Sequence record: SRR31156797_6782 | Length of the DNA stretch: 33,778 nt | Reading direction: 5' to 3' (one strand) | Shown here: piece after piece, positions 1-33,778 of the stretch | Layout of the letters: each line of letters opens with the position of its first letter | Position numbering within the stretch: the stretch's first letter is position 1 | Program-made: the position numbers and the translations under genes | The notes under the pieces: model-generated | Told to the model about the DNA's origin: nothing | Databases searched by the model: none | What the model saw: only the letters and a program-made list of their open reading frames with translations

Positions 1-2
1 AT

Positions 3-482
3 AATAAGGATGCCGAAAAAAATGCATCTACAATTCTAAAGCTCTGGAGAGATAAAAACTTACCTGTTTTTCATATTATTCATCATTCAACTGATTCAAA
101 TTCAAGCTTCCGTGGAGGGCATACTGGATTTGAAATAAAAGATGAAGTTAAACCAATAAGTGGTGAAGTTGTAATTGAAAAAAATGTACATAGCGCTTTT
201 ATCGGTACAGATTTAAAAGAAAGGCTGGATAAACAAAAAATCAATTGCTTAGTCATTATGGGGCTGACCACTAATCATTGTGTATCAACATCAACTAGAA
301 TGGCAGGGGACTTCGGATTTGATACGTTTTTAATATCAGATGCTACTGCAACATTTGACAGAATTGGAATTAATGGAGAAATATTTGCAGCGGAAATTAT
401 TCATCAAACTGCTTTAGCTAATTTGAATAATGATTTTGCAAAGGTGATTGACACAAAAACATTATTTGAGTTGGTACAATAA
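3..482 (+). CDS. Cysteine hydrolase / isochorismatase family protein (5'-truncated by window edge)
   Basis: Frame is open from position 3 (NKDAEKNASTILKLWRDKNLPVFHIIH...VIEKNVHSAFIGTDL...VIMGLTTNHCVSTSTRMAGDFGF...SDATATF). The K-x3-SAF, G-x-x-T-x-x-C-V and DA motifs are typical of the family. The ORF-track start at 258 is an internal Met. Confidence 0.9.
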   Translation, partial: NKDAEKNASTILKLWRDKNLPVFHIIHHSTDSNSSFRGGHTGFEIKDEVKPISGEVVIEKNVHSAFIGTDLKERLDKQKINCLVIMGLTTNHCVSTSTRMAGDFGFDTFLISDATATFDRIGINGEIFAAEIIHQTALANLNNDFAKVIDTKTLFELVQ

Positions 483-490
483 ATGCCTGC

Positions 491-621
491 CGCTATCAAA
501 AAAATATACGTATTGCGGAGAGATGTGGTATTTGAAACTTTTATACATTTACTCAAAATTGTAGCAATATGATAGTTTTGTGCTTCAAAATCCCGCACTA
601 CGCATATTCTAACCGTTAACT
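491..621. mobile_element. attC-like imperfect palindrome (candidate gene-cassette recombination site)
   Basis: Arms 503-518 (aatatacgtattgcgg) and 593-608 (ccgcactacgcatatt) are complementary at 14/16 positions. They are flanked by cgctATC (491-497, degenerate inverse core) and GTTaact (615-621) at 5- and 6-bp spacing. An inner ttgaaac/gcttcaa pair is also present. The element sits directly between a stop codon and the next gene. Confidence 0.55.
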
Positions 622-650
622 GCATTCAAAAACAAAACAATAAAGTTTAA

Positions 651-1751
651 ATGATGAAGCAAATATTATTTGTGCTCTTTCTTTTTCTAAAAATAATTAA
701 TGCGATTGGACAAGAACGATACTATTTCGAAACACCCTCAAAAGCAAAAACTCAATATGAAATTGATCTTAATAATTCAAAAATTCATCATACAGATACT
801 GTGAATTTTAAGATTGAGTCACTTACTCTTTTAAAACCCCAAAAGTCATGGCATAATAAAAGCTTACATTTACAAACAATAGACAACGATACTATTTATG
901 CAAGCGATAACACAGGAGTTAATCTATATCTCTTTGACATGAACGGAAATCCTATTCGTAAAATTGATTTAAGTAAATTTGATAAACATTTTAAAATAAC
1001 GAATAGTGAGATTTATAATGATACTCTTTATTTAGCGGATAAAGAGTCTCTGTTTTTATTCAAATTAACGAGAAGTGGTGATTTAATTACAAAAACTACT
1101 TTGCCTTTTAAATTTGAGGATTTCCAAATCAACAATCAAGGCATATATTTCATTAGTAAGCATTTGGATGAAAAGCGAGAAAAAAGGATACTAATTAGCT
1201 TATACGACTTTTCATTAGATCTACAGAAACTTTATTTTGTTACAGATAAACAAAATATGACAGAATTAAGACCAAAATTCTTTAAAGGTGAGTGTGATGA
1301 AAATTTATTTTCAATAACAGAGTGCAATCAAATATATAAACTGGAAAAAAATAAGGTGTCCTTATATTTACAAGTTAATGGAGGAAATTATATAAATTCT
1401 TATGCAAATGGAATTGGATTTCATATGTTAGAAGAAGCGTTTTCTGTAAAGGGAGAATCTTATTATGATCTCAATAAATATTATTATCCAAAAGAAAAGT
1501 TGAAAGACGGTATAGAATTTCAATCATATGGTCCAAACGACCTTACAATTTTATTAAACGGTTCTAAAGCTTATCAGCGTACTTACGTAAATATCACAAA
1601 AATGAGTAATGTTCAAATACCAAATATACTTAAAATGAAATGGGCTGAGGATCATAAATATATTAAAGACGAATTACTAGAGCTTATTAAGCAGGTTGAT
1701 GAGAATAATAAATTTGTTTTGGTGAGTTATAAAGTGATTGAGAATCCTTGA
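651..1751 (+). CDS. Exported hypothetical protein, likely 6-bladed beta-propeller
   Basis: N-terminal signal peptide; repeated blade-like motifs (DTIYASD..LYLFDMNG, DTLYLAD..LFKLTRSG, GIYFISK..ISLYDFS). Confidence 0.65.
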   Translation: MMKQILFVLFLFLKIINAIGQERYYFETPSKAKTQYEIDLNNSKIHHTDTVNFKIESLTLLKPQKSWHNKSLHLQTIDNDTIYASDNTGVNLYLFDMNGNPIRKIDLSKFDKHFKITNSEIYNDTLYLADKESLFLFKLTRSGDLITKTTLPFKFEDFQINNQGIYFISKHLDEKREKRILISLYDFSLDLQKLYFVTDKQNMTELRPKFFKGECDENLFSITECNQIYKLEKNKVSLYLQVNGGNYINSYANGIGFHMLEEAFSVKGESYYDLNKYYYPKEKLKDGIEFQSYGPNDLTILLNGSKAYQRTYVNITKMSNVQIPNILKMKWAEDHKYIKDELLELIKQVDENNKFVLVSYKVIENP

Positions 1752-1900
1752 TCTCGTAGGTCGATATAGCAATTGCGAACACATTACAAGGAACCATTAT
1801 CCAAACAACACCTTTTGAATAACGAGAAAATACAACGAATTAAAATGCCAGCAAATAACATGAGGCAGGCTGATATGCTTTATTGAATGCAAAACCGTCC

Positions 1901-1945
1901 AAAAAAAAAAACTGAACATATAGATAGCTAGTGTTCATTTTTTTT
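1901..1945. terminator. Possible bidirectional intrinsic terminator (weak stem)
   Basis: A11 tract, stem tgaaca(1913-1918)/tgttca(1932-1937) with an inner tag/cta pair, then a T8 tract. Confidence 0.4.
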
Positions 1946-2202
1946 CAAAATATGAACATTAATGTGATTGCTATTCAATAATTGGACATACATTGGCATT
2001 GTGTCCTAAAACAAAGGAAAATTGAACGCTCAAAGAATGCAGCCTAATAAAGCAGTAAAGTATAAAGTCCGACATGCTGCTAGAGTAAATTCGATCTCTT
2101 TACGTGACACACTTAGAAGAACCCTCTAGCATAACCATTATTTATACCTCCATATTAGATATACAGTTATCTGAACATCCTCTATTTTCCAGGGGGGGGA
2201 GT

Positions 2203-2731
2203 AGGTATATTTTCTCTGGTAAAAGGTAATTTGTAGCTTATTTTAGGTATACACTCATCGTCTTTAGGTATTTACTTGCGGGTAAAAGGTTTTTTTCCTG
2301 TGTAAATAGGTGTTTCTCTTCTACAAGCAGGCCTAATTTTTCTTCATTTAGGTGTTTTTACCCAATAAACAGGTGTTTTTTTTGATGCATTTAGCCTTTT
2401 TCCTAGAAATTTTAGGTGTTTCTTTGCTCCTTTTAGCTTTTTAATTCCCATTTTTAGGTATTTTGCTAGCAAACGACAGGCCTTTTTTAAGGGTATTTAG
2501 GTGTTTTCTCTGCCCTATTAGGCATAAATTTACTGGCTTTAGGTGTTTTTTTACATATCAATAGCTTTTTTGTTACTTGATTAAGGTATTTTCTCACCCA
2601 TTTTAGCTTTTTGATTTCCCTTTAAAGGTGTTTTTCTGTTAACTAAATGGCCTTTAATTTGTGCAGACAGCCATTTTCCTTCACTCAATAGGGTTTGTTC
2701 CTCTACATATAGGTGTTTTTCCAATGGCACA
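2203..2731. repeat. Phased non-coding array of 25 degenerate 21/22-bp units (consensus about tttAGGTgtttt + ~9-10 variable nt)
   Basis: Cores (AGGT/AGGC/AGCT/AGCC and variants) start at 2203, 2224, 2245, 2266, 2287, 2308, 2329, 2350, 2371, 2393, 2414, 2435, 2456, 2478, 2499, 2520, 2541, 2563, 2584, 2605, 2626, 2648, 2669, 2690 and 2711. That is twenty 21-bp steps and four 22-bp steps. Stop codons occur in all six frames. Confidence 0.92.
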
Positions 2732-2774
2732 TGCTCCAATAGTATATACCATCTTCACTGCTCTAAGTTAATTG

Positions 2775-4139
2775 CTATTCTCTTTTATAATTTTGTACGT
2801 TCTCCAGTACTTCGTTCTGCATAGATACCGAATCACAAAGCACATTTTTAAGAAAAACATTTTTCACAGGAAGACTCTCCTGTGCCAATATTCTGGCAAC
2901 AAATTTACCCTGATCCGCATGTATATTTGTTAGGTAAATATCTTCAATAGGCGTTAGTTTTCTTTCAATGGTTGGAACCAGGTTGCGCCACTGGTACAAC
3001 ACATCCGTTTCAATTCCAAATACGCCTTCTCTCATAGTATTCCCTTCAATATTTTGGATATGAATATTTTTAACATAGCCACCTCTGCGCTCGTTTGTTT
3101 TAATAAAAACCAAATGAAACATATTGGCTCCATCTGCGACCGTACAACTGTCAACAAATACATTTTCGATTCCTCCGGAAAGTTCACTGCCAATAGCAAC
3201 TAGCTGATGTCCGTTTTTTACAAAGCAATTACGCATCACTAAATTTTTGGTAGGAGTATGTAATCTCCAGGCATCCTGATTTCTTCCTGCTTTAATAGCA
3301 ATCGCATCATCTCCCTGGTCGAACAGACAATCTTCAATTAGAATATTTTGCGTCATTTCCGGATCTACCCCATCATTATTATGCCCATGAGCATAAACAT
3401 CCAATTTACGAATCACAACATTCTTGCATAAATAAGGGTGTATAGTCCAAAATGGACTATTACGAATAGACACTCCCTCTAATAATACATTTTCGCATCG
3501 GTTAAACTGAATAAACTGTGGTCGCAGGTTAGCTGTATCATTTACCATCACTCGATCTTCAGCCGGAGCATATTCAGATGCCTTCATATACAGCCACTTT
3601 ATACTATTCATATGCGCCCGTGGTCGCTTGTACCATTGCTTCCAAACATCCAGCTTTGCCTTTAATTTTCCCTCTCCGGTGATGGCCACATTTTTACACT
3701 CATAAGCATACACCAAAGGCGAATAATTGTAACATTCCATGCCTTCCCAGGTAGTATGTACGGCCGGTAAATAATCTTCCGGCTTCTCGGAAAACAGCAA
3801 CACAGCTCCCTTTTTTAAATGCAGATTTATATTACTTTTTAAGTGGATTGCTTTCGTCAGCCATTCTCCTTGCGGGATAATAATCGTACCACCTCCAGCT
3901 CCATTTGCTGAAGCAATAGCCTCAGTTATGGCCGAACTTGTTTTTTCTTTATCACCTTCCTTTGCACCAAAATCAGTGATTAAATACTCTTTACTTTCCG
4001 AAAAGTCTGGAATAGTGATGACCGGCATTTTAAAAGGAGCCTCAACCTGCACCGAAGTTAATTTTACAGATGGACTCTTCGAACAAGAAACGACCAAAAC
4101 AAACAATAATAAAATGTAAACTGTATTTTTCATTTTCAT
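2775..4139 (-). CDS. Glycoside hydrolase family 28 (polygalacturonase-like) lipoprotein
   Basis: Lipobox VVSC; ITDFGA start of the beta-helix; NNDG, GDDAIAIK, GH and IGSE motifs; FIKT in place of RIKT. Confidence 0.92.
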   Translation of the reverse strand: MKMKNTVYILLLFVLVVSCSKSPSVKLTSVQVEAPFKMPVITIPDFSESKEYLITDFGAKEGDKEKTSSAITEAIASANGAGGGTIIIPQGEWLTKAIHLKSNINLHLKKGAVLLFSEKPEDYLPAVHTTWEGMECYNYSPLVYAYECKNVAITGEGKLKAKLDVWKQWYKRPRAHMNSIKWLYMKASEYAPAEDRVMVNDTANLRPQFIQFNRCENVLLEGVSIRNSPFWTIHPYLCKNVVIRKLDVYAHGHNNDGVDPEMTQNILIEDCLFDQGDDAIAIKAGRNQDAWRLHTPTKNLVMRNCFVKNGHQLVAIGSELSGGIENVFVDSCTVADGANMFHLVFIKTNERRGGYVKNIHIQNIEGNTMREGVFGIETDVLYQWRNLVPTIERKLTPIEDIYLTNIHADQGKFVARILAQESLPVKNVFLKNVLCDSVSMQNEVLENVQNYKRE

Positions 4140-4289
4140 ATAGATAATTACAAAACTGTGATTACAAAAATGAAAACAATCTTAAAGCTACACCATGGAT
4201 TATTATTAATAAACATGTATTATTCTACTTTTTAGAACCTGTAAAATCGTATGCAAGAAACAATCTTAGTTCCTTATAATCTAGCAAAC

Positions 4290-4332
4290 AAAAAAGCAGC
4301 AAAACCAAGAATAACATCTGGTTTTACTGCTT
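4290..4332 (-). terminator. Intrinsic terminator of fbaA
   Basis: Stem aagcagcaaaacca / tggttttactgctt, with an A-tract that gives a U-tail on the minus strand. Confidence 0.7.
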
Positions 4333-4396
4333 AAATTAAATCAATATTGTTTTTCATAAACCTCTACTAAATACGAGGTTCATCCAAATAAACTAC

Positions 4397-5473
4397 TTAT
4401 AGTACATCAATACATTGAAGGTCTTCAAAAGCCACTTTAAGTCTAGCCACTAATGTTTCCTGACCTTTACGTAACCAAACACGTGGATCGTAGTACTTTT
4501 TATTTGGTTTATCATCGCCATCAGGGTTACCAATTTGTCCTTGTAAGTAAGGTCTGTTTTCAGCTTCAAACTTACGAATACCATCCCAGGTAGCCCATTG
4601 CGTATCGGTATCAATATTCATTTTGATCACACCATAGCTAATTGCTTCGCGAATTTCTTCTAAAGTAGAACCTGATCCTCCGTGGAAAACAAAGTTCACA
4701 GGATTTTTACCTAAACCATGTTTCTCTTCGATATACTTTTGCGAGTTATCAAGGATTTTTGGAGTCAACACTACGTTTCCTGGCTTATAAACCCCGTGTA
4801 CATTACCAAATGAAGCAGCAATAGTAAAGTTTGGCCCAACAGAACTCAATACTTCGTATGCCTGATTCACTTCTTCCGGTTGTGTATATAATAATGCATT
4901 GTCCACATCTGAATTATCCACACCATCTTCTTCTCCACCAGTAATTCCAAGCTCAATTTCGATAGTCATGCCAATTTTGTTCATTCTTTCGAAATACTTC
5001 TTACAAATTTCCAGGTTTTCTTCAAGTGGTTCTTCTGATAAATCCAACATGTGAGAGCTAAACAAAGGCTTACCTGTTTCTGCAAAATGCTTTTCACCAG
5101 CATCCAGCAATCCATCAATCCAAGGTAATAATTTTTTAGCAGCATGGTCGGTATGCAGAATAACAGGTACACCGTAAGCTTCTGCCATCATATGCACATG
5201 TTTTGCAGCTGAAACAGCACCTAAAATCTGACCTTGTTGTCCTTCTAAACCAACACCTTTTCCGGCATAGAACGCAGCACCACCGTTTGATAACTGAATG
5301 ATAACCGGAGAGTTTACCACTTTTGCAGCTTCTAATACTCCATTAATAGAGTCTGTACCAACAACATTTACTGCTGGCATTGCGAAACCATTGTCTTTTG
5401 CAACCTGGAATAATTTTGTTACATCATCACCAGTTACAACACCGGGTTTTACAACGTCTAATACTTTTCCCAT
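4397..5473 (-). CDS. fbaA: Class II fructose-bisphosphate aldolase, type A (E. coli FbaA-like)
   Basis: HTDH, SSHMLDLSEE, GGEEDGVDN, FGNVHGVYKPGNV, FHGGSG, KMNIDTD and KKYYDPR motifs. Confidence 0.97.
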   Translation of the reverse strand: MGKVLDVVKPGVVTGDDVTKLFQVAKDNGFAMPAVNVVGTDSINGVLEAAKVVNSPVIIQLSNGGAAFYAGKGVGLEGQQGQILGAVSAAKHVHMMAEAYGVPVILHTDHAAKKLLPWIDGLLDAGEKHFAETGKPLFSSHMLDLSEEPLEENLEICKKYFERMNKIGMTIEIELGITGGEEDGVDNSDVDNALLYTQPEEVNQAYEVLSSVGPNFTIAASFGNVHGVYKPGNVVLTPKILDNSQKYIEEKHGLGKNPVNFVFHGGSGSTLEEIREAISYGVIKMNIDTDTQWATWDGIRKFEAENRPYLQGQIGNPDGDDKPNKKYYDPRVWLRKGQETLVARLKVAFEDLQCIDVL

Positions 5474-5658
5474 AATTAAATAAGTAAAATGATAAATTAT
5501 TATTAAACAAATATTGCTAAGTTATCAGCTAAGCAAATTTCCAATTTACATTAAATAAAGTCAACACTAAAATATAGTAAATGTTTAGGATTACGAGAAA
5601 AAAAACGATTTTTTAAGATTAAACATTGTTAAAACATGACTTTAATCACAGTAAATTA

Positions 5659-5689
5659 TTGGATAACACATTAGGAATATATACATTTG
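5659..5689 (+). promoter_or_regulatory. Bacteroidota sigma70-type promoter for the second aldolase
   Basis: TTG at 5659-5661, a 20-bp spacer, then TACATTTG at 5682-5689 (matches the -33 TTG / -7 TAnnTTTG consensus). Confidence 0.6.
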
Positions 5690-5803
5690 CGCCTTTAAAA
5701 ATTAAAACTACCAAGGCAAACAATACCACTGCATTATCCCAGATATAATGTAAGGGACAAGACCCGAAATTAAGGACAAATTAATCAATAAACTAATAAA
5801 CAA

Positions 5804-6799
5804 ATGGCAGTTAATTACAAAGAATTAGGGCTTTCGAGCACTCCTGAATTGTTTAAAAAAGCTGTAGCTGGTGGATACGCTATCCCAGCTTACAATTTCA
5901 ACAACCTTGAGCAAATGCAAGCGATTATCCAGGCTTGTGTTGAAACAAAATCTCCAGTTATTCTTCAAGTATCTGCAGGAGCAAGAAAATATGCTAATGC
6001 AACTTTGTTAAGAAACATGGCGAAAGGTGCAGTAGAATATGCTAAAGAACTTGGTTATGAAATTCCAGTAGTTCTTCACCTTGACCACGGTGATACTTTC
6101 GAACTTTGTAAAGATTGTATCGACAACGGTTTCTCTTCTGTAATGATCGATGGTTCTCACCACTCATACGAAGAAAACGTTGCTTTAACAACAAAAGTAG
6201 TAGAGTACGCTCACGCTCATGGTGTTGCTGTAGAAGGAGAACTTGGTGTATTAGCTGGTGTTGAGGATGATGTAGTAGCAGAAGAGTCTACTTACACAAG
6301 ACCAGAAGAGGTAGAAGATTTTGTTAAAAGAACAGGTGTTGATTCTTTAGCTATTTCTATCGGTACTTCTCACGGTGCTCATAAATTTACTCCTGAGCAG
6401 TGTACTAAAAATGCTGATGGTATTTTAGTTCCACCACCATTGAAATTCGATATCTTAGAAGAAATCGAGAAAAGAATACCTGGTTTCCCAATCGTACTTC
6501 ACGGATCTTCTTCTGTACCTCAAGATCACGTTGCTACAATTAACGAGTTTGGTGGAGAAATTAAAGCTGCTATTGGTATTCCAGAAGACGAATTACGTAA
6601 AGCTGCTAAATCAGCTGTATGTAAAATTAACATCGATTCAGATGGTCGTTTAGCTATGACTGCTGCTGTTAGAAAAGTAATGGCTGAAAATCCAGGTGAA
6701 TTCGATCCTAGAAAATATTTAGGTCCTGCTCGTGATATTTTGAAGGATCTTTACATGAAGAAAAACATCAACGTATTAGGTTCTGCTAACCAAGCTTAA
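5804..6799 (+). CDS. fba: Class II fructose-1,6-bisphosphate aldolase, type B (Bacteroides-type Fba)
   Basis: HLDHG, SVMIDGS, EGELG, GTSHG, LHGSS, KINIDSD and FDPRKYLGP motifs; strongly biased codon usage typical of a highly expressed gene. Confidence 0.95.
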   Translation: MAVNYKELGLSSTPELFKKAVAGGYAIPAYNFNNLEQMQAIIQACVETKSPVILQVSAGARKYANATLLRNMAKGAVEYAKELGYEIPVVLHLDHGDTFELCKDCIDNGFSSVMIDGSHHSYEENVALTTKVVEYAHAHGVAVEGELGVLAGVEDDVVAEESTYTRPEEVEDFVKRTGVDSLAISIGTSHGAHKFTPEQCTKNADGILVPPPLKFDILEEIEKRIPGFPIVLHGSSSVPQDHVATINEFGGEIKAAIGIPEDELRKAAKSAVCKINIDSDGRLAMTAAVRKVMAENPGEFDPRKYLGPARDILKDLYMKKNINVLGSANQA

Positions 6800-6823
6800 G
6801 AATTTAAATACATGATATAATAT

Positions 6824-6851
6824 AAAGGCTATCCGTTTTGGGTAGCCTTTT
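6824..6851. terminator. Intrinsic terminator between convergent fba and tamL
   Basis: Hairpin aaaggctatcc-gtttt-gggtagcctttt. Confidence 0.8.
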
Positions 6852-6963
6852 CTATTTTGTTAGATCTATGTCTGAGTAGAGAACTATTGGAGTTAACCAG
6901 GATATAGTTATTGCAAACACATTCAGGACCTAGTGTTCCTACCTAATACTACTCATATTTGAA

Positions 6964-9279
6964 TTAGAAAGGATACCCAATAGCAAAGTTAAATGCGGTA
7001 TCACTCCAGGTAAAAGGTCTTGAACCAGGTATCCATCTTTTTCCGGAATCTTGAACCGGATCTCTTAGTTTGAGACCTGTATCAATCCTAAACATAAAGT
7101 ATTTCAAATCAAACCTTAATCCCAATCCTGTTCCTACAGCAATTTTATCTGTAAAATCTTTAAATGAAAACAATCCTCCCTCAGGACTAATATCCTTTCG
7201 GATCGTAAAAATATTACCTGCATCCAAAAATAATGCACCCTCAAGCATCCAAAACAGCTTAAAACGATATTCGGCATTGGCTTCCAACTTAATATCACCG
7301 GTTTGATTGTAGTAATCAGCTTCCGGATCATTATAAGACCCCGGACCAAGTCCTCTTACAGGCCAGGCTCTGATGCTATTGGCTCCTCCGGAGAAATATC
7401 GTTTCTCAAAAGGTAGTACATCCAGGTTTCCGTAAGGATAACCAACACCTAAATACAGGCGATAAGCAAAACTGTTTATCTTATTTAAATAATGATGATA
7501 CCTGATATCAATATCTCCCTGAACATATTGCGCATATCGAATTCCCAACACCTCATAATAACTATCTTCTTTTTTTTCTGCCGATGTTTGGGATAGCAGA
7601 TTTAAAATATTACCCGCTTCTTCCACATTCATATGAATATACCAGAAGTTTTTTCGTCGATTAACTTCCTGCTCGTTATATACAATGGAATATGAAGTTC
7701 GGGTTACGAGGTGATCCTCGTATGAATAACGCAAGTAGGTGTCTTCTATTTGTCCCCAAAAATCACTATCTACCGTCGGTATTCCAACATAGTTAACGCC
7801 TAATGGAGTAAGCACATGAGAGAAATATTTTCCTGAGTTCCACAAATAACTCACCTCACTATTGGCTATTGTACGCGTATAATCGGGTCTGCGCTGAAAA
7901 TTATACGCAACGGAAACTGATGTTTTGGGTACATATCGTTGCCTGAACTTTTCAATTTTAATCGGCATCCAGAATTTTGGAAAGGTAATACCAGTCTCTC
8001 CTCCAATTTCCAGTGTACTAAATTGCTCTTTTTGCCTGTTCATTTGATTCTGCATAGAAACACCAAAACCAAATTTATATTCCTCTGCCCCTTTAAATAA
8101 GTTTTTATGCTGATACTCCAGATTTCCTCCGGCACCAAGGTTACCCGATGAGTTTAAACCTTCAATATCGATTGAATACGATTGATACTTGGAAGGAACT
8201 AACTGAATATAGCAATTGAGATATTTATAATCCGAATCTTCCTCTTCTAATTCTTCAAAGCGGATATTCACAAAGCGATATAAACGCAATCCAGAAAGCA
8301 ATGCCTGCGTTCGATCTATTTTGTTGGCTCTATATAAATCTCCCGGTTTTATCAAGCTTGAACTTATTAAAACTTCTGGGTTTACTTCAACCTGGTCGAT
8401 GTATAGAAAAAAATTATCATCAATTTCCAAGGTATCAAACTGTTCAAAATAGTTTTCTTTTTCGTTTAAAGCTCTATGGGTATTAAAACCCATCCTGTAA
8501 AACACATCTTTAATTTTATAGACCGGATGTTGGAATACCGTATCCTTATCTCTGGCTATTTCTTTACGGGCATTTTTTATAATTACAGAATCAAGCACCT
8601 CGTATTGGCTACCAGTGGTATCTACCTTATAATAAATAAATTCTTTCGAAAATGCGTAATATCCATTATTGCGCAATAACTTGGTAATGCGCTCTCTTTC
8701 TTTGTCATGAACCGATACATCAAAAGCCTTTCCTTTTTTTAATAAGCTACGGCTTAAGTTCTCTTGAATTATTGAATCAACAACCGGATCTTCTGCTTTA
8801 TAATAAACACCGCTTAACTTAAACTGCTCGCCAGGTTGTATTTTATACTTTAGCTTTGCTTTTTTCTTTTTAGTTTTTAACTGAACATCACTTTCAACCT
8901 GGGCATGAAAGTATCCTTTATTTTGCATGAATGTTTTAAGCTGCCCCTCTGTTTGCTCAGTTAAAAATTCATCGTAAACAACAGGTTCTTCGCCAATACG
9001 CTGCAGCCATTTATTAATGCCTTTAGTCGTATCTTTACCTGCCAAATTATACAACCACAAATGAAATTTGAACAAGCCAATAATTTGAACATTGGCATTT
9101 TGCTTGATATATGGCTTAAATCTCTCTTTTGAAATATCCCTTGCCTTATTTTTAACCACAACTTTATTCAACAAGTACTTATCCTCGGGAATATGTTTTG
9201 TTGAACTACATGCAGTAAGAAATGCAACACAGGCAATAACTAAATATTTAAAATACTTATTCAAATATATCGATTTCAA
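6964..9279 (-). CDS. tamL: Omp85/BamA-TamA family outer-membrane lipoprotein (TamL)
   Basis: Lipobox LTAC; IGEEPV, GYFHA and GYYAF POTRA motifs; GGANSIRAW; C-terminal FNFAIGYPF. The exact start codon is uncertain. Confidence 0.9.
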   Translation of the reverse strand: MKSIYLNKYFKYLVIACVAFLTACSSTKHIPEDKYLLNKVVVKNKARDISKERFKPYIKQNANVQIIGLFKFHLWLYNLAGKDTTKGINKWLQRIGEEPVVYDEFLTEQTEGQLKTFMQNKGYFHAQVESDVQLKTKKKKAKLKYKIQPGEQFKLSGVYYKAEDPVVDSIIQENLSRSLLKKGKAFDVSVHDKERERITKLLRNNGYYAFSKEFIYYKVDTTGSQYEVLDSVIIKNARKEIARDKDTVFQHPVYKIKDVFYRMGFNTHRALNEKENYFEQFDTLEIDDNFFLYIDQVEVNPEVLISSSLIKPGDLYRANKIDRTQALLSGLRLYRFVNIRFEELEEEDSDYKYLNCYIQLVPSKYQSYSIDIEGLNSSGNLGAGGNLEYQHKNLFKGAEEYKFGFGVSMQNQMNRQKEQFSTLEIGGETGITFPKFWMPIKIEKFRQRYVPKTSVSVAYNFQRRPDYTRTIANSEVSYLWNSGKYFSHVLTPLGVNYVGIPTVDSDFWGQIEDTYLRYSYEDHLVTRTSYSIVYNEQEVNRRKNFWYIHMNVEEAGNILNLLSQTSAEKKEDSYYEVLGIRYAQYVQGDIDIRYHHYLNKINSFAYRLYLGVGYPYGNLDVLPFEKRYFSGGANSIRAWPVRGLGPGSYNDPEADYYNQTGDIKLEANAEYRFKLFWMLEGALFLDAGNIFTIRKDISPEGGLFSFKDFTDKIAVGTGLGLRFDLKYFMFRIDTGLKLRDPVQDSGKRWIPGSRPFTWSDTAFNFAIGYPF

Positions 9280-9412
9280 AGATTTATAAATTACAGTCTG
9301 AACTCTATTGTATCATTTCGTTGAACACAATCTTTGGTTCAAAAATACTAATGCAATGGATTAATTTTCCTTCCTTTCTCTTAATCCAAATTAATATCTA
9401 TCAAAATTTAGG

Positions 9413-9449
9413 CAAAAGTATTTAAATACATCGTAATAAAGTAAATTTG
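9413..9449. promoter_or_regulatory. Overlapping divergent -7 promoter elements for tamL (-) and trmH (+)
   Basis: CAAAAGTA at 9413-9420 (TACTTTTG on the minus strand) and TAAATTTG at 9442-9449. Confidence 0.55.
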
Positions 9450-9469
9450 TGCCGAACTAAACGAAAAAA

Positions 9470-10231
9470 ATGATTAGTCAGAACAAAATAAAGGTCATTA
9501 ACTCTCTTGCGAAAAAGAAATTCAGAGAACAACACCAAATGTTTATTGCGGAAGGTGAAAAACTGACTTTAGATTTAATTGATTCTCAAATTAAAATTAA
9601 AGAAATATTCTTTAGCAAAGATTGGGATCATTCGGATAGAATACCTCCTGAAGTCATGGTAACTGAAACTACAGATCAATATTTAAAAAAGATTTCGCAA
9701 TTAAAGACTGCTCCTAAAGTCATTGCGCTTTGTGAGATTCCTGATTATAATGAAAATGACTCTGAATTACTTAATTCGTTGGTTCTTGCTTTAGACGAAA
9801 TTCAAGACCCTGGAAATTTAGGAACCATTATTCGTTTAGCCGACTGGTTTGGAATTAAAAATATTGTTTGCTCACATCATACCGTAGATGCCTATAATCC
9901 TAAAGTGGTACAGGCCACTATGGGAGCAATTGCAAGGGTGAAAATTCACTACAAAGATTTAGCTGAGTTTATTTCTGTATCTAAAGAGAAAAATATACCT
10001 GCTTACGGAACATTTTTGGATGGTGAAAATATTTACCAATCAGAAATTACTAACAAAGGAATAGTTGTAATGGGGAACGAAGGGAATGGCATTTCATCTG
10101 AAATAGAAAGGCTCATCGATCATAAGTTATTGATACCTTCATTCTCGACGAATCCAGAAACATCTGAATCGTTAAACGTATCAACAGCCACAGCCATTAC
10201 CTTGTCCGAATTTAAACGAAGATCTTTATAA
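9470..10231 (+). CDS. TrmH/SpoU family RNA methyltransferase
   Basis: QDPGNLGTIIR, GNEGNGIS and ESLNVS SPOUT motifs. Confidence 0.95.
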   Translation: MISQNKIKVINSLAKKKFREQHQMFIAEGEKLTLDLIDSQIKIKEIFFSKDWDHSDRIPPEVMVTETTDQYLKKISQLKTAPKVIALCEIPDYNENDSELLNSLVLALDEIQDPGNLGTIIRLADWFGIKNIVCSHHTVDAYNPKVVQATMGAIARVKIHYKDLAEFISVSKEKNIPAYGTFLDGENIYQSEITNKGIVVMGNEGNGISSEIERLIDHKLLIPSFSTNPETSESLNVSTATAITLSEFKRRSL

Positions 10232-10265
10232 GCATGAGAAAATTTAAGAGAAGAGTATACTCCTC

Positions 10266-11834
10266 CTAAATTTCTGTCAAATATCGTTGAACTGCATCGG
10301 CACATTTTTCTCCATCAATAGCAGACGATGCAATACCTCCGGCATAACCAGCTCCTTCACCGCATGGAAATAAGCCGTTTATCTGAGTATGCTGTAAAGT
10401 CATAGGATCTCTTGGTATTCTAACTGGAGATGAAGTTCTGGATTCGGTTCCCAGAATGATGGCCTCCTCATCTATAAAACCTTTAGCCCACTTACCAAAT
10501 TGTTTAAACCCTCCTTGCAATCTTTTACCAATATGTTCGGGCAATACAAAATGCAAAGGTGATGCTATGGTACCAGGAACATAAGAAGTAGGTGGTAAAT
10601 CAAACGAAAGTTTAGAATTAACAAAATCCGTTAACCGCTGTGCAGGAGCAATTAAGTTTTTACCTCCATTAATATAACACAAGCGCTCTACCTCTTTTTG
10701 AAATTCCAATCCAGCCAATACACCATGTTTTTTAAATTCATTAGGAATATCTTCAGGTCTTATTTCTACCACCATACCGGAATTTGCAAAAGGAGAATTT
10801 CGTTTTGATGGCGACATTCCATTTACCACCATTTCATTTTCTCCAGTCATGGCTGGCACAATAAAACCACCAGGACACATACAAAATGAATACACTCCAC
10901 GGTCCTCAACCTGACAAGAAAAACTATAAGAAGCAGCAGGCAAATATTTTCCTCTTCCTTCCGGTGAATGATATTGAATCTCATCTATTAATTCCTGCGG
11001 ATGTTCAACCCGAACCCCCATGGCCCACGTTTTTGCTTCTAATAGCACGGCTCTGTTGGCAAGCATTTTATACACGTCTCTCGCCGAATGTCCGGTTGCT
11101 AAAATGACAGCTTCACCTTTTAAAACAGTACCATCTTTTAGTTCTACTCCCACAATTTTTGTATCCTCAATCACTACATCAGAAACTAAAGCATTAAACA
11201 ATACTTCGCCACCTGATGCCTTAATTGATTCTCTAATGTTTTTAATCACTTTGGGTAAGCAGTCCGTTCCAATATGCGGATGAGAGTCTATTAAAATTTC
11301 TTCTTGCGCTCCATGAAAATGCAGCACATTCAATATCTTTTTAAAATCACCTCTTTTGGTACTTCTCGTATATAACTTTCCATCGGAAAAGGTTCCTGCA
11401 CCACCTTCTCCAAAAGCATAATTTGATTCGGGATTAACCGGATTATTACGATTTAAAAGGGCAATATCTTTTTTACGTTCGGATATATCCTTCCCTCTTT
11501 CTAACACAATAGGTTTAAAACCTAATTCTATTAATCTTAATGCAGCAAATAAACCACCGGGACCAGCTCCAACAACAATTATCTCTGGTTTTGAAGACAC
11601 ATCAGAATATTCAAAATGTTGAAACTCTTTTTCTGGTGCCGGAACGTTAGCATAAACCTCTAAATGAAGCTGCACCATTACTTGCTTTTGGCGTGCATCT
11701 ATCGAACGCTTTCTTATTCTGATAGCCGTAATTTTATCAGGGCTTACCTTAATTTTCTTGGCTACAATCCCTTTGTAATATTTTTCGTCAGATGCTTCCT
11801 CTGGGGTTAATCTTAATGCTAAGTCTTTCTTCAT
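10266..11834 (-). CDS. NAD(P)/FAD-dependent oxidoreductase (uncharacterised FAD-dependent dehydrogenase family)
   Basis: GAGPGG, GEGGAGTFSDGKL, PHIGTD, SFCMCPGG and GEGAGYAGGI motifs. Start placed at ATG 11834 (MKKDL) because a -7 promoter element TATCTTTG lies at 11852-11859. Confidence 0.9.
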   Translation of the reverse strand: MKKDLALRLTPEEASDEKYYKGIVAKKIKVSPDKITAIRIRKRSIDARQKQVMVQLHLEVYANVPAPEKEFQHFEYSDVSSKPEIIVVGAGPGGLFAALRLIELGFKPIVLERGKDISERKKDIALLNRNNPVNPESNYAFGEGGAGTFSDGKLYTRSTKRGDFKKILNVLHFHGAQEEILIDSHPHIGTDCLPKVIKNIRESIKASGGEVLFNALVSDVVIEDTKIVGVELKDGTVLKGEAVILATGHSARDVYKMLANRAVLLEAKTWAMGVRVEHPQELIDEIQYHSPEGRGKYLPAASYSFSCQVEDRGVYSFCMCPGGFIVPAMTGENEMVVNGMSPSKRNSPFANSGMVVEIRPEDIPNEFKKHGVLAGLEFQKEVERLCYINGGKNLIAPAQRLTDFVNSKLSFDLPPTSYVPGTIASPLHFVLPEHIGKRLQGGFKQFGKWAKGFIDEEAIILGTESRTSSPVRIPRDPMTLQHTQINGLFPCGEGAGYAGGIASSAIDGEKCADAVQRYLTEI

Positions 11835-12095
11835 TCTGCAAAATTGTTGCGCAAAGATAATGATTATATAATTTGTTGACTGCACTAACTATTCTCATTT
11901 AAACCGAATATAATTTCATCGGAAGTAAAAACGAATTATTATCAATAAAAATTTATCCCTCTTCAAATCTTTATCTATTCACAATTCTTTTCAATCCTCT
12001 AATTATTGATGTTTATCATCTTATAAGTCTTATATTTAGTACTTCATCATCATTTTTCGTATCTTATAAATCGATTGAGGAAAACGGGAAGACTG

Positions 12096-14777
12096 ATGCA
12101 AAGTAGACAACTTTCATATGATAGTTTATTAAAAAGAATTTCAGAGCTTGAAAAGCAACTGGAAAAACAACCTAATGCTTCGTTTGATGTCGATAAAATT
12201 ATTCAACAATCCGAAACAGCTTTATTTAACTGGCGAAGTAAAAGCAACGATTTTATAGCGAATACTTATTTTTTTCAACTTCTACATCTTACCAAAAAAA
12301 ATCCTATCAGTTTTTCTGAATTCGAAAAAGTTATTCAGAGTAATCATATCGACTCCTTAAAAGATGCATTAAACAAGGCACTTTCTCAAGCTAATTTTAG
12401 TTTTCAATTTTGCCTAAACCATCAAATTTCTGAAAATCCATTATGGATAGAATTAAATGGAAAAGCAGCTCTTGAATCAGATGGTTCTTATACAATTTCC
12501 GGCTTAGCCAGAAACATTAGCCTCCAGAAAGAAAAAGAAGCAATTTTAAATAGGTACGCTAAAGCCTTTGAACATACCATATCAGGCATTGCCATTGGAG
12601 CTCCGGACCAGAAGAACATTCTTAAAGTGAATAATACACTTGCCGCAATGCATGGTTATACTGCTGAAGAATTGGAAGGAAAACCTATTTCCACATTATT
12701 TCCGGATAAGTATAAAGATGATGTTAAAAAGAATATGGATCTGGTTATAAAAAAAGGACATCACAATTGGAGTACCGTTCATTTAAAAAAAGATGGCACT
12801 CAATTTCCGGTTAAAATACATGCCCATAGCATAACCAACAATAAAGGAGAAACACTTTACAGAATTGTGAATGTAATTGATATTTCGGAACAAAAGAAAG
12901 CGGAAATCGAAAAAGAGCTAAGTGAAAATCATTATACCCATTTATTCCAAAATTTAAATTCGAATTTTGCCGTTCATAAGATAATTCTAGATGATAATAA
13001 CAAGCCTGTTGACTATCAGTTTTTAGATGTAAATAAAGCATTTGAAGAGTCAACGGGATTAAAAGCCAATCAGATTATTGGAAAAACAGCATTAGAATTA
13101 TTTCCAAATACCGAACAGTATTGGATTGATAAGTTTGGAGAGGTTGCCCTTACCGGAAAGTCAGCTATTTACGAAAACTACAGCAAAGAGCTGAACAAAT
13201 ACTATGAACTCAAAATATATTCTCCTAAAAAAGGCCTGTTTGGAATGCTAGCCACCGATGTTACGGAACGTTCACTATTTATTAATCAGTTAAAAGAAGC
13301 GAAACAGCATTTTGAATTGCTTTTTGAATTAAACCCGGATGTCGTTAATATTATTAGGATTGAATATTTTAGCATTATTAATGTTAATAACGGTTTTACT
13401 AAACACCTTGGTTACAGCAAAGAGGAAGCTATTGGCAAATCAACCCTTGAGCTTAATCTTTGGTATGATTTAAATGAAAGAGCTAAAGTATTAGAACTCC
13501 TTGAACAAAAAGGTCAATGCACCAATTACGAAGCGAAATTCAGATGTAAAAACGGTCGTATAATTACAGGCATTGTTTCTGCTCTTATCGTTGACATTAA
13601 TGGAGAAAACCATATTCTATCAGTATCGAAAGACATTACCAAACGGAAGGAAATAGAAATGGCTTTGAGCGAAAGTGAAAAAACACTAAAAAAATCGCAG
13701 AAGATAGCCGGAATTGGAACTTATAAACTGGATTTTAAAACCGGTTTTTGGAATAGTTCATCTATATTAAATGAAATCTTTGGTATTGATGAAAATTATA
13801 ACAAAAACATTGAAGGTTGGCTAAATCTTATTCATCCTGACTTTAAAACCATCATGAAAAATTATCTGGAAGAAGAGGTTATTGGGAAGAAATCAAAGTT
13901 TAATAAAGAATATAAAATTATACGGCAAAACGATTATAGCGAAGCATGGGTTCATGGTAAAGGAGAGCTCACATTTGGTAAAAATGGGGAACTTTTGGAA
14001 ATGACCGGCACCATACTTGACATTACCAATCGGAAGAAAAATGAGCTGATTATCAAAAAGCAAAATCGATCTTTACAAAAACTAATCAACTCTAAAGATA
14101 TACTATTTTCTATTATTGCTCACGATTTAAGAAGTCCGGTTTCTACCTTGGTAAATACAAACCAACTAATTACATACGCACTGGAAGATTCTGATATAGA
14201 TGAAGCCTCCAAATGGAATACGATAAATACCAACCTTACTAAAAGAACTTTAAACTTACTTGATAACCTTTTGCAGTGGTTTAGAATACAGACTTCAGAA
14301 TACGACGTAGAATTCAATCAAGAGAACCTAAAAAATATAATTGATGAAACAGTTGAGATTTTAGAAGATAGGGCCAAACAAAAAAGAATTACCATAAACA
14401 ATCACCTTGACCATGATCTCATAATACTCTTGAATAAAGAAATAACCCAAACTGTACTAAGAAACTTAATTAGTAATGCGATAAAATTCACCAATAATAA
14501 TGGTACAGTGAATATTCAAATTATTAATCATACTAATGAAACTGAAATTATAGTAGGCGATACAGGAGTTGGCATTCTTCCTGAAATTATACCATCCATA
14601 TTTTCTATAGAAAAAAACAAATCAACCATGGGTACTTTAAATGAAAAAGGTACCGGTTTAGGTCTTAGTATTTGCAAAGAATTAGTTGAGGCTCAAGGTG
14701 GTAATATATGGGTTGAAAGTAAAATTAATGTTGGATCGTACTTTCATTTTACAATTCCATTTATCTCAAAAAAATAA
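12096..14777 (+). CDS. Cytoplasmic multi-PAS sensor histidine kinase
   Basis: About five PAS/PAC segments (e.g. VNNTLAAMHGYTAEELEGK...KKDGTQFPV...DISEQK, DVTER, DITKRK, DITNRK); H-box HDLRSP; N-box NLISNAIKF; DTGVG and GTGLGL. No transmembrane segment. ATG at 12096 preferred over TTG at 12075. Confidence 0.93.
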   Translation: MQSRQLSYDSLLKRISELEKQLEKQPNASFDVDKIIQQSETALFNWRSKSNDFIANTYFFQLLHLTKKNPISFSEFEKVIQSNHIDSLKDALNKALSQANFSFQFCLNHQISENPLWIELNGKAALESDGSYTISGLARNISLQKEKEAILNRYAKAFEHTISGIAIGAPDQKNILKVNNTLAAMHGYTAEELEGKPISTLFPDKYKDDVKKNMDLVIKKGHHNWSTVHLKKDGTQFPVKIHAHSITNNKGETLYRIVNVIDISEQKKAEIEKELSENHYTHLFQNLNSNFAVHKIILDDNNKPVDYQFLDVNKAFEESTGLKANQIIGKTALELFPNTEQYWIDKFGEVALTGKSAIYENYSKELNKYYELKIYSPKKGLFGMLATDVTERSLFINQLKEAKQHFELLFELNPDVVNIIRIEYFSIINVNNGFTKHLGYSKEEAIGKSTLELNLWYDLNERAKVLELLEQKGQCTNYEAKFRCKNGRIITGIVSALIVDINGENHILSVSKDITKRKEIEMALSESEKTLKKSQKIAGIGTYKLDFKTGFWNSSSILNEIFGIDENYNKNIEGWLNLIHPDFKTIMKNYLEEEVIGKKSKFNKEYKIIRQNDYSEAWVHGKGELTFGKNGELLEMTGTILDITNRKKNELIIKKQNRSLQKLINSKDILFSIIAHDLRSPVSTLVNTNQLITYALEDSDIDEASKWNTINTNLTKRTLNLLDNLLQWFRIQTSEYDVEFNQENLKNIIDETVEILEDRAKQKRITINNHLDHDLIILLNKEITQTVLRNLISNAIKFTNNNGTVNIQIINHTNETEIIVGDTGVGILPEIIPSIFSIEKNKSTMGTLNEKGTGLGLSICKELVEAQGGNIWVESKINVGSYFHFTIPFISKK

Positions 14778-14781
14778 AAAC

Positions 14782-15501
14782 TTATTCAAAGAAAAAAGAC
14801 AGCACAAATATTCTTGACGTTAGTTTATCTATCGCTTGTGTATAAGGTAAGTCAGGTGCCTCTCCCGTTCCTGCATGATTCAAGATATCGCGCATTCCCA
14901 AAGAAATTTTAAACTCTGTTGACAAGCGGAAATAATTTAAATATGAATCAAACCCGGCACCAATCTCATAGTAAAAATCAAAGCCCTGAAGTAAAATTCC
15001 ATTTTGTTTCTTTTTAGCTAAATCATAACGAGGATTTACACCTGCAATTAAATAGGGCTTAAAATTATGATTTCGATCGCCTCCATATTTAATCAATATA
15101 GGCATCTCCAAAAAAGTAGATTTTATTTGTAAAGGCTCATCCTCTTTCTCGCCCTCCAAGTCGATATATAACATATCTCTCTGCCCAAAAGAAATACCGG
15201 GTAACACCCTAAGATTCCAGTTCTTTTTTAAACGCAAACTGGTTACAATTCCCAAGTTTATTCCTGGTTGCAAGGAAGCTAATTCAGCATACCTTGGATT
15301 GTTACCATTCTCTACTGTCTCCGCACCAGAATGCTGAATATTAAAATTCATGGTATTTACACCTATCAGAAATCCAAAATGAATAGGCTTTTCATCAAAA
15401 CCTTTTAAGTTGGGTACATTTTTGTTACCTCTTTGACCTGCAACAGCAAGCATACAAAATAACAAAGCAAGCGTAAAAATATTTTTCTTAAATCGTAACA
15501 T
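14782..15501 (-). CDS. porT: Type IX secretion / gliding motility outer-membrane beta-barrel protein PorT/SprT
   Basis: Signal peptide; N-L-x-x-F-D..HFGF, LRVLPGISF, EMPILIKY and C-terminal LSFFFE; lies directly downstream of ubiE, as I recall is usual in Bacteroidota. Confidence 0.85.
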   Translation of the reverse strand: MLRFKKNIFTLALLFCMLAVAGQRGNKNVPNLKGFDEKPIHFGFLIGVNTMNFNIQHSGAETVENGNNPRYAELASLQPGINLGIVTSLRLKKNWNLRVLPGISFGQRDMLYIDLEGEKEDEPLQIKSTFLEMPILIKYGGDRNHNFKPYLIAGVNPRYDLAKKKQNGILLQGFDFYYEIGAGFDSYLNYFRLSTEFKISLGMRDILNHAGTGEAPDLPYTQAIDKLTSRIFVLSFFFE

Positions 15502-15543
15502 TGTAGAATCTATTTCTCCTTAAATAACTGCTTTTTCCTTTGT

Positions 15544-16284
15544 TTATTGTGCTGTTTTTGTTGCGAAGTAAATAGTTGCAATACCAAAAGTTTGTTTCCA
15601 CACGCGCTCACTTTTAAAACCTGCCTGCTCTAATTCCTTTACAAAAGCCTGCCCCTCCGGGAATGCTGCCACAGATTTAGGCAGATAAGTATACGCATCT
15701 TTATCTTTTGATAATAAGCCACCCCACCATGGTAAAATTTTGTATGAGTATACCTGATATATCTGCTTAAAAGGAAACTTTGATGGATTAGAAAATTCTA
15801 AAACAACAAACTTACCTCCAACCCTTAACACGCGGTTAATCTCTTTTAAACCTTTCTGTAAGTTTTCAAAATTACGAACCCCAAATGCAACAGTAGCCGC
15901 ATCAAATGAATTATCTTCAAAAGGTAAGTTTTCTGAATCGCCTTCAACTAATGAAATAATATTTTCCAGTTTCTTCCTGGCAATTTTTTCCTTTCCTACC
16001 TTTAACATCTCAGGAGATAAATCTAGCCCTACTACTTTTTGTGGAGATACCTTTAATGCTTCAATAGCAAGGTCTCCTGTACCTGTGGCAATATCCAATA
16101 CTTCTGGTTTATTCAAGCCCTTCAGCAATCTAATGGCTCTTCTTCTCCATATTTTATCAATTCCCATCGACAAAAAATGATTGAGAAAATCGTATTTAGG
16201 AGCAATGTTATTAAACATGCTTCGAATTTGTGTTTTCTTACCTTCCTCCGAGGAATCATACGGCTTAACCGACATACTGGCCAT
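15544..16284 (-). CDS. ubiE: Demethylmenaquinone methyltransferase (UbiE/MenG)
   Basis: MFNNIAPKYDFLNHFLSMGID, LDIATGTGD, AFGVRNF and AYTYLP motifs. Confidence 0.96.
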   Translation of the reverse strand: MASMSVKPYDSSEEGKKTQIRSMFNNIAPKYDFLNHFLSMGIDKIWRRRAIRLLKGLNKPEVLDIATGTGDLAIEALKVSPQKVVGLDLSPEMLKVGKEKIARKKLENIISLVEGDSENLPFEDNSFDAATVAFGVRNFENLQKGLKEINRVLRVGGKFVVLEFSNPSKFPFKQIYQVYSYKILPWWGGLLSKDKDAYTYLPKSVAAFPEGQAFVKELEQAGFKSERVWKQTFGIATIYFATKTAQ

Positions 16285-16461
16285 TTTAATAAGTTCAAAT
16301 ACTATTTTAGAAATGATCGTCTCTTAAAACATAACAAAAGATGATCATTTGTAAAGATGGAGACAAAAATACAATAGATAATGAATAATCAGGTAAGAAG
16401 GTAGAAAAATGCTTTTCTGTTCGATAAAATTATTCAGATCCTTTCCGATACTGCAATTCAT

Positions 16462-16497
16462 AAAAAAAAACGTAAAACAAACTGCCTTACGTTTTTT
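16462..16497 (-). terminator. Probable terminator after the TlpA gene
   Basis: Inverted repeat aaaaaacgtaa / ttacgtttttt with an A9 tract. Confidence 0.55.
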
Positions 16498-16509
16498 ATC
16501 ATATTCTGG

Positions 16510-17010
16510 TTAATTCTTCAATTTCGACTCCAGCACCTCAAGCATTTTTTCAAATTCTTCATCGGAATAGCCTATTGAAGCATAAATCACTATTCCTTTA
16601 TCATCTATGATATAATTTCGGGGAATGGTATTATCAGCAAATTTTCTGTAAACATCTCTATTTGGATCCGGATAAAAAGGTAGAATATATTTCCCCTTCG
16701 AGAATGCATCCAATTCATCCTCGGAATGATTTCGACCAATAACAAACAATTCAAATTTGGGATGATCTTTATATTTATTCCACACTTTGTCCTCTAAAAT
16801 AGGTAACTCTTTCCTACACGGAGGACACCATGTTGCAAAAAAATTGAGCAGAACTATTTTACCTTCTAATTGATCCTTATTTAATTCTGTTGATTTTCCT
16901 TTGATTATAAAATCAGGAGCTTTATCTCCTACTTTTATTAACTCACTATTTTCTTGTGCATTAAGATTAATACCAATAAAAAGTATTAATACGTAAAAAA
17001 TTATTTTCAT
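16510..17010 (-). CDS. TlpA-family thiol:disulfide oxidoreductase (exported)
   Basis: Signal peptide; GDKAPDF; NFFATWCPPC; IPRNYIID. Confidence 0.92.
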   Translation of the reverse strand: MKIIFYVLILFIGINLNAQENSELIKVGDKAPDFIIKGKSTELNKDQLEGKIVLLNFFATWCPPCRKELPILEDKVWNKYKDHPKFELFVIGRNHSEDELDAFSKGKYILPFYPDPNRDVYRKFADNTIPRNYIIDDKGIVIYASIGYSDEEFEKMLEVLESKLKN

Positions 17011-17011
17011 A

Positions 17012-19246
17012 CTATTCTGTAATATTTCCTTCCATCCAGTTTTTCAACCTACTATTAAATTCTTTTTTATAATTTGCGACAAACCCATAAGATTCATCAT
17101 CAATTCTAATTTCTCCTTTGGTTACATGACCCAAAGCCGAAAAAGTTGTTTCTGTTTCCAGCATAAAATCAACAAAATCATCTTGTTTGGCAGAAGAAAC
17201 CGAAACTACCACACGACTCTGAGATTCACCAAATAAAAAGGCATCCTTTCTTACTTCTGCATCTGTTGTTATATCAAAACCTAAGCCTAAAGGAATAGCT
17301 GATTCCAGCATATTAAAAAATAATCCTCCTGAAGAGACATCATGCACCGATCTAACCAAATCTTTACGAATGAGCTGCTTCACAACTTCCTGTACTTCTA
17401 ATTCTTCCTCCATATTAAAATAGGGAGCCGCATGACTTTTTTGATGATGATAAAACTGAAGGTATTCCGATGCATTAATATCGTTGCGGGATACCCCAAT
17501 TAAAAATATCATATCTCCTTTGGACTTATAATTTAACACCGTATGATGATTAATTGATTCCACCACACCTACCATTCCAACTACCGGACATGGCGTAATT
17601 GGCGTTAATCGTCCCTCAACAGACCTTTGATTATAAAAACTTACGTTTCCACTAATAACCGGCGTATCGAATTTAACACAAGCATCCGACAAACCTTCAA
17701 CTGCCTGTGTAAACTGCCAAAACACTTCCGGGTCATATGGGTTTCCAAAATTTAAACAATCGGTAACCGCAACAGGAATTCCTCCTCCACAAATAATGTT
17801 TCGGGCGGCTTCTGCTACACAAATCTGAGTTCCTATATATGGATCTGCTTCAACATAGCTTGCATTTCCATCTACTGTTAAGGCAATTGTCTTTTTTGTA
17901 TCAGGAATAACTACTAGCGACGCATCCGAAGGGTATTCGTAATCCGGTTCATCCGGATCATTGTTATTTGAGGAGCTAACCAGATAATCCTTTGAAACTA
18001 AATTCAAATTCATCATCAACTTTTTTATCACTTCAGGATAGTGATCCGGTTCCTGAATATCGTCTATATCTAAAGCCTTTATTTGATTTTCTTTTGGCTC
18101 CTGAACCTCTCTTTCATAAATTGGAGAATTCCCGCCTAACCCCACATATGAAACCGGTATTTCTGCCACAAGCTCTTTACCGGATTCACATATCAAAGTT
18201 TCACCTTCAATAACTTCCCCTATTTGAGCAAATGATAGTTGAATTGGTTGTAATAGTTCCATCGTTTGTTTTAGATCTTCCGGATTTACACAAACTAAAA
18301 TTCGCCCCCACGTTTCAGATAATAAAATATCGCGAGAATCCATTCCCTCTTCTCGTGTTGGCACTTTATCACAGTGTATGTTTATGCCAACACTTCCTCG
18401 GGCTGCCATTTCAGTTGCTGCGCCTACAATACCACCAGCTCCAATGGTCTGAATTCCAACAAGTATATTCTCTTTATTTAAAACCTTTACAGCATTTAAC
18501 AGACTCTTCTCTACTGTAGAATCCATCATCTGTTCAAAACTAAATGTATCTGCTCCATTATCTGTAATGACATCGGCGGAAAATGCATCCTGATCTACTC
18601 CTTCTTTACCGGTTAAAGCTCCTAATAATAAAATTACCTGTCCTTTTCTTTTAGCTACGCCTGAAATAAGCTCTTCTTTTTTAGCTATTCCAACAGACAT
18701 ATTATTTACAATAGGATTTGAATTAAACCCTGCATTAAAGTTTACTTCACCTCCAACAACAGGAACATTAATACTTTCCTCAAAATCATTAATTCCTTTT
18801 ATCACTTCATTAAACAGCCATCTGGCTGTATCTCTGTCTCCCTCTCCAAACCGTAATGAATCTAAAAAAGCAACTGGCTTAGCTCCCATGGAAAACACAT
18901 CCCGGTTAACCACCCTTAGTCCCGTAAGTGCTCCTAATCGAGGCTGAATTGAGCAAGGGTGATTATGTGATTCTATCTTAAAAACACAAACATATCCATC
19001 GCCAATATCTACTGCACCGGCAGATTCGTCTCCTGCCTTAACAATCACTTTGTCTCCAGACTTGGGTAATTTACCTAACCATTTCAACGAATTCTTATAA
19101 GATGCATGTTCCGTCCATAAACGAGAAAATATATCTAACTCCAAACTGTTAGGTTCTCTTTTTAAAATTTCAGAAATAAGTTGTAATTCTGATTGCGTTA
19201 GATTTAGGTTTTCAGTTTCTCGAATAGTAGCTCCGTTCTTATCCAT
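17012..19246 (-). CDS. PurL-like protein (small-type FGAM synthase subunit), catalytically divergent
   Basis: Full PurL architecture (EH.SYKNS, KIESHNHP, MGA.P, VGGEV, DCLNFGNP, SGNVSFYNQ, HDVSSGGL, LFGESQSR), but several active-site motifs are altered (see findings). The gene symbol is withheld for that reason. Confidence 0.88.
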   Translation of the reverse strand: MDKNGATIRETENLNLTQSELQLISEILKREPNSLELDIFSRLWTEHASYKNSLKWLGKLPKSGDKVIVKAGDESAGAVDIGDGYVCVFKIESHNHPCSIQPRLGALTGLRVVNRDVFSMGAKPVAFLDSLRFGEGDRDTARWLFNEVIKGINDFEESINVPVVGGEVNFNAGFNSNPIVNNMSVGIAKKEELISGVAKRKGQVILLLGALTGKEGVDQDAFSADVITDNGADTFSFEQMMDSTVEKSLLNAVKVLNKENILVGIQTIGAGGIVGAATEMAARGSVGINIHCDKVPTREEGMDSRDILLSETWGRILVCVNPEDLKQTMELLQPIQLSFAQIGEVIEGETLICESGKELVAEIPVSYVGLGGNSPIYEREVQEPKENQIKALDIDDIQEPDHYPEVIKKLMMNLNLVSKDYLVSSSNNNDPDEPDYEYPSDASLVVIPDTKKTIALTVDGNASYVEADPYIGTQICVAEAARNIICGGGIPVAVTDCLNFGNPYDPEVFWQFTQAVEGLSDACVKFDTPVISGNVSFYNQRSVEGRLTPITPCPVVGMVGVVESINHHTVLNYKSKGDMIFLIGVSRNDINASEYLQFYHHQKSHAAPYFNMEEELEVQEVVKQLIRKDLVRSVHDVSSGGLFFNMLESAIPLGLGFDITTDAEVRKDAFLFGESQSRVVVSVSSAKQDDFVDFMLETETTFSALGHVTKGEIRIDDESYGFVANYKKEFNSRLKNWMEGNITE

Positions 19247-19430
19247 AGATTCCAGTTTTACTTTAATAAACTACCCTTGCATATTTAATTATAATACTAA
19301 TCTTTGTCCTTATAATAAATATGTTGCTTATTATTATATACGTTTTCAATGTATAAAAAAAAAGCCTAAGAACAAAGGCAATAAAAACCAGATTGTACAG
19401 AAGAAAACATGAATAAATAAAATAATTAAA

Positions 19431-20189
19431 ATGAAAAAAATAGCACTTATTACAGGAGCTACTTCTGGCATAGGAGAGGCCACTGCCCAATTACTCGCTA
19501 AAATAGGATATCATCTTATTATAACTGGAAGAAGAAAAGACAGATTGGAAAAATTAAAGTCAACATTAGAAAATGAACATTCTATTGATACCTTAATTCT
19601 CAATTTTGATATTAGAAATCAAGAAGAAACTTTATCTGCTTTAAATAGTATTCCGGAACAATGGAGAAATATTGATGTGTTAATTAATAATGCCGGCCTT
19701 GCATATGGAACTGAAACAGTTGACAATGCCGATTGGGAAAAATGGCAGCAAATGATTGATACGAATGTGAGTGGTTTATTATTCCTTTCGAAAGAAGTTA
19801 TAAAGTTGATGGTCGACAGAAAAAAAGGACATATTATTAATATATCATCTATTGCTGGTGTCAATGTATATGAGGGTGGCAGTGTTTATTGTGCTACCAA
19901 GCATGCTGTAAATGCCATTACTCAGGGTATGCGGATAGATTTACTTAAACATGGAATAAAAGTAACATCAATTTCTCCAGGAATGGTAGAAACAGAATTC
20001 TCTATTGTGAGATTTAGTGGTGATAAAGAAAAAGCAGATAAGGTATACAAAGGAGTTGTTCCTCTGTCTGCCAAAGATATTGCAGAAACAATTGAGTTTG
20101 TTATTTCACGTCCGGCTCATGTAAACATTAACGATATTCTAATAATGCCAACCCAACAGGCTAATGCGTATTATACGCACAAACATTAA
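19431..20189 (+). CDS. Short-chain dehydrogenase/reductase (YdfG-like, NADP-dependent)
   Basis: TGATSGIG, GRR, NNAG, YCATK and PGMVETEFS motifs. Confidence 0.93.
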   Translation: MKKIALITGATSGIGEATAQLLAKIGYHLIITGRRKDRLEKLKSTLENEHSIDTLILNFDIRNQEETLSALNSIPEQWRNIDVLINNAGLAYGTETVDNADWEKWQQMIDTNVSGLLFLSKEVIKLMVDRKKGHIINISSIAGVNVYEGGSVYCATKHAVNAITQGMRIDLLKHGIKVTSISPGMVETEFSIVRFSGDKEKADKVYKGVVPLSAKDIAETIEFVISRPAHVNINDILIMPTQQANAYYTHKH

Positions 20190-20241
20190 AAAAGAAGGGT
20201 TGAAAACATCTAATAAATTTGTTTTCAACCCTTCTTTTTTT
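20188..20241. terminator. Bidirectional intrinsic terminator
   Basis: Perfect stem aaagaagggttgaaaaca / tgttttcaacccttcttt between convergent genes. Confidence 0.88.
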
Positions 20242-20255
20242 ATCCTTTAATAACT

Positions 20256-21401
20256 TTATGAACTTGTAATTTTTCCTGAAAGAATATTCCAAACAGCTAA
20301 AAAGAAAAACTTAACATCTGTCCAATAACGATGCTTTTTCTTAGCTTCTAAATAAATTCTTTCTGCTTCAATATTTCCATCTGAATCGGGCATTAACAAT
20401 GCAACATATGGTGGAATACATCCAGGTCTGTACTTAATTCTTTCTTTTTGGATATCCTTAGGTAACTCGTTAAAACGTGTTTTACTTAATGGTCTTACAC
20501 CTACAATAGCCAAATCACCCTTTAAAACATTGATCAACTGAGGTAATTCATCCAGCCAGTACTTTCTAAATATTTTTCCCCAACCTGCAAGCCTGAAGTC
20601 ATTTGCAGGTTTACCTACTTCGTTATAACCATTTAGTTTGATAACAAAACTTTGAAGGTATTCAGAATATGGGTGCATAGTTCTTAGTTTATACACCTTA
20701 ATTAGTTTTCCATTTTTCCCTACCCTTTTCATTGGAAAAAGCGGTCCGAATGAAGGGGTTTTATTATCATCAGGTTGTGAAGTTTTCATAACCGTAAAGT
20801 ACATCTTGCCTTCAATAAACTTGAATTCAATAATATCAAATCCACAACTAACTAACCTACCTAATACCTCAGCCTTTGTTAACCATCTATATTTTCCTCT
20901 GGTTATACCAAAATATAGCTTTTGAAAATATTTGGTTTTTGGAAATACCCTGTGAAAAATAAAGCAACAAAGCCAAAATAAAAGGCTAAAAACATTTTTA
21001 CCATTTTTAAAAACCTGTTCCTTACGATAAGCGACTGTTTCCATACAACCTATAAACATACCGGCGTCAGGAAGGCATTGATTTACCTTAATAAGAAACT
21101 GATTGATATATCTTGCATCATTAATTCTTCTTAGGTTGACAAAACTGGTAGTGTTTTTAAATGCTGCAGGATTTAAATCGCCCATTTGATTCGTATCCAT
21201 CACACAAACACTTTGTCTTTCCGGAATTACATGCTGGGTTAGGTAATCATATACATCAATATTCAGATCTCTTAATAATTCTTCTTTCTGAGGATTATTA
21301 AAAGATTTATTATTGCGTGCAGGCCTCTCTATCAATGTCTCGGTTAATAAAGTTTCCTGGATATTAATTACTGTGCTTGTACCTATAGATTCCATACGCA
21401 T
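20256..21401 (-). CDS. Bacterial sugar transferase (phosphoglycosyltransferase) with a methyltransferase-fold-like N-terminal domain
   Basis: C-terminal RVGKNGK..KLRTM, DFR, LDELPQ and GDLAIVGVRP motifs; ~200-aa N-terminal extension. Confidence 0.88.
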   Translation of the reverse strand: MRMESIGTSTVINIQETLLTETLIERPARNNKSFNNPQKEELLRDLNIDVYDYLTQHVIPERQSVCVMDTNQMGDLNPAAFKNTTSFVNLRRINDARYINQFLIKVNQCLPDAGMFIGCMETVAYRKEQVFKNGKNVFSLLFWLCCFIFHRVFPKTKYFQKLYFGITRGKYRWLTKAEVLGRLVSCGFDIIEFKFIEGKMYFTVMKTSQPDDNKTPSFGPLFPMKRVGKNGKLIKVYKLRTMHPYSEYLQSFVIKLNGYNEVGKPANDFRLAGWGKIFRKYWLDELPQLINVLKGDLAIVGVRPLSKTRFNELPKDIQKERIKYRPGCIPPYVALLMPDSDGNIEAERIYLEAKKKHRYWTDVKFFFLAVWNILSGKITSS

Positions 21402-21583
21402 AGTTTTTTATTATCCTATGATTCAAATTTACGTAGGGTAAGGGAAAGATGAAACAATATTTACACCAACACCATAAAAATAATGACAACCGTCACTAAT
21501 ATCAAGTAATAAAACGGATGTAGATGTCTTAAATTAAAAAAACGAGCAAAACAGTAATCCAAACGAATGATTTTCACATCATT

Positions 21584-23053
21584 CTAAAGTGTACCCTTCA
21601 CTTTTTTTCCTGCTGCATTCACTTGCATTTTACTGGTAAATTCAATGAAATGTGGAATTTTATATGAAGCAAGCTTTGTGCTACAGAATTGCTTCACTTT
21701 ATCTGAGTCTAGTTGGTCTACAGAATCATTCTTAACCAAAACTGCTTTTATAGCTTCTCCTAAAACCTCATCTTCAACAGGGCTAATTGTACAATCAACA
21801 ACACCTGGTATAGAAACAATCACTTCTTCAATTTCTTTAGGACTTACTCGCTTACCTCCAACTTTTATAATTTCCTTTTTTCTGGCTGCATGATAAATAA
21901 AACCGTCCTCGTCAACTTTTGCCAAATCACCGGTGTATAACCACCCGTCTTTTATCGTTTCGTTTGTAGCCTGTTCATCTTTATAATAACCAAGCATCAC
22001 ATTATTCCCTTTAGCTCTAATTTCTCCTACCTCTCCCGGTTCTACCTTTGTTCCATCTTCTTTTACAACTTGCAATTCTACTCCCGGAATACCTTTACCT
22101 AGTGAGCCCAGTTTATCATTAAGTCTTTCCGAAGGTAAGTATGATAACCTTGCGGTTGCTTCTGTTTGGCCATACATTACAATAAATTCAGTAGAAGGAA
22201 AGGCTTCTTTAAATTCTTCGATGAAAACAGTATGTAGTTTACCCCCGGCCTGAGTTACATATCTCAAATGTGGTAAATCCATTGTTTTGAAAGAATCGGA
22301 CTTACGTAATAGTATTTGGAAATGACTTGGAACCCCTGCAAAACCAGTACACTTATATTTTTTTAGATCATTGATTACAGATCCCAGGAATATGAAATTG
22401 TTATTTAAAACTATTTTTCCTTTTACTTTTAGATGTGTGTGTAATAAGGAAAGACCATAGCAATAAAAGAATGGTAAAACAACTTCCATTATGTCATCAG
22501 AAGTCAATTTTAAATACTCAATAATTGAAGATGTATTGGCAATTATATTTTTATGAGAAATCATTACCCCTTTTGGAACCGAGGTTGACCCTGATGTATA
22601 TATAATTTCTGCAAGGGTATCCTCATCGAAGTTGTCATCCTCAATATAATTTGCGATCTCATTCTCAGCAAGTGTTTTTCTAAAATCTTCATCATTCCAT
22701 ACTTCCCCTAAGTCAACTTTTATTCTATTTTGAAGAAGTTTCGGCATTAAAGTTAATACAACTTCTGCCTGATCTTTAATATATTGTAAAGATTCTCCTT
22801 CTGTTGCAGGATTTAAAGGAATGACTACATTTCCAGACTTCATGATGGCTAGATAACAGACAATAAAAAAATTATTATTGGGAGACATTAGTATTATTTT
22901 TTTACCAGTTCCCAACTTATTCTTTAAGACTGTCGATAAAATAGCAACTTGCTGTTTAAGATTTTTAAATGACAATTCTTCCTTTTGTCCTAAAACAAAT
23001 AATTCATCATCATTAACATCTGAAGGTAAAAGGTAATCAATACAATTCATCAT
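21584..23053 (-). CDS. AMP-dependent acyl-CoA/acyl-ACP ligase (adenylate-forming enzyme)
   Basis: YTSGSTSVPKG, YGQTE, TGD and GKK motifs. Start placed at ATG 23053 (or 23050) because the ORF-track start at 23092 lies inside a hairpin. Confidence 0.92.
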   Translation of the reverse strand: MMNCIDYLLPSDVNDDELFVLGQKEELSFKNLKQQVAILSTVLKNKLGTGKKIILMSPNNNFFIVCYLAIMKSGNVVIPLNPATEGESLQYIKDQAEVVLTLMPKLLQNRIKVDLGEVWNDEDFRKTLAENEIANYIEDDNFDEDTLAEIIYTSGSTSVPKGVMISHKNIIANTSSIIEYLKLTSDDIMEVVLPFFYCYGLSLLHTHLKVKGKIVLNNNFIFLGSVINDLKKYKCTGFAGVPSHFQILLRKSDSFKTMDLPHLRYVTQAGGKLHTVFIEEFKEAFPSTEFIVMYGQTEATARLSYLPSERLNDKLGSLGKGIPGVELQVVKEDGTKVEPGEVGEIRAKGNNVMLGYYKDEQATNETIKDGWLYTGDLAKVDEDGFIYHAARKKEIIKVGGKRVSPKEIEEVIVSIPGVVDCTISPVEDEVLGEAIKAVLVKNDSVDQLDSDKVKQFCSTKLASYKIPHFIEFTSKMQVNAAGKKVKGTL

Positions 23054-23078
23054 GCGCCGATTTAGAGGTTTGCTATTA

Positions 23079-23118
23079 AAAAAATAAAACACCCTAAAAA
23101 ATGGGTGTTTTATTTTTT
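23079..23118 (-). terminator. Intercistronic terminator-like hairpin between the nadE-like and ligase genes
   Basis: Stem aaaaaataaaacaccc / gggtgttttatttttt. Confidence 0.7.
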
Positions 23119-23137
23119 AGTATACTATTAGGTTATA

Positions 23138-24151
23138 TTATGATACAGTCACCTTATCTTCAATGTAATAATGATGAAGCGGTGGTGTTCTTAAATACTC
23201 AGTAGTTTTCTTTTTTCGTGCAAAGTTTTTGTAGATATTTTCCACTTGTTCAGTAGTCATTTCCATTACAGGAGCTACTTCTTCCGGTGTGTAATCATTT
23301 TCCCAGCCAAACCATAATAAGTCCATTTTTTCAAATGGCATTTGATAAAAGAATTCTTCCTGAGTTTGCTCTGCAGAATAAGTATCTGTAGTTGGTGTAC
23401 GATCAATAATACCTTGTGGTACTCCTAGGTGTTTTGCAATTTGGTAAACCTGTGTTTTATACAAATTACCAATTGGCATTACATCAGCAGCTCCATCTCC
23501 ATACTTTACAAAAAATCCTTGCTGAACTTCGTGTTTATTTGGAGTTCCAATTACAGCATAATTTAATGCTTCTGCATGAAAATATAACATATTCGCTCTA
23601 CTTCGCTGCTTGAAATTTGACGCTGCAACAATTTGCAAATACTCTTTCATTGGTAGACGAGCCATTTTTTCAGAACCATCTTTAAATGTTACTGCAGCAA
23701 AGTGTACTGGTGGCATATTTTTATTGACAAACTCCTCTGGAATTACCACTTTCATTTTATCTACAGTAGGATCAAATTCAGGGATAACGCTTTTTACCGC
23801 ATCATCTCTTCTTTGGTAACATCCAAATCCTTCTAGTGCTCCGCTTATGTTTTCAACAATGCTTTTTACACCAAAAGTATCTGCTAATTCTCGAGCTAAA
23901 TTTTCACTTTCCGGACTAGAATCTGTTTCAGGTAACATTATTCCTAAAAGTTTTTCAGGACCAAAAGCTTTAGCTGCAATAGCTAATGTTGCAGAAGAAT
24001 CAATACCTCCGCTTATTCCAATTACACCTCCAAAGCGTCGGAATCTTTTATAAACATCTTCTTTTAACTGATTACAGATTCCATCGATTACTTCATCAAT
24101 ATTATCAAGATGAAGTATGTCCTTTGAAAAGGGTTTACGGTTTAAACTCAT
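23138..24151 (-). CDS. nadE: NH3-dependent NAD(+) synthetase-like N-type ATP pyrophosphatase
   Basis: GISGGIDS, SNFKQRSR, GFFVKYGDG, LYKTQVY and PTTD motifs. Likely start is ATG 24151 (MSLNRKPF). Gene context suggests a specialised paralogue. Confidence 0.8.
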   Translation of the reverse strand: MSLNRKPFSKDILHLDNIDEVIDGICNQLKEDVYKRFRRFGGVIGISGGIDSSATLAIAAKAFGPEKLLGIMLPETDSSPESENLARELADTFGVKSIVENISGALEGFGCYQRRDDAVKSVIPEFDPTVDKMKVVIPEEFVNKNMPPVHFAAVTFKDGSEKMARLPMKEYLQIVAASNFKQRSRANMLYFHAEALNYAVIGTPNKHEVQQGFFVKYGDGAADVMPIGNLYKTQVYQIAKHLGVPQGIIDRTPTTDTYSAEQTQEEFFYQMPFEKMDLLWFGWENDYTPEEVAPVMEMTTEQVENIYKNFARKKKTTEYLRTPPLHHYYIEDKVTVS

Positions 24152-24213
24152 ATGTCTACTTTTTTTATAGTTTATTGTATATGACACTATAGTCGTATAA
24201 ACTGAAATGCCGA

Positions 24214-26193
24214 TTATTTATTAATATTTTCGCTGTAATAATTATTCATGACTACACCTTTTCGAATCTCATGATCCTTAAGAGGCACATATTTATCAAC
24301 ATATAAGTCATGTAATATTTGAGTTGATAGCATACCCATCAGAGCCATATTATCTACTTCATTACTACTAGGATTTTTCCTAAGTTTAGTCATCAACTTT
24401 TCAACTCCCCCTGCATCAAAAATTCCTGTATCTTTAACTTTAGCAGTTGACAACAGATTATCAACAAATCCACTTTTGTCATTTAATAATGCTTGTGCGA
24501 TAGGTGCTCTATATGCTTGTTTTGGTCTTTTTAGAACAGATTGAGGAATGACATCCTTAACGACCTCTTTTAATAAATATTTCTCATTCAAACCTGATAT
24601 TTTAAGATCATCAGGCAAGGTTGAACAAAACTCCATAATTCTATGATCAAGGAATGGATACCTTCCTTCTACCGAATTACCCATCGCTACTCTATCTCCC
24701 TGTGATGAAAGCAGATAACCCGACATAAATACATTTGACTCGATATATTGAGCTTTAGCTACAGGAGTATAATTTTTTACAGTATCACTAATCTTTGATT
24801 CATATTCTGCAACCCAATCTGTACCATTAATCTGGTTTTTATAATCACCGGATAAAAAGTTTTTAATCCTGCTGGTATTATTCCATCTTAAAAGGTGTGA
24901 ATATGCTGGAGATTCTGATTCAGAAAGTTTATAACCAAAAAATAATTTTAATGCACTTGTTCCGGCATCCTTAATTTGAGGTAAATAAGGATATAATTTC
25001 TTTAATAATAATGGTCTAATTTTAGAGTCAGGATATTTGGCCCAAAAATGACGTATTAAAGCCTCTTTAAAAATATTATATCCACCTAACATTTCATCGG
25101 CCCCTTCACCTGTAATCACCACTTTTATATCATTATCTCTAACTAATTTAGATAGTTTATACATGGGAAATGGCGCTGTACGCAGAACAGGAATCTCTGT
25201 ATGCCAGATAACCTTTTCAAATAAATCTACGACATCTTCATTTTTAAATGAAACGGAATGATGTCTGGTATCAAAATGATCAGCGACTTCCTTTTGAAAT
25301 ATTGACTCATCAAAATCTTTTTCTTCAAAACCAATTGAAAATGTATTCAAAGCCTCTGGAAACATCTGTTTTATAAAGGCCGTTGTACTGGTAGAATCTA
25401 TACCTCCGCTAAGGTATGCTGCAACAGGTACATCTGCTCGCATCCTAAGCGATAAAGAATCTTTAAACAAGTCTTTAAACTGATCTACTGCATCAGTTAA
25501 ACTGATATCCTGTTTTTTATCGAAAGTTAATCTCCAATAAGGTTGAATTTTTAAGCTGCCATTTTTTATAATTGCAAAGTGTCCAGGTGGAACTTCAAAA
25601 ACATCTTTAAAAGCGGTTTTAGGTGTTTGTGTTGTCCAGAAAGTAAACACCTGACTTAATCCATCAGCTGCAATTTCTCTTGAAACCCCAGGAAATTCAA
25701 AAATAGCTTTAATCTCAGAAGAAAAAACAAATGAACCATTGCTCTCTGTATAAAATAATGGACGAATACCCATTCTATCTCGAGCTAAAAAAAGTTCATT
25801 CTCTTTCGTATCCCAAATACTAAAAGCAAACTGACCGTTTAGTTGACTTAAGCAATCCGGACCAAATTCCTGATACATATGTAATACAACTTCGGTATCA
25901 CAATTAGTTCGGAATTGATGTCCTCTTTTCTCCAACTCTACTTTTAATTCCGGATAATTAAATACTTCTCCATTATAAGCAATCCAATAACGACCATCTG
26001 GAGTTTGCATAGGTTGTTGTCCCGAAGCTAAATCCACAATACTTAACCTAACGTTACCAATACATGCTCCGTCCGAAATATAAATACCACATTCATCAGG
26101 CCCCCTATGTTGGATCCTGGTAAGCATAGCATTTAATGTTCGTTCTGAATCAGCTAATATTTTGGAAGAAACAAATCCTGCAATTCCACACAT
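24214..26193 (-). CDS. asnB: Asparagine synthase (glutamine-hydrolysing) family amidotransferase
   Basis: MCGIAG N-terminus; HRGPD, NGEVFN, LSGGIDS, GEGADE and EGRYPFLD motifs. Confidence 0.93.
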   Translation of the reverse strand: MCGIAGFVSSKILADSERTLNAMLTRIQHRGPDECGIYISDGACIGNVRLSIVDLASGQQPMQTPDGRYWIAYNGEVFNYPELKVELEKRGHQFRTNCDTEVVLHMYQEFGPDCLSQLNGQFAFSIWDTKENELFLARDRMGIRPLFYTESNGSFVFSSEIKAIFEFPGVSREIAADGLSQVFTFWTTQTPKTAFKDVFEVPPGHFAIIKNGSLKIQPYWRLTFDKKQDISLTDAVDQFKDLFKDSLSLRMRADVPVAAYLSGGIDSTSTTAFIKQMFPEALNTFSIGFEEKDFDESIFQKEVADHFDTRHHSVSFKNEDVVDLFEKVIWHTEIPVLRTAPFPMYKLSKLVRDNDIKVVITGEGADEMLGGYNIFKEALIRHFWAKYPDSKIRPLLLKKLYPYLPQIKDAGTSALKLFFGYKLSESESPAYSHLLRWNNTSRIKNFLSGDYKNQINGTDWVAEYESKISDTVKNYTPVAKAQYIESNVFMSGYLLSSQGDRVAMGNSVEGRYPFLDHRIMEFCSTLPDDLKISGLNEKYLLKEVVKDVIPQSVLKRPKQAYRAPIAQALLNDKSGFVDNLLSTAKVKDTGIFDAGGVEKLMTKLRKNPSSNEVDNMALMGMLSTQILHDLYVDKYVPLKDHEIRKGVVMNNYYSENINK

Positions 26194-26244
26194 AGTACAA
26201 ACAATTTAGTTATCAGATTAATTCGTATTTCTTTTATAAAATAT

Positions 26245-26278
26245 AGATGCGCTTAGCTGTAAACAGTTAAACGCATCT
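26245..26278 (-). promoter_or_regulatory. Intercistronic stem-loop between ACP and asnB
   Basis: Hairpin agatgcgcttagctgt-aa-acagttaaacgcatct with two imperfect pairs. Confidence 0.6.
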
Positions 26279-26293
26279 CTTATTTTATTAACT

Positions 26294-26536
26294 TTAAGCA
26301 GCTGCTGCTTGTTTCTTAGCAACAAAAGCTGCTATACGTTCAACACTACCAAAATTTTCCTCCTGAAGCTCGCTGTCATCTGTCACTACATTATACTCAC
26401 TTTCCAAAAAGTTGATTAAGCCTAAAAGACCCATCGAATCAAAAATGCCCTCATCAAAAATCAGGGTTTCATCTTGAATAGTTGAAGGCTCAACAAACGC
26501 AGTTTCTGCAATAAAATTTCTAATTTGATCTTTCAT
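26294..26536 (-). CDS. Acyl/aminoacyl carrier protein
   Basis: 80 aa, acidic; GIFDSM phosphopantetheine site; ENFGSVERI, resembling DltC-like carriers. Confidence 0.92.
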   Translation of the reverse strand: MKDQIRNFIAETAFVEPSTIQDETLIFDEGIFDSMGLLGLINFLESEYNVVTDDSELQEENFGSVERIAAFVAKKQAAAA

Positions 26537-27221
26537 GTTTTATAAATTTGCTTTTCATGATTTAAAACTACTTTTAGTAAGTCTATTACAATTCTTATTT
26601 GCATAATACTCTTAAAAATAGTTCTTAAACACAATTAGGTTTATTGATTAAATTAATTTGAATGAAAGATATGTTTTTTAGTTGTTCCACTAATCAATAG
26701 TTTGCCGAACGGTTTGAATTTATAGATTAACGAACAAAATGAACGGTGGAGTACAATGTATAACCCTATGCTAAATAAAGACATATAAAATACTTAAATA
26801 GAATTTTAAAATTTATGTTACCATTATTCTATTACACTTTTATTATTTTCTACCACATTATTTATTAATAAATTGAATAAAGCAACATTTCTTCAATTTG
26901 CTTTAAAACAACAAATACAAGCTTTTTATAAAAACATTCCTTAAATTGGGTAAATATCAAGTGAATTTTATTTTTATTTCCAGACAATAATAAAGTGAGC
27001 TCGCATAGACCACCTGTTGACGAACAAATAATATTTAGTGACTAGCTGTCAATTTTTATTAATTAAAATCACAAATAGGAAACATTAATTGAAAATATAC
27101 GTTCAAAACAGAGAACTAACACAACATTTAATACACACACGCTGACAGCCTTATTTTTTTAAGGTATTCCTAGAACAACAGCCAGGTAACATTAAACTAA
27201 AAATCTAAAAATTATTTAATT

Positions 27222-29453
27222 ATGAAAAAGAAGGTTTTTTGGTTATTCTGTGGTTTATTGGTTTGTTCGTTTGGACATATTAAATCATCCAACAAATCAG
27301 TCAAGAATAATAACGATAAAGAAATAATTTCTTTATCAGGGGACAGTTATGAAAACACTAATCCTTCAAGTTTAAAAGCAGCACAAGCAAATGAAGATTC
27401 TGATATCCAGAGCACATTAATAGCCAGTGATGGTCGAAATGATGACATTCGACCAATGGCTGCCGGTGTTTACGATAAAGAAAGTAATAAAACCTATGCC
27501 GTCTACATGAATATGACAGGTGCAGGGGATGCTTATGTAATGACCTGTGACCATAACAACAACAACACATGGGATAAAGGGTATACTGCTGGTGTAGGAA
27601 CTCAAGATGACAAACACAATTATCCGCAAATTGTTTTACCGGATGATGGCAGACCTGTAATTATATTTGGTGCTCATAATATCCCTTTAAAAATTGCAAA
27701 AATGGATACTGCTGGAGATCCGAGCTCATGGACAACCAGAACTTTAGCTAAGGCTGATGATGGATCTTACCCAATGCCCATAAAATCACGCAACGGTGAT
27801 ATTTATGTTTTTTACCGCGTAACCGTTTCAAATGTGGTTAGGCCAATGTATTATATTAAAAGTACTGACAATGGTGTAACTTGGAGTGACCCGATACTAG
27901 CAATAGAAAGAGTTGTTGATGTAGAAGGCTTTAGAGAAATATATGTGGGTATGATAACTGAAGAGCCATATAGATACGGTGTAAACCAAAGATTTCATTT
28001 TGCATGGACACTTGCCGGAGCCAGTATACCTGCAGGAAATCACGATTGGGCACGAGAAGGGTTATATCATGCCTATTTTGAACCAGCTACAGACACCTAT
28101 TACGCTGCTGACGGAACCTCACTAGGATCTTCTATTGACGAGAACGACATGGATAAATATTGTGAAATTGTTGCACCTCAAAGAGACCCATTACGAGAAG
28201 GATATATGGGATATGATCCCAAACTTGCTGTTAGTGAGAATGGCGATATTTTAGTTTGGGAATTTCATGATGACGGTAGTTGGGAAGATGTAGTTCATTA
28301 TTTTAATGGTTCATCCTGGCAAATTCAGGCAGGAAGTGGCTTATCTGTATACCCTAAAGGCATCGATTATTTTAACGGAAAGCATTATTTTATTGGTAAT
28401 TCAAGGAATAATAATTTCCAGGGAACTTCTGATAACGGCCAAAACTTTAACACAGACTTTAGATATAATATGGTAGGTGCTCAATCAGGTGTTCCTACTA
28501 TAACTATACCCATTCGGGAAGGACATCCTTCTGCCAGAATCTGGTCAAAAGAAACAACCGGGGAACCTACTAACGTTTGGATAGGTTCATTTACTGGTAG
28601 CGGAGTTGGAATTCCTGCATCGCTAAAAGCGGGTACTACAAAAGCAACCATAAACGAAGGTGAAATTACAACTATTAATGTATATGTTTGTGATAATGTA
28701 GGTGGAGGGTATGGAAGAATTACCGATGCAACCAATGATGTTACGTTAGAAGTTGTATCCGGAAATGCTCAAATAACATCCGGAAATACAACCGCAGCCC
28801 AAGGAGGAAAAGCTTCATTTTCAATTAAAGGAGGAAGTTCTAATACTGTTTTTAGAGCGACATCTTCAGGATTAGAGTCAACCTATATTAATATCTATAG
28901 CAACTCAAACTCCACTTCAAATCCTCAGTTGGAAATCCTGTCTTACTCAACAGCAATGGTGACAGATGTATTTAAAGCTGACTTTTTCTCTCCTTCAGCG
29001 ACAAATATCTCTGCACAAATAGTAAATAGTGCAGATCAAGTGGTTGCTGAACAAACGGTTCAGGCTGCAGTAGGAAATGATAACAGCGTAAGTTTTGATG
29101 TCTCTACGCTTGCTGGAGGAGATTATACTTTACAATTATCTGACAACTCTTCTATAGTTAGCTGTGGATTTAGTAAGAAAGAATTATTCAAGGATATTGT
29201 TCTAAATAAATCATTCCCTAATCCAACTCCTGACTTATTTGCTATAGAAATTACCTGTTCCAAAAATATGCCTTTACCTATTGCTGTTTATGATGAATTT
29301 AATCAAATCGTAATGGAAGAGGAATACTTTGTTGTAAATGGTATTAATAAAGTCGTGTTGGATTTATCGAACTTGCCTTCAGGATTATACAAAATAACTC
29401 TTAACTATGCAACTTCTAATGAGATTACTACTGAAGTAACTAAAATTGAATAA
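27222..29453 (+). CDS. T9SS-secreted BNR/Asp-box beta-propeller protein with an Ig-like domain and C-terminal sorting domain(s)
   Basis: Signal peptide; DDKHNYP, SYPMP and the Asp-box STDNGVTW; an Ig-like segment; C-terminal FPNP...DLSNLPSGLY...K. Confidence 0.8.
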   Translation: MKKKVFWLFCGLLVCSFGHIKSSNKSVKNNNDKEIISLSGDSYENTNPSSLKAAQANEDSDIQSTLIASDGRNDDIRPMAAGVYDKESNKTYAVYMNMTGAGDAYVMTCDHNNNNTWDKGYTAGVGTQDDKHNYPQIVLPDDGRPVIIFGAHNIPLKIAKMDTAGDPSSWTTRTLAKADDGSYPMPIKSRNGDIYVFYRVTVSNVVRPMYYIKSTDNGVTWSDPILAIERVVDVEGFREIYVGMITEEPYRYGVNQRFHFAWTLAGASIPAGNHDWAREGLYHAYFEPATDTYYAADGTSLGSSIDENDMDKYCEIVAPQRDPLREGYMGYDPKLAVSENGDILVWEFHDDGSWEDVVHYFNGSSWQIQAGSGLSVYPKGIDYFNGKHYFIGNSRNNNFQGTSDNGQNFNTDFRYNMVGAQSGVPTITIPIREGHPSARIWSKETTGEPTNVWIGSFTGSGVGIPASLKAGTTKATINEGEITTINVYVCDNVGGGYGRITDATNDVTLEVVSGNAQITSGNTTAAQGGKASFSIKGGSSNTVFRATSSGLESTYINIYSNSNSTSNPQLEILSYSTAMVTDVFKADFFSPSATNISAQIVNSADQVVAEQTVQAAVGNDNSVSFDVSTLAGGDYTLQLSDNSSIVSCGFSKKELFKDIVLNKSFPNPTPDLFAIEITCSKNMPLPIAVYDEFNQIVMEEEYFVVNGINKVVLDLSNLPSGLYKITLNYATSNEITTEVTKIE

Positions 29454-29467
29454 TACACTATAATCAT

Positions 29468-29504
29468 AAAAAAAGCCTTAATTCTGAGAATTAAGGCTTT
29501 TTTT
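29468..29504. terminator. Bidirectional intrinsic terminator
   Basis: Perfect inverted repeat aaaaaaagccttaattc-tga-gaattaaggcttttttt. Confidence 0.92.
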
Positions 29505-29520
29505 ATGTGCTTATTGGTAA

Positions 29521-30777
29521 TTATTTATTTACAATTAACTTATTTGAGTATACTTTTGATCCATAAGTAACAACTGAGATAAACAATCCTGACTTATTAA
29601 TTACGGAGTTCATATCAAACTTCATTTCTGAACTTAAATCAGATCCATTTACAATAGAGCTATATATCTCCCTTCCAGTTAAATCAATTATTGACAACTT
29701 TGCGTCACCAATTATTTCTGTCGGTGATGAAATTAATTTCAAACATAACTCACAAGAATTTTGATTATAATAGGTAACAAATTCAGCTCCTTCCTTTACA
29801 TCCTTTAAGTTTGTAGTAAAATCCAAACTATTAATCCATGTTTCGCACTGTGCTGGCCATTGTGCAAATTCAGTATCAGATTCCTGAATCCTACAGATAC
29901 CAATACCATGTCTACCATCACCATACAAATGTATTTCAGAACTTACTCCTGCATCTATACATGCCTGGTTATAACGCACACTATTATCACTATCTACTGA
30001 ACCATCGCTTTCTGCAGTTCCCATAAAAGCAGGCGGACAATTACTATCCACATGCATATAAGTTGAAAATTCATTAATTAATTCCGTTGTAACGCTACCT
30101 AACAAATTACTGCGCGCTCCATCATGTGTAATATCATCTTCCATGCTAATTAAGGCATACATCATAACTACAAAATCAGGACGCGCACTTACATCATCAA
30201 TCTGATCAATACGTGAATAAACACTCTTATCATACATAGTAGCCAAAGATGAAGCAACATGTCCACCTGCAGAAAAACCCATAATCCCAATCTTATTAGA
30301 TGCCAATCCCCATGTTGTAGCATTATATCTGATTGTTCTTACTGCTCTTTGTGCATCCTGTAAAGGAACATCTTGCTGGTTGTCATGACCATCCTCTGGC
30401 AATCTGTATTTTAAGACAAAGGCAGTAATTCCAATAGTATTTAGCCATTCTGCAACATCAGTCCCTTCTACATCATAAGAAAGATCTGAATAACCTCCTC
30501 CCGGACAAATGATTACTGAAATTCCGTTTGGTGTTTCAGGAACAAACGGTACAATTTCGGTTTCTGTAACATTCGTAACTTTTCTGTCTAATGAACAGCT
30601 ATAAGTAGGAGTTCTTGAGTTTAAACCCTCTGTTATACTTAGACTTTCTGAACCAGGACCTGGCCCTCCCCAAATTTTAATCGGATCTGTTGGCGTAGCC
30701 GCCCAAAGCCAATTATTCATTGCTAAAAATGCAATAATAATAGCCAATGTTTTAAGTTGTGCTTGTTGATTCTTCAT
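29521..30777 (-). CDS. Secreted alpha/beta-hydrolase (carbohydrate acetyl/feruloyl esterase-like) with a T9SS C-terminal domain
   Basis: PGGGY, LKYRLP, GFSAGGH, RPDF, DGSV and HGIG motifs; C-terminal IIDLTGR...SGLFI...SNKLIVNK. Confidence 0.88.
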   Translation of the reverse strand: MKNQQAQLKTLAIIIAFLAMNNWLWAATPTDPIKIWGGPGPGSESLSITEGLNSRTPTYSCSLDRKVTNVTETEIVPFVPETPNGISVIICPGGGYSDLSYDVEGTDVAEWLNTIGITAFVLKYRLPEDGHDNQQDVPLQDAQRAVRTIRYNATTWGLASNKIGIMGFSAGGHVASSLATMYDKSVYSRIDQIDDVSARPDFVVMMYALISMEDDITHDGARSNLLGSVTTELINEFSTYMHVDSNCPPAFMGTAESDGSVDSDNSVRYNQACIDAGVSSEIHLYGDGRHGIGICRIQESDTEFAQWPAQCETWINSLDFTTNLKDVKEGAEFVTYYNQNSCELCLKLISSPTEIIGDAKLSIIDLTGREIYSSIVNGSDLSSEMKFDMNSVINKSGLFISVVTYGSKVYSNKLIVNK

Positions 30778-30918
30778 ATCACTTGTTAGTTTTGAGTTTT
30801 AATATTGATTTATACCTTAAGATGTATAGAGAACAGCGAATGTAAGTATATGTTTAGCTTTATAAAAAAATGACACTTAAGTTAAGGTTTTATATTGGAT
30901 TATAACAATATTCTATGA

Positions 30919-32475
30919 CTAAAACAACTTAATTGCATTTACTTTTTTAATTACTTTTCTAATCATTTTAGTTGATTTATTAGATGTGCCCATTTTTTCT
31001 AATAATCCTAAATCATATGCCGTAAAGGGATGAAACTTAACAATAGAGAAAAAAGTCAGCGGAAAATAAACTAATGTACCTAATACTAGCACCCAAATAT
31101 TCTGAACATAATAACCGAGCAAAAAGAAAGGCAGATTAATTCCTAAAAATATAAATAGGTAATTTTTATATTGCGAAAGCCTGTATTTTATAACCACTTT
31201 TCGTTTTAGGAGAATGAGTATAAAAACATTCTTAGAAAAGTCACCTGCCAAGGTTGCCAATGCTACCCCAACTATTCCATAATATTTCATTGCTAAAATA
31301 CCGGCAGTTATACTAAAAACAACAATAATCTTGCTAATTAACGCAATATCCATCCGCTCCTTTAACTGCATTACTAATGCAACCGGAAAAAAGAAGGCAT
31401 AATATATATTTGATAATAAGACCAATACACAAACCAAATACGCACTAATATATTTAGGATCGAAAACAAACAGGATTAATGACTTACCAAAAACAATAAA
31501 ATACAATACAGGTATGATATAGACAGGCATCATACATTTAATCATAAAATTATACACATTATGAAATTCATCCTCATCGTAATCACTGGTAAATTTCTGA
31601 AAGAATAAAGGACGAACAACAGTCATAAATTCCTTAAATGGCAACAACTTAAATATTAAATCGTAGACCTTTGTTGCAAATGCATACATTCCTACATTAT
31701 GCAAATTCGACATGGATGAAATAATAAAGTAATCAGATGTTTTTCCTACGACTCCTGCTCCAAGTTCGTTTAATGAAGAAAATAATCCATACTTAAATAC
31801 CCTCTTTCTATCCACATGTTCTCCTGATACATTTTCAGTTTTCGCCTTTATGGAATGAATGAACTTATTTAGAATGACAACTCCCGGAACGATATACAAA
31901 AATGATGTAATAGCTTCAATAAGTAGAAGAATATTCACATTAAGCTGTCCTAAAAGTGCAATTAATAAAATAGAACGAACTAAAGAGCTAAACAACAAAA
32001 ACATGGTTGTTTGCTTATGCAAAAGAGACGATGTCAAAATAGAAGTCATGGATTGCCTTAGTACCATCAGAAGAATGTAGGCAAATAACGCATAGCGATA
32101 AGAATCAAAATCAGGTATATTCAAAAAACCGGATAGGTCTTTACTAAACCCTAATATTAAAACTGTAATTATAGATATACTAACAAATATAAGCGATAAC
32201 CCTATCAGTATTAACTTAGATAGTTTTTTACTTTCATTATTCGAAACTAACTCAGGTATATAACGATTAAAAACACTACTTATGGGAGAAAGCGAAAACA
32301 CATTGTACAAGACTATGAACTTTAGTAATAAATTATAAGTTCCATACATATCAATTTCCAGCTTTTTTAAAACCAGTATGGCAGTTATAAATGCCAGAAC
32401 CTGAGTTCCAATTTTACCGATATAAATCCAGGCTGTATTTTTAGTAAGTGTACTAACTCGTGAGTCTTGTGTCAT
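30919..32475 (-). CDS. wzx: Oligosaccharide flippase (Wzx / MOP family)
   Basis: LTKNTAW N-terminus, L...YG.Y and VGMYAFA motifs, about 14 hydrophobic segments. Confidence 0.85.
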   Translation of the reverse strand: MTQDSRVSTLTKNTAWIYIGKIGTQVLAFITAILVLKKLEIDMYGTYNLLLKFIVLYNVFSLSPISSVFNRYIPELVSNNESKKLSKLILIGLSLIFVSISIITVLILGFSKDLSGFLNIPDFDSYRYALFAYILLMVLRQSMTSILTSSLLHKQTTMFLLFSSLVRSILLIALLGQLNVNILLLIEAITSFLYIVPGVVILNKFIHSIKAKTENVSGEHVDRKRVFKYGLFSSLNELGAGVVGKTSDYFIISSMSNLHNVGMYAFATKVYDLIFKLLPFKEFMTVVRPLFFQKFTSDYDEDEFHNVYNFMIKCMMPVYIIPVLYFIVFGKSLILFVFDPKYISAYLVCVLVLLSNIYYAFFFPVALVMQLKERMDIALISKIIVVFSITAGILAMKYYGIVGVALATLAGDFSKNVFILILLKRKVVIKYRLSQYKNYLFIFLGINLPFFLLGYYVQNIWVLVLGTLVYFPLTFFSIVKFHPFTAYDLGLLEKMGTSNKSTKMIRKVIKKVNAIKLF

Positions 32476-32800
32476 TGTATAATGTGAAAATTCTGACTAA
32501 AAGTAGAGTATATTCAAAGAATAACCAATATGTGGTATTCTATCATGTTACATACTACTCTATTTTTTTGACGGGTTGATCAATAATTCGGATCACCGTT
32601 AAAATACCTTTATCAAATTGAATAAATAACTCATCTAAACCTTTATAATTAATAGGATTAAAATAATTAGATTTAAAACATAAGACTTTTAATTATTGTT
32701 ATCTTTTTACCAAAAGTATAGATCTAATAAAAAATAGTTTTATACGTTTAATATTAAGCTATATTGCAATAATTGAACACTTAACTAAATTCAATCAAAC

Positions 32801-33655
32801 ATGAAGTCAACTACGCATTTATTTTTATTTCTCATTATTATTTTTTTAACTTCTTGTAGTACTAACGATAGCAAAACTAACTCTATGAAGCCAGTAAAAG
32901 TAATTTTTCTCCACCACAGCACTGGACAAAGAATTTGGCAAGGCGATATGTCTTCTCTAACTGCAAAATTTAAAAAGAAAGTACTTAAGAAATCAGCCCT
33001 TGATATTTGGATGGATGACTACAATAAGTCTAACAGCACTAACTATCAGATAAAGGAACAAGCCTTTCCTAAACGAGAACCATATGGATGGAACAACTAT
33101 CCTTATGACTACTACAATATATGGATTAAAAACGCAGGTGATAAACCTTTCTTGGAAGAACCAACTTTAGAGATTCTCACTAAGGATTATAACGTAATTG
33201 TTTGGAAACATTGCTACCCTGTGAGTGATATAAAAGAGGATATTGGAATTCCGGATATTGACTCTGAAGAGAAACGAATTGAAAATTACAAACTTCAGTA
33301 CAATGCGCTAAAAGAAAAAATGCATCAATTTCCCGATACTAAATTTGTGATATGGACAGGAGCCGCATTACTCCAAACCAGAACATCGGAAGACAATGCA
33401 AAAAGAGCTAAAGAGTTTTTTAACTGGGTAACCAACGAATGGAATGAAGAAGGAGACAATATCTATATTTGGGATTTTAGAGAATTAGAAACCGAAGGTG
33501 ATATTTATTTAAAGCCTGCGTATGCTTCCGGAGAAAAGGATAATCATCCTAATAATAACTTTTCAGGAAAGGTGCTACCTCTTTTCACTAATCGGTTAGT
33601 TGATATTATTGAAAACGACGGATCAAAAACCAACATTAAAGGAGAAAAATTATAG
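32801..33655 (+). CDS. Hypothetical lipoprotein, possible SGNH-like hydrolase
   Basis: Lipobox LTSC; beta-strand followed by FLHHSTG near the N-terminus; C-terminal DNHPN. Confidence 0.6.
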   Translation: MKSTTHLFLFLIIIFLTSCSTNDSKTNSMKPVKVIFLHHSTGQRIWQGDMSSLTAKFKKKVLKKSALDIWMDDYNKSNSTNYQIKEQAFPKREPYGWNNYPYDYYNIWIKNAGDKPFLEEPTLEILTKDYNVIVWKHCYPVSDIKEDIGIPDIDSEEKRIENYKLQYNALKEKMHQFPDTKFVIWTGAALLQTRTSEDNAKRAKEFFNWVTNEWNEEGDNIYIWDFRELETEGDIYLKPAYASGEKDNHPNNNFSGKVLPLFTNRLVDIIENDGSKTNIKGEKL

Positions 33656-33679
33656 TCCAAGAATTTTATCGAACAACAT

Positions 33680-33710
33680 AAAAGTCCTCTGTATTGGAGG
33701 ACTTTTTTTT
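33680..33710 (+). terminator. Intrinsic terminator
   Basis: Stem aaaagtcctc / gaggactttt followed by a T-tract. Confidence 0.85.
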
Positions 33711-33778
33711 ATTGCCTGTTATTTTAACCCGTAATATGCATTAAAAAGTCTATTACGCATTAGAATTGCTTCAAAACA

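Follow-up and report, generated by a model that had tools for sequence, protein, structure and literature searches.

Plasmid iterons (R6K, RK2, P1, F and pPS10) are direct repeats bound by Rep proteins that follow one another at a pitch of ~22 bp in uninterrupted arrays. Each iteron has 17–22 conserved nucleotides, and the 3–9 copies of an array lie beside a rep gene and an AT-rich unwinding element. The array analyzed here is part of a 33,778-nt stretch of DNA, referred to below as the window, and resembles iterons in that its 25 directly repeated units, at a pitch of 21.20 bp, place successive sites on the same side of the helix. It differs from them in its number of units, in a conservation limited to 9 nt and in its chromosomal housekeeping setting without a rep gene. 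It also differs from partition centromeres of the parC, parS and sopC type, as no parA/parB or parM/parR genes are adjacent to it in the window. CRISPR loci have repeats of at least 23 nt and spacers of at least 26 nt, whereas the array has a core of 9 nt and a spacer of ~12 nt, and Pfam and PADLOC detected no cas gene in the window.

The binding sites of LytTR-type regulators (AgrA, ComE, PlnC and YpdB) are ~9-bp direct repeats with a 12–13-bp spacer, present in two to three copies per promoter. The array fits this geometry, a 9-bp core and a 12–13-bp spacer adding up to its 21–22-bp pitch, but it comprises 25 repeats between convergent genes and has no linked regulator. The REP/BIME elements of enterobacteria are ~35-nt palindromes in alternating orientation, into which IS1397 and ISKpn1 insert specifically. 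Like them, the arrays described below are non-coding extragenic clusters that appear to be dispersed and, in two congeners, to be preferred by one insertion sequence (IS), which abuts arrays at 11 of 21 junctions in one congeneric genome (G078) and 7 of 21 in another (G090). Unlike them, the array consists of direct, non-palindromic 21-mers without a fold signal, the IS is an IS256-family element located at the edges of arrays, and the copy number is low, with two loci of this core in the nearest genome (G001).

Mrazek et al. (2007) reportedly described long simple-sequence repeats of prokaryotes. Such repeats and minisatellites share with the array the intergenic, head-to-tail arrangement of constant-length units, the fast turnover and the change in unit number, here relative to G001. 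Their units are short and near-perfect, whereas those of the array are degenerate outside the core (~50% identity) yet exact in pitch. Curved DNA with phased A-tracts, as in kinetoplast-type bends, is similar in that the array carries A/T tracts of at least 4 nt in ~10.5-bp phase, but here the tracts are spaced two turns apart and belong to a specific AGGT-type word. Mrazek and co-workers have also surveyed sequence periodicity (PMC3431218, PMC3372288). The array of the window is a discrete 530-bp repeat element, in contrast to a diffuse genomic periodicity. A full-text literature search returned, within the text it could access, no account of arrays of this kind and none of repeats being targeted by IS256-family elements.

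Anatomy and setting of the array

The units start at positions 2203, 2224 and so on up to 2711, with a residual standard deviation of 0.4 bp around the regression pitch. All steps are 21 bp except for four 22-bp steps, which follow units 9, 13, 17 and 21 (Table 1). On the plus strand the core reads (T/A)3-AG(G/C)(T/C)-N-TTTT, and on the minus strand AAAA-N-(A/G)(C/G)CT. Within a unit, the 9-nt core AG(G/C)(T/C)-N-TTTT is followed by a ~12-nt spacer that differs unit by unit. Core position 1 is A in 24 of the 25 units and position 2 is G in all 25; position 3 is G or C (20 G, 5 C), position 4 mostly T or C (18 T, 6 C) and position 5 free, while T occupies positions 6, 7 and 8 in 24, 21 and 21 units. 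Five core positions are thus conserved at 84–100%, and only 5–8 of the 21 positions of a unit are informative. The remaining positions mostly carry 0.03–0.3 bits, with a bias to T, C or A/T at some flanking ones (0.57–0.88 bits). The strict pattern AG[GC][TC]NTTT is matched by 18 of 25 units, the degenerate ones being units 1–3, 7, 16, 22 and 24. Cores of the AGGT(G/A)TTTT type and of the AGC/AGGCC type tend to alternate, and a MAFFT alignment placed both types in a 42/43-bp register. The plus strand of the region is 45% T, and G is its rarest base.

Table 1. Features of the array and its surroundings in the window.
Feature	Position	Strand	Evidence or remark
Degenerate direct-repeat array, 25 units of 21/22 bp	2203..2731	.	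Unit starts, per-position counts, pitch, shuffles
Sub-block of units 9–21, steps 22-21-21-21, 85-bp superperiod	2371..2647	.	Step list, autocorrelation
GH28 glycoside hydrolase gene, 454 aa	2775..4139	-	PF00295, E 4.5e-27
ORF, 366 aa, no family	651..1751	+	Without Pfam, NCBIfam or PADLOC match
G-run junction ccagggggggg	2191..2199	.	Two further array units there in G001
Short spacer, last unit to GH28 stop codon	2732..2774	.	143-bp insertion in G001 at ~2750
Possible IS256-family terminal inverted repeat remnant	2154..2182	-	Gapped local alignment, left end of the G078 IS

The periodicity is far outside chance expectation. Identity at lag 21 was 0.468, compared with a maximum of 0.392 over lags 2–130 in 5,000 shuffles, none of which reached it. 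Cores at 21/22-bp steps form a chain of 21, compared with at most three in 5,000 shuffles and at most two elsewhere in the window. The highest autocorrelation was at lag 85 (0.479), and unit identity at offsets 4, 8 and 9 was barely raised (0.52–0.54, with 0.526 at offset 4, compared with ~0.49–0.51), so that the case for a recent 85-bp higher-order repeat is weak. Tandem Repeats Finder reported nothing in the region because the units are only ~50% identical to each other at every offset. Each of the six frames contains 9–14 stops. The corresponding array of G001 has 6–25 stops per frame, yet also one stop-free stretch of 106 codons, and most related arrays have no open frame. The array is non-coding. 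Both this and the description of 25 cores with unique spacers at 21/22-bp pitch, which a sequence-only reading of the window had given, are confirmed by these analyses.

T-runs of 4–8 nt recur in the array every second helical turn. The 22 T-tracts are in helical phase, with a coherence of 0.69–0.79 at 10.5–10.6 bp per turn, namely 0.69 at 10.5 and 0.79 at 10.55, compared with a 99.9th percentile of 0.55 under random placement. A second calculation, at 10.5 bp per turn, gave 0.72 with a random 95th percentile of 0.36. In a second array of G001 the coherence was 0.93, compared with a random 95th percentile of 0.56. These values support the proposal, made in the same reading, that cores and T-tracts share one face of the helix. 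Curvature as a property common to all IS-flanked arrays was ruled out, since A/T tracts are almost absent from 4 of the 18 arrays examined.

Pfam was run on 22 ORFs of the window, and NCBIfam and PADLOC on the 366-aa neighbor. The 33.8-kb window holds ordinary chromosomal genes, among which no rep, parA/B, relaxase or integrase gene was found, and Pfam, NCBIfam and PADLOC showed no transposase gene beside the array. The GH28 gene converges on the array, whose A-rich strand is co-oriented with it. The 366-aa ORF lies in a variable region to the left that is absent from G001, and the array itself stands at a synteny break: homology between the window and G001 starts at ~2166–2202 and runs rightwards, with none leftwards.

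About where this homology begins, a short segment resembles the terminal inverted repeat of an IS256-family element. Its tip points to the array and lies ~20 nt from unit 1. Aligned with the left terminal repeat of the G078 IS in reverse complement, it scored 11, compared with 8.3 ± 1.25 for shuffled sequences. This putative remnant at the left edge is only suggestive, because 53 of 1,000 shuffles reach its score; for a similar match in G001 the number was 107 of 1,000. The earlier statement that no cas, rep, par or transposase gene adjoins the array therefore stands for genes, with the qualification that this weak IS256-like match is present.

The possibility that the array is transcribed was examined by several searches. 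From the GH28 stop to the array, no terminator-like site was found on the minus strand, in agreement with what had been noted from the letters alone. An Rfam search of the array with E up to 10 returned noise only and no family, and the array folded no better than shuffled sequence (z-scores −0.22 and +0.44). The Bacteroidota promoter consensus is TTTG-N17-23-TAnnTTTG, and no match to this pattern was found near the array.

Comparison with the nearest genome and with congeners

We used G001, the nearest genome, for comparison with the window array. Its array 1 corresponds to the window array at 93% identity, with 38 substitutions and one 1-base indel in 534 bp. For comparison with this divergence of 7.1% (38/534), four flanking genes differ at 10.4% of their 4-fold sites (76/728) and three intergenic spacers by 2–13%. 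Array 1 evolves only slightly slower than 4-fold sites, and its short-term change is close to neutral. The five best-conserved core positions account for 5 of the 38 differences in 125 of the 534 sites (4.0%, versus 8.1% elsewhere), a difference that is not significant (z ~1.5). The single indel against 38 substitutions agrees with the earlier suggestion that spacing is kept while sequence diverges. Of the four 22-bp steps, which had likewise been noticed, all are present in the window, but the one at unit 9 reflects only a difference in T-run length and is 21 bp in G001.

As had been proposed, we compared orthologous loci for changes in unit number and scanned with the core for further arrays and their neighbors. 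G001 array 1 holds two more units at its left end and is otherwise collinear with the window array. Next to it are a gene for the ParD antitoxin and a truncated one for ParE, which make up a toxin-antitoxin pair and not a partition system. Both pattern and profile searches found exactly two loci of the same core in G001. The second, array 2, has ~14 sites and lies behind the housekeeping operon prs-rplY-pth. Between G001 and the source run of the window, no indel was found among the differences listed for array 2, whereas four 1-base indels fall within 21 bp just outside it. At the window array and at both G001 arrays, the A-rich strand follows a co-oriented gene.

More distant congeners have no array at either G001 locus and carry 21-bp arrays with other cores elsewhere. 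No array was present at the orthologous GH28 locus of G076 or at the DUF4924 locus in 22 of 23 congeners; in G079, a weak periodic signal 3′ of the DUF4924 gene (L133) was inspected and dismissed as an array. Because arrays are missing from these orthologous loci, no locus-bound function is conserved. The arrays are always intergenic, and convergent, divergent and tandem gene contexts all occur, with some arrays lying between divergent gene starts or upstream of genes. No common family emerged among the array neighbors, comprising 31 proteins flanking 12 further arrays together with those beside G001 array 2, and no rep or par partner gene was found beside 14 further arrays.

Among the congeners, arrays range from near-perfect higher-order repeats through all stages to decayed ones. 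One array of G078 (C43) is a clear 85-bp higher-order repeat of four 21/22-bp units, and in G090 one array occurs at two loci with 98.5% identity over 407 bp. When we searched for ACCTA triples with unit-specific spacers, multi-unit arrays were found only at a pitch of 20–22 bp, while matches at 15–19 and 23–27 bp were nearly all 8-bp simple repeats or lone matches. Simple repeats of 7 and 8 bp built on ACCTA are abundant in the genus. An order-wide scan for AGGTNTTT at 42–43-bp pitch matched 10 of 401 genomes and its reversed control 11; this core is therefore not enriched across the order. BLAST searches of the array against 72,556 plasmid and 50,697 phage records gave no match. The window array is best read as a member of a loose class of 21-bp-pitch extragenic arrays dispersed in the genus, and the earlier suggestion that similar 21–22-bp tracts exist in other Bacteroidota is borne out by these marine relatives.

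IS256-family elements beside the arrays

We judged arrays at IS flanks by eye, aided by a periodicity score. In G078, 21/42-bp arrays of at least four core types abut 7 of 11 right-end and 4 of 10 left-end junctions of an IS256-family element. In the complete genome of G090, arrays were found at 7 of 21 IS flanks, 4 of them clear. No IS copy with both flanks seen has arrays on both sides in either genome. As a control, an unrelated IS256-family element of G001 reached a periodicity score of at least 0.46 at 1 of 24 flanks. The abutment of an IS256-family element on arrays in two congeners, at one flank only in the copies that could be checked, is a new observation. The preference is seen in G078 and G090, whereas the window array has only the terminal-repeat-like match described above.

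All junctions seen share IS ends of 100% identity. The two copies of the duplicated G090 array have an IS 3 nt away in one case and 37 nt in the other. At one G078 junction (C98) the IS end itself forms a 72-bp tandem duplication, and at another (C221) an intact IS end is separated from a solo inverted terminal repeat by three array units. No intact copy of the G078/G090-type IS was found in G001, where a single pattern match with two mismatches was recovered. The idea that the units copy the IS terminal repeat was rejected: similarity between the two gave z-scores of −2.4 to +2.2 over 19 regions and was not significant for the window. Since the units are unlike the terminal repeats, IS targeting is not simple sequence mimicry.

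Possible origins and roles of the array

Our preferred explanation, held tentatively and at somewhat less than even confidence, is a dispersed, fast-turnover extragenic array that would work through its DNA, as a curved platform docking a protein on one face. The phased T-tracts would impose a strong planar intrinsic bend, and the AGGT-N-TTTT cores on one face may line up as weak sites for a DNA-binding protein whose gene lies elsewhere; this protein would touch successive sites two turns apart. The curved or coated stretch could then be a structural landmark between convergent genes, with edges that an IS256-family transposase might recognize. What argues for such a platform is that five positions remain at 84–100% while most others are barely informative, even though the region is poorer in G than in any other base; a tandem repeat decaying neutrally and uniformly would not look like this. 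Also counted in its favor were the restriction of multi-unit ACCTA arrays to a pitch of 20–22 bp, the periodicity and helical phasing, the scarcity of indels in the two arrays compared with G001, the second locus of the core in G001 and the IS junctions at arrays in G078 and G090. Against it we counted that arrays with different cores would need different sequence-specific proteins, together with the near-neutral divergence, the non-significant protection of the core, the absence at orthologous loci, the two-unit difference from G001 and the four arrays almost free of A/T tracts. We consider it rather unlikely that, beyond this, a sequence-specific protein polymerizes along one face of the curved DNA and the transposase reads the nucleoprotein edge, which would make the 21-bp arrays an undescribed type of chromatin landmark in bacteria. 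Structure- or protein-guided target choice of this kind is not known for the IS256 family.

The main rival, which we regard as somewhat doubtful, is a functionless or selfish satellite: a 21/42/85-bp minisatellite produced by unequal recombination or slippage, spread or duplicated, and now decaying. On this account IS copies accumulate beside arrays because insertions there are harmless. The sporadic, lineage-specific distribution is consistent with a satellite, as are the near-neutral divergence from G001 without significant core protection, the gain or loss of two units, the range from near-perfect to decayed arrays among congeners, the duplicated G090 array and the abundance of ACCTA simple repeats in the genus. 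Uniform decay, however, would neither spare the five core positions nor hold a 21.2-bp pitch without indels. Harmless intergenic DNA is also far more extensive than the arrays, yet arrays adjoin the IS at 11 of 21 junctions in G078, compared with 1 of 24 for the other IS in G001, and G090 copies with both flanks seen never have an array on both. Alternatively, the arrays may be by-products of the IS, made at its termini or carried with them, and the window array may have been left behind after IS loss. Their position directly at IS tips, the one-sidedness, the two unusual G078 junctions and the weak match abutting the window array are compatible with this origin, which we nevertheless consider improbable: the IS ends are identical whereas the arrays are old and fall into at least four core types unrelated to each other, the units are not similar to the terminal repeats, and the distances of 3 and 37 nt in G090 fit separate insertions. 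Moreover, G001 has two arrays but no intact IS copy, and the remnant score in the window is one that shuffled sequences also reach.

Three further readings were weighed. Read-through from GH28, or a promoter of its own, could yield an A-rich RNA with 25 ACACCU-type motifs that serves as a sponge for an RNA-binding protein or a small RNA, or as a small-RNA precursor. This fits the lack of a terminator-like site on the minus strand, the A-rich strand behind a co-oriented gene at three loci and a strand asymmetry suited to a single-stranded, unstructured sponge. The Rfam, folding and promoter searches lent nothing to this RNA alternative, whose small-RNA form the sequence-only reading had offered; some arrays elsewhere are found upstream of genes or where two genes start divergently, and the strict two-turn spacing and the IS targeting point to DNA, and we consider it improbable. 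The same reading had likened the array to a centromere or iterons, and the array could be what remains of an integrated plasmid or conjugative element after gene loss, namely its origin or partition site. The pitch of 21–22 bp is the classical iteron spacing, the array is located at a synteny break, and the ParD and truncated ParE genes beside the G001 array form a module common on mobile DNA. This origin is nonetheless very improbable: rep and par partners, like relaxase and integrase genes, are missing from the 33.8 kb and from beside the 14 other arrays, plasmid and phage records gave no match, conservation is limited to the 9-nt core and does not extend over a whole iteron, and the second array follows a housekeeping operon. 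Finally, decay of a gene for a heptad-repeat protein, suggested by the equality of 21 bp and seven codons and by the 106-codon stretch in G001, is effectively refuted by the stops in every frame of both arrays, by the frame shifts at 22-bp steps and by the closure of most related arrays. At the orthologous loci, congeners have no array and therefore no intact gene.

If the cores dock a protein, the array would be an unusually large chromosomal multi-site platform, with 25 sites plus ~14 at the second locus and no cis-encoded partner, and would point to a previously unknown nucleoid-organizing or titrating system in marine Bacteroidota. If it is instead an inert satellite, it would be a well-documented case of exact helical pitch outlasting sequence decay. 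It would then also be a caution for annotation, having escaped both Tandem Repeats Finder and Rfam. The one-sided link of the IS256-family element with arrays that are unlike in sequence and equal in pitch suggests that the target is chosen by DNA geometry or by a bound protein; such a choice at array edges, if true, would explain the synteny break at the edge of the window array. TTTGAAC, which had appeared as a shared motif at array edges, was recognized as the terminal repeat of the IS in G078.

Architecture and geometry of the array

The array consisted of 25 units in 21-bp steps, except for four 22-bp steps following units 9, 13, 17, and 21, and regression gave a pitch of 21.20 bp with a residual sd of 0.4 bp. 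Within the core, A was present in 24/25 units and G in all 25, followed by G or C (20 and 5 units), T or C (18 and 6), one free position, and T in 24, 21, and 21 units. Non-core positions mostly carried 0.03-0.3 bits, with a few next to the core biased to T, C, or A/T (0.57-0.88 bits). Identity between units was ~50% at every offset, which explains why Tandem Repeats Finder, run on the window, reported nothing at this site. Lag-21 identity was 0.468, whereas the highest value among 5000 shuffles was 0.392. The longest chain at 21/22-bp steps contained 21 cores; chains did not exceed 3 cores in the shuffles or 2 in the rest of the window. The two core types, AGGT(G/A)TTTT and AGC/AGGCC, tended to alternate; MAFFT found a 42/43-bp register unprompted for three-unit stretches, and autocorrelation peaked at lag 85 (0.479). 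The array is a real feature: its direct repeats are non-coding, keep a pitch of exactly two turns, and combine a short conserved core with randomised spacers.

T made up 45% of the plus strand, and the 22 T-tracts of at least 4 nt were helically phased, with a coherence of 0.69 at 10.5 and 0.79 at 10.55 bp per turn (random 99.9th percentile, 0.55). Thus, the 25 cores at a mean pitch of ~21.2 bp described in the sequence-only reading were confirmed by unit list, regression, and shuffling, and its phased T-tracts exceeded random expectation. A T-tract bends DNA by roughly 18 degrees; at this value, the 22 phased tracts would give a predicted net planar bend approaching a full circle. A/T-tract phasing was strong in most arrays examined, and 4/18 were nearly tract-free.

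Coordinates of the array, its surroundings, and related loci
Feature	Sequence or locus	Position	Remark
Array	window	2203-2731	AG dinucleotides start 2203, 2224, ... 2711
Array, left part	window	2199-2336	20 differences from G001
Array, middle	window	2337-2472	1/136 positions differ from G001
Array, right part	window	2473-2731	17 differences from G001
IS terminal-repeat-like stretch	window	2154-2182	29 nt, tip towards array
Terminator-like site	window	2181-2205	weak, plus strand
Class-II fructose-bisphosphate aldolase paralogues	window	4397-5473; 5804-6799	divergent, side by side
22-bp tandem duplication	window	26522-26575	~2 copies
G001 insertion	L002	2106-2248	143 bp, ~2750 in window
ParD antitoxin gene	L016 (G001)	9149-9440	PF03693, E 3.5e-29
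Duplicated array	L305, L307 (G090:C1)	~1.775 Mb; 2.008 Mb	98.5% over 407 bp
Duplicated array, second pair	L310, L311 (G090)		97.9% over 235 bp
IS right end in 72-bp tandem duplication	L105 (G078:C98)	1503-1646	directly adjoins array
Solo inverted IS terminal repeat, three array units, intact IS end	L315 (G078:C221)	~68780-69380	
IS/array loci, G078	L141, L144-L149, L106, L315, L317, L320		
IS/array loci, G090	L303-L311		
ACCTA simple repeats	G086:C1	3684134-3684362	
ACCTA simple repeats	G087:C1	1524959-1531452	
ACCTA simple repeats	G090:C1	4495827-4506364	
ACCTA simple repeats	G073:C1	284461-299516	

Conservation and turnover

The nearest genome, G001, contained the orthologous array (array 1), which differed from that of the window by 38 substitutions and one 1-base indel over 534 bp. 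Spacing, whose conservation in relatives had been proposed as a check, was conserved between the two genomes apart from this single base, located in a T-run, and unit 9 is 21 bp long in G001. Array 1 has two additional units at its left end and is separated from the stop codon of the GH28 gene by a 143-bp insertion; this insertion, absent from the window, contains an inverted repeat and may be a small mobile element. Divergence of the array was 7.1%; four flanking genes diverged by 10.4% at their 728 four-fold sites, and the three intergenic spacers compared diverged by 2-13%. Of the 38 differences, 5 fell on the five most strongly conserved core positions, which account for 125 of the 534 sites (4.0% vs 8.1% elsewhere, not significant). 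With a rate near that of neutral sites and a non-significant core deficit, short-term evolution of the array is at most mildly constrained. The low-divergence middle of the array may be a recombination tract. To the left of array 1 lie a ParD antitoxin gene and, after it, a ParE-like ORF only 12 codons long, ending where homology to the window starts.

Scanning G001 with a sequence pattern and with a profile of the window array, as the sequence-only reading had suggested, detected only two same-core loci. The second (array 2; ~14 units, 21-bp pitch, one 22-bp step) lies behind a prs-rplY-pth-S4-DUF4924 operon and was also present in one contig of the window's source run. Between the source run and G001, array 2 had no internal indel among the differences listed, and four 1-base indels fell within 21 bp just outside it.

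Neither array was conserved in more distant congeners. The closest GH28 orthologue (G076, 78% DNA identity) had another gene directly downstream and no array, and the DUF4924 gene was present in 23/23 genomes of the genus, with an array behind it in G001 only. A genus-wide search for ACCTA triples at pitch 20-22 identified arrays in G073, G077, and G078 whose spacers differ from unit to unit, while triples at pitch 15-19 or 23-27 were almost solely 8-bp simple repeats and single hits. Together with a G076 array of TAACAG-type core and same-style arrays in other families of the order (G349, G227, G141), these bear out the mention of similar tracts in other Bacteroidota in the sequence-only reading. 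The word AGGTNTTT showed no order-wide enrichment over a reversed control. The flanking genes of the arrays had no feature in common, and gene contexts were convergent, divergent, and tandem. In the congener G090, one array occurred twice with the same spacers, and a second pair was also detected; these duplications at separate loci indicate that arrays are dispersed repeats and not merely local expansions. Arrays are gained and lost rapidly across species, and no cis partner gene was found.

Simple repeats of 7 or 8 bp based on ACCTA (ACCTAATA, ACCTATTG, ACCTAAC) were numerous genus-wide, far commoner than the reversed control word, and clustered in 10-15 kb regions; one cluster in G073 lies <1 kb from a 21-bp array. 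Genus g9 (G017, G023, G031; L020, L022, L023) carried well-conserved 22-bp tandem arrays of the AAAACCTAACGTGGTTTTGGGT type at several loci, two of which (L020 and L022) had a common ACTCCCTAT-type word upstream.

Association with an IS256-family element

A word recurring at array edges was traced in G078 to an IS256-family element present in multiple copies, whose terminal inverted repeat it represents; the element encodes a Transposase_mut family protein. When arrays were called by eye, aided by a periodicity score, 7/11 right-end and 4/10 left-end junctions in G078 abutted 21/42-bp arrays, with at least four unrelated core types. In the complete genome G090, which carries the same IS family, 7/21 IS flanks were array-adjacent (4 clearly), and no copy seen on both sides had arrays on both flanks. 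The control, an IS256-family element unrelated to this one and present in 12 copies in G001, showed a periodicity score of at least 0.46 at 1/24 flanks. In congeners, arrays of equal pitch adjoin the ends of a single IS family. The G001 element (L154-L168) has 8-bp target duplications, and its insertion sites are unrelated sequences, not arrays.

Beside the window array, a 29-nt stretch near the start of window-G001 homology aligned to the IS terminal repeat with a score reached by 53/1000 shuffles; this match may be a trace of the IS and serves as a lead only. Composite structures involving IS ends were also observed in G078 (L105 and L315).

Proposed and alternative readings

The array contained 9-14 stops in every frame, which ruled it out as a gene and agreed with the closed frames described earlier; the G001 orthologue, where an intact ORF would have spoken for a decayed gene, was likewise closed (6-25 stops per frame), and that reading is less likely. 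Also less likely is a function as RNA: searches with E as high as 10 gave no Rfam match, folding showed no excess stability over shuffles on either strand (z = -0.22 and +0.44), and no Bacteroidota-type promoter pattern was found near the array. The sole terminator-like site nearby was weak and on the plus strand, in keeping with the claim that none separates the GH28 stop from the array. In geometry the array most resembles iterons, but these have a rep gene and whole-unit conservation, both missing here, and an iteron relic is a less likely origin. Gene-family searches found no rep, par, cas, integrase, or transposase gene in the window, upholding the reported lack of such neighbours, and BLAST of the array against plasmid and phage records gave no match. 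REP/BIME clusters may be comparable in genomic behaviour and as IS targets, although their units are palindromic, and phased A-tract curved DNA is similar in its predicted physics, although its periodicity is diffuse whereas the array is a discrete repeat element. No account of arrays of this kind turned up in full-text literature searches.

The main rival to a protein-binding platform is inert satellite DNA. It accounts for the patchy occurrence of arrays and for a rate close to neutral, yet leaves both the core/spacer contrast and the IS association unexplained. That arrays are by-products of the IS is less likely; no similarity of array units to IS terminal repeats was found, and in the duplicated G090 array of 98.5% identity the IS lies 3 nt away at one copy and 37 nt at the other, indicating that arrays predate the insertions. 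The array belongs among phased, degenerate minisatellites or extragenic repeat arrays; its function is putative, and the IS256-family association and the exact pitch add to its interest. The pattern of core conservation suggests selection on both cores and spacing. The simplest agent would be a putative DNA-binding protein making contacts on curved DNA at intervals of two turns, and the transposase may recognise the array edge through its geometry or through such a bound protein.

Gene content of the window was ordinary chromosomal, including isochorismatase, GH28, two class-II aldolases, an Omp85-family protein, and purine and polysaccharide genes. The best named relatives of the GH28 gene were records titled uncultured Saccharicrinis sp. 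The two aldolases are paralogues, and the short tandem duplication lies in the polysaccharide locus, within a divergent intergenic region of 1 kb.

Follow-up and report, generated by a model that had tools for sequence, protein, structure and literature searches.

Between two convergent genes of a marine Bacteroidota chromosome, 25 short repeat units stand head to tail with a regularity that reads like a grammar: over much of the array two kinds of core alternate, and in one part every fourth step is a base pair longer than the others. Does this grammar encode something, or does it record the way in which the array was copied? A sequence-only reading of the window (the whole stretch of 33,778 nucleotides that was analysed, in whose coordinates all positions are given) had proposed either a periodic correction of helical phase for a dimeric or tetrameric binder, or a dual-repeat unit of 42-43 nt loosely resembling TIGR arrays. 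We lean, with somewhat better than even confidence, toward a third answer, namely that the grammar is the fossil of tandemly copied multi-unit blocks and that the array is a non-coding, DNA-level higher-order repeat, in other words a bacterial minisatellite. The features of the locus are as follows, with positions within a unit numbered from the A of AGGT as 0.

651..1751, + strand: left neighbour, encoding a protein of 366 aa that matches no Pfam family; converges on the array
2141..2202, + strand: degenerate left edge, aligned with a pair of intact TAGGT units in the homologous array of genome G001; contains a run of eight G
2160..2182, - strand: 23-mer resembling an IS256-family inverted-repeat end at 16/23, the window's best match; a lead only
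2181-2205, + strand: weak terminator-like hairpin from the terminator scan, in the degenerate left edge
2203..2731, + strand: whole array, 25 units; the + strand is T-rich; core W3-A-G-[G/C]-T-N-T4 plus an S-rich column at +13
2203..2370, + strand: block I, 8 units with 21-bp steps throughout; AGGT core in 7/8
2371..2710, + strand: block II, four 85-bp super-units (22-21-21-21); A/B alternation to 2648; 170-bp period strongest
2711..2731, + strand: final recognisable unit, AGGT core, within the 85-bp register
2775..4139, - strand: right neighbour, a glycoside hydrolase family 28 (GH28) gene (PF00295, E=4.5e-27), its stop codon toward the array

Units, register and locus

The units of 21-22 bp that make up the array (2203-2731) consist of a conserved core of about 8-12 bp and a spacer of 9-13 bp, and 45% of the array is T. 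In the column profile the core columns are strongly conserved and the spacer columns near random: A stands at position 0 in 24/25 units, G at +1 in 25/25 and T at +5 in 24/25; column +2 is G in 20/25 units and C in 5/25, and column +13 is C in 15/25 and G in 7/25. Because only about 8 columns are conserved and the rest are nearly random, standard repeat finders miss the array; Tandem Repeats Finder reported 15 rows, none of them in this region.

The layout that had been read from the letters alone is borne out by the unit calls. Block I (unit starts 2203, 2224, 2245, 2266, 2287, 2308, 2329 and 2350) has 21-bp steps only and is mostly type A (7/8), the sole exception being unit 2329, which is AGGC. 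From 2371 to 2648 the two types alternate strictly, with type A (AGGT[G/A]TTT) and type B (AGCC/AGCT/AGGC/TGGC) each found at 7/7 of the positions assigned to them. The super-units of block II begin with their 22-bp steps at 2371 (then 2393, 2414, 2435), 2456 (2478, 2499, 2520), 2541 (2563, 2584, 2605) and 2626 (2648, 2669, 2690); the four 22-bp steps thus lie exactly 85 bp apart, and the register extends to 2711. The alternation is lost beyond 2648, unit 2669 being AGCC and unit 2690 AGGG.

The higher-order signal is seen in self-comparison at different lags. Over 2190-2740, lag 21 gives an identity of 0.46 and lag 85 one of 0.48, far above the 0.30 +/- 0.02 of shuffles. In 2190-2370, lags 21, 42 and 84 each give 0.47 and lag 85 gives 0.30; within 2371-2668, identity at lag 85 is 0.54. 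In 2371-2732 the raw identity is strongest at lag 170 (0.594), ahead of lag 85 (0.538) and lag 21 (0.452). In gapped comparison, whole-unit similarity peaks at a distance of 8 units, or 170 bp (p=0.0008, or p=0.012 if shuffles are confined to A positions and to B positions); at 4 units it is weakly raised (p=0.02; 0.16 within A/B positions). In ungapped comparison of the 9 spacer columns, identity is 0.36 at 4 units (null 0.378, p=0.65) and 0.446 at 8 units, the latter a trend only (p=0.075). The earlier statement that spacers at a distance of 85 bp are not copies of one another holds in this narrow, ungapped sense. Since the ungapped spacer columns show no excess at 4 units, the duplication signal rests on whole units and gapped comparison. 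The signal is also uneven across the 85-bp blocks: likeness is clear between the first and third, but far weaker between the second and fourth.

Because of the 170-bp similarity, and because relatives of the array are plain 43- and 85-bp higher-order repeats, inheritance from block duplication is the simpler explanation for the A/B alternation and the 85-bp register. A 43-bp A+B dimer would have given rise to an 85-bp block bearing one 22-bp unit, this block would then have been copied to 170 and 340 bp, and the spacers would have decayed after block copying. Two traits of a minisatellite are present: head-to-tail, non-coding units and multi-unit periods (lag 170 at 0.594 here; 43, 85, 42, 41 and 126 bp among relatives).

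The array sits at a synteny breakpoint between its convergent neighbours. By eye, the N-terminus of the left neighbour looks like a signal peptide. A lag-21 signal occurs in 1/80 GH28 loci, namely that of G001, and at the same locus in other species the array is absent. The consensus of the Bacteroidota -7 promoter box is absent from 1752-2774, with 51 matches in the window against 51.4 by chance, and the 26-mer at the GH28 stop had 0 matches in a metagenome scan.

The nearest homologue and arrays elsewhere in the genus

An alternative that we judge unlikely is that the units are phased binding sites, iteron- or centromere-like, on which a dimeric or tetrameric protein would occupy A and B half-sites. 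The extra base in every fourth unit would then hold 25 sites to the 10.6-bp helical repeat and allow a protein-DNA superhelix. On the side of this reading, the conservation of the core is far above that of the spacers; against it, block I keeps a plain 21-bp spacing. The comparison with other genomes bears on it directly.

The reference for this comparison is G001, the nearest genome, a Saccharicrinis MAG, which carries the sole homologous array. Its array aligns collinearly with all 25 units of the window and extends the left edge by two intact units (in this one homologue only); no homology is seen left of 2141. One DNA sequencing run carries exactly the G001 variant and so is not independent. 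The window array and that of G001 show 37 differences in 532 columns, several of which fall on the grammar itself. A 1-bp change in a T-run at 2376 (T8/T7) makes a step of 22 bp in the window and of 21 bp in G001, and the 22-21-21-21 pattern, whose persistence in homologues had been suggested as a check, is thus broken at one of its 22-bp steps. Two C/T differences, at 2332 and 2523, turn AGGC of the window into AGGT in G001; they fall in unit 2329, block I's lone AGGC, and in unit 2520, which is type B and within the alternating stretch. At 2712 a core is likewise changed, by a G/C difference. The altered step and the two altered units argue against phased A and B half-sites.

Third codon positions differ between the window and G001 by 6.2%, other intergenic DNA by 3.9% and the array by 7.0%, so that the array as a whole appears to have diverged at about the neutral rate, which again speaks against binding sites. 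Broad core columns (20/303 differences) do not differ from spacer columns (17/229; p=0.73). The seven most conserved columns do change less, at 7/175 positions as compared with 30/357 in the remainder (p=0.07), a point in favor of the binding-site alternative; judged by these counts, core protection in the recent comparison with G001 would be at most weak.

Beyond this locus, the TAGGT[G/A]T core is found at non-orthologous loci in 3 of the 23 genus species searched, besides the window, and this recurrence is again what bound sites might show. Orthologous loci, however, do not retain their arrays: the second array of G001, which has a plain 21-bp period, is missing at its locus in all 22 other genus species. 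In another species, G021, the TAGGT arrays have top lags of 85 (0.73 and 0.75) and 43 (0.69), and their spacers are mutually homologous (score 5.13 vs 1.27 +/- 1.0, exceeded in 0/200 shuffles). The spacers of the window array show no likeness to those of the G021 arrays. To judge from sequence, the recurrence of the 85-bp period in both G021 TAGGT arrays without shared spacers could mean that 85 bp is itself constrained and not inherited, which would favor binding sites. Among arrays built on other cores the periods are 41, 42 and 126 bp, and arrays with a base period of about 21 bp and other short cores are present in both other genus species examined.

Several candidate relatives were set aside. 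G009:C201 and C35, with their open heptad-repeat frame, are probably coding; the gene that holds a short TAGGT pair in G007, G008 and G021:C99 reads, by eye, as an rmlD-type sugar-nucleotide reductase; and TAGGT-containing heptamer repeats in relatives are an artefact of the search pattern. A TAGGT pattern scan of all species genomes returned at least 122 stretches, which are pattern matches only. A scan of viral contigs gave 17 stretches, plain 21-bp tandem repeats or triplets, none of which resembles the array. A regular grammar in a repeat array can be a by-product of block duplication, and should be tested against the nearest homologue before it is read as a code.

DNA shape, binding sites and known systems

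The helical phasing of the array is real. Its TTT runs have their strongest period at 10.62 bp, and the mean period of block II, 21.25 bp, is twice 10.62, the top T-tract period, as phased binding sites would have it. Phased T-tract power reaches 4.2 in the array, the extreme of the window (outside the array: median 0.22, 95th percentile 0.54, maximum 1.65). A wedge model (that of Bolshoy and Trifonov) predicts an extremely curved array, with an end-to-end/contour ratio of 0.12-0.13 over 210 bp as compared with a median of 0.92, although in-phase addition of bends is expected of any 21-bp repeat. Of the proposed helical-phase correction, then, the phasing stands, but the 22-bp steps are more simply inherited from duplication of multi-unit blocks. 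An alternation of A/T with G/C at 10.5 bp is the top harmonic in 7/15 arrays and is not a trait of the whole class. No archaeal-type histone fold (PF00808) was found in 4 genus genomes.

Neutral decay alone cannot explain a near-invariant core beside random spacers. The spacers are near random, but the core (AG[G/C]T plus a T-run) and the 10.6-bp alternation of A/T with G/C persist, and we therefore place the constraint on the DNA itself. The likeliest constraint would be a row of phased short sites on one face of a curved duplex, recognised by a protein or nucleoid component. Our best guess is accordingly a minisatellite that evolves fast, with a DNA-level constraint on its short core and on its helical phasing; whether the array has a selected function at the present day we regard as doubtful, if conceivable. 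If core and phasing are truly selected, arrays of this kind would be a simple bacterial model in which to ask how chromosomes are organised, or transposition is steered, by DNA shape and phased sites.

Iterons and direct-repeat centromeres such as parC and sopC (the latter with a 43-bp unit) have a spacing of about two helical turns, often in bent DNA, and the array shares with them direct repeats at about that spacing. Unlike them, it is chromosomal, has 25 sites instead of a handful, lacks a rep or par gene nearby and is unconserved between species. No replication, partition or regulator gene is common to the neighbours (17 neighbouring proteins of 5 other loci plus 23 window proteins), which tells further against dedicated binding sites. 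G001 has dnaA at 0.20 Mb and its two arrays at 1.69 and 3.29 Mb; its 111 exact DnaA boxes (83 in the control) are spread out, and their failure to cluster at either array counts against the same alternative. With no rep gene among the neighbours and no DnaA-box cluster, replication-origin iterons were rejected. LytTR response-regulator sites are 9-bp direct repeats with a 12-13-bp spacer, arranged in twos or threes upstream of promoters. The array resembles them in the 21-22-bp spacing of a direct repeat of about 9 bp, but their consensus fits poorly and there is no such regulator near the array.

Primate alpha satellite offers a more distant likeness. Its 171-bp monomers are organised into higher-order units on a megabase scale, and its CENP-B box has a known binding protein. 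Here, too, monomers are grouped into higher-order units and a short conserved box persists amid a diverging monomer; alpha satellite, however, is eukaryotic, its monomers and scale are far larger and its binder is known, whereas that of the array is only putative.

Closer to hand are the non-coding prokaryotic 'satellites' of Subirana and Messeguer (2019; PMC6749651), for which the available text reports dispersed long-repeat families in only two species. Like prokaryotic minisatellites as that text presents them, the array is head-to-tail, non-coding, intergenic, dispersed to several loci, lineage-specific and fast-evolving, with block-duplicated periods. It differs from those satellites in its short unit of 21 bp, which is coupled to two helical turns, and in having only about 8 columns conserved, and the same portion of PMC6749651 holds no mention of '21 bp' or 'Bacteroid'. 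A related case is that of the periodic A/T clusters of C. elegans, which, according to the accessible part of bioRxiv 10.64898/2026.08.08.743475, derive from Helitron minisatellites and are proposed to act mechanically and not through a short binding motif. There, as in the array, a minisatellite period matches the DNA helical repeat and so encodes intrinsic curvature, which for the array is a prediction. Unlike the bacterial array, these clusters sit in eukaryotic chromatin, and no insulating effect is proposed for the array.

RNA, coding and transposon readings

It is very unlikely, in our estimation, that the array works at the level of RNA, either as a TIGR-like precursor cut to 42-43-nt guides or as a sponge RNA with some 25 motif copies. 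Transcription of the GH28 gene could read into the array, there being no terminator-like site 3' of the GH28 stop on the - strand (the scan of the region found a single site, on the + strand at 2181-2205). Neither strand, however, folds more stably than shuffles (z-scores +0.50 and -0.09). Rfam gave 0 matches at E up to 1 within 1-6000, and the search of phage and plasmid collections that had been proposed for the spacers had no match with E below 0.05. In young relatives of the array the spacers are copied, not unique. In CRISPR arrays the repeats are near-identical and about 23-50 bp long, the spacers are unique and of comparable length, and cas genes are present; with a core of about 8-12 bp, spacers of 9-13 bp and no cas family among the Pfam families of the window's ORFs, a CRISPR array was rejected.

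The likeness to TIGR arrays lies in two alternating short repeats with short variable segments, which CRISPR and repeat tools detect poorly, as far as the accessible texts go (PMC12045711; bioRxiv 10.64898/2026.09.09.750476), and loosely recalls the dual-repeat layout. The TIGR repeats described in the available part of PMC12045711 have UG (box D) at the start and CCA (box C) at the end, in units of about 36 nt with two 8-12-nt spacers, and the arrays catalogued in the corresponding part of bioRxiv 10.64898/2026.09.09.750476 lie around tas loci. Against that description the unit of the array is 42-43 nt, a CCA recurs at a fixed position on neither strand, and no box C motif is seen; the UG...CCA boxes, a terminator and a Tas/Nop gene are all missing, and the 'spacers' of the array are duplicated in a higher-order pattern. 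The earlier remark that no Nop-domain gene is visible has held up: the domain is absent from both flanking genes, and PF01798 reaches at most 11.3 bits, under the 25.4-bit cut-off, in G001, the nearest complete genome, although Tas proteins came from structure-guided mining and Pfam may miss some. Since the array is non-coding, unstructured as RNA, and without an Rfam match or a Nop-domain gene, its membership among TIGR arrays fails as judged from these features.

That the array is instead a dead gene for a lysine-rich heptad-repeat protein strikes us as scarcely credible. The idea has a certain arithmetic appeal, in that the 12-nt core on the minus strand reads K-T-P-K in one frame, 21 bp make 7 codons, and 12 conserved plus 9 variable nucleotides would correspond to 4 conserved and 3 variable residues per repeat. 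Short ORFs of 42, 36 and 52 aa, with KTPK-like strings, tile 2344-2739 on that strand. Every frame, however, has 9-14 stops in the window array and 6-22 in that of G001, the 22-bp steps cause frameshifts, and 85-bp and 43-bp higher-order repeats are incompatible with coding. Stops occur in all six frames in 6/8 arrays translated, the window array included; open frames occur only in one short G021 array and in the G009 array excluded as coding. No TAGGT-family relative is open in one frame over its full length, stop-free frames being confined to the 128-bp G021 array, the units of which follow the 4-unit (84-85 bp) higher-order pattern of the G021:C43 array.

Equally hard to credit is that the array was built from copies of transposon ends, as a transposase decoy or a product of aberrant transposition: all three G021 TAGGT arrays touch an IS256-family element and one G021:C98 unit type matches its end at 13/18 positions, but only 1/27 end-vs-array comparisons reaches 0.02, the window array scores at or below shuffled transposon ends, the same element hits arrays with unrelated cores and its end has no copy in G001, and on the end-vs-array comparisons the derivation was rejected.

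What the minisatellite and the transposon do share is location. The IS256-family element adjoins arrays far more often than expected by chance: its left ends abut 21-bp-period arrays in 7/11 cases in G021 and in 3/11 in G008 (2 of them independent), where arrays make up about 0.25% of the sampled 400 kb. The same curved, phased structure that we propose for the minisatellite would attract this insertion sequence. The arrays may thus be regarded as a class, with a short core and a period of about 21 bp, missed by standard repeat finders, strongly bent by prediction and acting as IS256-family hot spots; a literature search found no description of bent, short-core arrays of about 21-bp period in that role. 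A bolder proposal, which we hold to be quite improbable, is that arrays of this period are cis-acting scaffolds on which a protein particular to each core would polymerise into a ring or superhelix, forming a boundary or anchor between convergent genes; the eight-turn, 85-bp register would set the pitch of the TAGGT-family superhelix, and the IS256-family transposase would prefer the resulting structure.

Within the window, the likeness of 2160-2182 to the IS end is at the level of chance, shuffled windows reaching 15-17/23. A second stretch, at 1898-1922, aligns with a sub-terminal part of the IS256-family element with a score of 35 (shuffles 23.9 +/- 3.1, maximum 38), and is likewise a lead only.

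Layout of the array and its surroundings

The array lies in a 1-kb gap (window 1752-2774) that separates two convergent genes and holds no ORF of at least 60 aa. It comprises 25 head-to-tail units on the + strand (2203-2731), laid out with its neighbours as follows.

Features of the gap and its flanks
651-1751, + strand: left neighbour, a 366-aa protein lacking any Pfam family, its N-terminus resembling a signal peptide (judged by eye)
2203-2370, + strand: first part of the array, eight 21-bp steps
2371, 2456, 2541 and 2626 (starts), + strand: second part of the array, four 22-21-21-21 blocks
2711, + strand: last unit, keeping the register of the 22-21-21-21 blocks
2775-4139, - strand: right neighbour, a glycoside hydrolase family 28 (GH28) gene

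The sequence-only reading had described two alternating unit types, A (AGGT(G/A)TTT) and B (AGCC, AGCT, AGGC or TGGC), and all seven positions that it named for each type are correct; the alternation stops after 2648. Periodicity is far above chance: shuffles reach an identity of 0.30 +/- 0.02, whereas the array reaches 0.46 (lag 21) and 0.48 (lag 85). Because conservation is limited to ~8 columns, the array goes unreported by Tandem Repeats Finder. Across the 25 units the core has A at position 0 in 24, G at +1 in all 25, G (20) or C (5) at +2, and T at +3 in 18 and at +5, +6 and +7 in 24, 21 and 21, respectively. The core is directly preceded by columns of A or T only, and 22 of the 25 units have C or G in column +13.

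A G8 run (2192-2199) stands immediately before the first unit, where the nearest genome, a Saccharicrinis MAG (G001), reads GGGTG. Farther out, adjoining divergent paralogues of class-II fructose-bisphosphate aldolase occupy 4397-5473 (- strand) and 5804-6799 (+ strand), and a 119-bp stretch at 499-617 shares 79% identity with G001 C1:94248-94367, a dispersed short repeat.

Divergence from the homologous array

To the right of the array, G001 and the window are 97.1% identical over 16.8 kb; across 2141-2750 identity is 90.3%, and left of 2141 the two have nothing in common, which places the array at a synteny breakpoint. Window 1-2140, with the 366-aa gene and an isochorismatase fragment, has no equivalent at this place in G001, which has instead a ParD antitoxin gene and then a short stub ORF, maybe a toxin-gene remnant. 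On the other side, between the counterparts of 2750 and 2751, G001 carries an extra ~150-bp insert with an internal palindrome (L001:2097-2255) that the window lacks, possibly a small mobile repeat.

The two sequences differ 37 times within 2200-2732. At 2376 the T run of the window is 1 bp longer, so that its first 22-bp step corresponds to one of 21 bp in G001. Two AGGC units of the window read AGGT in G001 owing to C/T differences at 2332 and 2523, the unit at 2648 reads TGGC in the window but AGGC in G001, and the difference at 2712 lies inside a core. In G001, the sole homologue, the 85-bp register is thus not kept exactly, nor is the A/B alternation strict.

The array diverges by 7.0%, third codon positions by 6.2% and other intergenic DNA by 3.9%. 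Broadly defined core and spacer columns differ equally (20/303 vs 17/229, p=0.73), and differences are somewhat rarer in the seven most conserved columns than in the rest (7/175 vs 30/357, p=0.07). The array is lineage-specific and non-coding, and its evolution is about neutral.

Origin of the register, and rival readings

Raw identity within 2371-2732 is strongest at lag 170 (0.594), followed by 85 (0.538) and 21 (0.452). Likeness between spacers 85 bp apart had been named as a refutation of the sequence-only reading; on the strictest comparison, of the nine spacer columns ungapped at a distance of four units, that refutation does not come about (identity 0.36 vs a null of 0.378). Whole units compared with gaps tell a different story. 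Their similarity at eight units is 4.89 vs 1.79 +/- 0.89 (p=0.0008), and the excess persists when A positions and B positions are shuffled separately (p=0.012). The rise at four units is weak (p=0.02; 0.16 with separate shuffling). The likeness is unequal, being clear between the first and third 85-bp blocks and far less so between the second and fourth.

Repeated copying of a block with one 22-bp unit would leave both a strict 22-21-21-21 register and A/B alternation, and this grammar does occur together with signals of block duplication. Unequal recombination or slippage between units probably built the array, starting from a 43-bp dimer and passing by way of an 85-bp block to 170 and 340 bp. 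We consider it rather probable, taking the claims jointly, that the grammar stems from block duplication and that the array is non-coding and of DNA-level nature. The alternation and the 85-bp observation of the sequence-only reading stand, and its interpretation, helical-phase correction or a TIGR-like unit, is partly supported.

The helical phasing itself is borne out. The + strand is 45% T, its TTT runs are strongest at 10.62 bp, above 21.24 bp, and the main harmonic of the A/T-versus-G/C pattern is 10.6 bp. Phased-tract power in 315-bp windows reaches 4.2 in the array and at most 1.65 elsewhere (median 0.22, 95th percentile 0.54). Under a dinucleotide wedge model of the Bolshoy and Trifonov type, 210 bp of array is predicted nearly to close on itself (end-to-end/contour 0.12-0.13 vs 0.92 typically and 0.91 in shuffles); predicted curvature is similar for the G001 copies and weaker for arrays of G021, a genome of the same genus. 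Strong curvature is a real predicted property of the array. It need not be selected, since any 21-bp repeat sums its bends in phase.

Eight columns have stayed near-invariant while others randomised, beyond neutral decay, and we infer from this some constraint on the core and on the 10.6-bp alternation, most plausibly phased short sites on bent DNA that would be recognised by a protein or nucleoid component. A present-day selected function is possible, if on balance doubtful. Binding that depends on the exact register is less likely still, as the 85-bp register is not kept in G001. Tong and Mrazek discuss a possible part for phased A-tracts in nucleoid compaction. As an animal parallel, C. elegans Helitron minisatellites are claimed to have been remodelled to the helical repeat and to act mechanically (bioRxiv 10.64898/2026.08.08.743475).

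An array acting as RNA is very improbable. Fold z-scores of +0.50 and -0.09 indicate no stable structure, Rfam gives 0 matches and no terminator was found after the array. As to the TIGR-like alternative, TIGR systems as described have a Nop-domain gene, UG...CCA boxes and a 36-nt unit (PMC12045711; bioRxiv 10.64898/2026.09.09.750476), whereas here the array has no Nop-domain gene beside it, none can be detected in G001, the boxes are missing and the unit is 42-43 nt; phage and plasmid sequences give no match to the array at E below 0.05. A dead repeat-protein gene is scarcely credible: stops interrupt all six frames in the window array and its homologue, so that reading the core as K-T-P-K on the minus strand, appealing as it is, leads nowhere at best, and among related arrays of the same core family (TAGGT arrays) solely a 128-bp one in G021 has stop-free frames. 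Judged by its DnaA boxes and the position of dnaA, a replication origin is unsupported.

Among known kinds of repeat, bacterial non-coding minisatellites come closest. A survey, "Satellites in the prokaryote world" (PMC6749651), reports dispersed non-coding long-repeat families in only two of its species. We found no description in the open-access literature of short-core two-turn arrays in Bacteroidota, or of an IS256-family preference for them.

Related arrays and an IS256-family element

A search of 61 related genomes places true non-coding TAGGT arrays in the same genus only.

TAGGT arrays at other loci
G001: ~13 units, likewise between convergent genes
G019: one array, 5 units
G021: three arrays, 14, 16 and 6 units

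Matches in G009, probably coding heptad repeats, were dropped, as was a short TAGGT pair in G007, G008 and G021 within a gene resembling a sugar-nucleotide reductase (by eye). The arrays are not kept at orthologous loci: a lag-21 signal is present at only one of 80 GH28 loci, G001's own, and none of 22 other species of the genus carries the second G001 array at the corresponding place. No family is common to the 17 neighbouring proteins scanned at five other loci.

On the further check proposed with the sequence-only reading, whether related arrays keep the pattern, the 85-bp period recurs in G021, but as ordinary tandem copies: the arrays are plain higher-order repeats (top lag 85, at 0.73 and 0.75, then 170 and 43) with spacers homologous to one another and no likeness to those of the window. 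The second G001 array does not favour 85 over 84; the period may be inherited, coincidental or constrained.

Arrays in G021 abut the ends of a multicopy ~1.46-kb element whose inverted-repeat ends span ~26 bp and whose transposase, of 408 aa, belongs to the Mutator family (IS256 type; PF00872, E=3e-102).

Element beside 21-bp-period arrays
G021: L172, L276, L277, L278, L280, L281, L282
G008: L291, L295, L296

Seven of 11 left ends in G021 abut such arrays, of four unrelated core families, and four abut ordinary sequence; in the complete genome G008 it is 3 of 11, two of them independent. In 400 kb of G008 sampled at even spacing as background, the only strong non-coding periodic arrays have periods of 41-42 bp (three), and two marginal ones have 21 and 22 bp; together they make up ~0.25% of the DNA. 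At so low a density the association greatly exceeds chance (G008, p about 7e-4; G021, a far smaller p, calculated with the G008 density), and we read it as a preference of the element for the arrays, or their shape, as target. That the arrays are decoys of transposon ends is most improbable, as they bear no likeness to the element's ends. Window 2160-2182 (a 23-mer) and 1898-1922 resemble parts of that end at or near chance level; they would fit the synteny break and are leads, no more.

The genus holds many non-coding arrays of 20-22-bp base period with higher-order periods of 41, 42, 43, 85 and 126 bp, each family with its own 7-10-bp core, e.g. CCAATCAG, CCTTGTAAG, TCAATGAC, CTACAGGA and GGTAACAT.

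Further non-coding arrays in G008
L299:6630-6880
L301:5320-5560
L307:14040-14290

In G019 (L025), AGTATCA-type heptamer repeats adjoin the 5-unit array, just after it. In relatives, long TAGGT-containing heptamer microsatellites (TAGGTAG, TAGGTCA, TAGGTGT and others; G003 L024, G011 L039, G013 L032, G026 L020, G027 L023) matched only as an artefact of the search pattern, 3 x 7 being 21. Three 21-bp TAGGTATTT direct repeats, possibly an operator or an origin site, are conserved in a family of uncultured viral contigs (L258, L262, L263, L265, L267, L268, L272).
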